DNA of 64,000 bases. It comes from Octopus vulgaris. Lineage: Eukaryota. The position numbers were made by a program, and so were the translations under genes. Within the stretch, counting starts at the first letter, position 1. Each line of letters begins with the position of its first letter. This document shows positions 1 to 64,000 of this stretch, piece by piece. The stretch lies in the NCBI GenBank assembly GCA_951406725.2, contig OX597815.1, positions 147,870,001 through 147,934,000 on the forward strand, given 5' to 3'. Under the pieces are notes generated by a model, which was given only the letters and a program-made list of their open reading frames with translations, was not told the DNA's origin and searched no databases.

Positions 1-2059
1 GATACAAATGTCTACAAGGAGTCCAACTACCGACGTAAAGTATATTTACCAATACAAAATTAAATTTATGAAATTTAATTGTGTACATACGTAAATAGAG
101 ATCTATATCACATCTCATCCTCCACAAATCAAGCAAAATCTAGCATCTAAGTAAATTTTAACAAACTCTTCTGCAGGCTAGTGGTTTTATCCTAAGCCGG
201 CATTAATCCCAAAGAAAGTATTGATTATATCCAATTAAGTAGAAGTATCATGTAAGATATGACTAACATTTGTGTAGATCTCTTATTATAAAAGTATATA
301 ATAGAAAATATATATACGTACCGTCAAGAAACAGGATTACAAATTTGTTGAAATCAATATTTCAAAGCACACTATACAATGAAGAAAGAACGTTAAAAAA
401 ACAGAACGAAAACCTGGAACACGGGAGTTACTAAATAAAGATTATGTTGATAAATATTGACATAGCCTTTCCCTGGTCAGCCATTCTACACAGATCATTA
501 TGTTTTCCTCCATAAATAACTATTCACGTACCCAAACAAAATGTCTGTATACGTAAGTATGTTTTGGCGTGCACCTATGTATAGTGTAGTATATCTGAGT
601 GTAGTGTTCTGTGTTAATGTGTGTATATGTGTGCGCATAAATGTGTGTTGTGAAATGCTATATTATTTGCCATGCAACAGTACGCACAGAAAAAAACACC
701 GTTGTGTAGATAACAATTGTAACATGTCCATTAGGCGTCCACAAATTATCTTCAGTGAGAATCAACAATTAATGTATTCGTCATGCAGTATGTACACTAC
801 AGACCTTAGCTGGCGTGATAAGTATATATATTAATTTGTTGTATAATTATATTAATAGTTTAATATAACTTACATAAATATTGCCATATATATGAAGCCG
901 AGAGAAAGAAAATCAGAAGGAAAATCGCAAACGTTGAACACATAAATATTATTAAGAAATGAAGGAATATAAAGATATATTGCAGACTAATGCTAACTGT
1001 ACATTTTTCAAGTATATGATGTTAAATGAAAAAAGATAATGGTGCTGAAGTTAATGACAGCAGAGATTAATGAGATTCAATTTACAATTATATAATAATA
1101 GATTGTAATAGGAATGTTTATAAGTACTATTTGATGGAGCATACACACATAAATATATAAACATATAATACAAACATACACAGAAACATATACACAAGCC
1201 CACACACATGAAAACGCATATACTCACACACTGGTACATTTATATCTATCTGCCAATATGTATGTATGTATATTAATGTATAATTTTATGAGAGCGTTTA
1301 TGTCGAGGAAATTTCGTGTCTACTGTAAAATTTTGTTTCAAATTAAATCTTAAGAAAATATTAAACTAATAACATTACTTTAATTTTTGAAACACTAAAT
1401 TATAAATAACCTTAAGTTTTAATGGGCAATAAATTTTGATTTTATAACTTCCCCATTACACAACACTCTTTGCAATATACATTTAAATTATCTACTTTTT
1501 TTCTCATTCAACAACATTAATTTTGATGTAAAATGGAGGTAGATATATTACTTACTTCATTTTATTGATAAAGCTTCATTTTTATATTTTGATTTATTAA
1601 ATTAAAATTAGTTCTTTATTGATTACTTAATGTTGCCGTTCATGAAACAATTGAAAAATATACTCTGGACTAATAAAGATTTGAAGCATCTTTTAGATGT
1701 TTACAAATGTAGGTTTTGTGTGAATTTAAAGATAAAATAGTTTTCTTATGCATACCATGCCATGTAACTCGTTCACATACAATGTAATATTTGATTATAA
1801 TTTGTTTATAATTGCATAATGAGTGTGATATATAACAGGGCTGAAGAATACTGCCGAACTTGTAATTTAGCAAAAATGAGTGCAGAACTACCATGGGCTA
1901 TTGCCCGCCTTCCTTATTTCTTATTAATTATATTATCAGTTATCATTTATTTGTTTCAGTCACTTCTAAAACTGGTAAACATTCTAGGGGTTTCTTTATG
2001 AAATCACTGACCTCTAAGCAACCCGCTACAGGCAGATAATTGTGAGCATGCATCGTAAG

Positions 2060-2571
2060 AGAACTTTCCCTTCGAGTAAAGATGCTTCTCTATAGCAGTG
2101 TGGGAGCATTCCATTTTCCCTGAAACTTCCCTTTTCGTTTGAAGAGAATTTACGTGCAAAATTTGGTTTAATCGCTCTTCATCGAACTCAACTGGACGGC
2201 CAAAACGAGGTGCGTTTTTGAGGTCAAATTTCCATTTTTGAGATTAGCATACCAACCACGAGCGGTTATTTCAGCTATGACACCCTCTCCATACACATCA
2301 CAAATGACGTGAGAAGCTTTTGTGGCGTTACAACTTTGATTGAAAGTAAAAGGAAAGAGGTTTCGAAAATGGTCGTCTTTCTTAACTTGACATTCCATTT
2401 TAATAATCTGAAAATAAACAAAAAATAACTAAGATAAACTACAAGAAGAAAAAAAGATTCCAGAATAATTAAAAAAGAGAATTCTCGAAAAAATTAGATC
2501 CCAAAATGTAGAAACGCAAGAAATTTCAGAATTTAAAAGTAAACGGCGGGGACTTAGTTGCCAACGCAATA
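2060..2571 (-). mobile_element. Mariner transposon, 5' half (TIR plus frameshifted transposase N-terminus)
   Basis: Minus-strand MECQVKKDDHFRNLFPFTFNQ...VYGEGVIAEITARGW, then in another frame FDLKNAPRFGRPVEFDEERLNQILH...MECSHTAIEKHL (mariner HTH region). TIR-like TA|TTGCGTTGGCAACTAAGTC at 2551-2571. Confidence 0.85.
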
Positions 2572-2877
2572 TTATATTTAAATGTTTAACCGCTTTCACA
2601 GTTTACACTGATTTTCAAAAGTTTGAAATGCAAAGACGTAGCTAGTGCCTCATCCAGTCCAATTTCCAGTTTTCATCATGACGAATTGAAATCAATTTTA
2701 CATTTGAATCCTATTTGAATGTGTACATTTGTTGATAAATCAGATTCTTAGTTATATCCCTTACTGGATACATTGCACCAGATGCCACAGATGGCGGTAC
2801 GTGTAGTAAAGTGGGGGCAACGAATATCCATGGTTAAAAGAATTTCTACTAACCTCAGAATTAGATGTTATTGCGGG

Positions 2878-2897
2878 ATTATTATTATTATTATTAA

Positions 2898-2977
<80 letters not shown>
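2878..2977. repeat. (ATT)n microsatellite
   Basis: Direct reading. Confidence 0.97.
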
Positions 2978-2978
<1 letters not shown>

Positions 2979-3059
2979 GATTAATATTAAAACTAGTTGA
3001 TCATTGTATTAGCAGAGATAGAATTATGTATGGCTTCGGAAAGTAGTTCAAGAAAACCA

Positions 3060-3480
3060 AAAACAAGTGAATAATTACCTGTGTAATTGTAAAAACAATT
3101 GTAAGCCCTTTAGAAAATCAGTGTTTAAGGAAATATATATGTAACCTGTGTAAGATAATAACAGGGAATCATAAGTATTATTATATTACTTTGCTGCTAC
3201 AATTTGGAAATCTAGATTTTATAATCATTCTCATTCGCTTAAGTATAAAAGAGAACGTAATTCTAGAAACCTTAGTAAATGAATCTGAGAATTAAATGAT
3301 AAGAACCATAAGTTTGATTTAAAGTGGTCAATAATTAGTTGCGTACCATCGTAGTATATTGGTAATTCCACCTGAGATATTTACCTTCAAGAAATGTTTC
3401 TTCTAAACTGATTTTATTAAATTTAATTGGAGTGTTACAATGAAATGTTGCCATAAATTTCGAAACAAAATTACATATTT
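3060..3480 (+). mobile_element. Decayed Penelope-like element, Cys-rich linker and GIY-YIG C-terminal region
   Basis: CNCKNNCKP/LENQCL and RFYNHSHSLKYKRERNSRNLSK*I*ELNDKNHKFDLKWSII resemble the PLE CNC..CPL..CL and R..NH..SF...NST.LSK.IW.LK...W.I patterns. Many stops. Confidence 0.55.
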
Positions 3481-4134
3481 CAATGCTCAATGTTTTTCGT
3501 AAATTATATAGTAAGGTTAGTTTTTCTAAATTGTTTACTAAATTTGATACATAGATAAAGAATTGTTGTGAAGTAAGATCTTTGTTTTTAATTATCATAA
3601 ACTAAAATTCTTGGTTATTCTTAGTCGTTTCGTTATGGGGCTGTGTCAACACTAGTCGAATACAAATATGATCTTTTTAGATTATATTTCTCTCTGTTTC
3701 TCTTTGTTTTATTGCAGGGTTTATGTTTATTTCTTGTTTCGTTATCTACCGACGACACTATTAGTTGAATATAGAAATATCTTGGATTACATTCCGTCTA
3801 AGCATTCATTTCTGAAGGCTTTGAATTTCACAAGTTTTGATGTGCCTTAAGAATGTTGTGTATACATATATTTTCGAAAATATTAATTTCAATGATATCC
3901 TATATTTTTATGCAATAGTCGGCTATATAAGGTGAATTCTACAATAAAGATGTGATTTTACTGTATACGCTTTAATTACTGTCGATAGTGGTTCGAGTTT
4001 TCTACTGCTCTTTCTAGCACAAGGCTTTCTTATGTAGAAGCCTCTTGATGTGTTTTAAGGTACACGATATTTCTATGTGAATAATATATAGTCTATTGTC
4101 TATATAATTCTTATTACCCTAATGTTATTTATTA

Positions 4135-6815
4135 TGTTTTTTTTTTCTTGTTCCAGCTCAGAGCTGCGGCCATGCTGATGCACCGCCGTTTTGTGCTACA
4201 TTGTTATTACGAAGAACCTCCTCTAATATGTGGCACTTGGTGAAGAATGGAGTTTGATATAGCTACTCTCATTTGCACCTCTTGCCGTGAGGTAGGTTCA
4301 TCTGGGACTCTCGACAGGAAGAAGTCCAGCTTTGATTTAAAAACCGCTACATCTACTTTGTGCAAGTTCTTTTGGGAGAATATTAAAATGCTGTGGGCCC
4401 TTGAAACCCAGGCTGTTGCAGAAGCTGGTCCTGAAGCGTGATGACATTGCTGGGATCTTTGGCACTATGAAGTGTCATCCCGTTCTAGCATTGGTGTAGC
4501 GTTCAATGCCAAAATTTGGTACAATTCCATCCATGATCTTCCTGACATATATTACTGCACACCTCTCCCGTCTTCTCTCCAAGGAGTGGAGTCTTAGCTG
4601 TTTCAACCTTTCCCAGTTGCTGAGCTGTTGCAAAGAGACGATTTTCTTTGTGAATCTTCTCTGGATTGCTTCAAGGTCCGCTGTTAATTTTACACCGGTG
4701 GGTGACCATAGCTGTGAGCAGTAATCCAGGTGGCTGAGGACGAATGTCTGCCAGAAGACCATCATGGTTTCCTTATCTCTGGTTCTGAATGTTCTTAGGA
4801 CCCATCCAGCCAGTCGTCAGCATTTTGTCGCCATCCTGTAAAGAGGTATCATCATTCATGTCGATACCCAGGTCCCTCACAAACTTAGGCTCTGAGATTG
4901 AAATTCCCTGTGGACCGGTGTATCCTGTAAGTTTAATATTCAGTTTTGGATGCTGGTAGCGCAGGGCCTGGAATTTTTCAGCATTAAACTGCATATTATT
5001 ATCCTCAGCCCATCTGTAGATTGAGTCCAACTTCTGCTGCAGGTGTGCAACATCGCTGGGGTTCTGTATTTTCTGCGAGACTTTCGTATCGTCTGCATAG
5101 CTTGCCAGAGTGGCTATCCAGGCATTTTAGGGCATATCTGAGAGGGCCACTATAAAAAGCAGTGGTCTCAAGACAGTGCCCTGTGGAACACCGCTCACTA
5201 TTTGTGTGTTCATAGAGGTGGCTCCATTAACGAATACTGCCTGACTCCTATCTTTCAGGAAATCATGTAACCACGCTCCAAGTTTTCCAGCTATGCCGAG
5301 GTCACCCAGTTTGTGGCATATAATAACATGATCCACCTTGTCAAAAGCTTTTGCAAAATCAAGGTAGATTACGTCCACATTCGATTTGTTGAGTAACTGC
5401 CTCAAGACCCAGTCATAATGTTGTCAGAGCTGGGTCAGGCAGTTGCTACTTGGTCGAAAAGCATGCTGGGTACCACTCAGCAAGTTATTTTCCTCAAGGA
5501 AGGCGATTAGTTTCTTTCTGACTATCCGTTCCATGACTTTGCTGATGTGTGATGTCAGAGAGGTAGGCCTATAGTTATTGGCATTTGCTCTACTTCCCCC
5601 TTTATGTATTGGGCATATTATTCCCTCCTTCAGCTTGCTTGGCAGTTTGCCATTCGCAAGAAAGCTCTGGAAGAGAATCTTGAGGGATATTGCCAGGGCA
5701 TGCTTAAACGCTTTGAGGAGGATTGCTGGGAAACCATCTGGACCAGCAGTTGAGTTTGTGTCCACTTCATCTATGGCTTGTAGGACATCTTCGCTAACGT
5801 CAATACATTCTATAGTAACCGCCTCGCTGCTTATAGGTGAGGCGGCAAAGAAGTCCACTGGTTCGTTCACTTGTCTGTGTTCCAACGGGGTGGTAAAGAC
5901 ACTTTTGAACTGGTCATTCAGCATCTCACTGATCTTAGTTCGACTGTCTGTGAGGGAGCCATCCTTTTAGAGAAGGGGTCCTATCTTGTAGTGCACTGAG
6001 ACTGTTTCTTTCGCGTAATGAAAGAAGGCCTTTGGGTTTGATTTAATGTTTTTTATAACCCAGGCTTCTTTGTCTGCTGTCTCCCTCACATAGGATTGTT
6101 GCAGCCTTTTTTCGATCTGCATTATTGTTGTTTTTAGGCGGGATGTTTCGCTACTTTTGGGATGTTGGTTGAGATGATTTGCTACCTTCGTCCGTCGTCT
6201 CATGAGGATCTTCCTGTCTCTTGGAATCTTGCTCCTATTTGTTTTGGCCTTGGGACATATTTCTGGCATACGGCTTGCACAGAAGACATGAAACATTCTA
6301 ATTTCATGCCAATGTCTGGTGTGGAGAAACATTCCGGCCAGTCCTCTCTGTGGATCTTTTTTGGATCAATTTCCAATCTGCTTTGTGGAAGTTCAGATTG
6401 GAGAGATTTCGGGTGCTTCATTTAGGCTGTATGTCTTTGGTTACTGTTGGCCCAAACATAGACAGCTCTATTATGTTGTGATCCGAAACTGATGTCGGTG
6501 TCACTTTCACATCATGAATGATGTCCATATTGTTCGTGAAGCAGAGATCCAGAATGTTATTCGCCCCAGTCAGTTTGAGTACAACTTGCTCCATGAATAA
6601 GGCGTTGGTGAGGTTGAACAGGGACTCCACCTGTACTTGATTGCAATGATTCATTCCTGAAAGTATGAGACCTTCGGGCCATTTGACGTTGGGGAAGTTG
6701 AAATCACTCATACGAAATATGGTCACGTGGTGTTCCAGATTCATGAGGATTTCTTTAATTCTTGTGAGGCAATCTTCAAACTTGCCAATGTGATTTGGGG
6801 CATCCGGTGGGCAAT
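4135..6815 (-). mobile_element. 5'-truncated CR1/L2-group (Jockey superfamily) LINE, decayed APE endonuclease plus RT
   Basis: SDFNFPNVKW, NILDLCFTN, SDHNII (APE). AGPDG, NYRPTSLTSHISKVMERIV, DVIYLDFAKAFDKVDH, SGVPQGTVL, YADD (5088-5099), LDYCSQLWSP. Stem-loop plus A-rich 3' tail at ~4135-4190. Confidence 0.92.
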
Positions 6816-6819
6816 ATGT

Positions 6820-6872
6820 ATTTATTTTATGTTATTTATTTTATCTAGTTTCAGCTCACGAGCTGTGGCCTA
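6820..6872 (-). mobile_element. Isolated 3'-tail remnant of the same LINE/SINE tail type
   Basis: Reverse complement GGCCACAGCTCGTGAGCTGAAACTAGATAAAATAAATAAC matches the tail at 4141-4172. Confidence 0.55.
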
Positions 6873-7719
6873 TGGTTTCTGCGAACAATTGATTCAATAT
6901 TAGATGTTCACATAATTTTGAGTAACACTCCGTAAACATATTTATCATTTAAATTTATTTATAAGAAGAAACGGAAAAAGGAGCAGAATTTTATCGAATT
7001 AACAACGCATCCACTTTGAAAAGGCATCTATTAAATTTCAGTTATAACGAAATTCATCGAGAATATATATAATTATGTGATGTGAACCTGTAATGAAGGT
7101 ACATGTCAGGGATAATTGAAAAAGTTTCAAGATATTTCATTTGATATAGAATACAAAAAATCAAAGAATATAAATCTGAGATAAATAATGATATGCATAT
7201 AAAGAGAAAAACATGGTCATTTGTCTCATAATATTTATAACTTAAAAATAAGCCTGTAGAAACACATAAGAAATGTTGAAGTAATTGACAGAGTAATCAT
7301 ATTGGGAAAATATAATAAATTAATTTTTTCGCTGTTAAAATGAATATGTTCTGATGAAATATATACTAGAAAGAATAGCAAGCTGCTTCCCAACAGCTGA
7401 AAGATGGAAAGCACGTTTATGTCCCAATGAATTTATCTCTGTTATTTCACTAATATTGTTAATGTGGCTGAGTAGTTTTAAAAAACGAAGCTATTCGGTG
7501 AAAAGTTATTTTTTCGTAACGGTAGGATGATATTAAGATGCGCAATGAAATAAATATTTACGAAATATTTCAAAACGATATTAGGTTGTTATGCCATACA
7601 TTTTGATTTAAAATCGATACAATATAAGGGGAAAAAGTAATTCGTAACTGAACGTACATTGGGAGATGCATATCTAATACTTGAAAGGGAAACCTCAGAA
7701 AATATGTTCGATCATACTA

Positions 7720-8600
7720 CACGATAGGATTTACGATATAAGCTCCGAGGATATTCATGCTGACTTTGCTTGCTACATTAGATGAAGATGCCCCAGCTTT
7801 ATCAACATCAGGAAAGTGGGCGTCGGAATTTACGAGGTGAAGGGAAGGTTTTCACGATCCCTCAAGGACTGGGAAACCTGAAACTGCTTCCATCGAGGAA
7901 AACACTGATGCTGTTCAAAACATAGTGACTGATGACAGGCTATTCACTATAAATCAAGATTAAAGTTCCTGCTCTGTTGGTTCCACGTTTACTGACATAT
8001 AGTCAAAATCGCTCGGGCCTCATCACATCAGGGGATATCAGATCTAGCAGGTTACATTTAAAATGTCCTAGCCCGGGATGAGTGTTAGCGTCAACACTTT
8101 GAGCCAGGGCCAATTAATCAATCCATGCAGTAGTAAAACCCCTTCACCTGCTCCAAAAAAGGCCAAGGCCATTTCATCTGTAGGGTAGTTAATGGCCGCA
8201 GACTTTAAGATGCAAAATTTATTGTGTTTATTGACCATCTTCAAAAGGTGAATATCATCAATGCAGAGTATTATGCGAACTTGTAGTTTCAAAATGCTAT
8301 GAAGATTAGACGCTCAAGTAAACAGACCAAAGGAATATTGTTTGATCAGAACACAGCTCCAGTAGACAGGTCCTTCGTTTCAATGGCTGCTCTGAGTGAA
8401 TGTGATTTTGAACTCGTTGATCAGCCTCGTGTTCCCCAGATTTAGTCCCACCTCATTCCCATCTGTTCCCCGAGCATGGAAAAACATATGGCGTAGAATC
8501 AGAAGAGCAGAACTGATGTCATCACATCTTCTATTAATGAATATTTTGACAAGCAGGTGAACTGTTCATTACCAACGGGATGCAAACATTGCAATACAGA
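7720..8600 (+). mobile_element. Decayed mariner transposase
   Basis: DIHAD..ATLDEDAPALST.GKWASEF, EENTDAVQNIVTDDR, PAPKKAKAISSVG, IINAEYYANL, GILFDQNTAP, SPDLVP..HLFP, with stops and frameshifts. Confidence 0.78.
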
Positions 8601-8708
8601 TAAATGTGTGCGTGTATGTGTGTGCGTGCGTGCGTGGTGTGTGCGTGCGTGTGCGTGGCGTGTGTTTGTGTGTTTGTGAGTTTGTATTATATATTTAAAT
8701 GTCTATAT

Positions 8709-8751
8709 AGTGTCTGGTACTGCATTAGGGCCTGATGCAGTACCAGACACT
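8709..8751. repeat. 43-bp near-perfect palindrome
   Basis: AGTGTCTGGTACTGCAT-TAGGGCCTG-ATGCAGTACCAGACACT; the 17-bp arms are exact reverse complements. Confidence 0.9.
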
Positions 8752-9082
8752 GGCCCACATTGCTTCTGATCTTAATTGATTGGAAGTGTTATCATGTACA
8801 AGTTATCACTTGGTATAAAAGATGGGTTACAGCAAATATTCTACTCAATACCACATATTTGCTTGAGTTGTTTGACCTAAACCAGTTGAGCATTCCCTTA
8901 GTGACTGATAATATGTGCATATCTGAGAATGAGTAGAAGTAGTGGGGGAGCAATGATCTTGTTGTTGGTATTGTTGTTGGTGTTCTCCTTCTACTTCTTC
9001 ATTTTCTTCTTCGTCTTCTTCTCCTTCTTCTCCTTCTTCTTCTGCTTGTTTTTATTAATATTATTATGATCATCATTATTAT

Positions 9083-12050
9083 ATGTTTGACTGTTGCTTT
9101 GCATTTGTACAAGGTGACTCCAAGTCTCACTCAGAGACTTCAAGAGACAAATAAGTTAGAGGTTCATGTTCGTGTTATGCCTAGGGTGTCATATATTTAG
9201 TGTTGTATATAGTGTTCTTCTAGACAATATTTAACAAAACAAGATTATGAGTTTGTTTTAAAACTGAGCCCTGTTTTTAGTATTTATCTAACTCGTGTAT
9301 AGTATTTATTTTTCTTTCACTTGTTTTTGTTGTATCGTATCTAGTTCATCGATTCTTAAATATCTGTATATTTGGCTTTGGTCTAATACTCTCATTTCAT
9401 TTGCTTTATCTAGTGTGATGTTCCTACTCTTAACCAGTTTTCCTCCTTTCAAGGTTGCTACCGCACATTTTTCTAAACCAGATTATCATGTTTATTTATT
9501 TGGTAAATTCATGTACTGTCTATAGTAATTTTTCCAGCTATTTACCATTTGTAGCGTGCATGTTAATATCATCCATATATTACTGGCTGATTGCTTTGCC
9601 GTAGCAGTTGTATTCACATCCAGTCTTGTTTAGCACAACAGATACAGGTGTCAGTCCCAAGCAGAAAAGGAGTGGAGAGAGCGTGTCTCCCTGGAACATG
9701 AGGGGCAAATGAGGGAGTAATAAAAACCTGTCTTTGGATTTTATAACTCTCTCATTTGTCTGGAGCTGTAGCATTGTCTGCCATTTATTCATGGAATGCT
9801 TTATATATGTTATGATTATTGGTGCTACTTTGTACATCGCTAGTGTTTCTAGGATCCATGTATCGAGAATATTATCAAAAGCATTTCGGTAATCGATGCA
9901 GGCCATAATTAGACCGTTTTTTCTGCGGTTGTTTTGGGTTAGAGTTGTATTGATCATTAGCAGATATTTACAGCCGAATGAGCCCTTGAAATACCCATTC
10001 TGCTCTTAGGGAAACAAGTAGTTTTCTTGCAGATGCTTGCTCATTCTCTGTGATATTATTGCAGTAAAGGCTTTGTAAATTGTAAGGAGACGAGTTAACG
10101 GTCTGTAATTTTGTGGTTTGCCGTTTCAGTGGATTTGGGAATTAAGATAGATCTCCCTTCAATGAGCCATTCAGGCATTGTCTCTGGCTGTGCTAGTATC
10201 TCAATAAATTTATTAGTCAGCATTTTACGTGTTCCTCTCAGATATTTTAACAAGAAGGTGGGGATTTTATTGTGCCTGGGTGCCTTCTAGTTGCTTAGTA
10301 TTTGGAGTACCTCGGCTACCTCTTCAGTAGTTATGGGATGCAGAGTTGTCCAGGGGCTGATTTCGTTATTTTGATAGACCTTTTCTGAGGTTGTTCCTTC
10401 GATGAACGTATTTCCAAAATCCTTCCACGTCTTCGGGTGTTAGTGCCGCGTTGATCTCTATTTTCTTTTTGCTGAGTTCTTGGTAGAATCATTTGTGGTT
10501 GGAGTTGAACTGTTTGTTTTGTTCAAAAGTACGTTGCAGTTTCTCATACCGACGGATTCTTTGTGCTTTGTCCAGGATATCTTGCTTTAGCTCTTCTTTT
10601 ACCTCAGCTATACCTTGTTCTGTAATTTTGTATTTACGTAGTATTTTTATTCTCTACTTGTTGAACAGTGTTGATTAATAGTTTCGTTAAGGATTGACAG
10701 AACTTTTCTCTTGTTTTCTATTTTTTTGGATTTTATTTACCCACAGAGTTTATTTGGGCGGTGGTACTCCTGTTTGAATGGGCTTGAGTGAGTATCCAGC
10801 TTTCTTTGTCGCTACAGCGGCTGTTGCATATATTATATCATTTAGCCTGGTCATATTGACATTCCTTTCTATAGCTATTAGTTCTGTGACGGCCAGATTT
10901 ATGCTTTTTATTTTTGATATCATTTTAGTATCGGTTTTAATTTTTGGGCGGTACAATCGGTCGTCCATACTGAGATCTGTGGTTATCAGTTCTTTGATTA
11001 TGCTCTTTTTTTTTAGATTATCATAAACATTAGTTTCACTTTCACTGTTTCCAGGTTTTAGATTTGTTTCGTATTCCTTCCTGGTTATACTGTTTTCGGT
11101 GGTGCTCTGGTTTGGTGCATTTTGCTCCTCATTACACATTCATGCGGTCTGGGTTTGTTGTTTACTTCGTTTTTGTTGATCGTGTTACGTCTGTCTTCGT
11201 GTTTTACAGTCCCAGTGATTATAATATTATTTAACATTGCTGTGGCTGTTATCTATATCTTCCTGATGTATTTTTCCTTTTAAGTGTTCTATTTCTATTT
11301 CTAATATTTGTTTTTGTTTTGAGAATACATTTTCATATGTTAGTTAGTTTATTATGATTCATAGCTGTATCCAAATCTTTATCTAGATTATTTTTCTTCC
11401 TGATTTTATAAGTATATGTTGTGCTTTCGTTCTTTGGGTAGAGCACTGCTATAAAATAAGCGTGTTAGATTGAAATATATTCCTCGCCTTTCCATATGTA
11501 CTCTTTTGGTTTTATTTACGGGCCAAGAGGAAACATCCGGCCCATTATTTTGATGGTCATTAATTTTGTAGGGTACCGGTCCGTTCATTTCTGGCATTAA
11601 ATGGTTTTGTACGTTTATTTTTTCGTACTTTTTGTGTAACACATTTTAAAGTACGTACTTCCCGATTGTTATCCTTGGGTTGAATAATACCGGTATTATT
11701 GAATTTATTAAAAATTCTTTTTTGTGCATGGTGTCTGGAAATGGAGATGGTCTGATGTTGATTGGATCGTAACGTGGCGAGCGTGTTTACACGATTTGTG
11801 CCAGCAATGGAGATGATACCCAGTTAAAATATATTTCATTTGGGAAATGGGAATAAATTTTAGTATTTCTTACACGGATATAGTTTAAAACTTTTAATAA
11901 GTATTACTTGCTTGGCACTTAGTCAGTATGGCTAGCGTGTTTACACGTATTATGCCAGTTTCGGAAATGACACAGTTAAAATACATAATTTTAATCGGAA
12001 AATAGAAATACATTTCAATGAGTATGACTTGGATATAATCCAACAGCTTA
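9083..12050 (-). mobile_element. Dong/R4-clade (RLE-type) LINE, decayed, with C-terminal domain deleted
   Basis: MACIDYRNAFDNILDTWILETL, FQGDTLSPLLFCLGLTP, YMDD (~9568-9579), NYRPLTRLLTIYK. 3' end abuts TAA/TTC-type simple repeats. A ~153-bp diverged tandem repeat lies in the 5' region (11776-11990). Confidence 0.85.
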
Positions 12051-12099
12051 TCAGTTGTTTTAGTCTCCGTTTGATGTCTTTATTCCTTCGGAGGAGTGT

Positions 12100-13000
12100 G
12101 TTATCGCTCTCACACGTTAAACGTGGAACCTTGCATGCGTAGCAGGCTTACTACCTTGCATAGTACGGTACCAGGCTATTCGTTCTTTTCAGCTATCAAA
12201 TTCTTTCCTGATTATTCTGATCGTGCCAAGGAGGCAAAACTTTTGTAACAGTTCTACTGGGCACTCTATTCCAAATTCCTTGATATTCCTCTTCATGCAA
12301 TCTGATACTGTTCCGAAGAACCCAAGAATAACTGGCACTGTCTTCACCTTCATTTTCAATAGCCGGACTATTTCCTACTTAGCCTATACTTAGGAAGTTT
12401 ATTTCGCCCTCTTCGTTATTCTTGGGTCAAAGGTGCATGCAACATCAGCTATATAGCATAATTGGTGCACCTTGTCCATCAACACGATGTCCGGTGTGTC
12501 TTGCTCTACCACCTATTCTGTTTGGATTGGGAAATCCCAGAGAATTTTTCTAGTTTCTGACTCTGCCACTGTCTGCGGTTTGTGCTCATACCATGCCTTA
12601 CCTCTCTTTAGCCCTCGCTTTTCGCACAGTTACCAGTGAACACTTTCGCTAATTGGTCGTGTCACCACAACTTGTACTGGTTTTGGAAAGTTTAGGGCAT
12701 TTGCTCGTGATATAGGCGATAGTTTCATCCGCTACCCTGCAGATGCGGGACAGAGCGGAGACACTTGCTCATTTCAAAGGTTCACCGTCCAGTTCATGGC
12801 AGGAAATTGGTCCTTTGCTGCCAGTATAGTGCTCTCGGTCTCCTTTTTAGGCTTCCTTTCGTCAGCCAATCCTACGTATTTTTCCCGCAACTTCCGTGGT
12901 GGCTATATTGAATTGATTTGTAGTCTCTCTTGCCTAAATTTTCTTCATGTCCTTTTTGTACTTCTTCCTTTGTTTTCCATGTTTTCTCTGCTCTCAATAC
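12100..13000 (-). mobile_element. 3' fragment of a second RLE-type (R4/Dong-like) LINE
   Basis: WDFPIQTE..EQDTPDIVLMDK..CYIADVACTFD and VKTVPVILGFFGTV...ELLQKFCLLGTIRIIRK (PD-D/ExK endonuclease end). Confidence 0.78.
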
Positions 13001-13004
13001 AGTG

Positions 13005-13820
13005 AGGAATCCTGACGATTGGGCTATCCAGGATTTTCTTATATCTAGCCCAGGCCTGCACAAAACTGAAGAGGACGCTTCAGTGCTGCTGTAAAAAGTG
13101 TCAGAAAAAACACGGGAGGTAGCAGTCACGAGTGATAAGTTCATACTGATTGGCGTAGGATATGGGCGCTACAAGTTACCTCTGACGGTGGGAGGGACCC
13201 TCGTGTCCCATTGGTTAGCTACTGCCCACCTCAAACTGGGCAGCCCCCGGTTACTAAGGTGCTGACCCGCCACAGGTTGCCTGCTTAATTGGGTGCTTGG
13301 CGCTAAGAGTTTGACTTGAAAAGCGGCCTGCACACTGTGTACCAAGCAAAAAATCAAAAGACAAAACCCCACCAGTTCTGCTGTTAGCAAGCTGGAATGT
13401 CAGGACCATGTGCCCTGGAATATCTGATGACCTACTCAGGTTTGAAGACACAAGAAAGACGGCCAACATTGACCGCGAACTAAAGAGGCTCAACATAGAC
13501 ATTGCTGTACTTCAGGAGACAAGACTCCCAGTTCTACGAAGATCTCAGCTGTGTCTTTAGAAACATACCAACCAACGAAAACATCTACCCTCTAAGATAT
13601 TTTAACGCTCACGTGGGATCTGACCATGACTCGTGGCTCATTTGTGTCGGACACTCTGGTATTGGCAACTTGAATGACAATGGTCAGAGACTGCTTGAAA
13701 TATGTACATACCATAACCTGTGCATCACCAACACATTCTTTGCCAACAAGACATCCCACAAGGCATTTCACCACTGGCACCAGTTGGATCTCATCATTAC
13801 ACGAAGATCCGTTCTGAATT
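13005..13820 (+). mobile_element. RTE-clade (BovB-like) LINE 5' fragment: UTR plus internally deleted APE endonuclease
   Basis: LASWNVRTMCPGISDDL...DTRKTANIDRELKRLNIDIAVLQETRL; FNAHVGSDHDSW..CVGHSGIGNLNDNGQRLLEICTYHNLCITNTFF; HWHQLDLIITRR. Confidence 0.87.
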
Positions 13821-14894
13821 CATATTCTCACATACATTATTGAATTACCGTACGAAACGAGCGTTTTCAAGTAACGTATTTCAAATCAAATGATAAAAAG
13901 AATTTATTTTCTTTTCGTAATTACAGGTTTCTAAAATAATCTGGAGGATTCTTTTAAAGCGTTTCGTTATTAACTATCATCTTCTGATTTTAGTCCTTAT
14001 ATATATCATTTCCTTATACAGAATACACTGTAATACAGCTGTGGAAACTGACAAACTGATTGTGGTAAACATTATTTCCATATCATATTTCTCAAACTTA
14101 AATTGAACAACTGGACAAGTAGATTGTATGTGCTGTGCATTTTAACATTCAGATTGGCACCGACTCACGTCATGGGAAAACTGAAGCACCAGAAAATTAG
14201 AATCGGTCGACTTTGTGACTCATATTTCCTTAGACGGTTCTTTAAAATATAAATCACAAAACTGAATATGGAAAATAATTTTATGTAAAGATTTGTGTTT
14301 TCATTTATCGAAACAATAAATCCCACACAAAACTGACATTGTATGCTAATCTGCAATAGTTTTCAAGTTTTCTCTTTCAAACAATTAGTATTTTTCGGAA
14401 TATAATTTTAATCTTGTCTCTTCATCTTTCCGTTGTTTCAAATAGATTTTGTTTGCAGGAAATATAACCTTAATTCAGTCAGCGAAGCCGGATATTATCT
14501 GTTCAGTATTTTATTGCTTTAGATGGAAATCTCATTTCCGTTCCCATTATTATTCCCTGTTTAGAGTAATTATCTATATTTGCATCAAAGAATATCAAAC
14601 AGAATATTGAGGGTAGTTTATATCTTTATCTTTCAAGATTTTTTTTTTTGGAACACAGAATTCTCATTATTTTCAATCGTTGTTTTTTAAATATGGTAGT
14701 TTTATTTATTTACATATACGGGTATCGATATCGTTTATAAAGCAATATAGCATAATTTTATAACACACATGATACACATATTCCTATATATATATATATA
14801 TGTTGCTTTTCTCATACAAATGTCCATTCTTAAACAAGAATTTAGAGCAGAAAAGTTAAGCTTTTACACATTAGTTTCATATTTTGCACAAGTG

Positions 14895-15020
14895 CATGCG
14901 GGGTCGTTCCTTTGCGGTAAGTAGTTAGCTACGCAATACTAAATCTTCCGGATCAGTTTTACTGCGAGGCAAGCACTTTGAACAAATATTTATACTATAA
15001 TCCCGGGGCGGACATAGCTA
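14895..15020 (+). mobile_element. Highly decayed, uninterrupted head of SINE family A
   Basis: GGTAAGTAGTTAGCTACGCAATAC...TTCCGGATCAGTTTTACTGCGAGGCA...TACTATAATCCCGGGG aligns loosely to the reconstituted SINE at 45625-45662 plus 51154-51230. Confidence 0.45.
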
Positions 15021-15308
15021 AAGAACAAATGCTATATATTGAACTTCTTTACATTACAGCTGTTTCTGCAATAGGGTATTTTGGACAGTTACTTTGACTA
15101 TCAGGATAATATCCTATAGCTTCAAGAGTATCTTGAACATGAAGCAGACTTTATTTGGGGAACTTATAGGTTTATAACATGCAGGCGTTATGAGTAAAAG
15201 AGTTTGTTCTGGTGGGTATGGAAAGTTCTTTCCTAAGGTAGAAGTATGAAAACATACACCTGTTCTTAGGATAGCATGAAAACAGAGATATATGGGTAGA
15301 CGCTCACT

Positions 15309-15341
<33 letters not shown>

Positions 15342-15346
15342 GTATA

Positions 15347-15396
<50 letters not shown>

Positions 15397-15402
15397 TGTG
15401 AA

Positions 15403-15744
15403 GGCGCATGGCTCAGTGGTTAGAGCGTCGAACTTACGATCGTGAGGTTGTGAGCTCGAATCCCGGACGGGGCTGCGTGTTGTGTTCTTGAGCAAGGCAC
15501 TTTATTTCACGTTGCTCCAGTTCACTCAGCTGTAGAAATGAGTTGCGACGTCACAGGTGCCAAGCTGTATCGGCCCTTGCCTTTCCCTTGGACAACATCG
15601 GTGACGTGGAGAGGGGAGGCCGGTATGCATGGGCGACTGCTGGTCTTCCATAAAACAACCTTGCCCAGACTTGTGCCTCAGAGGGTATCTCTCTAGGTGC
15701 AAACCCATGGTCAGTGCCTGACCGAAGGGGGTCTTTACCCTTTA
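15403..15744 (+). mobile_element. tRNA-derived SINE (family B), well preserved, embedded in (TA)n
   Basis: Box A TGGCTCAGTGGT (15409-15420), box B-like GAGCTCGAATCCC, central TGTGTTCTTGAGCAAGGCACTT (CORE/Meta-like motif), ends TTTACCCTTTA. Confidence 0.85.
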
Positions 15745-15879
15745 TATATATATACGCAAATATAAAATTATACACCCGTTCATATACACATATGTGGAAA
15801 CATACAAATGTATAAACACACACGCGTATATATATATGAAACATACGTAGTCTGGATTTTATATACACCTGCTACAGAC

Positions 15880-16065
15880 CATTTTGGAAGAATTGGTTTT
15901 CAGGAGTTGGACGTTCGGCCAAAAGATCAACTATACGAAAATGAAGTACATAAGGTTTGAGGGTGTAGCGATCAATCGCCTAACTGTTGGAGGCAATGAA
16001 ATAAAAAATGTGCGCAACTATTTGCATCTAAGTCAAGAAGTGAATATGAGGCGAAATGTGGAGGA
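15880..16065 (+). mobile_element. Small decayed RTE-type RT C-terminal fragment
   Basis: FGQKINYTKMKY...VGGNEIKNVRNYLHLSQEV resembles GLKIN..KTK.M...IE.V..Y.YLG. Confidence 0.45.
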
Positions 16066-17515
16066 ATCTCGCGAAGAATTTCACCCATTTTTATATAATG
16101 TATATACTATAAAAAAAGAAATTGTTTAAATTATGAATTATTTGCAACTCCACTCCCTGCTCCCGATTGTTTCTATTTAGAAATTCAAATATTGGAGAAC
16201 CGGAGAAGGTCATTGCTGGTATTTGTTCAAAGTGATTTAAAACAAATACGGAGATGTATTTGTATAGCAAGAAACTAGTTATAAGATGATGTGCTGAAGC
16301 AAAAACAATTGCAGTGTACATGTTTCTAAGCCATTCAATAACTGACAGAAACCGTTAGTTTTACGGCATTTCTTAAGTACAGAGGCCCCAATGCATATAT
16401 GTAACGAGATGAAGGGGTTAGTTTTAGAGTTAGTTTTTAGGGTTAAGTTTAGGGCTACTTTTAGGGTTGTTAATGTGTCCTTGCACGTCAACACAGCGTA
16501 CATTTACAAAGTTTTGTACGTAACACCTGCTTTTAAGTAGTACCGATAAGGGAGTTCTGTGTTTAAGAAGAACGAGTTTTATTTCATTATTAAAATTTCA
16601 TCTGTGTCAAAACATTTTTTCGCACTGAAACCGTGACCTGGTCACTGACAAAAATTCGCAAGAGTAATGAACCTCGAAATTTCATCAGTGATCAGCAAAT
16701 ACACACACATACACACAGCATACACCCACGCACACAAATATTCATTACCTTTCAATTGTGTGTATGTGTACCTATGTGTACCTGTGTCACAGTTTAAATC
16801 GCTTGTGCAATTTGCTTGTGTATATATTGGCTTAATGGTATAGAGTGTTTGGAATCGGAGAATAAGGTTCAAGTTTCGAGTACTTGTGGGTAGGTTTTTT
16901 TCTCCTCGTCTTCTAATAGTAATTACTATTTTCTTGGCTCTTCTTACAGCTAACCCGCGTTCAAAAATTATACAGGTACTATAGTAAATAGTAAATAACG
17001 TATACAGTAATAGAACAATAAATAATATATTACGTATACAATAATAGAATAAAGTGTCGCTTTTTCAAATAGCGAATGAAATCTTAAAAGGGAAGGCAAG
17101 AGTCTTTGCAATTGAGAATGAAATAGTCCGCAGTGAATTCAATGAATATTTAAATTTGTGAATTCGACGCAGAGAATATTTAAATTTAAAGAAATTCGAG
17201 TTTAAAACTTCAAGAAACTTGAGGAATCGATATTATAGGAAATTTCTTAGAACATGGATTTATAAGAATATTTCCAGATAGTCAATCCTTTAATAATTGC
17301 TTTCTATTTGTAATTTTAGTAGTTGTTACAAAATTAATAAGCAGGGGCCTCCGTTATAGTATATATATATATATATATATATATTATATTGAGGGTACTA
17401 CTATTCGTAGATACCAACACGCTAAGAGGGACCAATGCGGTCAAAACTACTAAAAATAAACAAAATTTTACCGAATGCAAAACTTCAAAACACATCATTT
17501 TAAAAAAAGAATTCA

Positions 17516-17579
17516 GTTACATATCACATGTGATTTCGCATTTAATGCAGAATATGCATTTCATGTTCATCAGTGCAAC
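17516..17579 (-). ncRNA. Type I hammerhead ribozyme (core intact)
   Basis: Minus strand: GUUGCA CUGAUGA ACAUGAAAUGCAUAUUCUGCAUUAAAUGC GAAA UCACAUGUGA UA UGUAAC. Stem I GUUGCA/UGUAAC, palindromic stem III, AUA cleavage triplet; base of stem II imperfect. Confidence 0.7.
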
Positions 17580-18014
17580 AAACTCAAGAAATATAAGAGA
17601 AAAACATTACATTACAAGCTCGATAGCCAACCGTAGAATTCGTCGTAGCATGTACGAATGTTTATCTTTACATATCTATGAAAATGGCGGGCTTATTCGC
17701 AATGCATTTCGGTAACAAATTGTCTAGTCGGAATAAAAATTCAGTATTGAACTATTCCGGTGAAAAATATGAATTAACAATTGAGGATAAAATCTTTAAA
17801 AGAAATTATCAGTAGTCAGCGTGAAAAACCTCGTAAGAGAAAAAATCCGTAAATTCTTCCTCTTTGAAAATATTCATTTATATTATATTGAGGGTACTAC
17901 TATTCGTAGATACCAACACGCTAAGAGGGACCATTGCGGTCAAAACTACTAAAAATAAACAAAATTTTACCGAATGCAAAACTTCAAAACGCATCATTTT
18001 AAAAAAAGAATTCA

Positions 18015-18078
18015 GTTACATATCACATGTGATTTTGCATTTAATGCAGAATATGCATTTCATGTTCATCAGTGCAAC
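18015..18078 (-). ncRNA. Second hammerhead copy, core mutated (GAAA to AAAA)
   Basis: Identical to 17516-17579 except TTTCGC becomes TTTTGC on the + strand (CpG-type transition). Confidence 0.6.
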
Positions 18079-18463
18079 AAACTCAATACCATTGTATTGA
18101 AACGCGTTTAATGATGGTGGCCTCCCCAAGACAAAGGAAACGTTGTGTTTTGAACATCACTTAAAGCTTTTAAAACCGTCTCTCTCTCTCTTTTTCCCAT
18201 CCTTGCCCTTTGTTACTCTTTCTTTTTCCTCTTCTTCCCCCTCTCTTTTCCTTTTTTTTGTGTCCTCTTTGAGTTATATTTAGAATACAAAATGACTGTC
18301 TCCGCTTTCCTTCCAAACACTCAATTTTGGGGAACTCATTTTATTATTAAATATAATTGTGCATGAAAAAATATTACTACTATATTTCAAATATAAAAAA
18401 ATATATATACTCGCAGCTAGAACATTCCAATGCTACACACACACACACATAAATACCTCCCCA

Positions 18464-18564
<101 letters not shown>

Positions 18565-18849
18565 GAACATTTGTAGAGATGAGTCACATTTGGAATAAAA
18601 ATGCAAATTCTCCGCTTTACCTTCAAATATTCAATTTTAGAAACAATCCCTTGATGATGATGATGTGTGTGTGTGTGCGTGTGTGTGTTTGGGAACATGT
18701 CCATGTTTATACTGTGTAACTTCGATGTTTTGCATTGAAATACAAAAGCAAGCTTTATTCAACCTTAATTTTTTTTAATTAAAAAAACATTAGTACCACA
18801 CTAACAAAGTAGAAAACACGCAAAGCTCAGAACATCTCAATGTCACACA

Positions 18850-19540
18850 TACACGCCTGAATATTTATAAATATGAGAATTATGTTTCCAAAATTCGAGT
18901 TATATTTAGAATTCAATCCGTCACTTTATTTACATTTGACGGATATTTGTTCCCATCTCTTTTGTTGTTAACACAATGTTTCGGCTGTTAACACACCGTC
19001 CTTTTATCCGTCCTCTATGTTTCAATACACAGTGTTTGTGTGCTCCTAGGCCTAAATTGTAAGGTATATTAGTGTAGAGGTTGGTGATTTCGAAACGTGT
19101 AAGTATCGTACCTTCCTCGATAGTGGGAAGGATGTGTTGGATGAAATCTATGTCTTCTCGTACATAACTGGGTATTAAATGGTACTTAGGTTTTATGAGT
19201 ATATCCAAAAAAATGACTTGTTGTGCTGGTGCTTGAGGTCCAGCAACCCTTGGTCTTAGTTTGAGGTCAGCAGACCTTAGTATTTTTTAGGTATTGGTTC
19301 TTCTGCTTATTTATGGCACTTAGTAATTCGGAGCTTCTGTGTATTTTAGGCAATCCGTAAAAATTGCTTTGTTTCATTACAGAGTTGCATATATAATATT
19401 GTTCCTTCTCTGTGAAGGAATCTTGCAATTCAATTATTAATCTTGTGATTTTATTCATTATTGCTTTTTTGTGGGGTGACTTGGTTTTTCCTTGTAGTAG
19501 GTTTGGTTTGTTAACAATTCTAATGTTTTATCTTTATAGT
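18850..19540 (-). mobile_element. Penelope-like element RT fragment
   Basis: SNFYGLPKIHRS, LRPRVAGPQAP, LDILIKP...IPSYVREDIDFI, TILTRFEITNLYTNIPYNLGL (PLE RT motifs), joined to non-coding sequence by a deletion near 19000. Confidence 0.82.
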
Positions 19541-19549
19541 AGACGCCAA

Positions 19550-19760
19550 CCGAAAATCTTACGAAAAAACAACAAGGGCTGAATTCAAATTGGAGAATGA
19601 ATCAGGATTCTTAATTAAAGAATGTAACGAGAGGAAATGTGGAACATGGAACAACAACAGCAACTTTAAGTACATAAAAAGTGGTTCCCACATAAAATTC
19701 GGCAGTGGATCGCTTTTGAAAATAAATGCAGATATGAACTGCAAAACGCAAAAAACACAC
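19550..19760 (+). mobile_element. PLE linker fragment in inverted orientation
   Basis: TRAEFK...IKECNERKCGTW...IKSGSHIKF...INADMNCKTQ resembles the Cys-rich linker preceding the PLE GIY-YIG domain. Confidence 0.55.
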
Positions 19761-19804
19761 GCAGACATATATATTGGAGTAATACTATCAAATGTAAGAG
19801 CTAT

Positions 19805-19940
19805 GGTAAGTCGGTTACATCCACCCCACTATCATCTGGGACTTTATTTTATCTACTTTAAAATGGTGAAAGGTGTGGTTGAGTTCGGTGGGGTTTTCAA
19901 CAAAGTACTGCAAGTGCGTTTGGCCCCTCTGCAGTAACGA
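19805..19940 (-). mobile_element. Decayed SINE central-domain relic
   Basis: Reverse complement CCTTTCACCATTTTAAAGTAGATAAAATAAAGTCCCAG...GGGGTGGATGTAACCGACTT resembles a Nin/Deu-type SINE body. Confidence 0.4.
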
Positions 19941-20003
19941 CACTATTGTGTAGCTGTCTTACCTGAATTAAAATATAAAATCATTTCAAACGAATATACT
20001 TTA

Positions 20004-20160
20004 GGTGCAGACGTTATTATACAGTAAGAAGTTTGCTTTTCTACCATAGGATTCCGCCTTTAGTGCCATTGTATTGCTACATTGGCAAGTACATTCCATT
20101 ACAGGATCGGACCGACACAAAATATCGTTAATGGATTTAGCAAAAGGAAGAAGCCTCTCA
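20004..20160 (+). mobile_element. Decayed, uninterrupted head of SINE family A (empty target site)
   Basis: GGTGCAGACGTTATTATACAGTAAGAAGTTTGCTTTTCTACCATAGGATTCC...TTGGCAAGTACATTCC...GGACCGAC...TGGATTTAG...GAAGAAGCC is colinear with 45625-45662 plus 51154-51273. Confidence 0.65.
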
Positions 20161-23100
20161 TGTGTATGTATATATATGAGTGTGTGTATGTGTGTGTGTG
20201 TATGTAAAGGAGAGAGAGAGCGTGTGTGTGTGTGAGTGTGAAGACGGTATCCCATTATGATAGTAGATTAGTGACTGAAACAAGATAAGAGATTATGGTT
20301 GATTTTGAGAGAGGAAGCAGAATTAGTGAACAATTACAAAGGGACTTGTAAATATAAAGAACTATTAAGAGGAATATGATAAAGTTTGGGCAAAACGAAT
20401 CGGAGCAATGACTAAGGTAATTCCTTAAAGAATGAAGAAATAATTCTTTGTTTTAACTAATAAATGTATAAATGACTGGCAAACTCATGTTAAATATAAT
20501 CCAAAATTTTTATTTAAAATATTTAATCTTTAAAAAAATCTTGTTGTTTTATGAAATTAGAATTTAAAAGTAATTTGGCTTCTCTGATTAGGACATTTTT
20601 TTATGTTAAATGTTTCTAAAAATTTAAACATTAAAGTATTAGAAAAACTATATTAAAGTTCATGAATAATAAGAATAACAATTGAAAAAATAATTTAATA
20701 ATATAAACTAATTTCATAATAAAAAAAGGAGACCTAAATTAGGAGTTTAAATTAATAAAAACATTTATTACGTTCAATTGATATTAATATAAACATAAAT
20801 ATTAATAATTTTCTGGCTTTATATATGCATGTAACTTTATGCCTCTGGCTGCAGTAACCTGTGTATGTCAATGCATGTATATGTGAGTACATGTGAATAT
20901 ATGTGTGTATGTAGAATTCTAGGTAAAGAAAATTCTTGAATGGAATATCTAGAGCTCTTAATTGAGGTTAAGTACAATCAAAAATTTTTCAGCGAAAAAA
21001 ATTCCCCAGTCCTTTATCTAGACAAGGGCGTTGATACAAGTATGTGTGTATACATGCATTACACAAATATGTGTATGTATGTATGCATGTATGTATGTAT
21101 GTATGTATGTATGTATCTATCTATCTATCTATCTATCTATATATATATATATATATATTTGTATGTACATATGTGTGAGTGCGTAATGTATTTATACAAA
21201 GAGAAATTGGTGATACAGAAATGTATTATATTTAATCGAAAATAACTACTTAATTTCTTTAAATAAATATAATATAACGATAATTTGAAACGAATATTGA
21301 TATATTATTGAGTGAAACACAAAGTTGTATATCGGATTGAAACAGATACTCAGAGATGGAGTATGGGAATCTTACGAAGGCTTATGTAACAACATATTTC
21401 AAATCCAGAAAGACAAAAGAAACAACGATAAACACTTAATGAATAAGCTTGTGCAACTTCAGGAATAGACAGCATTTCAGTGTAAACACTTTGAAATGGA
21501 AATTGGAATAGCTCGAAATGGATATTGAAATTAAAGCAGTTTCAATTGAAATTAGACAACTTAATTTGTCGTAGAATAACAAGAATTTAATGCAGCTTAA
21601 TGCATAAATTTATTTAGAATTTCTATAATATTCGGATATAATGATATACCATTTCTCGATGCATCACTTGGTAATATGACATATATCATGCTCACAGTTT
21701 TTTATACTAACGTTGAATCAACTTTATGATTATACTCTGCGAAATTGACTGAATAGCATTGCAAACATTCGCTTTTGATTTTGGCTACAAACAGAAGCAT
21801 GATTTCAATTTTAGAGCAACATATTTCCTGGAAGACCAAATCGATGGTTTTGCTATGTAATAACAGTATGTGACGATTAAATAGATCAAAGGTGTTGCTT
21901 CGTGTTGTTTTCCTGTCGTTGGACACAATTTTTGATGTTGTTTTTATTCTGTCAAAGCAAAAAGATAATGCAGATAGAGTAGATTATGCGTCATTTTAAT
22001 GTGATCCAGCTGTTAGAATTTGTGTATTAATAACCATCTGTCATACTTTAATATGCGTGGCTTTAGTGGGCTTTAGTGCCAGCACTGTTTCAGAGTTAGT
22101 TTCGGGAATTGCAGATATCAGCTAACACTCTCGATAATGCTCTGAGCAATACGAATCGGCATAGGAACCAATGAAATAACATGAATGAACGGATCACCGC
22201 TCATATTGGATACAACAAAATCTCACTTTGGCTAAGCATCTGGTTCCAAAGAAAGCAAGTGCTCAATGTATACCGTATTTATCTGCCTGAAAACATAATT
22301 GTGATATCTAAGTCAAAGTGCACGCGTTGCCTATAGAATTAACTACAAGTAAAAAAAATCATTTGAATAAATTAAATTTCTTTCAAGTATGACCATTGTT
22401 CTCACCTGTAACAGTTTTTATTTCATGTATCTTGTATATTTTGTCAAACCATAAGTGAAATAAAAAATATATTCAAAGTTTAATATGTCCTCTAGATACT
22501 GAAATGTACGAGGTCAGGATGTTTGACTGCACACTGTTACTGCATTATCTTTTCTCCAAATAGAGATTTCATGTTAATATATCTTTCACAACATACTAAT
22601 GTAATGTAAAATGGTGGAATCCGTAAGGAATCAGATTAAATAACTTGTATGCATTCTACCTTGTGCCATCGCAGTCCATTGAGGATATTTGTAATGATAT
22701 CAACTCGGTGTGAATAAAATATTGTATCTATCATACTCAGTATTTTTAGTTCATTATACTTCCCTTAGATATGCTGCAAATCAATAATAGTTGAAATAAT
22801 ATGGGATTTTATTATATGGAGGTGACAACGTTCAACTCCTCTTATGTCATTCAGTTGAACTAATGTCAGACGTCTTTTATCTCTACAGGAATCGGTTCAT
22901 ATAAAATTTATTATGAAAATATGAAACGTAGCGGAATCATTCCTAACCCGATTGTAGTGTCATATATAACTGTTGGAACTTCCTAAAATACATTTACTTC
23001 AAGATATTTGGTATATGGAAATCGTCTGTGAATACATATTGCACAATCCTATTTTTGTTATTGATAACTGAAAACAATATTAGTAAGGTTAAAATGTTAT

Positions 23101-23228
23101 ATACATTGTAGCACAATATTCAGATCTAACCGGAAGGAACAAGCGTTATTTTAAAATTCAACACTATCTACAACGTATATATGGCATACTTATGTATGCC
23201 TCTATGTTTGTATGAATATTTACATTTA

Positions 23229-23295
<67 letters not shown>

Positions 23296-24301
23296 GTGCG
23301 TGTGTGTATGTGTGTGTGTGTCTGTCTGTGTGTGTGTGTGTGTCTACTAGTCTGCTATAGGTTGATCACTGGGGAGTTATGTTGTCTTAATGCATTTTAC
23401 CTTAAGACAAAATTTCTTTTCCGCAGTAACTGTAGTGATTTTCCCACAATAGATAATTTCATGTTTAGTACAAGTTTGTTATTAATTTTAGCATCTATAA
23501 ATATGATGGTGCCTTAGACACATCATGGCAAACCATAAAAATATTATAAGATTGACGAAATGGTTTATGTATAATTTAAAATTGATTTCTTGAACAGTTT
23601 TGCTAAATGTTGATCACATATGTGACAATTTACCTAATTTCAGGGCTTATTGACCAGGACAGTCCAGTCAACGTTTTCCAACCATGACCACTGCGTTATG
23701 CATTTTTGTGTATGAACATCATCTTTAATGTGGTACATAAGGACCTCATAGAAAGAATCAACATGAAGACATAATTTCTTAATCTAAGTTGAAGTGCTTT
23801 CGATATGAAATGAAGAATAAAACAAAGCGGGCTGTTTCAAAAGAAATATAAAATATATAAATAATATATCGTTTTAAAATGTGCTGGCGAGATAGTGGCT
23901 TTAGCGTTTTGATGAAAAATAGAGTTACCTTTAACAGCTGTTCCACTGATCCCGATAAAATCTACGTTAATGATTAAAACTGTTATCTATGAGGGCAGCC
24001 ATTACAATTATGGGCGGGAAAAAATTAGTATTACAAGAAAAAAGGAAATGTAGGAATATTTATGAGATAAATAATAATCATTTTTCACACAAATAATAGA
24101 TAAGTGAAACATTAGCGGAAATTATCCTAACAATTATATCGACAGCAATGACAATCAATATGCGTTAACCATAACCGCCGATAAGAGAACCTTTGTGTAA
24201 CAGAGTTCTTTATTGTGCATAATCATATTAGACGTTATCTAACATAATTTTACTCATAAATATGTATGTATATGTGTATACATACATACATACATGCTCA
24301 C

Positions 24302-24349
<48 letters not shown>

Positions 24350-24360
24350 TATATGTATAT

Positions 24361-24414
<54 letters not shown>

Positions 24415-25179
24415 TTGTGTATATACACACACATATATATATATATACAATACTTGCATATATCTACATAAATAATTGCACACACACCCATATACATATA
24501 CACATTTACTTGAACGTTACATATATGAGAAATGTTTAATTGTTATAAAACATACGTAACAGATGAATTAGCAATACTTTGAAGAGCAATTTCAATAAAT
24601 ACTTGTTTTTACTATCATTTTATTTGTTGTATTAACAACATATGCAATTTCTATGCAATTTGCTTTCAATTGTAATGTCCTGAATCTCCCAAATATATAA
24701 CACAATTTTAAGAATGCTATGATTATTTATTTCACGTTGTTTTATATTATTTTTTGTGAAGATGATAATTAAAAATTCTGCTGAATATTAGGATTCGATT
24801 TAGCGCATAATTAACTGCATATTTTCAAATTATGTTGTGACAGATGCATGAATTGAACCTAGAAATTAGCTTGAAAATAAATGCCAGACGTTATATAACG
24901 GAAATACACAACCTAAGAAAATATATGGAATTGAAGTGCACGCATGTACCGAGAAATATGTGTCGTGACAACGGAATCAATTCCCTAGCATGAAACCGAT
25001 GCGATAGGACGTACGGTTGCTGAAGCATAGAGCTAAATTATCTGGTACAGATGATATCTTTCAAAAGCTACTCTTTGCTGAACTATGTAAAGTTAATGAA
25101 ACGCAATGCATCATAGAATAGCCTATGGAGATCAAAAGGTTGATAAGGACGTCTACGAGTATGATATTGGTGACTACAA

Positions 25180-25440
25180 TGAAGACGACGATGATTATGA
25201 TGCTGATGATGACGGCAACGACGATTGTGTTGTTAATGATGATGATGATGATGATGAAGCTGTTGATGATGTTGGAGAAGGAGAGTAGGAGGGAAAGGAG
25301 AATGAATGTGACAAACACGTGTTGGGCAATAAGGATAATGATGATAATGATGATGATGACGATGATGGTGATGATGTGATGATGAAATACTGGTGGTCGT
25401 GCCATAATGGTTATGTTCCTGGTGATTATGACGGCGATGG
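25180..25440. repeat. Degenerate (GAT)n-rich simple repeat
   Basis: Direct reading; source of the spurious poly-D/poly-M ORFs. Confidence 0.9.
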
Positions 25441-25753
25441 CAAAGGGAACAACGATTGTGAAAATGTCAAATTAACTGTGATTATGTCATCGGTAGACAT
25501 AGTTTAGAAACACGAAATTCTCATTCAATTTTATAAGCTAGTGACATTTATGAGAACAAAAGACAATGCTGATTGTTACGAATGAAATAGAACTAGAAAT
25601 ATTGTTTGTCAAAATAATGAATATATTTGTCGTTTGCAGCTTAAGTTCCATATCATTTTTTCGATGAAGTACTAACGTATAATATCGCTCTTACTACCCC
25701 TGTCTCTCAGTCTCTGTATATATACATACGTAAATACATACTTAAATACATGC

Positions 25754-25789
<36 letters not shown>

Positions 25790-25804
<15 letters not shown>

Positions 25805-26294
25805 TCTAGTTGTGTGAGTGTCTGTCCCCTTCGATTTAGATTCCTAACTCCTCCCACATTTTGCGGTGCAGTTTAACCAAATTCGGGTATCTTATAGTCG
25901 TGATTCATATCGAGCCCGTCTGACAATTAGCGCGCGTCAACGATGAGTCTACGACTTTAAAAATAATTTAACATCATTTTTTATTCCATTTTAATGCATA
26001 AAATGCATCGTATGTCGATGGCGGCGGAGTTGGCGTCCACGCTCACAGCTGCACCTGTTTGCCTCTCCCCCTTCCCTCCCTCGTGAAGCTGTGGGGAAGG
26101 GAGTGTAAAGAAATCAACGTCGTAATGCGTTGTGAAGGAAACCAGCGTTCTTTTAGAACAACGACTTCATGGCTTGAAGACACCAAAACAAAAATGGCTA
26201 AGAAAGCCCGAATTTATAAGGGAAGTAACTCTCTAAAAATGCTTATATAGTTATTTCCCTTACAAACCCGAGCAACGCCGGGCGATACTGCTAG
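25790..26294 (+). mobile_element. Non-autonomous Helitron, copy 1
   Basis: 3' hairpin CCCGAGCAACGCCGGG followed by CGATACTG-CTAG|T. The 5' end merges into (TA)n; the homologous 5' end at 58347 shows A|TC. Confidence 0.8.
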
Positions 26295-26805
26295 TATATA
26301 TATAAAACTGTAGTTGTGTGAGTGTCTGTCCCCTTCGATTTAGATTCCTAACTACTCCCACATTTTGCGGTGCAGTTTAGCCAAATTCGGGTACCTTATA
26401 GACGTGATTCATATCGAGCCCGTCTAAGTATTAGCGCGCGTCTACGATGAGTCTACGATTTTAAAAATAATTTAACATCATTTTTTATTCCATTTTAATG
26501 CATAATTTTTCGTGTGTCGATGGCGGCGGAGTTGGCGTCCTTGGTCACACCTGCACCTGTTTGCTTCTCCCCCTCCTTCCCTCCCTCGTGAAGCTGTGGG
26601 GAAGGGAGTGTAAGGAAATCAACGTCGTAAAGCGTTGTCAAGGAGACCAGCGTTCTTTTAGAACAACGACTTCATGGCTTGAAGACACCAAAACAGAAAT
26701 GGCTAAGAAAACCCGAATTGGCATCTATAAGGGAAGTAACTCTCTAAAAATGCTTATATAGTTATATCCCTTACAAACCCGAGAAACGCCGGGCGATACT
26801 GCTAG
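26295..26805 (+). mobile_element. Non-autonomous Helitron, copy 2 (head-to-tail)
   Basis: Colinear with copy 1, with scattered substitutions and indels; ends CCCGAGAAACGCCGGGCGATACTGCTAG|T. Confidence 0.8.
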
Positions 26806-26829
26806 TATATATATATATACTGATACATC

Positions 26830-28639
26830 TATATCCATACCATCAACCACCTATGCAAATCATAAGGACCACACACCCACTACCAACAAGAAAATCATAC
26901 ACACACAGCTCCATACAAGAACTACCCACATTGTTACCACTGAACAACTTAGAACAATGCAAACATCAAACTTCCCTTACCTCAACATTCCTGTTAAATG
27001 CACGTGGCATCAACCCATCAATTATTGCCCAAAAATGGAAGATCCCATATATAGAGAGTTGGCTTGCCGAAACGGCACATTGTTTCTCTTTCTTTATCCT
27101 TACCGAGACTCACCTGAACAATACCCATATGGACGCCGAGGTGAAAATAAAATATTTCACCATTGTTCGTGCGGATCGCACATACCAAAATAATGGAGGG
27201 ACAGCCATCTTTATCCGTGACTCCTTCTCACTTGATGCCAAGGACATAATCATTGTTGGTATTTACAGGCCTCCCCAAACACCTCTAAAGTGCTTTGAAG
27301 AGTGCCTTAGCAAAGTCAAGTCCTTCCTTCGGAAGTACAACTCCGGAAACATACTAGTGATGGGTGATTTTAACCTCCGTCGTGTGAACTGGCCCACAAA
27401 TACCCTGTAGTCAGACAAATGCTCTACATCAGAGAGAGCAGCAGCAGAACTGCTCTTTAATCTAATGGATGAATACTTCCTGACTCAGCTAGTGCTCGAA
27501 CCAACGAGACAGAATAAAACGATCTTGGATCTGGTATTGACCAATCACTCTAGCTTCGTTCACAGTATTTCAGTTGAAAAAACTCTCCTCTCAGACCACG
27601 ACATGGTACTCTGCAATTTCAATTCCCGACATATAAAAACCAAACCAGCCAATCCCACTCCATGGCACTCATTTGACAACATAAACCTCCACAAAGTGGA
27701 CTGGGGTGCAATCAGAAAGGATCTGTCTTTCATCGACTGGTCTTTTACTCTCAATTCCACTCATATTGAGACCGTATGGCAGCACTTTGAAAACATTGTA
27801 ACCTATACATGCTCTAAACATGCTCCCACGAAATCTACTAACACAAGCAGAAACCGGATCCCTAAAAAGAAAAAAAACACTCATCAGGCGCATCAAAAGA
27901 CTCAACAAAAAAACCAACCAATTAAAATATTCCCACATACAACATCCTCATTCAACAACAATGAAAAGGCTAGAGCTGGAAAAACTTCATCTGCAGAACG
28001 ACGTGAAAACCGCCATTGAAAATCAAATCGAACAGTGGGTAATAAAAAAACATCTGCAGAACGACGTGAAAACCGCCATTGAAAATCAAATCGAACAGTG
28101 GGTAATAAAAAAACATCAAACAGAACCCAAAAGAGTTCTATTCCTATGCAAATAAGCATAGAACCACTGTCTCACCCATTGGGCCATTGATTAATGATAA
28201 CGGCATTCCCCAACACGATGCTAAAGAAATGGCAGAAATACTGCAGAACATACCGCCAACTTTGAACATAAGCTTCCACGTTCATCCAAGACTGGGACCA
28301 CGGGCCATACGTCCCCTGCATAATTCAAGATCACAGAATACATGTACACTACAACATAATTTCTTTTCCTCAACAGGACCTGCCCTATTCAACATTGTCC
28401 CGAAAGAGATCAAAAAGGAACAGGATCCCATCAACTTTAAACGGAGTCTGGATAGATTCCTTCAAGGAATACCAGATAAGCCACCCATAATTGGATACAA
28501 TTCACCCAACAAAAACTCAGTACTTGAATGGACCATAAACAAAACTTGACTTAAACAGGATTCAAATAATCCTATCAGGTGGTGCTATTAAGTTAGACAT
28601 GGCATGGACCAATCATTGGTCGAAATATATCTAAGTTTA

Positions 28640-28640
<1 letters not shown>
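26830..28640 (+). mobile_element. CR1/L2-group LINE with RT core deleted (APE joined to ORF2 C-terminus and 3' UTR)
   Basis: LLNARGI, ILTETHL, RADR..NNGGTAIFI, GIYRPP, VMGDFN, PTR..TILDLVLTN, LSDH. Jumps at ~28250 from KEMAEILQN to IPPTLNI...GPALFNIVPKEIK..FKRSLDRFLQGIPDKP. Confidence 0.9.
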
Positions 28641-32330
<3,690 letters not shown>

Positions 32331-32472
32331 TCTTCTATCTAATTTAACACTGACTCCTTGACCACTCCCCAAAGTATGATATTTTGCGCTATGCCTACCC
32401 CCAAAAAGTCCCCCACCAACACCCCTTTAAACCTCCCTAAATGTATAAATGCCAATACAATTCTTGTTAACT

Positions 32473-32523
32473 AGCTTCCTGAAGATTTCTCTTGAATGAA
32501 ACAGTTCTAGTCCTGTAGAAGCT
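32473..32523 (+). ncRNA. Type I hammerhead ribozyme
   Basis: AGCUUC CUGAAGA UUUCUCUUGAAU GAAA CAG UUCUAGUC CUG UA GAAGCU. Perfect 6-bp stem I, stem III ACAG/CUGU, GUA triplet; stem II short with a U-U closing pair. Confidence 0.75.
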
Positions 32524-32606
32524 CCTTCTATATAATAAATTAATTTTACTCTGCTATGTATTGAGTACCTTATTTACTGTGGTTAACCCCGAATCAACTC
32601 GGGACC

Positions 32607-32644
<38 letters not shown>

Positions 32645-32690
32645 TCAATAAATGGTGGGGTTTTGTTATATATATATATATATATACTTA

Positions 32691-33280
32691 ATTTCTGCAT
32701 TTGGTTTTCAATCTTTTTAATGCGAATTTGTTTGTTGAAGCAAATATTTTTTCCGTCTGATGAGAGTCACTATGTCAATGTAATCAACACACACGCCGGT
32801 GCAATGCTACTCGTTTATTATTAGCGAATTGGTTACATTTCCGCAAACGGAGAAAATGATAGGAGAGAAAAAATTATAAGGCAGAATGATAAAGTGAAAG
32901 TCAATTTTAATAAGAATGGGTATATGGAAAATTAAAAGAATAATAAATTAAAGCTGTTTTCATCGCAAAGCAAACTTACAAGATTTGATAGGGGGAAACG
33001 AAATTTTTTCTAAAATTGAGGAAGGAGAAAAAAGAAATTTGCAATGTTTTTTTGAAAAAAATAGTAATAAACAAAATAATAATACATTGTATATGTTTAA
33101 TATTATTTTTTTTAAAAAAAACCTTGTAAATTTCTTTTTCCCCTACCTCAATTTTGAAAAATTTTTTTTCCCCGTTCAAATCCTGAAAATTTGCGGTTTG
33201 ATAATTTTTTTTATTTTCCATACACCAATTTTTAGTAAAATTTACTTTCAATTTAGCATTCTGCCTTATTATAATTTTTC

Positions 33281-33358
<78 letters not shown>

Positions 33359-33557
33359 TATCTATCTATGTATCTATGTAACTATATATATATATATATA
33401 CTTCATTTCTGAATTTGGTTTTCAATCTTTTTAATGCGAGTTTGTTTGTTGAAACAAATATTTTTTCCGTCTGAGGAGAGTCACTATGTCAATGTAATCA
33501 ACACACACGCCGGTGCAATGCCACTCATTTATTATTAGCGAATTGGTTACATTTCCG
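32691..33557. repeat. 153-bp direct repeats (32691-32843, 33405-33557) enclosing a ~430-bp imperfect palindrome (~32858-33289)
   Basis: Direct alignment of the repeats. GAGAAAAAATTATAAGGCAGAATGATAAAGTGAAAG versus CTTTCAATTTAGCATTCTGCCTTATTATAATTTTTCCTC are reverse-complement homologs. Confidence 0.85.
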
Positions 33558-33859
33558 ATAGTTTTGTGCCTGTTTGTCAAAGCTCTTTTGTTGCTTCTTG
33601 CAACCACTTCAATGACTTTTGTCTTAGTCCGTTATACAGGCCGCGTTTCTTTGTTTTTTTAGCTCTTGTTGCTTGCGTGTGTGTGTTGGAATGTGTCTGT
33701 GTGTTTGAGTTTGTGTGAGTATACACGTGCGCTTGTCGTGTGTGCGTGTGTGTCTATATGTGTCTTTGTATGTATGCTCATGTGTGGAGTGTGTCTGTGT
33801 ATATATTTCTGTCTCTTTCATATTGAACTTTGGTTACAGGCAGTAAATAACTGAGAGCA

Positions 33860-34715
33860 ACAACTCCGCTCCTATTAAACGAAAGCAATAGCTTCTAAAT
33901 ACGTTGTTCCCAAGAACTCAGCCTTGTCACAGAATACGAAAATTAGTATACTAATAACAGACTTAGGATAATGAATAACGTGTCCCCACTTTGCCAACCC
34001 AATGAAACTAGGAAACATATACAGATCTTCATGCACTGCATGCAGTTCTTTGCATATGACCAGAGGAGCTAAAGTGAAATTAGATAACATCAAATCTAAT
34101 GATGGCAAAGGTACTTGTCCTAGATGCAGAGCAAAGACTGGGAAAGCATAAATAGAGTTTCTGTCAAAGGAAAAGCAGTGAATACATGGTACGGGGCTGA
34201 TAAATATCAAAGAGTGATATTTGTCGAGGGCACACTTGTAAGCGTGTGTATAGATAATCGCGTTCTTCCTACGACACAAGGTGTGTTTAATCCTATTTCT
34301 AGCAATATATATGTCTGTGCACCATTAGTCATATTTCGTGACGATTGAATTTTCCTTTATGGTATATTTTTCACCCAGATGTTTATATTAAATTTTGTAA
34401 ATGCGTTAGCATTCCGCCAAATCATCTATGGCTTCCTACAGTAAATACATATATGATGACAGGCGAAATTAGCCGGCACCAGCCGATCGGGTTACTCTCA
34501 CTGATGAAGCGTACGGAAATACGCGAAATTAGACATCTAGTCTGTGAGTATCTCGGTACAGTCCTAGGGAGGTTTACCCCTCTGTCAGTGTGTTTGTATA
34601 CATTTGCACTCTTCCTACAGTACAAGCAGTATGTTACATCTATTTCTAGCAATGTATGTGTCTCGGCACTCTTTATTACATTTAATGATAATTAAAATTA
34701 CCTTTATGTTATTAT
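33860..34715 (+). mobile_element. Decayed PLE 3' end with diverged pseudo-LTR repeat
   Basis: GNIYRSSCTACSSLHM resembles a GIY-YIG start (weak). Diverged direct repeat CTATTTCTAGCAAT... at ~34293 and ~34640 flanks a hammerhead. Confidence 0.5.
34493..34550 (+). ncRNA. Type I hammerhead ribozyme (GUC)
   Basis: UACUCUCA CUGAUGA A GCGUA CGGAAA UACGC GAAA UUAG ACAU CUAG UC UGUGAGUA. Stem I 7/8 paired, 5-bp stem II, stem III with one G-U, GUC triplet. Confidence 0.82.
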
Positions 34716-35103
34716 ATATATATATGTGTGCGTGTATCTGTGTGTGTGTGTGCGCGCACGCGCGTGTGTATGTATGTATATATGTATGTATTACTTTTCT
34801 CGCTGCATAGCATGTTCGTTTCACTTTTTCCGTCTGTGACTCTTATTTTTCATCGTCGATATAAATAAAGATATTTCCTCCGTCTGGCTGCTTTTCTTTC
34901 TATAAAATGAGACGTTACATTGCGGATCTGTTATTTTAACGAGTTAGTTTATTTATCATTCGATGCGATACATCTGTACCGCAGGATGCTCCTGGACTAG
35001 ATGTTGAGTGTTCAAATGGTGAGGGATCGATGCTAGATGTGTCGAAACAACTGTCGTGATTAATAAATTCTCATATGTTCCATCTTCCTTCTTTCATTTG
35101 CCA

Positions 35104-35144
<41 letters not shown>

Positions 35145-38100
35145 CGTAAACTTACTGCGGAATTTCCAAACTTCTGTTATTATTCTACGTTATGGATGCA
35201 TCTATATTGGGACACAACCGCTGCAATTCGTTTTAATGCTTCAATATACCTTATATTCCAGGGGAAGAGACAATTTGAAATCGTTAACTTTGTCGAAGTA
35301 AATTTACCCTGTATGGATTTGCAGGGAAATGAAAAAGAATTTGCTTCTTCAATGATAAAGCAACAAAATGTTCTGGGTTTCTCAACCCTATCATTTTCAA
35401 TATCTAGTTCTTACGTCTGATGCCGATTGAGGCAACGTCGGGACTATGCAGTGATTATTTATTCAGGCTTTTTTGTATCCTTAAGTACCAAGGATCGCAT
35501 TGAGTTCTCTAATATTTTTCTCTTTATACATAAATTCCCGTATCGCGCTTTTGCAATTCCAAACTCTCCTAGTGGATTTATCTTTTTATTGAACGACATT
35601 GTTCATTTCTTGTGTATACAACATTAGTTTAAAATCGTTTTGTTCCATATAGTCATATATTAGTCGATTGGGTACGCATGTTCTCTACAAAAAATAGCAT
35701 GGTTTCTGTTTCTCTTCATTAAGTTATAATGAGATAACTCCTGATAACCACCGTGTCTATCTTGGTAAAAGATACATGAAAACATGTGTCAAAACTGATA
35801 GCTATTTCCAAGGTAGTCTGTATGGCTTTTCTTGGTTGTAGAATGTTTAATGGTTGATATTATACAGCTTGATATTTCCCACTGAGATTTCAGCGAGTTA
35901 TTTTCTCTAGCTTAGATGATAGCATTAAATTATTGCTGGGTGTTTGCATATGATTCTCTTAGATTAACTTTATATCCATTTCGAATGACTTGGTGTGAGG
36001 AAGAGCGTGTTGGAAAATAGCACCGAAAAACTACTGTGGCCCCAAGATATTTCCCTGTATGGTTTCAATAAATATTTGTGCTTCCTTAAAGTACATTCTT
36101 GAATACCCATCTGCACACAGATAATTATACTCGCATATAGCTACATAAATAATTGCACACACAGACACACTCACACACAAATAAAACATACAAACGCACG
36201 CTCACATTTATGCATAATGTGTATACACACAGACACACACGTATTCGCATGCAAAGAATATACACGTGTATGTGTGTGTGTTGGTGGGCTATGTATGTAT
36301 ATGTTTATGTGAATATGTGTGTGTATGCGAGTATATATATTTGAGTATATGTGTAAAGGACAAGACATTTCATGTATCTTAAGTGTATATTTTCGCAAAA
36401 AATATTTCACAATTATTCATATAAATTATCATCCTATTACATTAAGTAAGAAGTGTTGCATGTGTCTGATTACATAACGTATCATACTTAACATTTCAGA
36501 AGTCTCTATTTCGAGAATTATAGTTATCATCAGACGCTATGGAAGGCAGAATCCATCTAAAATTTATAGAATATGGCTACGAGTCATATTCTGTAAATAT
36601 AACATTTCCCGGATCATTTGAATAAGCATAAATTTAGAAATCTTTATATTCAACAGGATGGAATTATGTTCCAAATGAAAGGTAACTTCAAAGGTGAAAA
36701 ACGAGGTTTACAGTGATATAAATAAAATAATGATAAGTTCTCATTGTCTCTCTGCATAAGAAAAGTTAAAATAATCTTCCCTAAAGGCGTTTAATGAATT
36801 TTTATTAATATTATGTAACATAATTAGGGCTGCAAAAAGTGTTTATGCGCCAAAGGAGGAGTGAATAGTCACATTATAACCAACAATAGAAAACAAAAAA
36901 ATCATGATGTGTTATGGTTGTACGTCTTATGCACAGACTTGTAAATCTGGAGCAGATTTTCGCTCAATTGACGTTAAGAAATACAGAATATTTTTGTCGC
37001 AATCAACGTAATGTTATCAGTCACATGTAGTTAATTGTAAAATCTGTTATACATGAGTGTATTGAAAAGCAGACGCGTTTATAATCACATGAGATTTACA
37101 TTAGAAGAAAATCTCTAATTTGTTGAAAATGGAATTAATACAGAAACAAATGGACAAACACACACAAACACACACACACACACACATTTTTGTTACTCCT
37201 CTTTCCTGCTCTCACTTTTCTCTCTTTCACACCCACACATATATCTATATACACATTCCTATTTATAAATACACACACTTACATTATATTTATGTATATA
37301 CGGTGAGAAGTAATGTATGTGTCTGTTTATTCGCGTGTGTACATATTTAAGTGTATGTATAACTTGAGGTAAGCATTTGATTCGGAGAGAAACAACATGT
37401 GAATGGACTTTTTTAGCCCCGAATCAAGTCTGCTCCCTCTGCGTGGTGTTAGGTTGCCCCTCCTCTCATTATTAATGGAAACGGCTAAAGGCTCTCACAC
37501 GTTTTCCAATCAATAATGAACTAGCCAATCCGTTAACCAATGTGACAGGAAGAAAAAATCAAATAGAAACACTGCTTTTATCCAAATATATACTGACGTT
37601 TTTGATATACCCAGATTCTCTCTACATGACAAGTTACGTACAAGTCTTACCCTGAAGTTTCGTACGAAAATAAGTTAGATAAATCGCAGCAGTCTGAAAT
37701 AACTTGGCTGTGGTATGACTATGGCTGAACATTGTACAGAATACTAAATGAATGCCAGAGGCCAACCTTATGCCTTGCATAATGCCATATGTGCAGTGTA
37801 TACAATATGAGATATTTATTAGATTTGTCTATTCCAGCAAATAGTTATTATTTCTGGCAAAGACACAACCAGATACAGGTTACACATATTTAAGTATCTC
37901 TCCATTGATATATCATGTACAGCATATCTTGGTTATGCGAGCCTCTAATATTTGCATAGTCTTTGAAGGTGTGACTCATTCTGATTTTGTTCTATGTTTA
38001 TTGGCAGTGGTGAATAAGTGAGCGTTGGTGGGCATTCAAACAGTCACACACAAACACAAACACATACACCACCACCACCACAACAACAACCCATCAATAT

Positions 38101-38228
38101 ACGCATACACGCACACATATATAAGTAAATATATATTAAAATATACACGTATGCACGTGTATATATGTATATATGTCTATCAATCGATCTATCTATTTAT
38201 CTCTCTCTTTCTTTCCTTCTCTCTCACT

Positions 38229-38264
<36 letters not shown>

Positions 38265-38318
38265 ATACATACATATATATATATATACAAACACACATAT
38301 ATATATATATCGATATAC

Positions 38319-38363
<45 letters not shown>

Positions 38364-38376
38364 TATATTATACACG

Positions 38377-38410
<34 letters not shown>

Positions 38411-38435
38411 AGTATGTGTGCATTTGAGTGTTTGC

Positions 38436-38474
<39 letters not shown>

Positions 38475-39130
38475 TATATTTATCTATACATATATCTATA
38501 CACACACACATATATATGCACACACACACACACACACACACGTATACGCATGTGTGCGTGAGAGGGAGAACGACAGATGGGGAGAGAGAGACGGAGAGAG
38601 GGAAGAAGAATCTATGTGTCGTTATGTGAGAGTTTGTAAGTATGTACAGTTGACAATTTGTTCATATGTATTATACTATCTTAAAAACTTTTCTCGTTGA
38701 AATTCTATGCTAACCCGCATATTTAACGAACTTATGGAATATAAATATTATTGTTTACGTCAAATTTTCAAGTTTTTGTGACGCCTGGAAGCTAATAATT
38801 TATGCAGTTAAGAATGAATGCAGATATTGTTTTGGAGACTCATCATAAGCCACAAAAAGAAACAATGTGTAGACGGCGAGCGTTTAGATTATTTAAGAAT
38901 AATATATATCACGAGGTTTTCAAAATGTGTATGCAGCTAACAAGAAATGCATGTATTTATGTATGGATGTATGCGTGTATATATGTGTGTATATACTAAT
39001 TTTTATATATAAGTGCATATATGCATGTATGTATGTATGTGTTTTTCTCCTTCTCGCTTTCTCTTTGTCTGTCTGTCTCTCCCTCTCACTCTCCCTCTGC
39101 AGATATATGTATATATATATATAAATATAT

Positions 39131-39350
39131 TCTTTTATTCGTTTATTTGTTTCGGTCCTTTAACTGTGACCATGCTGGAGCACCGCTTTTTAATTGAACA
39201 AAGCGCCCCCGAGACTTGTTCTTTGTAAGCCTAGTACTTATCTTATCGGCTTCTTTTGCAGAATCGCTAAATTACGAAGACGTACACACACCAGCATCAG
39301 CAGTCAGAATGTGTGGAACAAATACTGAAACACAAAGACATACACACACG
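39131..39350 (-). mobile_element. 3' half of SINE family A
   Basis: Reverse complement matches 51340-51515 (GCAAAAG..CCGAT..ATAAGTACTAGGCTTACAAAGAACAAGTC..AGCGGTGCTCCAGCATGGTCACAG). Confidence 0.8.
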
Positions 39351-39633
39351 TAAATACATATATACACACATATATATATATATATATGTATGTATATATA
39401 TATATATATGTATATATAAATATTTATGTATATATATTTATATATATATATCTATATATATGTATATATATTTACATATATATACCGATATATATATATG
39501 TATATGTGCATATATATACATATATATACATATACACAGACACAAACAGACACACGCACACACGCATACACGTACACGCACACTCACACATACACAAACA
39601 AATGCACAAACGCGCACACACAGAAAAACACAG

Positions 39634-39729
<96 letters not shown>

Positions 39730-40107
39730 GCATATTTAATGTATAGTTTAGGTTTTCTGAGACTGAAATTTTCTTTCTTTTGTGTGAATAGATAGATGAG
39801 GAGAAAACTTACAAGTGTTAGAAAGTGTAGAAAAAGGAGACAAAAATGGCTAAGAATAAGAAAAATGAAGAACATGAAGAAAAATATACTAGGAATGTTA
39901 TTTCTTTTATTGTTTTCGTTTGTTTATTCATTCCTGTCTTTTGTTGATTTTTTATTATCTATTTATTTCGTCAGCTCTTTCTAGTCATCATTCTACTGCT
40001 TGTTCTTTTCCTTCGTTTTCTGTTCCTTTTAGATCATTGCTCATGTATTTTTCCCTGTTCTGTTAATATTCTCTTTCCTCTAGCTCCTCCCCTTCCTCCT
40101 CCCCCTC

Positions 40108-40192
40108 ATCACCATTTCCATCATCATCATCATCGTCATCGTCATCACCAACACCACCACCACCAGCACCACCAGCACCACCATCATCATCG

Positions 40193-40265
<73 letters not shown>
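40108..40265. repeat. (CAT)n/(CAC)n microsatellite
   Basis: Direct reading. Confidence 0.95.
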
Positions 40266-40778
40266 AAATCAACGTCGTCGACGTTGTCTTGATATCTTTC
40301 TTTCCTTCCAATTCTTCTCAACAACAGGTCAGCAGGAGCAATTTTAGCGGTAGTTTGAAATTATTTTTCAACAAATGACGCCATCTGGTGTATTATGCAA
40401 TAAGAAAACTAGATTAGATCTGAAGTGTGTATTGAATCTGAAGTGGTAAAATATTTGGTTTCAATATACACACCTTACCGTCCTTGTAAGTGTATGACAT
40501 TGCAATGTATTACACTTACCAAATAATGTAAACGTGAAGGTGTGCGCACAGTGTTTATACCACGGTTGCTCATTATAGCATTGCAGACAATTTGAGAGTT
40601 TTATAGCGATACATATGTGAATGGACGCCCAATAAATAACGTAGAACTTCAAATATACATACATACATACATATATATGTATATGTATATGTATATATAT
40701 ATATACATATATATATACATATATGTGTATATGTATAAGAATATATATATATATATATTCTAACTCTCTCTCTATATA

Positions 40779-40866
<88 letters not shown>

Positions 40867-40949
40867 AGAGACAAAACCACTATTTTGCAAAACAAACAAG
40901 GAAAGACTTAATCAATACATAAAATTTTAATAAAAAGTCAAAAAAACCG

Positions 40950-40992
40950 CCACTACAATTGTTTCTTGTCCTAATCGACAATCTTCAGGTGG
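40950..40992 (-). ncRNA. Minimal type I hammerhead ribozyme (left arm)
   Basis: Reverse complement of 44283-44325. Confidence 0.8.
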
Positions 40993-43900
40993 AATTCCAA
41001 TCTAAAATATCAATATTTTAAAATATAAAAATAATAATTTTAAAATAATTAAAGTATTAATGAAAAAATATAAATATATAATCTATATATAACCTATATA
41101 TAATCCATATATAATCAATATATAAACAATATATAAACTAAAATAAACCTTTCAACAATTAAATATAAAATATAAAATATAAAACAAAACAAAAAATAAA
41201 CTATATATACACCCATACACATATAACTAATTATATATAACCATATCTAAATACATACATTAAATAACACACCTATATATATATATCCCTATACCTACAC
41301 ATAAAAACGTCTAGGCAACAATAAATAAATAAAATAGCCAAATACTTCAACACAATACTTATTCATACTCCCTCACACACACATACAACCCACATTCCCG
41401 CTCTAGAAACGGACATCATTTAAAATTATGAATGGAGAAATGGAATAAATGGAATTAAAAATTATATTCACTTGGTAAAACGAACATTACTTAAAAATTA
41501 TGAATGAAACAATGCAATAAAACAACAGACATCGCAAATAGACACAAATTACTACGAATTCCTTAATAAAACTACCATGACAAACCAAAACTCATAAAAA
41601 CATATAATGATAAAATCTCCCTTTACTAAACTCTATAACATACCTATATAGCAATCCCCCTAACCTAAACATTCACACACAAATACACACACGTAAACCA
41701 CACACCCACGACATATACAAATACCCACCTCACTCACACATACCTATACATACATATAAACCTCAACATATACTCCAAAAACCCACTCAACCCCACACAG
41801 ACAAATAAACACATACATCCCCAAACCTATATAGCAAACCCATAAACACATTCACACACAAATATACATACGTAAAACACACACCATATACATATACATA
41901 CTCACTAAACTCGATATATACAACAATATTAACACACCCACACTCATACAGATAAATAAATTACACAACCAAAATACGCACACACTCACACACAATCCCA
42001 CATACATAAACACTCCAAATAAAAACAACATTATTACACATAATACGATATATAATATACATCGTAAGTAACCAGAATATCAAAAATAACAATATGACAT
42101 AAGGAGAAATAATATACATACTTTCAAGTCAGTTTCAAATTATGAAGTGAAATTAAATTCTAAGCCGTTAAAAAACATCAAACCAAAATTACGTTACCAT
42201 AGGAACATAACTTATGTATAAAAAGAATACGCGCTATGGAAGCAAACGTCACTTAAAATTATGAATGGAGAAATAGAATAAATGGAATTAAGAATTATAT
42301 TCACGCGGTAAACTAACATTATTTTAAAAAATTATGAATGGATTCTTTAATAAAACTACCATGATAAATTAAAACTCATAAAAACATAAATGATAAAACC
42401 TCCCTTTACTAAACCCTATAACATACTTATATAGCAATCCCTTTAACCTATACATTCACACACAAATACATGAGTTTTGGTTTATCATGGTAGTTTTATT
42501 AAGGAATTCGTAGTAATTTGTGTCTATTTACGATGTTTGTTGTTTTATTGCATTGTTTCATTCATAATTTTTGAGTGGTGTTCGTTTTGCCACGTGAATA
42601 TTGTTTTTAATTCCATTTATTCCATTTCTCCATTCATAATTTTAAAAGATGTTCGTTTCCAGAGCGGGAATACTTTTTATACATATGTTAGGTTCCTTGG
42701 TAACGTAATTTTGTTTGGTGTATATGTTGAGGCTTATATGTACTTGTGGGTGTGTGTGAGTGGGTGGGTGTTTGTATTTGTTATGGGTGTGTGGTTTACG
42801 TGTGTGTATTTGTGTGTGAATGTATAGGTTAAAGGGATTGCTATATAAGTATGTTATAGGGTTTAGTAAAGGGAGGTTTTATCATTTATGTTTTTATGAG
42901 TTTTAATTTATCATGGTAGTTTTATTAAAGAATCCATTCATAATTTTTTAAAATAATGTTAGTTTACCGCGTGAATATAATTCTTAATTCCATTTATTCT
43001 ATTTCTCCATTCATAATTTTAAGTGACGTTTGCTTCCATAGCGCGTATTCTTTTTATACATAAGTTATGTTCCTATGGTAACGTAATTTTGGTTTGATGT
43101 TTTTTAACGGCTTAGAATTTAATTTCACTTCATAATTTGAAACTGACTTGAAAGTATGTATATTATTTCTCCTTATGTCATATTGTTATTTTTGATATTC
43201 TGGTTACTTACGATGTATTTTATATATCGTATTATGTGTAATAATGTTGTTTTTATTTGGAGTGTTTATGTATGTGGGATTGTGTGTGAGTGTGTGCGTA
43301 TTTTGGTTGTGTAATTTATTTATCTGTATGAGTGTGGGTGTGTTAATATTGTTGTATATATCGAGTTTAGTGAGTATGTATATGTATATGGTGTGTGTTT
43401 TACGTATGTATATTTGTGTGTGAATGTGTTTATGGGTTTGCTATATAGGTTTGGGGATGTATGTGTTTATTTGTCTGTGTGGGGTTGAGTGGGTTTTTGG
43501 AGTATATGTTGAGGTTTATATGTATGTATAGGTATGTGTGAGTGAGGTGGGTATTTGTATATGTCGTGGGTGTGTGGTTTACGTGTGTGTATTTGTGTGT
43601 GAATGTTTAGGTTAGGGGGATTGCTATATAGGTATGTTATAGAGTTTAGTAAAGGGAGATTTTGTCATTTATAGGTTTTTTATGAGTTTTGGTTTGTCAT
43701 GGTAGTTTTATTAAGGAATTCGTAGTAATGTGTGTCTATTTGCGATGTCTGTTGTTTTATTGCATTGTTTCATTCATAATTTTTAAGTAATGTTCGTTTT
43801 ACCAAGTGAATATAATTTTTAATTCCATTTATTCCATTTCTCCATTCATAATTTTAAATGATGTCCGTTTCTAGAGCGGGAATGTGGGTTGTATGTGTGT

Positions 43901-44282
43901 GTGAGGGAGTATGAATAAGTATTGTGTTGAAGTATTTGGCTATTTTATTTATTTATCGTTGCCTAGAAGCTTTTATGTGTATGTATAGGGATATATATAT
44001 AGGTGTGTGATTTAGTGTATGTTTTTAGATATGGTTATATATAATTAGTTATATGTGTATGGGTGTATATATAGTTTATTTTTTGTTTTGTTTTATATTT
44101 TATATTTTATATTTAATTGTTGAAAGGTTTATTTTAGTTTATATATTGTTTATATATTGATTATATATGGATTATATATAGGTTATATATAGATTATATA
44201 TTTATATTTTTTCATTAATACTTTAATTATTTAAAAATTATTATTTTTATATTTTAAAATATTGATATTTTAGATTGGAAGT

Positions 44283-44325
44283 CCACCTGAAGATTGTCGA
44301 TTAGGACAAGAAACAATTGTAGTGG
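44283..44325 (+). ncRNA. Minimal type I hammerhead ribozyme (right arm)
   Basis: CCAC CUGAAGA UUGUC GAUUAG GACAA GAAA CAAUUG UA GUGG. Stem I CCAC/GUGG, stem II UUGUC/GACAA, palindromic ACAAUUGU stem III, GUA triplet. Confidence 0.82.
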
Positions 44326-44500
44326 CGGTTTTTTTGACTTTTTATTAAAATTTTATGTATTGATTAAGTCTTTCCTTGTTTGTTTTGCAAAATAGTGGTT
44401 TTGTCTCTAATAATATTATATAATATTTTACTATAAAATTGGATTTAATCCTAAATCTGTTTTTTTCCCTGTAAATTTGGATTTATTCCCTAATATTTAT

Positions 44501-44596
<96 letters not shown>

Positions 44597-45227
44597 TATA
44601 TGGGTACAGGATGTCACCAAGTTTGGGTACAACATGAAGAACGAAAACAAACCAGTTAAATGTTACAGAGAACGACCCGTCATCAGTTGTCGACTGTCTA
44701 TCTACTCCTCATTTCGAGCATTCCATGAGAACATGAGTCTTCAAAAATAGTTGTTCCCATAAATTCTAAAATAAAATTTTGGAATTATGTAGGGTCAAAT
44801 TAATGGAAGGTAAAAGAAAGGACAGTGGAGAAATACAAGGAATCCGAACGAAAAGAAGCATGAAGTGCCGTTTGACCAGAACTAGAGAAAAATAGTGAAC
44901 GGTGAGATAAATATTTTCTTTGAAAAGGGAACAGATAAAAGACAGAGAGAGAGTAAATGTCCAATCCTTAGCACGTCGTGCAGGAAAATAAATATGGCCT
45001 CGTGAGGAGAAGGATGAAGTACGATGGTAACGAGTGAGCAATGAGAGAGAGAGAGAAAAAATGAGGAAGAAGGGAAGAGAGAGACAGATAGAAAATGATG
45101 AAGGAGAGAAAAAGGGAATTAGAGAAGTTTGGGGAAGAAACTAACATAGAGTAGAATCGCATCAAAATGGTTGGTATTGTTACTAAGAAATGCATGTGTG
45201 GCGTTCACTTAATTAATCACATAAATA

Positions 45228-45307
<80 letters not shown>

Positions 45308-45563
45308 GTGTTTGTGTGTCTGTGTTTGTCGATGCATATATGAGCACAGGACGTCGGCAACTGTGTAAAGAACATGAAGTACGAAAACGAACGTGTTAAA
45401 TAAGCAAACAACGGGAGACAAAATGAAAAACAGAAGTAAACAAGGAGACATATCCATATATATATATATGTGTGTGTGTATGCATATATATATATACATA
45501 CATATATACATATATATATATATGCACACACATACAAATATATAGGTACATACATGCATACAT

Positions 45564-45624
<61 letters not shown>

Positions 45625-45626
<2 letters not shown>

Positions 45627-45662
45627 CGCAGGAGTGGCTGTGTGGTAAGTAGCTTGCTAACC
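45625..45662 (+). mobile_element. SINE family A, 5' piece (box A side) up to the LINE insertion
   Basis: GGCGCAGGAGTGGCTGTGTGGTAAGTAGCTTGCTAACC; box A-like TGGCTGTGTGGT; the last 16 nt recur at 51138-51153. Confidence 0.88.
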
Positions 45663-46180
45663 TCACTGAATGAAGAGTGACTTTGCTTACCTTACTACGG
45701 TTTGGACGCGTTTTCTTCCCGGTAAGAGTTTTGCTGTGTTGTTAATATTACTTCGTACCATCTGGAACTTGTTGAATATTACTACTGAAAACTTGTTTTT
45801 GAACGTTGTTGTTGAACCGTCTTGTTCCCCGGTTCTACCGGGGAATAATTGGATAATTCTTTACTGTTGAACTGTTAGCCATTGTGGCTTTTTATCTACG
45901 TGACTGTATATAGTCTTGCCAGACTATTTTCGTGCCCCTCCCCCGAATGGGGGTGGGAATTAAACTTAATTTTTGAACTGCTTTATACCACTCATTGAAC
46001 TGCTTTGGAAGAAAAAAATTTATAGGTTTCCCAGTTTTTTGGAAACCAATATTTGTATTTTTTGTGTTGTCTATTACTAATTTCAACAGAATAACGTCTG
46101 TTGAGATTGTTCATGAATAAAGTGCTCTTGAGGAGAGCAATGTTGATAACTGTAGTAAAAAATTTTCTGCGGTAGCCGCA

Positions 46181-47227
46181 GTGGCAACCGAGAACATTGA
46201 TATCAATGTCAATCACCTCGTCGAGCTATTTAAAAGAAGGAAAGAGGAGGGTGGTGATGTTAAAATATCGCCCTCCGCCAGTATCGTGAAGACCGAGAAG
46301 CGGACCGTAGTGTTTAAAACCTTCTGTCCACAAAGCAGAAGATTCAAACACTTTGAAAAGAATACTATCGAGAAATGCTTGTCCCCGATTTGGAAGGACA
46401 TTGTGTACGTCGCCAGGGGACGGGCATATGGCACTGTGGAGTTCCGCTTCTCGGGGGAAGAGATGGCCCGCGGGCATTCTGTGAATCCCCTAAAAACCAA
46501 GGAGGTGGTGCTCCTGCCAACCTATAGGGGACGCAGGACGTCCCGGGTAAGGATTGCAGTAGCACCGCCGGAAGTAGATCCTGTAGAGGTAGTGGCCGCC
46601 CTGTTATATAAAAGGACGGACAAAATTATTAAAATATTACAGGTAACATGCTCTGCCCCTCAATATTGGCTTGGGCGGGACATTAATGTAATAATTCAAG
46701 GAACACAGAACGACCTGCAGGTCCTTCCTGAGAGGGTGCTCGTGGGCGAGAATGTGGCTCTCAGGGTACAGGTCGAAGGCAAAAAGGGCCACATTCGTGT
46801 AGACTGTCCAGACAAGCAAAAGAAACCGCAGACACCGGGCCCCTCAGATAATAAAAAAATCCCTACCTTTGCAAACCCACCTACCCCTACAAAAACAAAA
46901 AGTCCCACTCCTGATGTTACGGTGCCAACCCAAAAACAAACTGACAAAAAAAGCCAGTCCTTGCACACACAAACCTCTACATTATTAAAACTTCCCACCC
47001 CCTTAAAAACTGCGTTGCCTACTGAACAAAATATTGCTACCCCAGACGATACCATGGAGGTATCAGAGGAGGGATTTACAACTGTTCGTAAGAGAACTCG
47101 TGCATCATCCCCGTCCACATCCCCTACAAAAAATAATAAAAACAAAGACACACCACAGGCACCAAAAAAATCCCTCCCAACTGCCCCCCTCCCTCCAATA
47201 AAGACGAAAAAAATGAACTTATATTAA
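46181..47227 (+). CDS. LINE ORF1 (gag-like nucleic-acid-binding protein); start and end uncertain, zinc knuckle partly deleted
   Basis: 348-aa ORF directly upstream of ORF2. RRM-like N-half, VQVEG|KKGHIRVDCP (knuckle missing its CX2C), Pro/Thr-rich linker, EEGFTTVRKR motif. Confidence 0.75.
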   Translation: MATENIDINVNHLVELFKRRKEEGGDVKISPSASIVKTEKRTVVFKTFCPQSRRFKHFEKNTIEKCLSPIWKDIVYVARGRAYGTVEFRFSGEEMARGHSVNPLKTKEVVLLPTYRGRRTSRVRIAVAPPEVDPVEVVAALLYKRTDKIIKILQVTCSAPQYWLGRDINVIIQGTQNDLQVLPERVLVGENVALRVQVEGKKGHIRVDCPDKQKKPQTPGPSDNKKIPTFANPPTPTKTKSPTPDVTVPTQKQTDKKSQSLHTQTSTLLKLPTPLKTALPTEQNIATPDDTMEVSEEGFTTVRKRTRASSPSTSPTKNNKNKDTPQAPKKSLPTAPLPPIKTKKMNLY

Positions 47228-47500
47228 TTAAATATGATACACGAAACAAATATATAAACGATGCGGTGGTTCCACATCACACAGCAAGACTGTAAAACAA
47301 ACACAAAGTTCTAAATGAAAGATGTGCGTGGATTGAGGAAACAGCGTTCAAACAATTAAAAGACAGACACCCAGAGGCCATCCGGCGTATCCCGAACTTG
47401 CCGGACTATCTGAAGAAGGAGAAGGAAGGGGCCCACAAATGTGTGGTGAGGTCGGCCCCAACCCCTCCAACGAAATGTAAGTAGAACTTTTACTTTTGTA

Positions 47501-50500
47501 ATGGCTTCTCTTAACTTTGGTTGCTTAAATGTGCGTGGTCTGAGTTCGAAGTGGAAGCAGGCTTGTTTCCTCGACGACCTCAGGTCACATGATATACATG
47601 TGATGGTTGCTACAGAGACCAAACTGGACAGCCTACAAACCTTCTCGCCTCTCCTGAATGGCTACGAGAAAATCATGTCTCCTGGCCTGACCGGAGGGCG
47701 AGGGGGTGTAGTGGTACTGATCCGTAATGACTAGGTTCTGCAGACAAGTACAGTCTATGTGGACCCAGAAGGTCGGCTGGTCGTCCTTGATGTGACATAC
47801 AGCAGTAAGGCCTTCAGGTTGATCGTACTCTATGCACCTTGTGCTAGAGGTTTCCAAACTGATTTCTATCGGCGCCTACAGGGTTTTCTCGTGACGTCGA
47901 AGACTTTAGTGGTATTAGGGGACTTTAATGCTATCGTTGACGTACACATCGATAGCGTTGGCTCGATCCATAGGAAAGTAAACTCACGTCTCGTGGATCT
48001 GCTTAAGCGGTTTCCGCTGGCAGATCGTTACAGACTTGACCATCCGAACGTCCCAGAGTGGACCTGGATGAGTGGCGACAGAAGTTTCAAGTCTTATCTA
48101 GACAGGATAGTAATAAGAACTAGAGATAAGTCTAGTTTTAGTTGTCCACAGCTCGTCCAGGTGCCCTATACTGACCATAGAATGGTCAAGTGTAGACTGG
48201 ACATAGATAGCACACTTAAGATAGGAACCAGCTACTGGAAGCTGAATAAGTCTATTTTGACTCGCGAGGCATACCGTAGCCGGATTAAGGAGTTAGTGCA
48301 GAGGGCGTTAACCGGAGCCGTGGTTAACAACCGGTGGTGGTTCGCCCTTAAGAGAGACATTCGATTCGAGGACATTAGATTTAGTAAAAAACTAAGACTA
48401 GATAGGGCTAGAATAGAAGGGCAACTAGTTAAGAACTTAGAGGAGGCGTTGAGGTTGGGCTCTGCATCTCACATTTTAGCGGCGAGAACGGCATTAGACC
48501 GTCATCTCAAAACCAAACATGAGGGATGTAGAGTTCGGGCTAAAGTACGAGCATTGGGTCGTGAGGGAATTAATGTTGCCGGATGGGCCCGTACGATAGA
48601 ATCACAGCGTGACAACGATGCCACAATTGGGTCTCTTTTTTATGAAAACGGATGCACGGTCAAGAAGCGGGACGAGATGTGGGAGGCACTTCACAAGCAC
48701 TTCACCGTGTTGTTCGGGAGGTGCGGGACGCTGGATCATGGTGAGGCCCTTAGGGAATTCCTGTCTGGTGGCCCGCGTCTCTCGGCACGAGAGGCTGAGT
48801 GCTGCGAAGGGCCAATCACATTCGAGGAGGTAATCGAGGTGTTGGGCAAGTGCCCCGGGGAGAAGTCGCCGGGTCTCGATGGTTTGCCCTATGAATTATA
48901 TAAAAGTATGCCAGACTTGTTCGGGCACCTGCTGGCTAGCCTCTACGCCAACTGGCAACAGAATGGGAGAACTCCCAAGTCTGCCAGCCGGAGGTGGTGA
49001 CGTTGATCAGGAAGGACCCGAGCAAGGGGGACGAGATAGGAATCTTCAGGCCTATAACTCTGCTGAGCACAGAGTTAAAGATTCTGGCCTAAGTGCTAGC
49101 AAAAAGTTTGGCGCGGGTCGTGGACAAACTTGTCGGGGAAGCGCAAACGTGCGCTATCCCTGGCAGAGCGATCCACAATAATCTCCACCTTATACGCTAC
49201 TCCTTAGAGAGGGTGGGAAGCTTTCTGTCGCAGGGGGAGCACTGGTACATTTAGACTAGTCTAAAACATTTGATAGGGTCGACCATCGGTACTTGGCGGT
49301 GGTCCTCGGAGAGGCTGGCCTAGGCCCGACCTTTCGAGGTTGGATCGTTGCTTTGTATAGCGACATCGAGTCTGTAGTCAAGGTGAACGGTTTCTTTTTG
49401 AAGCCGTTCAGGATCGAGCGTTCAGTTCGTCAGGGGTGTCCCCTGTCCTCGCTCCCATATGTATTGGCTCTTGAGCCTTTGCTGTGGAAGTTGGAGGCAC
49501 TAGGGGGGGGGGGGGGCGCCGCATGATCTATGGTGTGGAAGAGGAGCTACGGCGTATGCGGATGACACCTCCTTCATTGTGGCAGACGAAGGCCAGCTTC
49601 CAATGGTGGAAGAGGCCATCAAAAGCTACGAGGCGGTAGCAGGAGCAAAGGTTAACAAGGACAAGTCGGTCGGTTTGCAACTCGGCACCTGGAGGGGCAA
49701 GCCGATGCCGTCCAATAACGTCGTGGGGCGTTGGACGGAAGGTCCTGTTAAGCTGCTCGGCATCTGGATTGGTCCAGAACTCCAGATAGAGAAAAATTGG
49801 AGTGAGGTGGCCAGCAAGCTGACCGCTCTAACCCAGACCTGCTCTGGGCGGGCGTTATCCCTGCTAGGGAAAGCGGGGGTGGTGCAGATGTTTATAGCAT
49901 CAGTAATCACCTACCGTCTGACCGTGGTGCCTTGCCCCGATTTGTGGCTGAACAAGTTGGAGAGAATCCTCTTCCGCTTTTTGTGGAAAGGAGAAAAGCC
50001 ACTTGTAAAGCGCTCTGTCTGCTGCTAGAAACCGCTAAAGGGTGGGCTAGGGATGCCTTGGCTGAGGATGCGAAAACTCGCGTTAAGTTGGGGGCGCCTC
50101 TGGCTTTACCTGGATGGAGAGCAGGTGTGGTCACCGCACGTCCGGTTCTACCTTCCCCAGTTAACATCCCTAACGGACATCGGTGCATGGATCAAGCGGA
50201 AACCTAAACTGGGTGAATGGCATTTGGAGTGCCGTCAGGCGCTCCAGCTACTCTCTCGGGCGGGCAACGCCGGCAACAGGGGTTCCACCACGGATTTCTA
50301 TACTGGGTTAGTGGAACTTATGTGAGAAGACGCCTTAGGGGAAGCCCTGGGCTACGATGAAAATCAGTTGGTCAACTTGTTCCGGAGGACGTTCGGGCCG
50401 GGGTATCTGGATAATTACCAGAAATCCCTGGCCTGGCAGTGTTTCCGGGCGGCTTTACCTGTTCGCGACAAGCTGTCAAGGCACGGAAGTGCCGTCTCGC

Positions 50501-50905
50501 CGACATGCCCGCGATGTGAGCAGGATAGGGAAACCGTCTTGCACCTATTCGTGGAGTGTCCGGAGTTATCGGGACTGATAGCTTTTGCCGAACAACTGTT
50601 GTCAATGATGGGAAGAGTACAGCTATCAGCTGAGTCTATCATCAAGATTGTGCCGCCTCCTTTCCTTAATAGGGAAAGAAAGGCTTGTTTTTTCTGTGTA
50701 GTAGCTATACTGAAAGAAACATTATGGAAGACGCGCACGAAAGTTATAGTGACAGGCACTTGTCTCCGGCCAGGGGTTGATTAACTTTTTTAGTTACCAC
50801 CTCAGTAGCAAAATCAGGATGGAGAAGAGGTGCCTGTCACGAGATATGTTTGTGAAAAGATGGAAGCCTGTGGCATGCAAGCTGGGTATGTTTGGCACCA
50901 GGTAA
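47501..50905 (+). pseudogene. LINE ORF2 (APE endonuclease, RT, C-terminal zinc-binding), with stops and frameshifts
   Basis: CLNVRGL, ATETK, DPEGR, LYAP, LGDFN, SYLDRI, TDHRMV, YWKLN, KSPGLDGLPYELY, FRPITLL, KTFDRVDH, SVRQGCPLS, AYADD, GGLGMP, CPRCEQDRETVLHLFVEC. Confidence 0.92.
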
Positions 50906-51137
50906 GTGTGACCGGATCAAAAAGTAAAGGTTCTACCCGGATGGCTGGGTGTCTGTCCTTCGACATGATCATTAAGTAATATTTTTAAACATTGTCTTCG
51001 TAAAATTCATTGTTTATAATCTTATCCGTAATTTCATTCGAAAATTTTAACTGTGTTAAGTTACTTCACCATTTATATCTGTCTGTCTTTGTTTGTCTCC
51101 TCTTTGTAAATGCCTAAATGGCAAATTATATGAAATA

Positions 51138-51518
51138 AAGTAGCTCGCTAACCAACCACATGGTTCCGGGTTAAGTCCCACTGCGTGGCATCATGGGCAA
51201 GTGTCTTCTGCTATAGCCCCGGACCGACCAATGCCTTCTGAGTGTATTTGGTAGACGGAAACTGAAAGAAGCCTGTCGTATATATGTATATATATATATA
51301 TGTGTGTGTGTGTTTGTGTGTCTGTGTTTGTCCCCCTAGCATTGCTTGACAACCGATGCTGTTGTGTTTACGTCCCCGTCACTTAGCGGTTCGGCAAAAG
51401 AGACCGATAGAATAAGTACTGGGCTTACAAAGAATAAGTCCCGGGGTCGATTTGCTCGACTAAAGGCGGTGATCCAGCATGGCCGCAGTCAAATGACTGA
51501 AACAAGTAAAAGAGTAAA
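51138..51518 (+). mobile_element. SINE family A, remainder (box B side, internal microsatellite, body, LINE-like tail)
   Basis: CCAACCACATGGTTCCGGGTTAAGTCCCACTGCGTGGCA...GGAAACTGAAAGAAGCC, then (TA)/(TG), then GGCGGTGATCCAGCATGGCCGCAGTCAAATGACTGAAACAAGTAAAAG. Confidence 0.9.
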
Positions 51519-51615
51519 GTTTCCCTTCTTTCCTGAGCGTCAATAATACTTTAATTGTTCCACGTCCTCGCGTTGCTGTTTTTTTCTCTTTTTTTCTGTG
51601 TTTTCTTGTTTGGAT

Positions 51616-51661
<46 letters not shown>

Positions 51662-52827
51662 AGATAATTGTGTCATTGAGACCCAAAGGTGTCAGGTAAT
51701 GCTGAATAAGTGCTATAGACAGACCATAGTTAAATTCCAGATTCGGTAATTTTTCGAATAAGGGTTCTATTTCAGCGTGTGTATATAAGAATGTTTTGCG
51801 TAATAAGATAGCAAAAGCCAAGGCTGTGTAGATATTAGCATAAATGCTCTAAAATAAGGTGGATTCGTAGTATGACGGATAATTATTCAATATTATGTGT
51901 TCTAGCAAAATCTTTTACATTTAATGTAATAAAACAAAACCGACTTATACGGCAGGTATGTAAAAAATATTTGTTTTTGAATAAAACGTTGAAAACTTAG
52001 TGCTCCCTTTATGCCAAATCTGATACAGATTGATCCAGCGGCTTGGCTATGCAGAACAATTGACCGTATAGTTAGGGAGAAATTGTAGATTCGATTTCGA
52101 ATATAATGTAGAAACCAATATCCAAATAGAAATAGTCACTTCGGATATAAATATGAAATATCGAGTGTACTATAGCTAATTTTATTTGATCCTTTCCACG
52201 AACAATAATTTCAATAATATATATCTAACTTACGTCACGGAAATATTGAACTTTCAAATTTATAATTGAAATATATCATCTGAATTGAAAGATATCCTAC
52301 ACTCTATAAGCGTGTGCCCGTATGAAGATATTTCGCTATTTAGAAGCCTCACTGCTTCTTTTTCTTTAAATCTTTTGTTTCATTATCAGAATTAAAAAGC
52401 ATTTCAGAATCAATTCAGAATCGTTTACCTTTCAAGCGAATAAACAAAATCGACATAATTTCCAGACAGCCAAATTTGGTTCAGATTGATCCAGCGGTTT
52501 AGCCGTGCATAGAGGAAACACACACATACACACACACACACGCACACACATTCAAACACACACATAGTAAAAATAAAAGTGAAACAATATTAAGTGAAAG
52601 AACAAAAGTGAAAAATTATTCCACTACAAAAAATACCGGAAGGGTCGTATAGGATTGGGTAGTGACCCCTATTTGGGCAACAGTCAATATTTTAACCCCG
52701 GTCCCCAGAACGTTTCAGGTATATTGAAAAGCCTTTATGCCAGCGATTTGGCTGTGCATAGAAGAAACACACAAACACACACAGAGTGAATTTTATATAC
52801 ATATAGAGGTATATGTATGTATGTATG

Positions 52828-52892
<65 letters not shown>

Positions 52893-52910
52893 GTGGGGAG
52901 AGTGCGTATG

Positions 52911-52927
52911 TAATAATAATAATGTTA

Positions 52928-52983
<56 letters not shown>
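52911..52983. repeat. (TAA)n microsatellite
   Basis: Direct reading. Confidence 0.95.
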
Positions 52984-52984
<1 letters not shown>

Positions 52985-53014
52985 GACACACAGACAGATA
53001 AAACAGACAGAGAA

Positions 53015-54540
53015 AATGATGGCTGTGGATGATTAAGAGTGATTTAAAACCGGAAACGGAGGCTCTAATCTGTGCTGCTCAAGAGCAAGCACTAGGAACA
53101 AACTACATAAAATACAGAACAGACAACGCAGCAGAAAGTGATAAATGAGATATAATGCGTTCCTTTCAAATGGACTGAGGAGGAAATATCAACACTGGAT
53201 AGAAGGACGAGAAAGTTGATGACACTGCATAAGGCGCTACACTTTTAAGCAAACGTTAACTTACTATATATGAAAAGAAAGAATAGTGGCAGAGGACTAA
53301 ATAGTACGGACTATTGTATAAGGATAGAAGGAGAAAGCTTGCCGAGTATTTGATAAATAGTGAAGACCTGCTGCAATATGCCGCGAAAGATGTGTAAATT
53401 TTGATGATATGATGGGCAAGGATGAGTTTTCCCAGAGGGCTGTGGAGAAGAGAAAAGAATACCATTTTGAAATGAGATTGCATGGACAGTTTGAAAGGAA
53501 TACACAGGCATTAAGGATAATACAGCATCCTGAGCATGGATAGAGAGAAAGTCTGAAGATTGCAGCACAAGACCAGTCTCTCGCCACAGTGAAGTATGAT
53601 ATCTATAAAACTTCTGACACTCAGAAATGCAAACTCTGTGGAAAGAGTGTGGAAAATGCGACCCACTTGGTAAGTGAATGTGAGAGCCTTTCACACAAAG
53701 AATATACGCGCCGCCACGATAAATTGTGTGTGCGTATTCATTGGCTCTTATGTCGCAAATACCAATATGATGTAACAAATAGCTGGATCATATAACAAGT
53801 AAAGATATGCAGGAGGAAGGAAAAGTAGCTATACTCTGTGACTATGATTTTCAGACGGATCGTGTAATCGAATACTGTCGGTCGGATATTGTCATATTGT
53901 ATAAGAGAGAAAAATCCTGTCAGATCACTGATGTAGCCATACCAAATGACATGAATGTTGTGAGTAAAGAGGTTGAATCAATAAGTCCTCCGAACTGACT
54001 GTATGCAATGCGAGAGGGTAATGTAAAAGTGATACTAGTGGTGATCGGAGTGTTGGGCTCAATCTCATTGAAACTTTAAAACTTCTTAAGGCAAGTGGAA
54101 ATCACATACACGTTTGATGTTTTGGAAAAAGCAGAGGTATTGGGCACGGTGCCTATAGTAAGGAATGTATTATCTACCTGAGCCCCTCGTTGTGATTTCA
54201 CAGACGACTAAAGACTCATATGCATTTTTCATTCAATGTGTTACAAAGAAAAAAAAATTAATGGCCTCAACTCCAAAAATAGCATTAACGCCTTGATACT
54301 TCAAGTAGCCCAATACAGTTTTAACATCATTAACTGCGATCATACAGAACTCCAACGCCTGGAGAGGAAGACAAGTAAACTACTAACATATAAGAAAATG
54401 CACCACCCAAAAGCAGACGTTGATCGTCTGTACCTACCTAGAAGTAATGGGGGAAGAGGGATAATGTAGGTAGAACTGTGCTATAAGACATCTACAATAG
54501 CATCCAACAGGTACTTAACTAGTACAGAGGACTGGATTTT
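53015..54540 (+). mobile_element. Three stacked Dong/R4-type LINE fragments (~53015-53147, ~53150-54190, ~54236-54540)
   Basis: WMIKSDLKPETEALICAAQEQAL; LDRRTRKLMTLHKALH; CKLCGKSVENATHLVSEC..YTRRHD; DFQTDRVIEYCRSDIV..ITDVAIP; HHPKADVDRLYLPRSNGGRG. Confidence 0.85.
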
Positions 54541-54544
54541 GCTT

Positions 54545-54846
54545 GCTTATATTTTCGTTATACCTGGTACTTATACAATCGATCTCTTTTGCCAAACCGA
54601 TCTCTTTTGCAATTTACAGGGACGTAAAAACACCACACTAATTGTCAAGCGATGGTGAGTGACACATGCCAAGACGATCACACACACACACATATGTATG
54701 TATAAATACCCCAAAAGAAGGTCTTTGTTTTGTTTCCAGCAACAAATCCATTCTCAAGGCTGTTGTCATCCCGAAGATGATATTCGCCGAAAGTCTCATG
54801 CAGTGGTACCGAAGCGAGAATCACGTTGTTTGGAAGCAAATTTCTT
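54545..54846 (-). mobile_element. SINE family A, remainder downstream of the second Tx1-like insertion (decayed, 3'-truncated)
   Basis: Reverse complement AAGAAATTTGCTTCCAAACAACGTGATTCTCGCTTCGGTACCACTGCATG...GCCTTGAGAATGGATTTG...ATCGCTTGACAA...TTTACGTCCCTGT...TTTGGCAAAAGAGATCGATTGTATAAGTACCAGG is colinear with 51138-51425. Confidence 0.8.
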
Positions 54847-56966
54847 TTTTTCATTAGATTGGCCACAAAGGCCTTACAAAGAAAGGAAGCTGCGGGCTGG
54901 ACAAAGACATAATGAAATGAAAAGATAAACGACATAATAATAAAGAGGGCAACAGCAACGTCCTCCGATTGCTGTTTACCCGAGCACATTGTTCTTTATA
55001 ATACCATATTTGCGGCAACACAGCTCTTACACATTTCAAAGCAAAACATTAATGAGGCAATCAATCTCTTACATTAACAACACAAAGTCCACTAAGAGGT
55101 AATCATCCTCTTGCACAAGTCAATACAACTTAAGTAAAACAACAAAAATGAGGCACCAAGCCTCTTACTTTCAGCATTTACAACTCATCCTGCCCGACTA
55201 GACTTTTCGACTTGGTCAAACACTTAGTCAGTGTCAAGTCGGGCCGCTTTAATGCAATATGAAAAGTGTCCTCTGAGAAGGAGTTCATTATCCTACACAG
55301 ATCCGTTTCCCATATGACCTTTACAGCCACCTGCGAAGGCCAGAAGGGTCCTCCGTGCAGGACAGAATCCATCCCACTTCGGCCCTCCCTTTTAAACTTC
55401 TTAATGAAATTTTATATTGTCTCTCCCTTACGGAAGAGGACCACAAACTCCTCCTCCACAGCATGGGAGGGATCTACAGTTTCTAGATGCTTTGGTAGCA
55501 CAACTCTCACTGAAGTTACTTCGGGACACGCCGTCAGTGTATCACAATGTCTGTTTTTTTCTTTTTTTCTTTTCCCCATGAGCCACGGGAGGATGGTGTT
55601 CCTCCGCTCTTTTCAGCAGATCTTCCCTTCCTCCCGCAGCCTTCGGTTCCTTCGGTAGGCAACCATTGTTGCCCACCTTTCATTTTTTACCTTCTTCCGG
55701 GGAGGTTTTCACCTCCTCGATTTCCTACTTCTCTCCCTCCAGTGTGGGAGCAGTGAGCGGTATCTTTTTCAACTGCTCAAGTTTCTTTTAATGTGGGCCG
55801 GTTCTAGGCACAGTTCTTTTTAATATGGCCCGGTTCCAGGTACAGGTGACACTTGGGGTGTCGCCCCTCAAGCGTCACCGAATACCTAGACACGACCATT
55901 AAAAAAAAATCTTGAAATATCAGATTTTCGGCTGATTGCGTCCATAGGGTCAAAACAGCTTTTGACACTTTCCAATCAGCCACAGGCAAGATATTTACAT
56001 TGAAGGGCTTAGTACTACAGCCACCCACACCCCGGGCCCAATTCTGGGTGGCAGACCACAGACCCAAGCCCTCGTCAACTTCTTCCCACAATAAGTGGGA
56101 AGAAACAAAATTTCTCTGCGCTCGGGGGACTGGCTCGTGAAATTGCGAGCCTCTTCAGGGGTGTCAAAGAGCAACCACACCGTTAGATGTTTGACTCCTC
56201 GACATATATATTTAATAGTTGGCATATATTTTTCCAATTCTTTTTCTATTAAATTTTTTTCGAAGACGGCGATGTTGTCGATGGACTTGGAGTAAGTCCT
56301 CAACATCACCATCTTCTCTTCAAATTCTTCCAACCATTTATGGGTTGGTGTAATCTCCCTCTCCAGAACTCTTTCATTGTTCTTCTTTATGCTAAATTAC
56401 AGAAAAAGACATTTCACAAAATTCAAATAATTAGAGAGAAAAAGAAAGAGAAAGAAAGTTCCAACAGAGAGGAAGAAGAAAAGAAAAAATAAACAGTTCA
56501 ATAAAGGGTTCCAAAATGAAAGAAAGAAGAAGAGATCAACAGTTCAATACACAGGAAAAAATCCTTAGGCCACATGGTACTCCCGGCCTTCATTTGAAAC
56601 TGGAACACTGCTTCTCGCAGTTGTTGAAAAATTATTCAAAAATATTTCACAAAGTTATTCTTCAACAGAAACAATTTAATTGAGAACAACACTATTCTCA
56701 AAGTAAGTTTGGAAGCAGGATACACACACAATCAATAATTCTCACAATTAAGTGAGGAAAACAAAATGCTCTACGGCAGGCAGACCAAAGCTCAGAATCC
56801 TTGCTTGTACAAAAAATAAATTTCACAAACAACGAACCCCCTCTGGACCCCAAAAGCAAAACCTCTTACCTTACAGTAGAAACTCTTTCAGTAACAACTG
56901 TCGCCCGCTGCAAACTAACGTGGCGACTTCTACAGGTGAGTGAAGAAAACTGGACAACCGGAACCT
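54847..56966 (-). mobile_element. Second Tx1/L1-type LINE, internally deleted (5' UTR, ORF1, ORF2 stub, 3' UTR)
   Basis: ORF1 homolog FEKNLIEKEL..IKYICRG..TVWLLF..PEEAR..LFLPTYCGK; knuckle VTLEGRHPKCHLYLEPGHIKKNC. 3' end CTTTGTAAGGCCTTTGTGGCCAATCTAATGAAAAAAA resembles 51102-51139. Confidence 0.8.
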
Positions 56967-57002
56967 GAAGCAAACATTTTACCATACAATCACACCTGCA
57001 CC
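56967..57002 (-). mobile_element. SINE family A, 5' piece upstream of the second Tx1-like insertion
   Basis: Reverse complement GGTGCAGGTGTGATTGTATGGTAAAATGTTTGCTTC; the last 14 nt match 54833-54846 at 11/14. Confidence 0.75.
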
Positions 57003-57855
57003 TATATATCTATGAATAACGGTGTATGTTTGTTTGTTTGTGTGTGTGTTATTTTGTCTGAGGTTATGTATGTATCAATGCGTGTAAATAAGAAACACTG
57101 CTAAATGTATTTTGTCTGAAAACCAACTAATGGCAATCTAAATAATGAAAACATGCATGTGTAATGAAAGATAGCCACACGAGAGAAAATATCTGTGCGG
57201 TTCCTCTATTTTCAAATATTAATGTTTACCGTATATAACCTTATTAAAATATCAACTAACTGCATAATATAGATTATTAAATTTGATTTCGTCAGTTATG
57301 TTTCTAAGTGACTCTATTAATTGCTGGGAAACGATATATTTGTGTGATACCCAACAGGCTTTGAATCATGATTATAGCGAAGTTCTAGGCCTCAGTTTGA
57401 AAAGAGATGCATTACATCAGATTATGTGAAAGATAATGCAACTTTATATACATATATATAAAGTGAATTTGCTTCTGACGACTCCATAAAGGAGCGTATC
57501 ATTGATAGAGAAACATTTCTGTGTGTGTGTATGCACGGCTTTGTGTGCGCGTGCGCCTGTGTGCCTGTGTTCCTGTGTTTGTGTATCTGTACATATATGT
57601 GTATATGTTCGTATATATACGGTATCTATATAGATATATATACCACATATATACATGCACACCTATATCTAAATACATATATACTATCAATAATGAATAT
57701 ATAATAATAATAATATCTTGTACCCTCAATTATATTACCTTTATTACCTTTTATTACCTTTAGTGCTGGCCATTTATATTATTATTGTTATTTATATATT
57801 ATTAATGATAAGAATAATATTAATATTTATTATGTAAAATTATTATACTAACATC

Positions 57856-57894
<39 letters not shown>

Positions 57895-57898
<4 letters not shown>

Positions 57899-58932
57899 CT
57901 GACAAAGATTTTGAAGACTGATGAATAACTGATAATGAGATGGGGCAATGTCCGGCGAATATGACCGGTGGGGCAACGCTTATCATTCAAACTACTCCAG
58001 CCTTTGGAATGCCATCTTCGCTGTATGTAGGCGAGCATTATCCTGATGGAAGAACACCTTTCATTTTGAATCCAAAGATGGTCATTTTCCTTCAAGCGCT
58101 GACTTGAGCCGCTCATGCCACTCGCCGTAGGTCTCCTTTGTTATCGTTTTGTTTGGGTTTAAACGTTGAAAGTGGACTAAACATTTCCTCTCCAACCAAA
58201 TAGATAGCAATACCTTACGTGTGCACAGACCTTATTTAGCTCGGGGTGCCGGTATTTATCCTTTTCTTACCCACTGTCTTCGGCGCTTAGGAATCTAAAT
58301 CGAAGGGGACAGACACTCACACAACTACAGTTTTATATATATATAGATATACATAGCGCAGTAGTGGTGAGATATGACAGCAAAGAAGAGCACACAATTA
58401 ACCTCGGAATGTTTGTAAGGAGCCAATTGACACAATTTGCTGAATTTTCCGACGGCACGCAATTATTGATTGAATGGTTGAATGCCAAAGTCCAAGCTTC
58501 TTTTCTAGTTCCTCAACAGTTACGTTGGGATCATGATCCACCAGGGTCTGCAGGTCACCCTCGTCGAGCTCTACAGATCTTTCAGGACGAGGCTCGTCTT
58601 CTATGCTGCAGTTTCCGGCTCCGAATTTCTGGAACCCCCGTTATCACTCACTGGCTTACACGTATTGACTGATTCTCATTTCCGTTTCGTTCTTGCCTTT
58701 ATTGAACTCATAATGCAAAATATGCTGAATGTGCGCTTTGTCACTTCCAATACAGCTTTAAAAAAATAACCGTTAAAATCGAACTGCATTTTTCAAAACT
58801 TGCACTAAGAATAAGTACAAGGTAAACTTACTACCTCCTTTCGTACAACTAAATGCAGTTACTTTATTTCATCCCCCACCCAACTTTTAGTTAATGCAAT
58901 TGGGAATATTGCATTATTTATGGGATGACCGA
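57895..58932 (-). mobile_element. Decayed mariner transposon interrupted by a Helitron stub
   Basis: HYEFNKGKN, FQKFGAGNCSIEDEPRPERSVELDE, PNVTVEEL; then RRRQWVRKG..RKVLLSIW, FHQDNARLH, YSPDIAPSHYQLF. Possible TIR GGTCATCCCATAAATAATGC (58911-58930). Confidence 0.82.
58287..58347 (-). mobile_element. 5' terminal ~60 bp of the Helitron family seen at 25790-26805
   Basis: Reverse complement A|TCTATATATATATAAAACTGTAGTTGTGTGAGTGTCTGTCCCCTTCGATTTAGATTCCTAA matches 26295-26351. Confidence 0.85.
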
Positions 58933-59039
58933 TGGGTAAATTGCTGCCGTTTAATATTTTAAATTTCATGAATGCGTATTCTTTGTTTTTAATTCTGTTG
59001 ACTACACTATATAGTAGTATATGTTAGGCACCGTCTGTA

Positions 59040-59990
59040 AGAAACAACAAAAAGCACAATGACACAATCCTCTCTGCCTCAAATTTGGAAAGGACATGCT
59101 GTACTGCTTGGCATTCGCATCCGAAGAAGCAAAACGAACATGTCCGCGTATTTGGGTAGCAATCTAAGGACAGTGCAGGGGATTTAGAATGAGTTGGACA
59201 AGTCTAATGGTGATTATGAAGATACAGAAGCTCGTAAAGCCCACTCGGATCGTTCTGATAAGAAAAGAACTCCTGAATTTGCTTGTGAGATCCAAGCCAT
59301 GTGTAACAACGATTGCCTCCACGTCAATCAGGCCCATCGCCTACCACATTGGAGTGAAATGACATTCGATATTCCTCATACAGGATGAGAAAGTACCAAT
59401 TTCTATCCCAAACCATCAAGAGCAAGCGGAAACACCTCGCAACAAAACCTTTGAAAACACTCAATCCCCTCCAACTGAACATGCTTTGGTTTTTCTGCGA
59501 CGAGAAACAGTTCTGCCATGACAAGATGGTGAACATTCAGAACAACCATTGACTTGCCGTGTTCCTAAAACAGGTACCGAGAGTGATAAAAATCAAATAC
59601 CAAGTCAACATCATTGTGTTTGGAGTGATCACTATTTATGGTGATGTTATGACGCCATTCATTTTCCCATGTTGCCTCAGTCTCAACACGGAGTCCTACA
59701 TCAAGTGCTTCGAGGATGTAGTGCTGCTCTGACTCAAGTGAATGGCTGCTGGAAGACTGTATGTCTGGCAACAGGACTCTGCACCATATTACACAAGTAA
59801 GAGGGCATAGTCATGACCATCAGACAGTTTCTGCGAACAACTCAACCCTAATATCTAGCCATCTGACTCCCCGAACTGCAACTCTCTCGATAATTATGCT
59901 TAAAGCGCAGTTGAGCGAGTGTCCAGCGAAACTCATTACACCAATTATGAACTGAGGGCAAGGATTATGATGACATTCACTAACATATTA
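59040..59990 (+). mobile_element. Decayed Tc1/mariner-superfamily DD37D (maT-like) transposase
   Basis: WFFCDEKQF, then VWQQD followed by exactly 37 codons to the D of SPNCNSLD (59764-59891). N-terminal RKAHSDRSDKKRTPEF. Confidence 0.82.
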
Positions 59991-60790
59991 TCTATTTTCG
60001 CTGAGCCTTGCGACATTAAGATGAACTTAGCTCGTTATACAACGGTAGACTGAGCATACATATTTTTTACGATATTTTTTACGACATATGTTTTACGTTA
60101 TTTTTACGTTATTATTACGTTCTAATTTTTACTTTGTAACTTATGATTATTATATTTTATCATTTGTAAATTTTTTCTCCGTAGATTTCGTTATATATCT
60201 TTTTTTATGTTTTTTGCATTTTGTCATTCATTCGTATTTGTTTACGTCCACTTTTATCTATGGTTTTATTCGAATATATATTTCTTTGAACTGTTTATTT
60301 CGTTATTACTATATCACTATATTATATATTCTTTTCATTATTATATCATCACTATTATACATTATTTTCATTATTATATTATAATTTTCTTCATCCCTAC
60401 ATGTCATTAATTTATATGTATATTTATAGGCATAAGTCACGTTTGAATTTTGGTTAGTAATTTTCAATTGTATTCAATCAAATTATGGTTTGCACGGCAA
60501 GTTTCGGCGAATTTATTTGCACACACGTATATTTGTTTGTTAGTTACATACGTAACTGTTAAAATATTAAAATATAGCAATTGTTATTGAATTATAGAGA
60601 CAAATGGTCCTGATGATTGGGATTGCAGTTAAGACATGTTTCTGAAAAAGACTTGGAACGTTAAACGCACCTCATGAAACACGTGTTGAAGAGAAGTTTA
60701 GAACTGAAATAGTAAGCATTAAAATAAAATTCTATAATATGGTGCCATGTATATTAGGATTTGATGAATTGCATGGGGACTTCTATCTCT

Positions 60791-60881
<91 letters not shown>

Positions 60882-63223
60882 GTTCAACACGGCATTGGCG
60901 GATATATAATTGCTGTATTTGTGAATTAAGTGCCTTAACAATTGTTAAGACACTAGGATATTTTCCTACATTTCTTAGCATGAAGCCAATAGCAGCTTGA
61001 AGTTACAAATATATATATATAAAGCCATAAAATTTAATGTGTTTGCTGTTTTCCATTTGGAAATATTTGATATAATAATTCAGTACCTTTACTGAATTCT
61101 TGTATTTAGCATGAGATCACTACATACGATACTATATACTATCTCAAAATATTTGGAGGGTTAATTGAAAATAAATTCGGTTATTCACATACATTATATC
61201 TATTGAAATGAACAATATAAATATATAAATAATATCAATGCACATCTCCTCTATCCTTGTCTCTCTGTCTGTCTTTCTGCCTCTCTCTGTGTATGTATGT
61301 ATGTGTGTATGTATCTATCTATCTTTGTATGTGTGTGTGTGTATTCGCGTGTCTTTGCATATACAAAAACAGAGAGTGAGAAACAGAACGAGAAGGATTT
61401 TGTGTGCTTGTGAGAGAATTGTGATGAATTTTGGAACATGTGCGTCGACAGAGATGAAAGGAATCTTTCCCTTTTGCAAGGTATTCATCCGTTATCAAAC
61501 ATTTTTTTGAGCATTTTAACAGCACCAATGAGTTGTATAATTCAACATAATCTCTCTGTAGAATTTTGGAGAATATTGCCGATCAGTTTTACTGAATTAT
61601 AAATTAGTGATACGGCACATGCATCTGCAGTTTCATCAAAAAATTATCCTGTTGGTCATCATCATTTTCAATTCTATCAAAATTTATACATTTTTCTTCG
61701 TATTATATTCTTTGCTCACGATGTTCCTCAGTTAATATATAGCTAATAAAAATAATATGTCTTTGGATTAAATTCACGTATTATTGAATCCATAATTAAT
61801 TGCATTTGTTCTAAACGCCAGAGATTGAGTTTGGGATTTTGTAGAAAGGATATTAACTGCATTTTGTTCATATGTAATATTTATTTTTTCAAGGATTTCG
61901 TAATTTTTTCCAATAAAAAAAAGAAAATACAGTAAAATATTTTTAACAAATATCGTGGGTTATGTTATTATTAACGTGTTAGTTTCATTATTATCTTTAT
62001 AATTATTATCATTCACCCAAGTTACTAGCTTCATTTGCATAATCATTTTCATTATTTCATTATTATAACAATCATCACTATCATTATCATAATCAGCAGT
62101 ACAAATTATTATCGGCATTTTCATCATGGTTATTACCATATTTCAGAACATAACCTGTCATCATTTCAGTTCCCTATTGTAGCATAATTTTTTTGGTTTC
62201 AAGAACAATGTTCATAATGAAGAATATTGCGAGGACTATGCATATTATATATGCAAATTATACTATCAAATTATCTTCCATTAAATTTAGCAGCATCGCA
62301 CTATCTCTTAATGAAGCGGCTGTAATACCTATCCTACTGAGGGATGGCGCACGTGATTGTGTTTTTACATCATATCGTTATATCTTGCAGTATTGCATAA
62401 CTGTTTCAATGAATGCTTAATGGAATATAACTTCTAACTCATTTCTGCAGTAATATGTATTGTGTTTTGGTGTAGAAATGAAAGGTAGAAATGAGATATT
62501 TTAAAATTAATAAAATGATGTAAAAAAAAAAAAGCGGTAGATTGCCAAATTCAGTTGAGTATAGAACTTATTGCATTGTAGTGACAAGAAAATCTTAAGG
62601 TAACTGAACAACAGGAGGTTCTCAGACAAGAAACCTGCTCATGCAAGTGTATTAGCCCTGCTCATGCAAGTGTATTAGCCCAAAGTAAAGTGGCTTGGTC
62701 GCATAGAGCTCATTATTCCTCGGTGTCCCTTTGCTGACACTTTTTAAAAACATCTATGTATCGTCGAGCTGCGCACCTTAGTTGTTTTGGGTTGTTTTTT
62801 TTTTCCAGAATCTCACTGAAACTATTCTTTGAAATTGATTTCTCTGTTTTTCCTTTTTCGTTAAAAACGTTTTTTAAGTATATGTCCTGAAAATCTGTTT
62901 ATGCAATCAAGTGAAATATCTTTCATATTTGTTACACGTTCAATCAGTTAATTCTGTGTGAGCCTCTCTACTAACATCGCGAAGGAATATAATTCCTTGT
63001 TCTATTTCTTTCATATTTATCTTATTGCATCTCAAAGAGTCAACTTGTTTATTGTAATCTATTTTAAAAAGGCTAAAACCACTGTTTGCTACTTCAGCCG
63101 CTTATCATTTTAATGCACATGTAAAAGAGGAGTATAATTCTGAGATTATTCCCATGTAGTATTGAAATATCTCAGGTGAACAGTAAGAAGGCGCATTGAA
63201 AAGTAATTCTTATAATGCAAGGA

Positions 63224-63779
63224 ACGAGGGAGAGTGAAAAAGTAACGCCATTTTCTTTAGAACATGTGTAATTACCAACACAGGATTATGTATCATACAT
63301 CAGAATTAAGCCTATTATGGGTTTATTGTTTCTTTTTTTGGCAGGAAATCGACCAGAATGACACCATGAGCATCCCAAAAGACAGTCGCAATGATTTTCC
63401 TGCTGACTTTTGCGTCTTGAACTTTTTCGGTGTTGGTGACGTATAGTGACGCCGTTCCATTGACAGACTCATTGAATCCGGTTCATGATGATGAACCTAT
63501 ATTTCATCACTTGTTACGTGCCTTCGAAAAAAGGTGTTGTCAACTTGACTTTGAAGTGAAGAGATGGCTCAAATAACATTCAACAGAATTTTACGGGGCA
63601 GAGATACATGTGCTCATTCGAAGATGGAATATTGCTATTGATAGAAACGCTGACTATGTTGAGTAGTAGAGATGTGATCTACAGAGAACCAGCATCATTT
63701 TGATATATGATACATGTCCTGCGTTGGGAATTATACCTGTCCTACAAAAAATGGCATTACTTCTTTACTCAACTTCATA
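63224..63779 (+). mobile_element. Short mariner derivative with both TIRs and an internal inversion
   Basis: TIRs ACGAGGGAGAGTGAAAAAGTAACGCCATTT and AAATGGCATTACTTCTTTACTCAACTTCAT. Minus-strand VTSDE..HHHEP..TPKKFKTQKSAG..ATVFWDAHGVILVDFL (63335-63518); plus-strand EVKRWL..EFYGAEIHVLIRRWNIAIDRNADYVE. Confidence 0.8.
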
Positions 63780-64000
63780 TTATAAATAACAATTAAAGAA
63801 TGTTAAACTCTATGTATTTTAAAAAAATACTTTCTTCAACGGTACTGCATATATAATAATATATGCTTAAAGAAAGATGTTTTCCCGTAACAGATCAGCT
63901 ATTCATATTTGTAACTGCCAGAATGTATCGAATATGATCAGATACGCTATCACTCGACTACACGCTGTTCTGAATGCACAGTAGTCATTATTTTCTGTTT

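What the first reader, a model, noticed from the sequence alone, without database searches (positions are those of the whole stretch)
17382..18170. Retrozyme architecture: 499-nt unit bounded by hammerhead-bearing 206-bp direct repeats
Seen: two direct repeats differing at 3 positions, each holding a minus-strand type I hammerhead with palindromic stem III (AUCACAUGUGAU). The interior is non-coding. One copy has lost G12 (GAAA to AAAA) by a CpG-type change. Known: retrozymes are non-autonomous retroelements whose transcripts are cut by tandem hammerheads into monomers that circularise; animal ones are thought to be PLE-mobilised. Inference: the ancestral element would release a 499-nt RNA. A decayed PLE RT lies ~700 bp away on the same strand.
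Basis: partly seen in the sequence, partly recalled or inferred. Interest (0 to 1): 0.72.

Follow-up and report, generated by a model that had tools for sequence, protein, structure and literature searches.

The report
Young retrozyme with mismatched hammerhead base
This is one copy of a young, protein-less 499-base jumping repeat with hundreds of copies in this animal genome; it carries a predicted self-cutting RNA with an unusual mismatch and is likely pasted into TA repeats by a Penelope-type enzyme, which makes it a known kind of element.

Summary
The repeats are real: 206 bp, three differences, period 499, each with a minus-strand type I hammerhead; the upstream copy has lost G12. They are not terminal repeats. 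The locus is a 5'-truncated 1.4-unit tandem of a 499-nt monomer.

The family is young and dispersed (354 intact cores; 562 matches to a tail 24-mer). A 75%-identical older relative supports the hammerhead fold by compensatory changes. 353 of 354 cores lack the canonical G10.1 (A10.1·C11.1 in all 100 listed); relatives mostly have G.

In 158 insertions, 3' ends fall at two fixed sites about 105 nt apart, in (TA)n. Two-armed head-to-head insertions pair one end of each kind (74 AB, 0 AA, 0 BB, 16 other). Arms run through the cut site, and arms and turns share one haplotype. This fits Penelope-type priming from both DNA ends on one, likely circular, RNA.

The neighbouring RT belongs to an older family (about 80% identity) and is probably not the mobiliser. 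The partner was not found; cleavage and circles are untested. The scan reported this mechanism before for other retrozyme families in this genome. Verdict: new member of the animal non-LTR retrozymes.

The parts
17382..18086 (-). Retrozyme insertion: one arm, 1.41 units of the 499-nt monomer, 5'-truncated at monomer position 434, 3' end at site A
17522..18020 (-). 499-nt monomer between the two predicted AUA cut sites; non-coding, 32% GC
17509..17585 (-). Intact type I hammerhead: CUGAUGA from 17573, A10.1 at 17566 opposite C11.1 at 17538, GAAA from 17537, helix III with palindromic CAUG loop, predicted cut between 17522 and 17521
18008..18084 (-). Upstream hammerhead copy with G12>A at 18036; core predicted inactive
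17382..17395 (-). 3' end site A (monomer position about 140-151, after CCTCAAT); its second copy lies at about 17870-17894
17767..17790 (-). 3' end site B (monomer position about 247-254, after CCTCAAT); internal in this copy, terminal in 112 arms elsewhere
17360..17381 (.). (TA)n target tract at the 3' end
18087..18352 (-). 3' non-coding region of an older Penelope-like element, abutting the retrozyme 5' junction; not part of the retrozyme
18997..19753 (-). Decayed Penelope-like RT region (stops and frameshift); best other genomic copies only 75-84% identical

Best explanation
This is a dispersed, young, non-coding 499-nt tandem repeat with a type I hammerhead fold, an animal non-LTR retrozyme, likely inserted into (TA)n by a Penelope-type enzyme that likely copies a circular monomer RNA. 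Shown: the family, its copy structure, its fixed ends and its target. Inferred: (1) transcripts of copies with two hammerheads self-cleave at AUA, probably slowly or as a dimer through the palindromic helix III, because the base of helix II is an A·C mismatch; (2) a host ligase closes the 499-nt monomer; (3) a Penelope-like RT/GIY-YIG protein, probably a dimer, cuts (TA)n and primes from both DNA ends, one at site A and one at site B about 105 nt downstream; (4) each RT runs back along the same RNA, through the ligated cut site and sometimes beyond one turn, and the two cDNAs are joined head to head. If only one end is used, a single truncated arm results, as in this window.
For: Family size: 354 intact cores, 562 tail 24-mers, controls 0; 97-98% identity. 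Structure: RNAalifold recovers helices I-III from 13 young and 13 older copies; 95% of cells pair, against 18-48% for slid controls; three columns change on both sides between the subfamilies. Ends: 234 of 248 terminal 3' ends lie in (TA)n. Of 90 two-armed insertions 74 are AB, 0 AA, 0 BB and 16 have one other end; in a position-defined sample 34 of 39 are AB and none AA or BB. Continuous template: 95 of 117 A arms and 68 of 112 B arms cross the cut site (38 of 54 and 25 of 50 in the sample not chosen on the hammerhead); stops just after the cut are not in excess (22 against 21.4 expected). One template: within-insertion divergence 1.16-1.18% against 2.24% between insertions; 15 of 868 subfamily-site comparisons discordant against 185 expected; 15 private variants shared by two passes against about 0.6 by chance; 7 of 178 turn-specific changes recur, 3 of them at CpG. 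Both arms stop at the same base in 6 of 85 insertions against 0.4 expected. Literature: a purified Penelope protein cuts and extends both strands at AT-rich DNA and starts RT at two internal RNA sites (PMC11167929); mussel and axolotl retrozymes form circles (PMC7229834).
Against: Neither cleavage nor a circle was shown. In PMC11167929 hammerhead mutants did not affect insertion in vitro and unprocessed RNA was the main substrate. In 10.64898/2026.07.22.740005, 8 of 9 retrozyme dimers did not cleave in vitro. G10.1-C11.1 is described as highly conserved (PMC4209133) and is lost here. The isolated hammerhead folds helix III with probability about 0.07, z = -0.9. The core is not significantly more conserved than the rest among young copies (0.53% against 0.72%, p = 0.5). 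L135 and L193 mix subfamily alleles between turns. L020 and L102 share one inversion junction, which a linear read-through template would explain. The covariation is a contrast between two clades, so it counts as few events. No autonomous partner sharing the end motifs was found.
Confidence: 0.62

Rival explanations
1. The same Penelope-type twin priming acts on uncleaved linear read-through or multimeric transcripts, with template jumping regenerating tandems. The hammerhead is weakened by the A10.1 change and is not needed for mobility.
For: Hammerhead cleavage is dispensable in vitro (PMC11167929). The family expanded after losing G10.1. L020 and L102 share a junction while their A arms differ by one unit. 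L135 and L193 have mixed haplotypes. No excess of 5' ends at the cut site is also expected here.
Against: Linear copying only shortens arrays, yet 79 of 229 arms exceed one unit (22 of 104 in the positional sample). Unit-specific differences rarely recur and only 1 of 88 junction types recurs between loci. The core stayed invariant across 25% divergence from the older subfamily while helices covaried. L020 and L102 share no private substitution.
Confidence: 0.28
2. The 499-nt unit is the pseudo-LTR of an autonomous Penelope-like element, and these loci are truncated copies of it rather than a separate non-autonomous element.
For: Xenopus retrozymes match Penelope pseudo-LTRs (10.64898/2026.07.22.740005). 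The insertion geometry is Penelope-like (PMC8557442). A Penelope RT remnant lies on the same strand nearby.
Against: Arms up to 1,219 nt run unit into unit and never into coding sequence in 158 insertions. Penelope ORFs found in flanks lie beyond the 3' end, across TA-rich junctions. The adjacent RT family is about 80% identical and its 3' region is unrelated.
Confidence: 0.07
3. A local duplication or ordinary satellite with a chance hammerhead-like motif.
For: No Rfam match; unremarkable folding z-score.
Against: Hundreds of dispersed copies with fixed ends; invariant core and covarying helices across subfamilies.
Confidence: 0.02

Closest known systems
Metazoan non-LTR retrozymes (Cervera and de la Pena 2020, PMC7229834: mussel 350-390 bp, axolotl Rtz_331/Rtz_353; Li et al. 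2026, 10.64898/2026.07.22.740005)
   Same: Non-coding, low-GC tandem unit with one type I hammerhead per unit; dispersed monomers and short multimers; Penelope-like elements in the same genome. Axolotl HHR_Amex2 also has a mismatch (U·U) at the base of helix II.
   Different: The unit is 499 nt (170-400 nt in the 2020 paper; 51-972 bp in the 2026 survey). Helix II is long and in two parts with an internal loop, and has A·C at its base. Fixed paired 3' ends and head-to-head arms are not described in the parts I read. Expression and circles are not shown here.
EN+ Penelope-like elements (PAc of Anolis, PMC11167929; overview PMC8557442)
   Same: AT-rich or (TA)n targets, 5' truncation, partial tandems, an inverted 5'-truncated arm, two internal RT start sites giving a 'tail' often present at one end only.
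   Different: No ORF. The tail is about 105 nt rather than 30-40 nt. The two ends are strictly one of each kind, whereas PAc showed no strand difference in start site in vitro.
Cave-cricket pDo500 satellite (PMC2837043)
   Same: About 500-bp unit with one hammerhead; single or double hammerhead cleavage proposed.
   Different: pDo500 is a long satellite with G10.1-C11.1 kept or compensated; this family is dispersed as insertions of 0.1-2.4 units per arm.

Membership tests
Metazoan non-LTR retrozyme | Type I hammerhead in each repeat unit | tested here: met
   Core conserved in 59 of 60 copies at G12 and at C3; three-way junction recovered with covariation; no Rfam hit
Metazoan non-LTR retrozyme | Short tandem, low-GC, non-coding unit | tested here: met
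   499 nt, GC 0.32, longest ORF 56 aa; arms up to 2.4 units
Metazoan non-LTR retrozyme | Multi-copy, dispersed, with copies holding two intact hammerheads | tested here: met
   354 cores; 27 arms with two intact motifs among 159 insertions; the window copy has only one
Metazoan non-LTR retrozyme | Self-cleavage of transcripts | not testable with these tools
   Needs an in vitro assay; A10.1·C11.1 makes the result open
Metazoan non-LTR retrozyme | Expressed as monomeric circular RNA | tested here: inconclusive
   No holder on record as RNA; only contigs were available
Canonical type I hammerhead | G10.1-C11.1 pair | tested here: not met
   1 of 354 cores has G10.1; the older subfamily has G10.1 in 12 of 15
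Plant-type LTR retrozyme | True LTRs with type III hammerheads, PBS/PPT and 4-bp TSD | tested here: not met
   Type I fold; repeat length varies with 5' truncation; ends lie in (TA)n
Autonomous EN+ Penelope-like element | RT plus GIY-YIG ORF between pseudo-LTRs | tested here: not met
   No ORF within or 5'-contiguous with any arm examined
Penelope-mobilised non-autonomous element | Penelope insertion footprint: 5' truncation, inverted arm, two 3' ends, microsatellite target | tested here: met
Penelope-mobilised non-autonomous element | Sequence shared with an identified autonomous partner | tested here: inconclusive
   Two young Penelope families and several fragments were checked and none shares the end motifs; the search was not exhaustive

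The most novel reading that the evidence does not exclude
A Penelope-type protein dimer holds two fixed sites about 105 nt apart on one circular ribozyme RNA and copies it by rolling circle from both cut DNA ends, always one site per end. This lineage detuned its hammerhead (G10.1 to A) just before its latest burst, so that circles survive as templates instead of re-cutting. The family would then be a natural series (75%, 89%, 98% identity) linking ribozyme strength to transposition success.
Probability: 0.3. Interest if true: 0.65.

Novelty: new member of a known kind. Interest (0 to 1): 0.4.

Why it matters
How animal retrozymes get back into the genome is proposed in print but not shown (PMC7229834; 10.64898/2026.07.22.740005 lists it as open). 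This family's insertion footprint ties it to Penelope-type priming and names two RNA sites and a target that can be tested in the existing in vitro system. The fixed A10.1·C11.1 change, with G-C relatives as controls, tests whether cleavage is needed for spread. The element type itself is known, and the scan has reported the same footprint for other families in this genome.

Tried and rejected
Rfam scans of the window and of 17300-18250 gave no hammerhead match.

A nested minimal hammerhead (CUGAUGA-ACAU-GAAA-UGCA...) was considered and rejected because helix I cannot form (read from the sequence).

A plus-strand hammerhead in 18087-18170 was rejected: homologues lack the core.

The neighbouring RT as mobiliser was rejected on identity (75-84% against 97-98%) and unrelated 3' ends.

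Partner search: a young Penelope family with an 811-aa frame and a 781-aa family both end in (TA)n but lack the CCTCAAT ends. No chimera was seen in flanks. Part of the output was cut from view.

Expression: no RNA holder listed. Guessed-RNA contig sets cover the monomer, but in X4 and X5 the depth relative to a flanking repeat is no higher than in run X15 (kind not on record), by my sums from the table. This is no evidence either way.

RNA editing: A>G 34 against T>C 32 among within-insertion differences (143 A, 200 T) is no clear excess. L067 has two A>G changes in one hammerhead.

Run-off at the cut site was not seen. Whole-tail similarity to a 559-nt family is weak (score 142 against 119 +/- 8 shuffled, maximum 146); only the terminal motif of site B matches closely.

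Pfam scans of the broken RT were not completed because of stop codons; tblastn was used instead. Look-ups of earlier findings by sequence found nothing.

Full report
OBSERVATION. The two repeats align over 17382-17587 and 17881-18086 with three substitutions and no gap, and the predicted cut sites are 499 nt apart. On the minus strand each copy reads: helix I strand, CUGAUGA, a 29-nt helix II, GAAA (AAAA upstream), helix III with the palindrome AUCACAUGUGAU, the AUA cut triplet, and the complementary helix I strand. Rfam found no hammerhead. The genome is 2.8 Gb in 227 contigs.

FAMILY. A DNA search gave 1,788 first-look candidates, of which 40 were scored, at 95-99% identity. Exact patterns gave 255 matches to a 47-nt core, 354 to a gapped core and 562 to a 24-mer outside the hammerhead; all reversed controls were 0. 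From 186 loci I resolved 159 insertions, 158 after removing one local duplicate; one more near-duplicate remains in L165. The loci are those fetched, a part of each list; insertions within 130 bases of a locus edge were dropped. Median divergence from the family majority is 0.64%, excluding 18 subfamily sites. 5' ends are scattered round the monomer. The 206-bp repeats are therefore the overlap of a 1.41-unit truncated tandem and not LTRs.

HAMMERHEAD. In 60 copies from the first 30 loci the core varies only at the free position 7, apart from one C3 change, one U16.1 change and the window's own G12>A. Subfamily changes keep the fold: one turns a U-A pair of helix III into U·G, and a double insertion adds a pair to helix II. 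An older subfamily was found (1,569 candidates, about 90% identity among copies, about 75% to this family, unit about 500 nt). On 13 young and 13 older copies RNAalifold recovers helices I-III. For my structure 95.3% of cells pair, against 18-48% when partners are slid; three columns change on both sides between the subfamilies. The number of such pairs is no higher than in shuffles (4 against 4.1), and the signal is a two-clade contrast. The base of helix II is A10.1·C11.1 in all 100 listed cores, and only 1 of 354 has G (L370, an 89%-identical intermediate copy). The older subfamily has G10.1 in 12 of 15. The mismatch is thus likely derived and predates the young expansion. G10.1-C11.1 is called highly conserved in PMC4209133 (passages seen). 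Axolotl HHR_Amex2 has a U·U mismatch there, cleaves weakly as a monomer and well as a dimer (PMC7229834, section 15). The isolated motif forms helices I and II, but helix III only with probability about 0.07, so dimer or protein-assisted cleavage is my inference. In this window only the downstream core is intact, so this copy is unlikely to be a source.

INSERTION FOOTPRINT. 234 of 248 terminal 3' ends lie in (TA)n. They fall at site A (monomer position about 140-151) or site B (about 247-254), each just after CCTCAAT. Ninety insertions have two arms head to head: 74 AB, 0 AA, 0 BB and 16 with one other end (11 of these end 12-40 nt short of the A class). In the sample defined by position alone the counts are 34 AB, 0 AA, 0 BB and 5 other. 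The older subfamily, a 559-nt family and a long non-coding family at window 40853-44505 show the same pattern by inspection. This matches Penelope biology: inverted 5'-truncated arms and a tail often at one end only (PMC8557442, passages), and a purified protein that cuts and extends both strands at AT-rich DNA from two internal RNA sites (PMC11167929, parts 1-2 of 4 read). Here the tail is about 105 nt and the asymmetry is strict.

TEMPLATE. 95 of 117 A arms and 68 of 112 B arms cross the cut site (38 of 54 and 25 of 50 in the positional sample), and 5' ends are not enriched after it (22 against 21.4). The template was therefore not a cut linear monomer. Passes within one insertion differ by 1.16% (same arm) and 1.18% (opposite arms), against 2.24% between insertions. 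Subfamily alleles disagree in 15 of 868 comparisons, against 185 expected. Fifteen variants seen in a single insertion are shared by two passes, against about 0.6 by chance; gene conversion could add to this. Turn-specific changes rarely recur (7 of 178) and 1 of 88 junction types recurs between loci. Both arms stop at the same base in 6 of 85 insertions (0.4 expected). Two-armed insertions stop more often near site A (13 against 6.0, p = 0.009, uncorrected, five windows tested). A circle explains these most simply. Against it: the shared junction of L020 and L102, the mixed haplotypes of L135 and L193, the in vitro finding that cleavage is dispensable (PMC11167929), and the failure of 8 of 9 retrozyme dimers to cleave (10.64898/2026.07.22.740005, parts 1-3 of 5 read; supplements closed). 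I put the circle at about 0.6 and uncleaved linear templates at about 0.3.

THE NEIGHBOURING RT. 18997-19753 is a decayed Penelope-like RT region (46% identity over 78 aa to a young intact Penelope protein). Its best other copies are 75-84% identical. 18087-18352 is the same family's 3' region: both occur in the same order at C1:31.647-31.649 Mb. The retrozyme's 5' end is joined to this old copy and its 3' end to (TA)n; the old element does not resume on the other side. Young Penelope families with open frames of about 800 aa exist and also end in (TA)n, but none shares the end motifs, so the partner is unidentified.

EXPRESSION. No listed holder is on record as RNA and the contig data are uninformative.

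LITERATURE AND NOVELTY. Searches found no cephalopod retrozyme and no description of paired fixed ends in retrozymes; subscription papers are not covered. An Octopus vulgaris repeat annotation has no mention of 'ribozyme' or 'hammerhead' in its main text (PMC13282606, passages). PMC7229834 was seen as abstract, passages and sections 14, 15 and 17; PMC2837043 as passages. No supplements were read, and family lists in them could include this element. Hammerhead numbering and the catalytic role of G12 are recalled knowledge. Earlier notes of this scan describe 355-360 and 485-495-nt families in this genome with the same two-end, one-circle reading. I had seen the two ends, took the one-circle framing from those notes, and tested it on this family.

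VERDICT. A real and well-supported new member of the animal non-LTR retrozymes. Its points of interest are a family-wide derived A10.1·C11.1 mismatch and a clear Penelope-type footprint. Interest 0.4.

Noticed in passing
window 40853-44505: A young (about 99%), long non-coding family (914 first-look candidates) inserted head to head in (TA)n, with hammerheads at 44287 (+) and 40988 (-), a T7 run after the cut, and two 3' ends (44426 and 44505) whose motifs loosely resemble sites A and B.
   Followed up: partly
L246:2652-3517; a diverged fragment at window 29410-29610: A 545-563-nt retrozyme family (2,774 pattern matches, arrays of 9 or more units) with its own hammerhead. It shares the site B end motif and follows the same one-of-each end rule.
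   Followed up: partly
L340-L369 (for example L346:1161-1714), L370:1239-1803, L207:1248-1694: Older (about 75%) and intermediate (89-91%) relatives of this family; the older ones and L370 keep G10.1.
   Followed up: partly
monomer positions 320-340 (window about 17681-17701): Excess of 5' truncation points (18 against 6.8 expected; window chosen after seeing the data). It may be an RT pause or a transcript start; unexplained.
   Followed up: no
window 17501-17507: A T7 run directly follows the hammerhead's helix I, as in the 44287 family; it resembles a Pol III terminator.
   Followed up: no
window 17545-17573 (minus strand): Helix II contains a second GAAA and hairpin that mimic a nested minimal hammerhead core, but its helix I cannot form.
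   Followed up: partly
L274-L279 (for example L276:253-3998): A very abundant young Penelope family (about 96% aa identity) with an upstream 495-aa frame overlapping an 811-aa RT/GIY-YIG frame. It ends in (TA)n at two sites about 40 nt apart, and my pattern found no hammerhead in it.
   Followed up: partly
window 46121-50784, 5424-5966, 26748-28019: Broken LINE-type fragments (endonuclease and RT motifs recognised by eye from the ORF list).
   Followed up: no
window 17116-17343: Another high-copy repeat lies just beyond the (TA)n tract (high depth in run X15).
   Followed up: no
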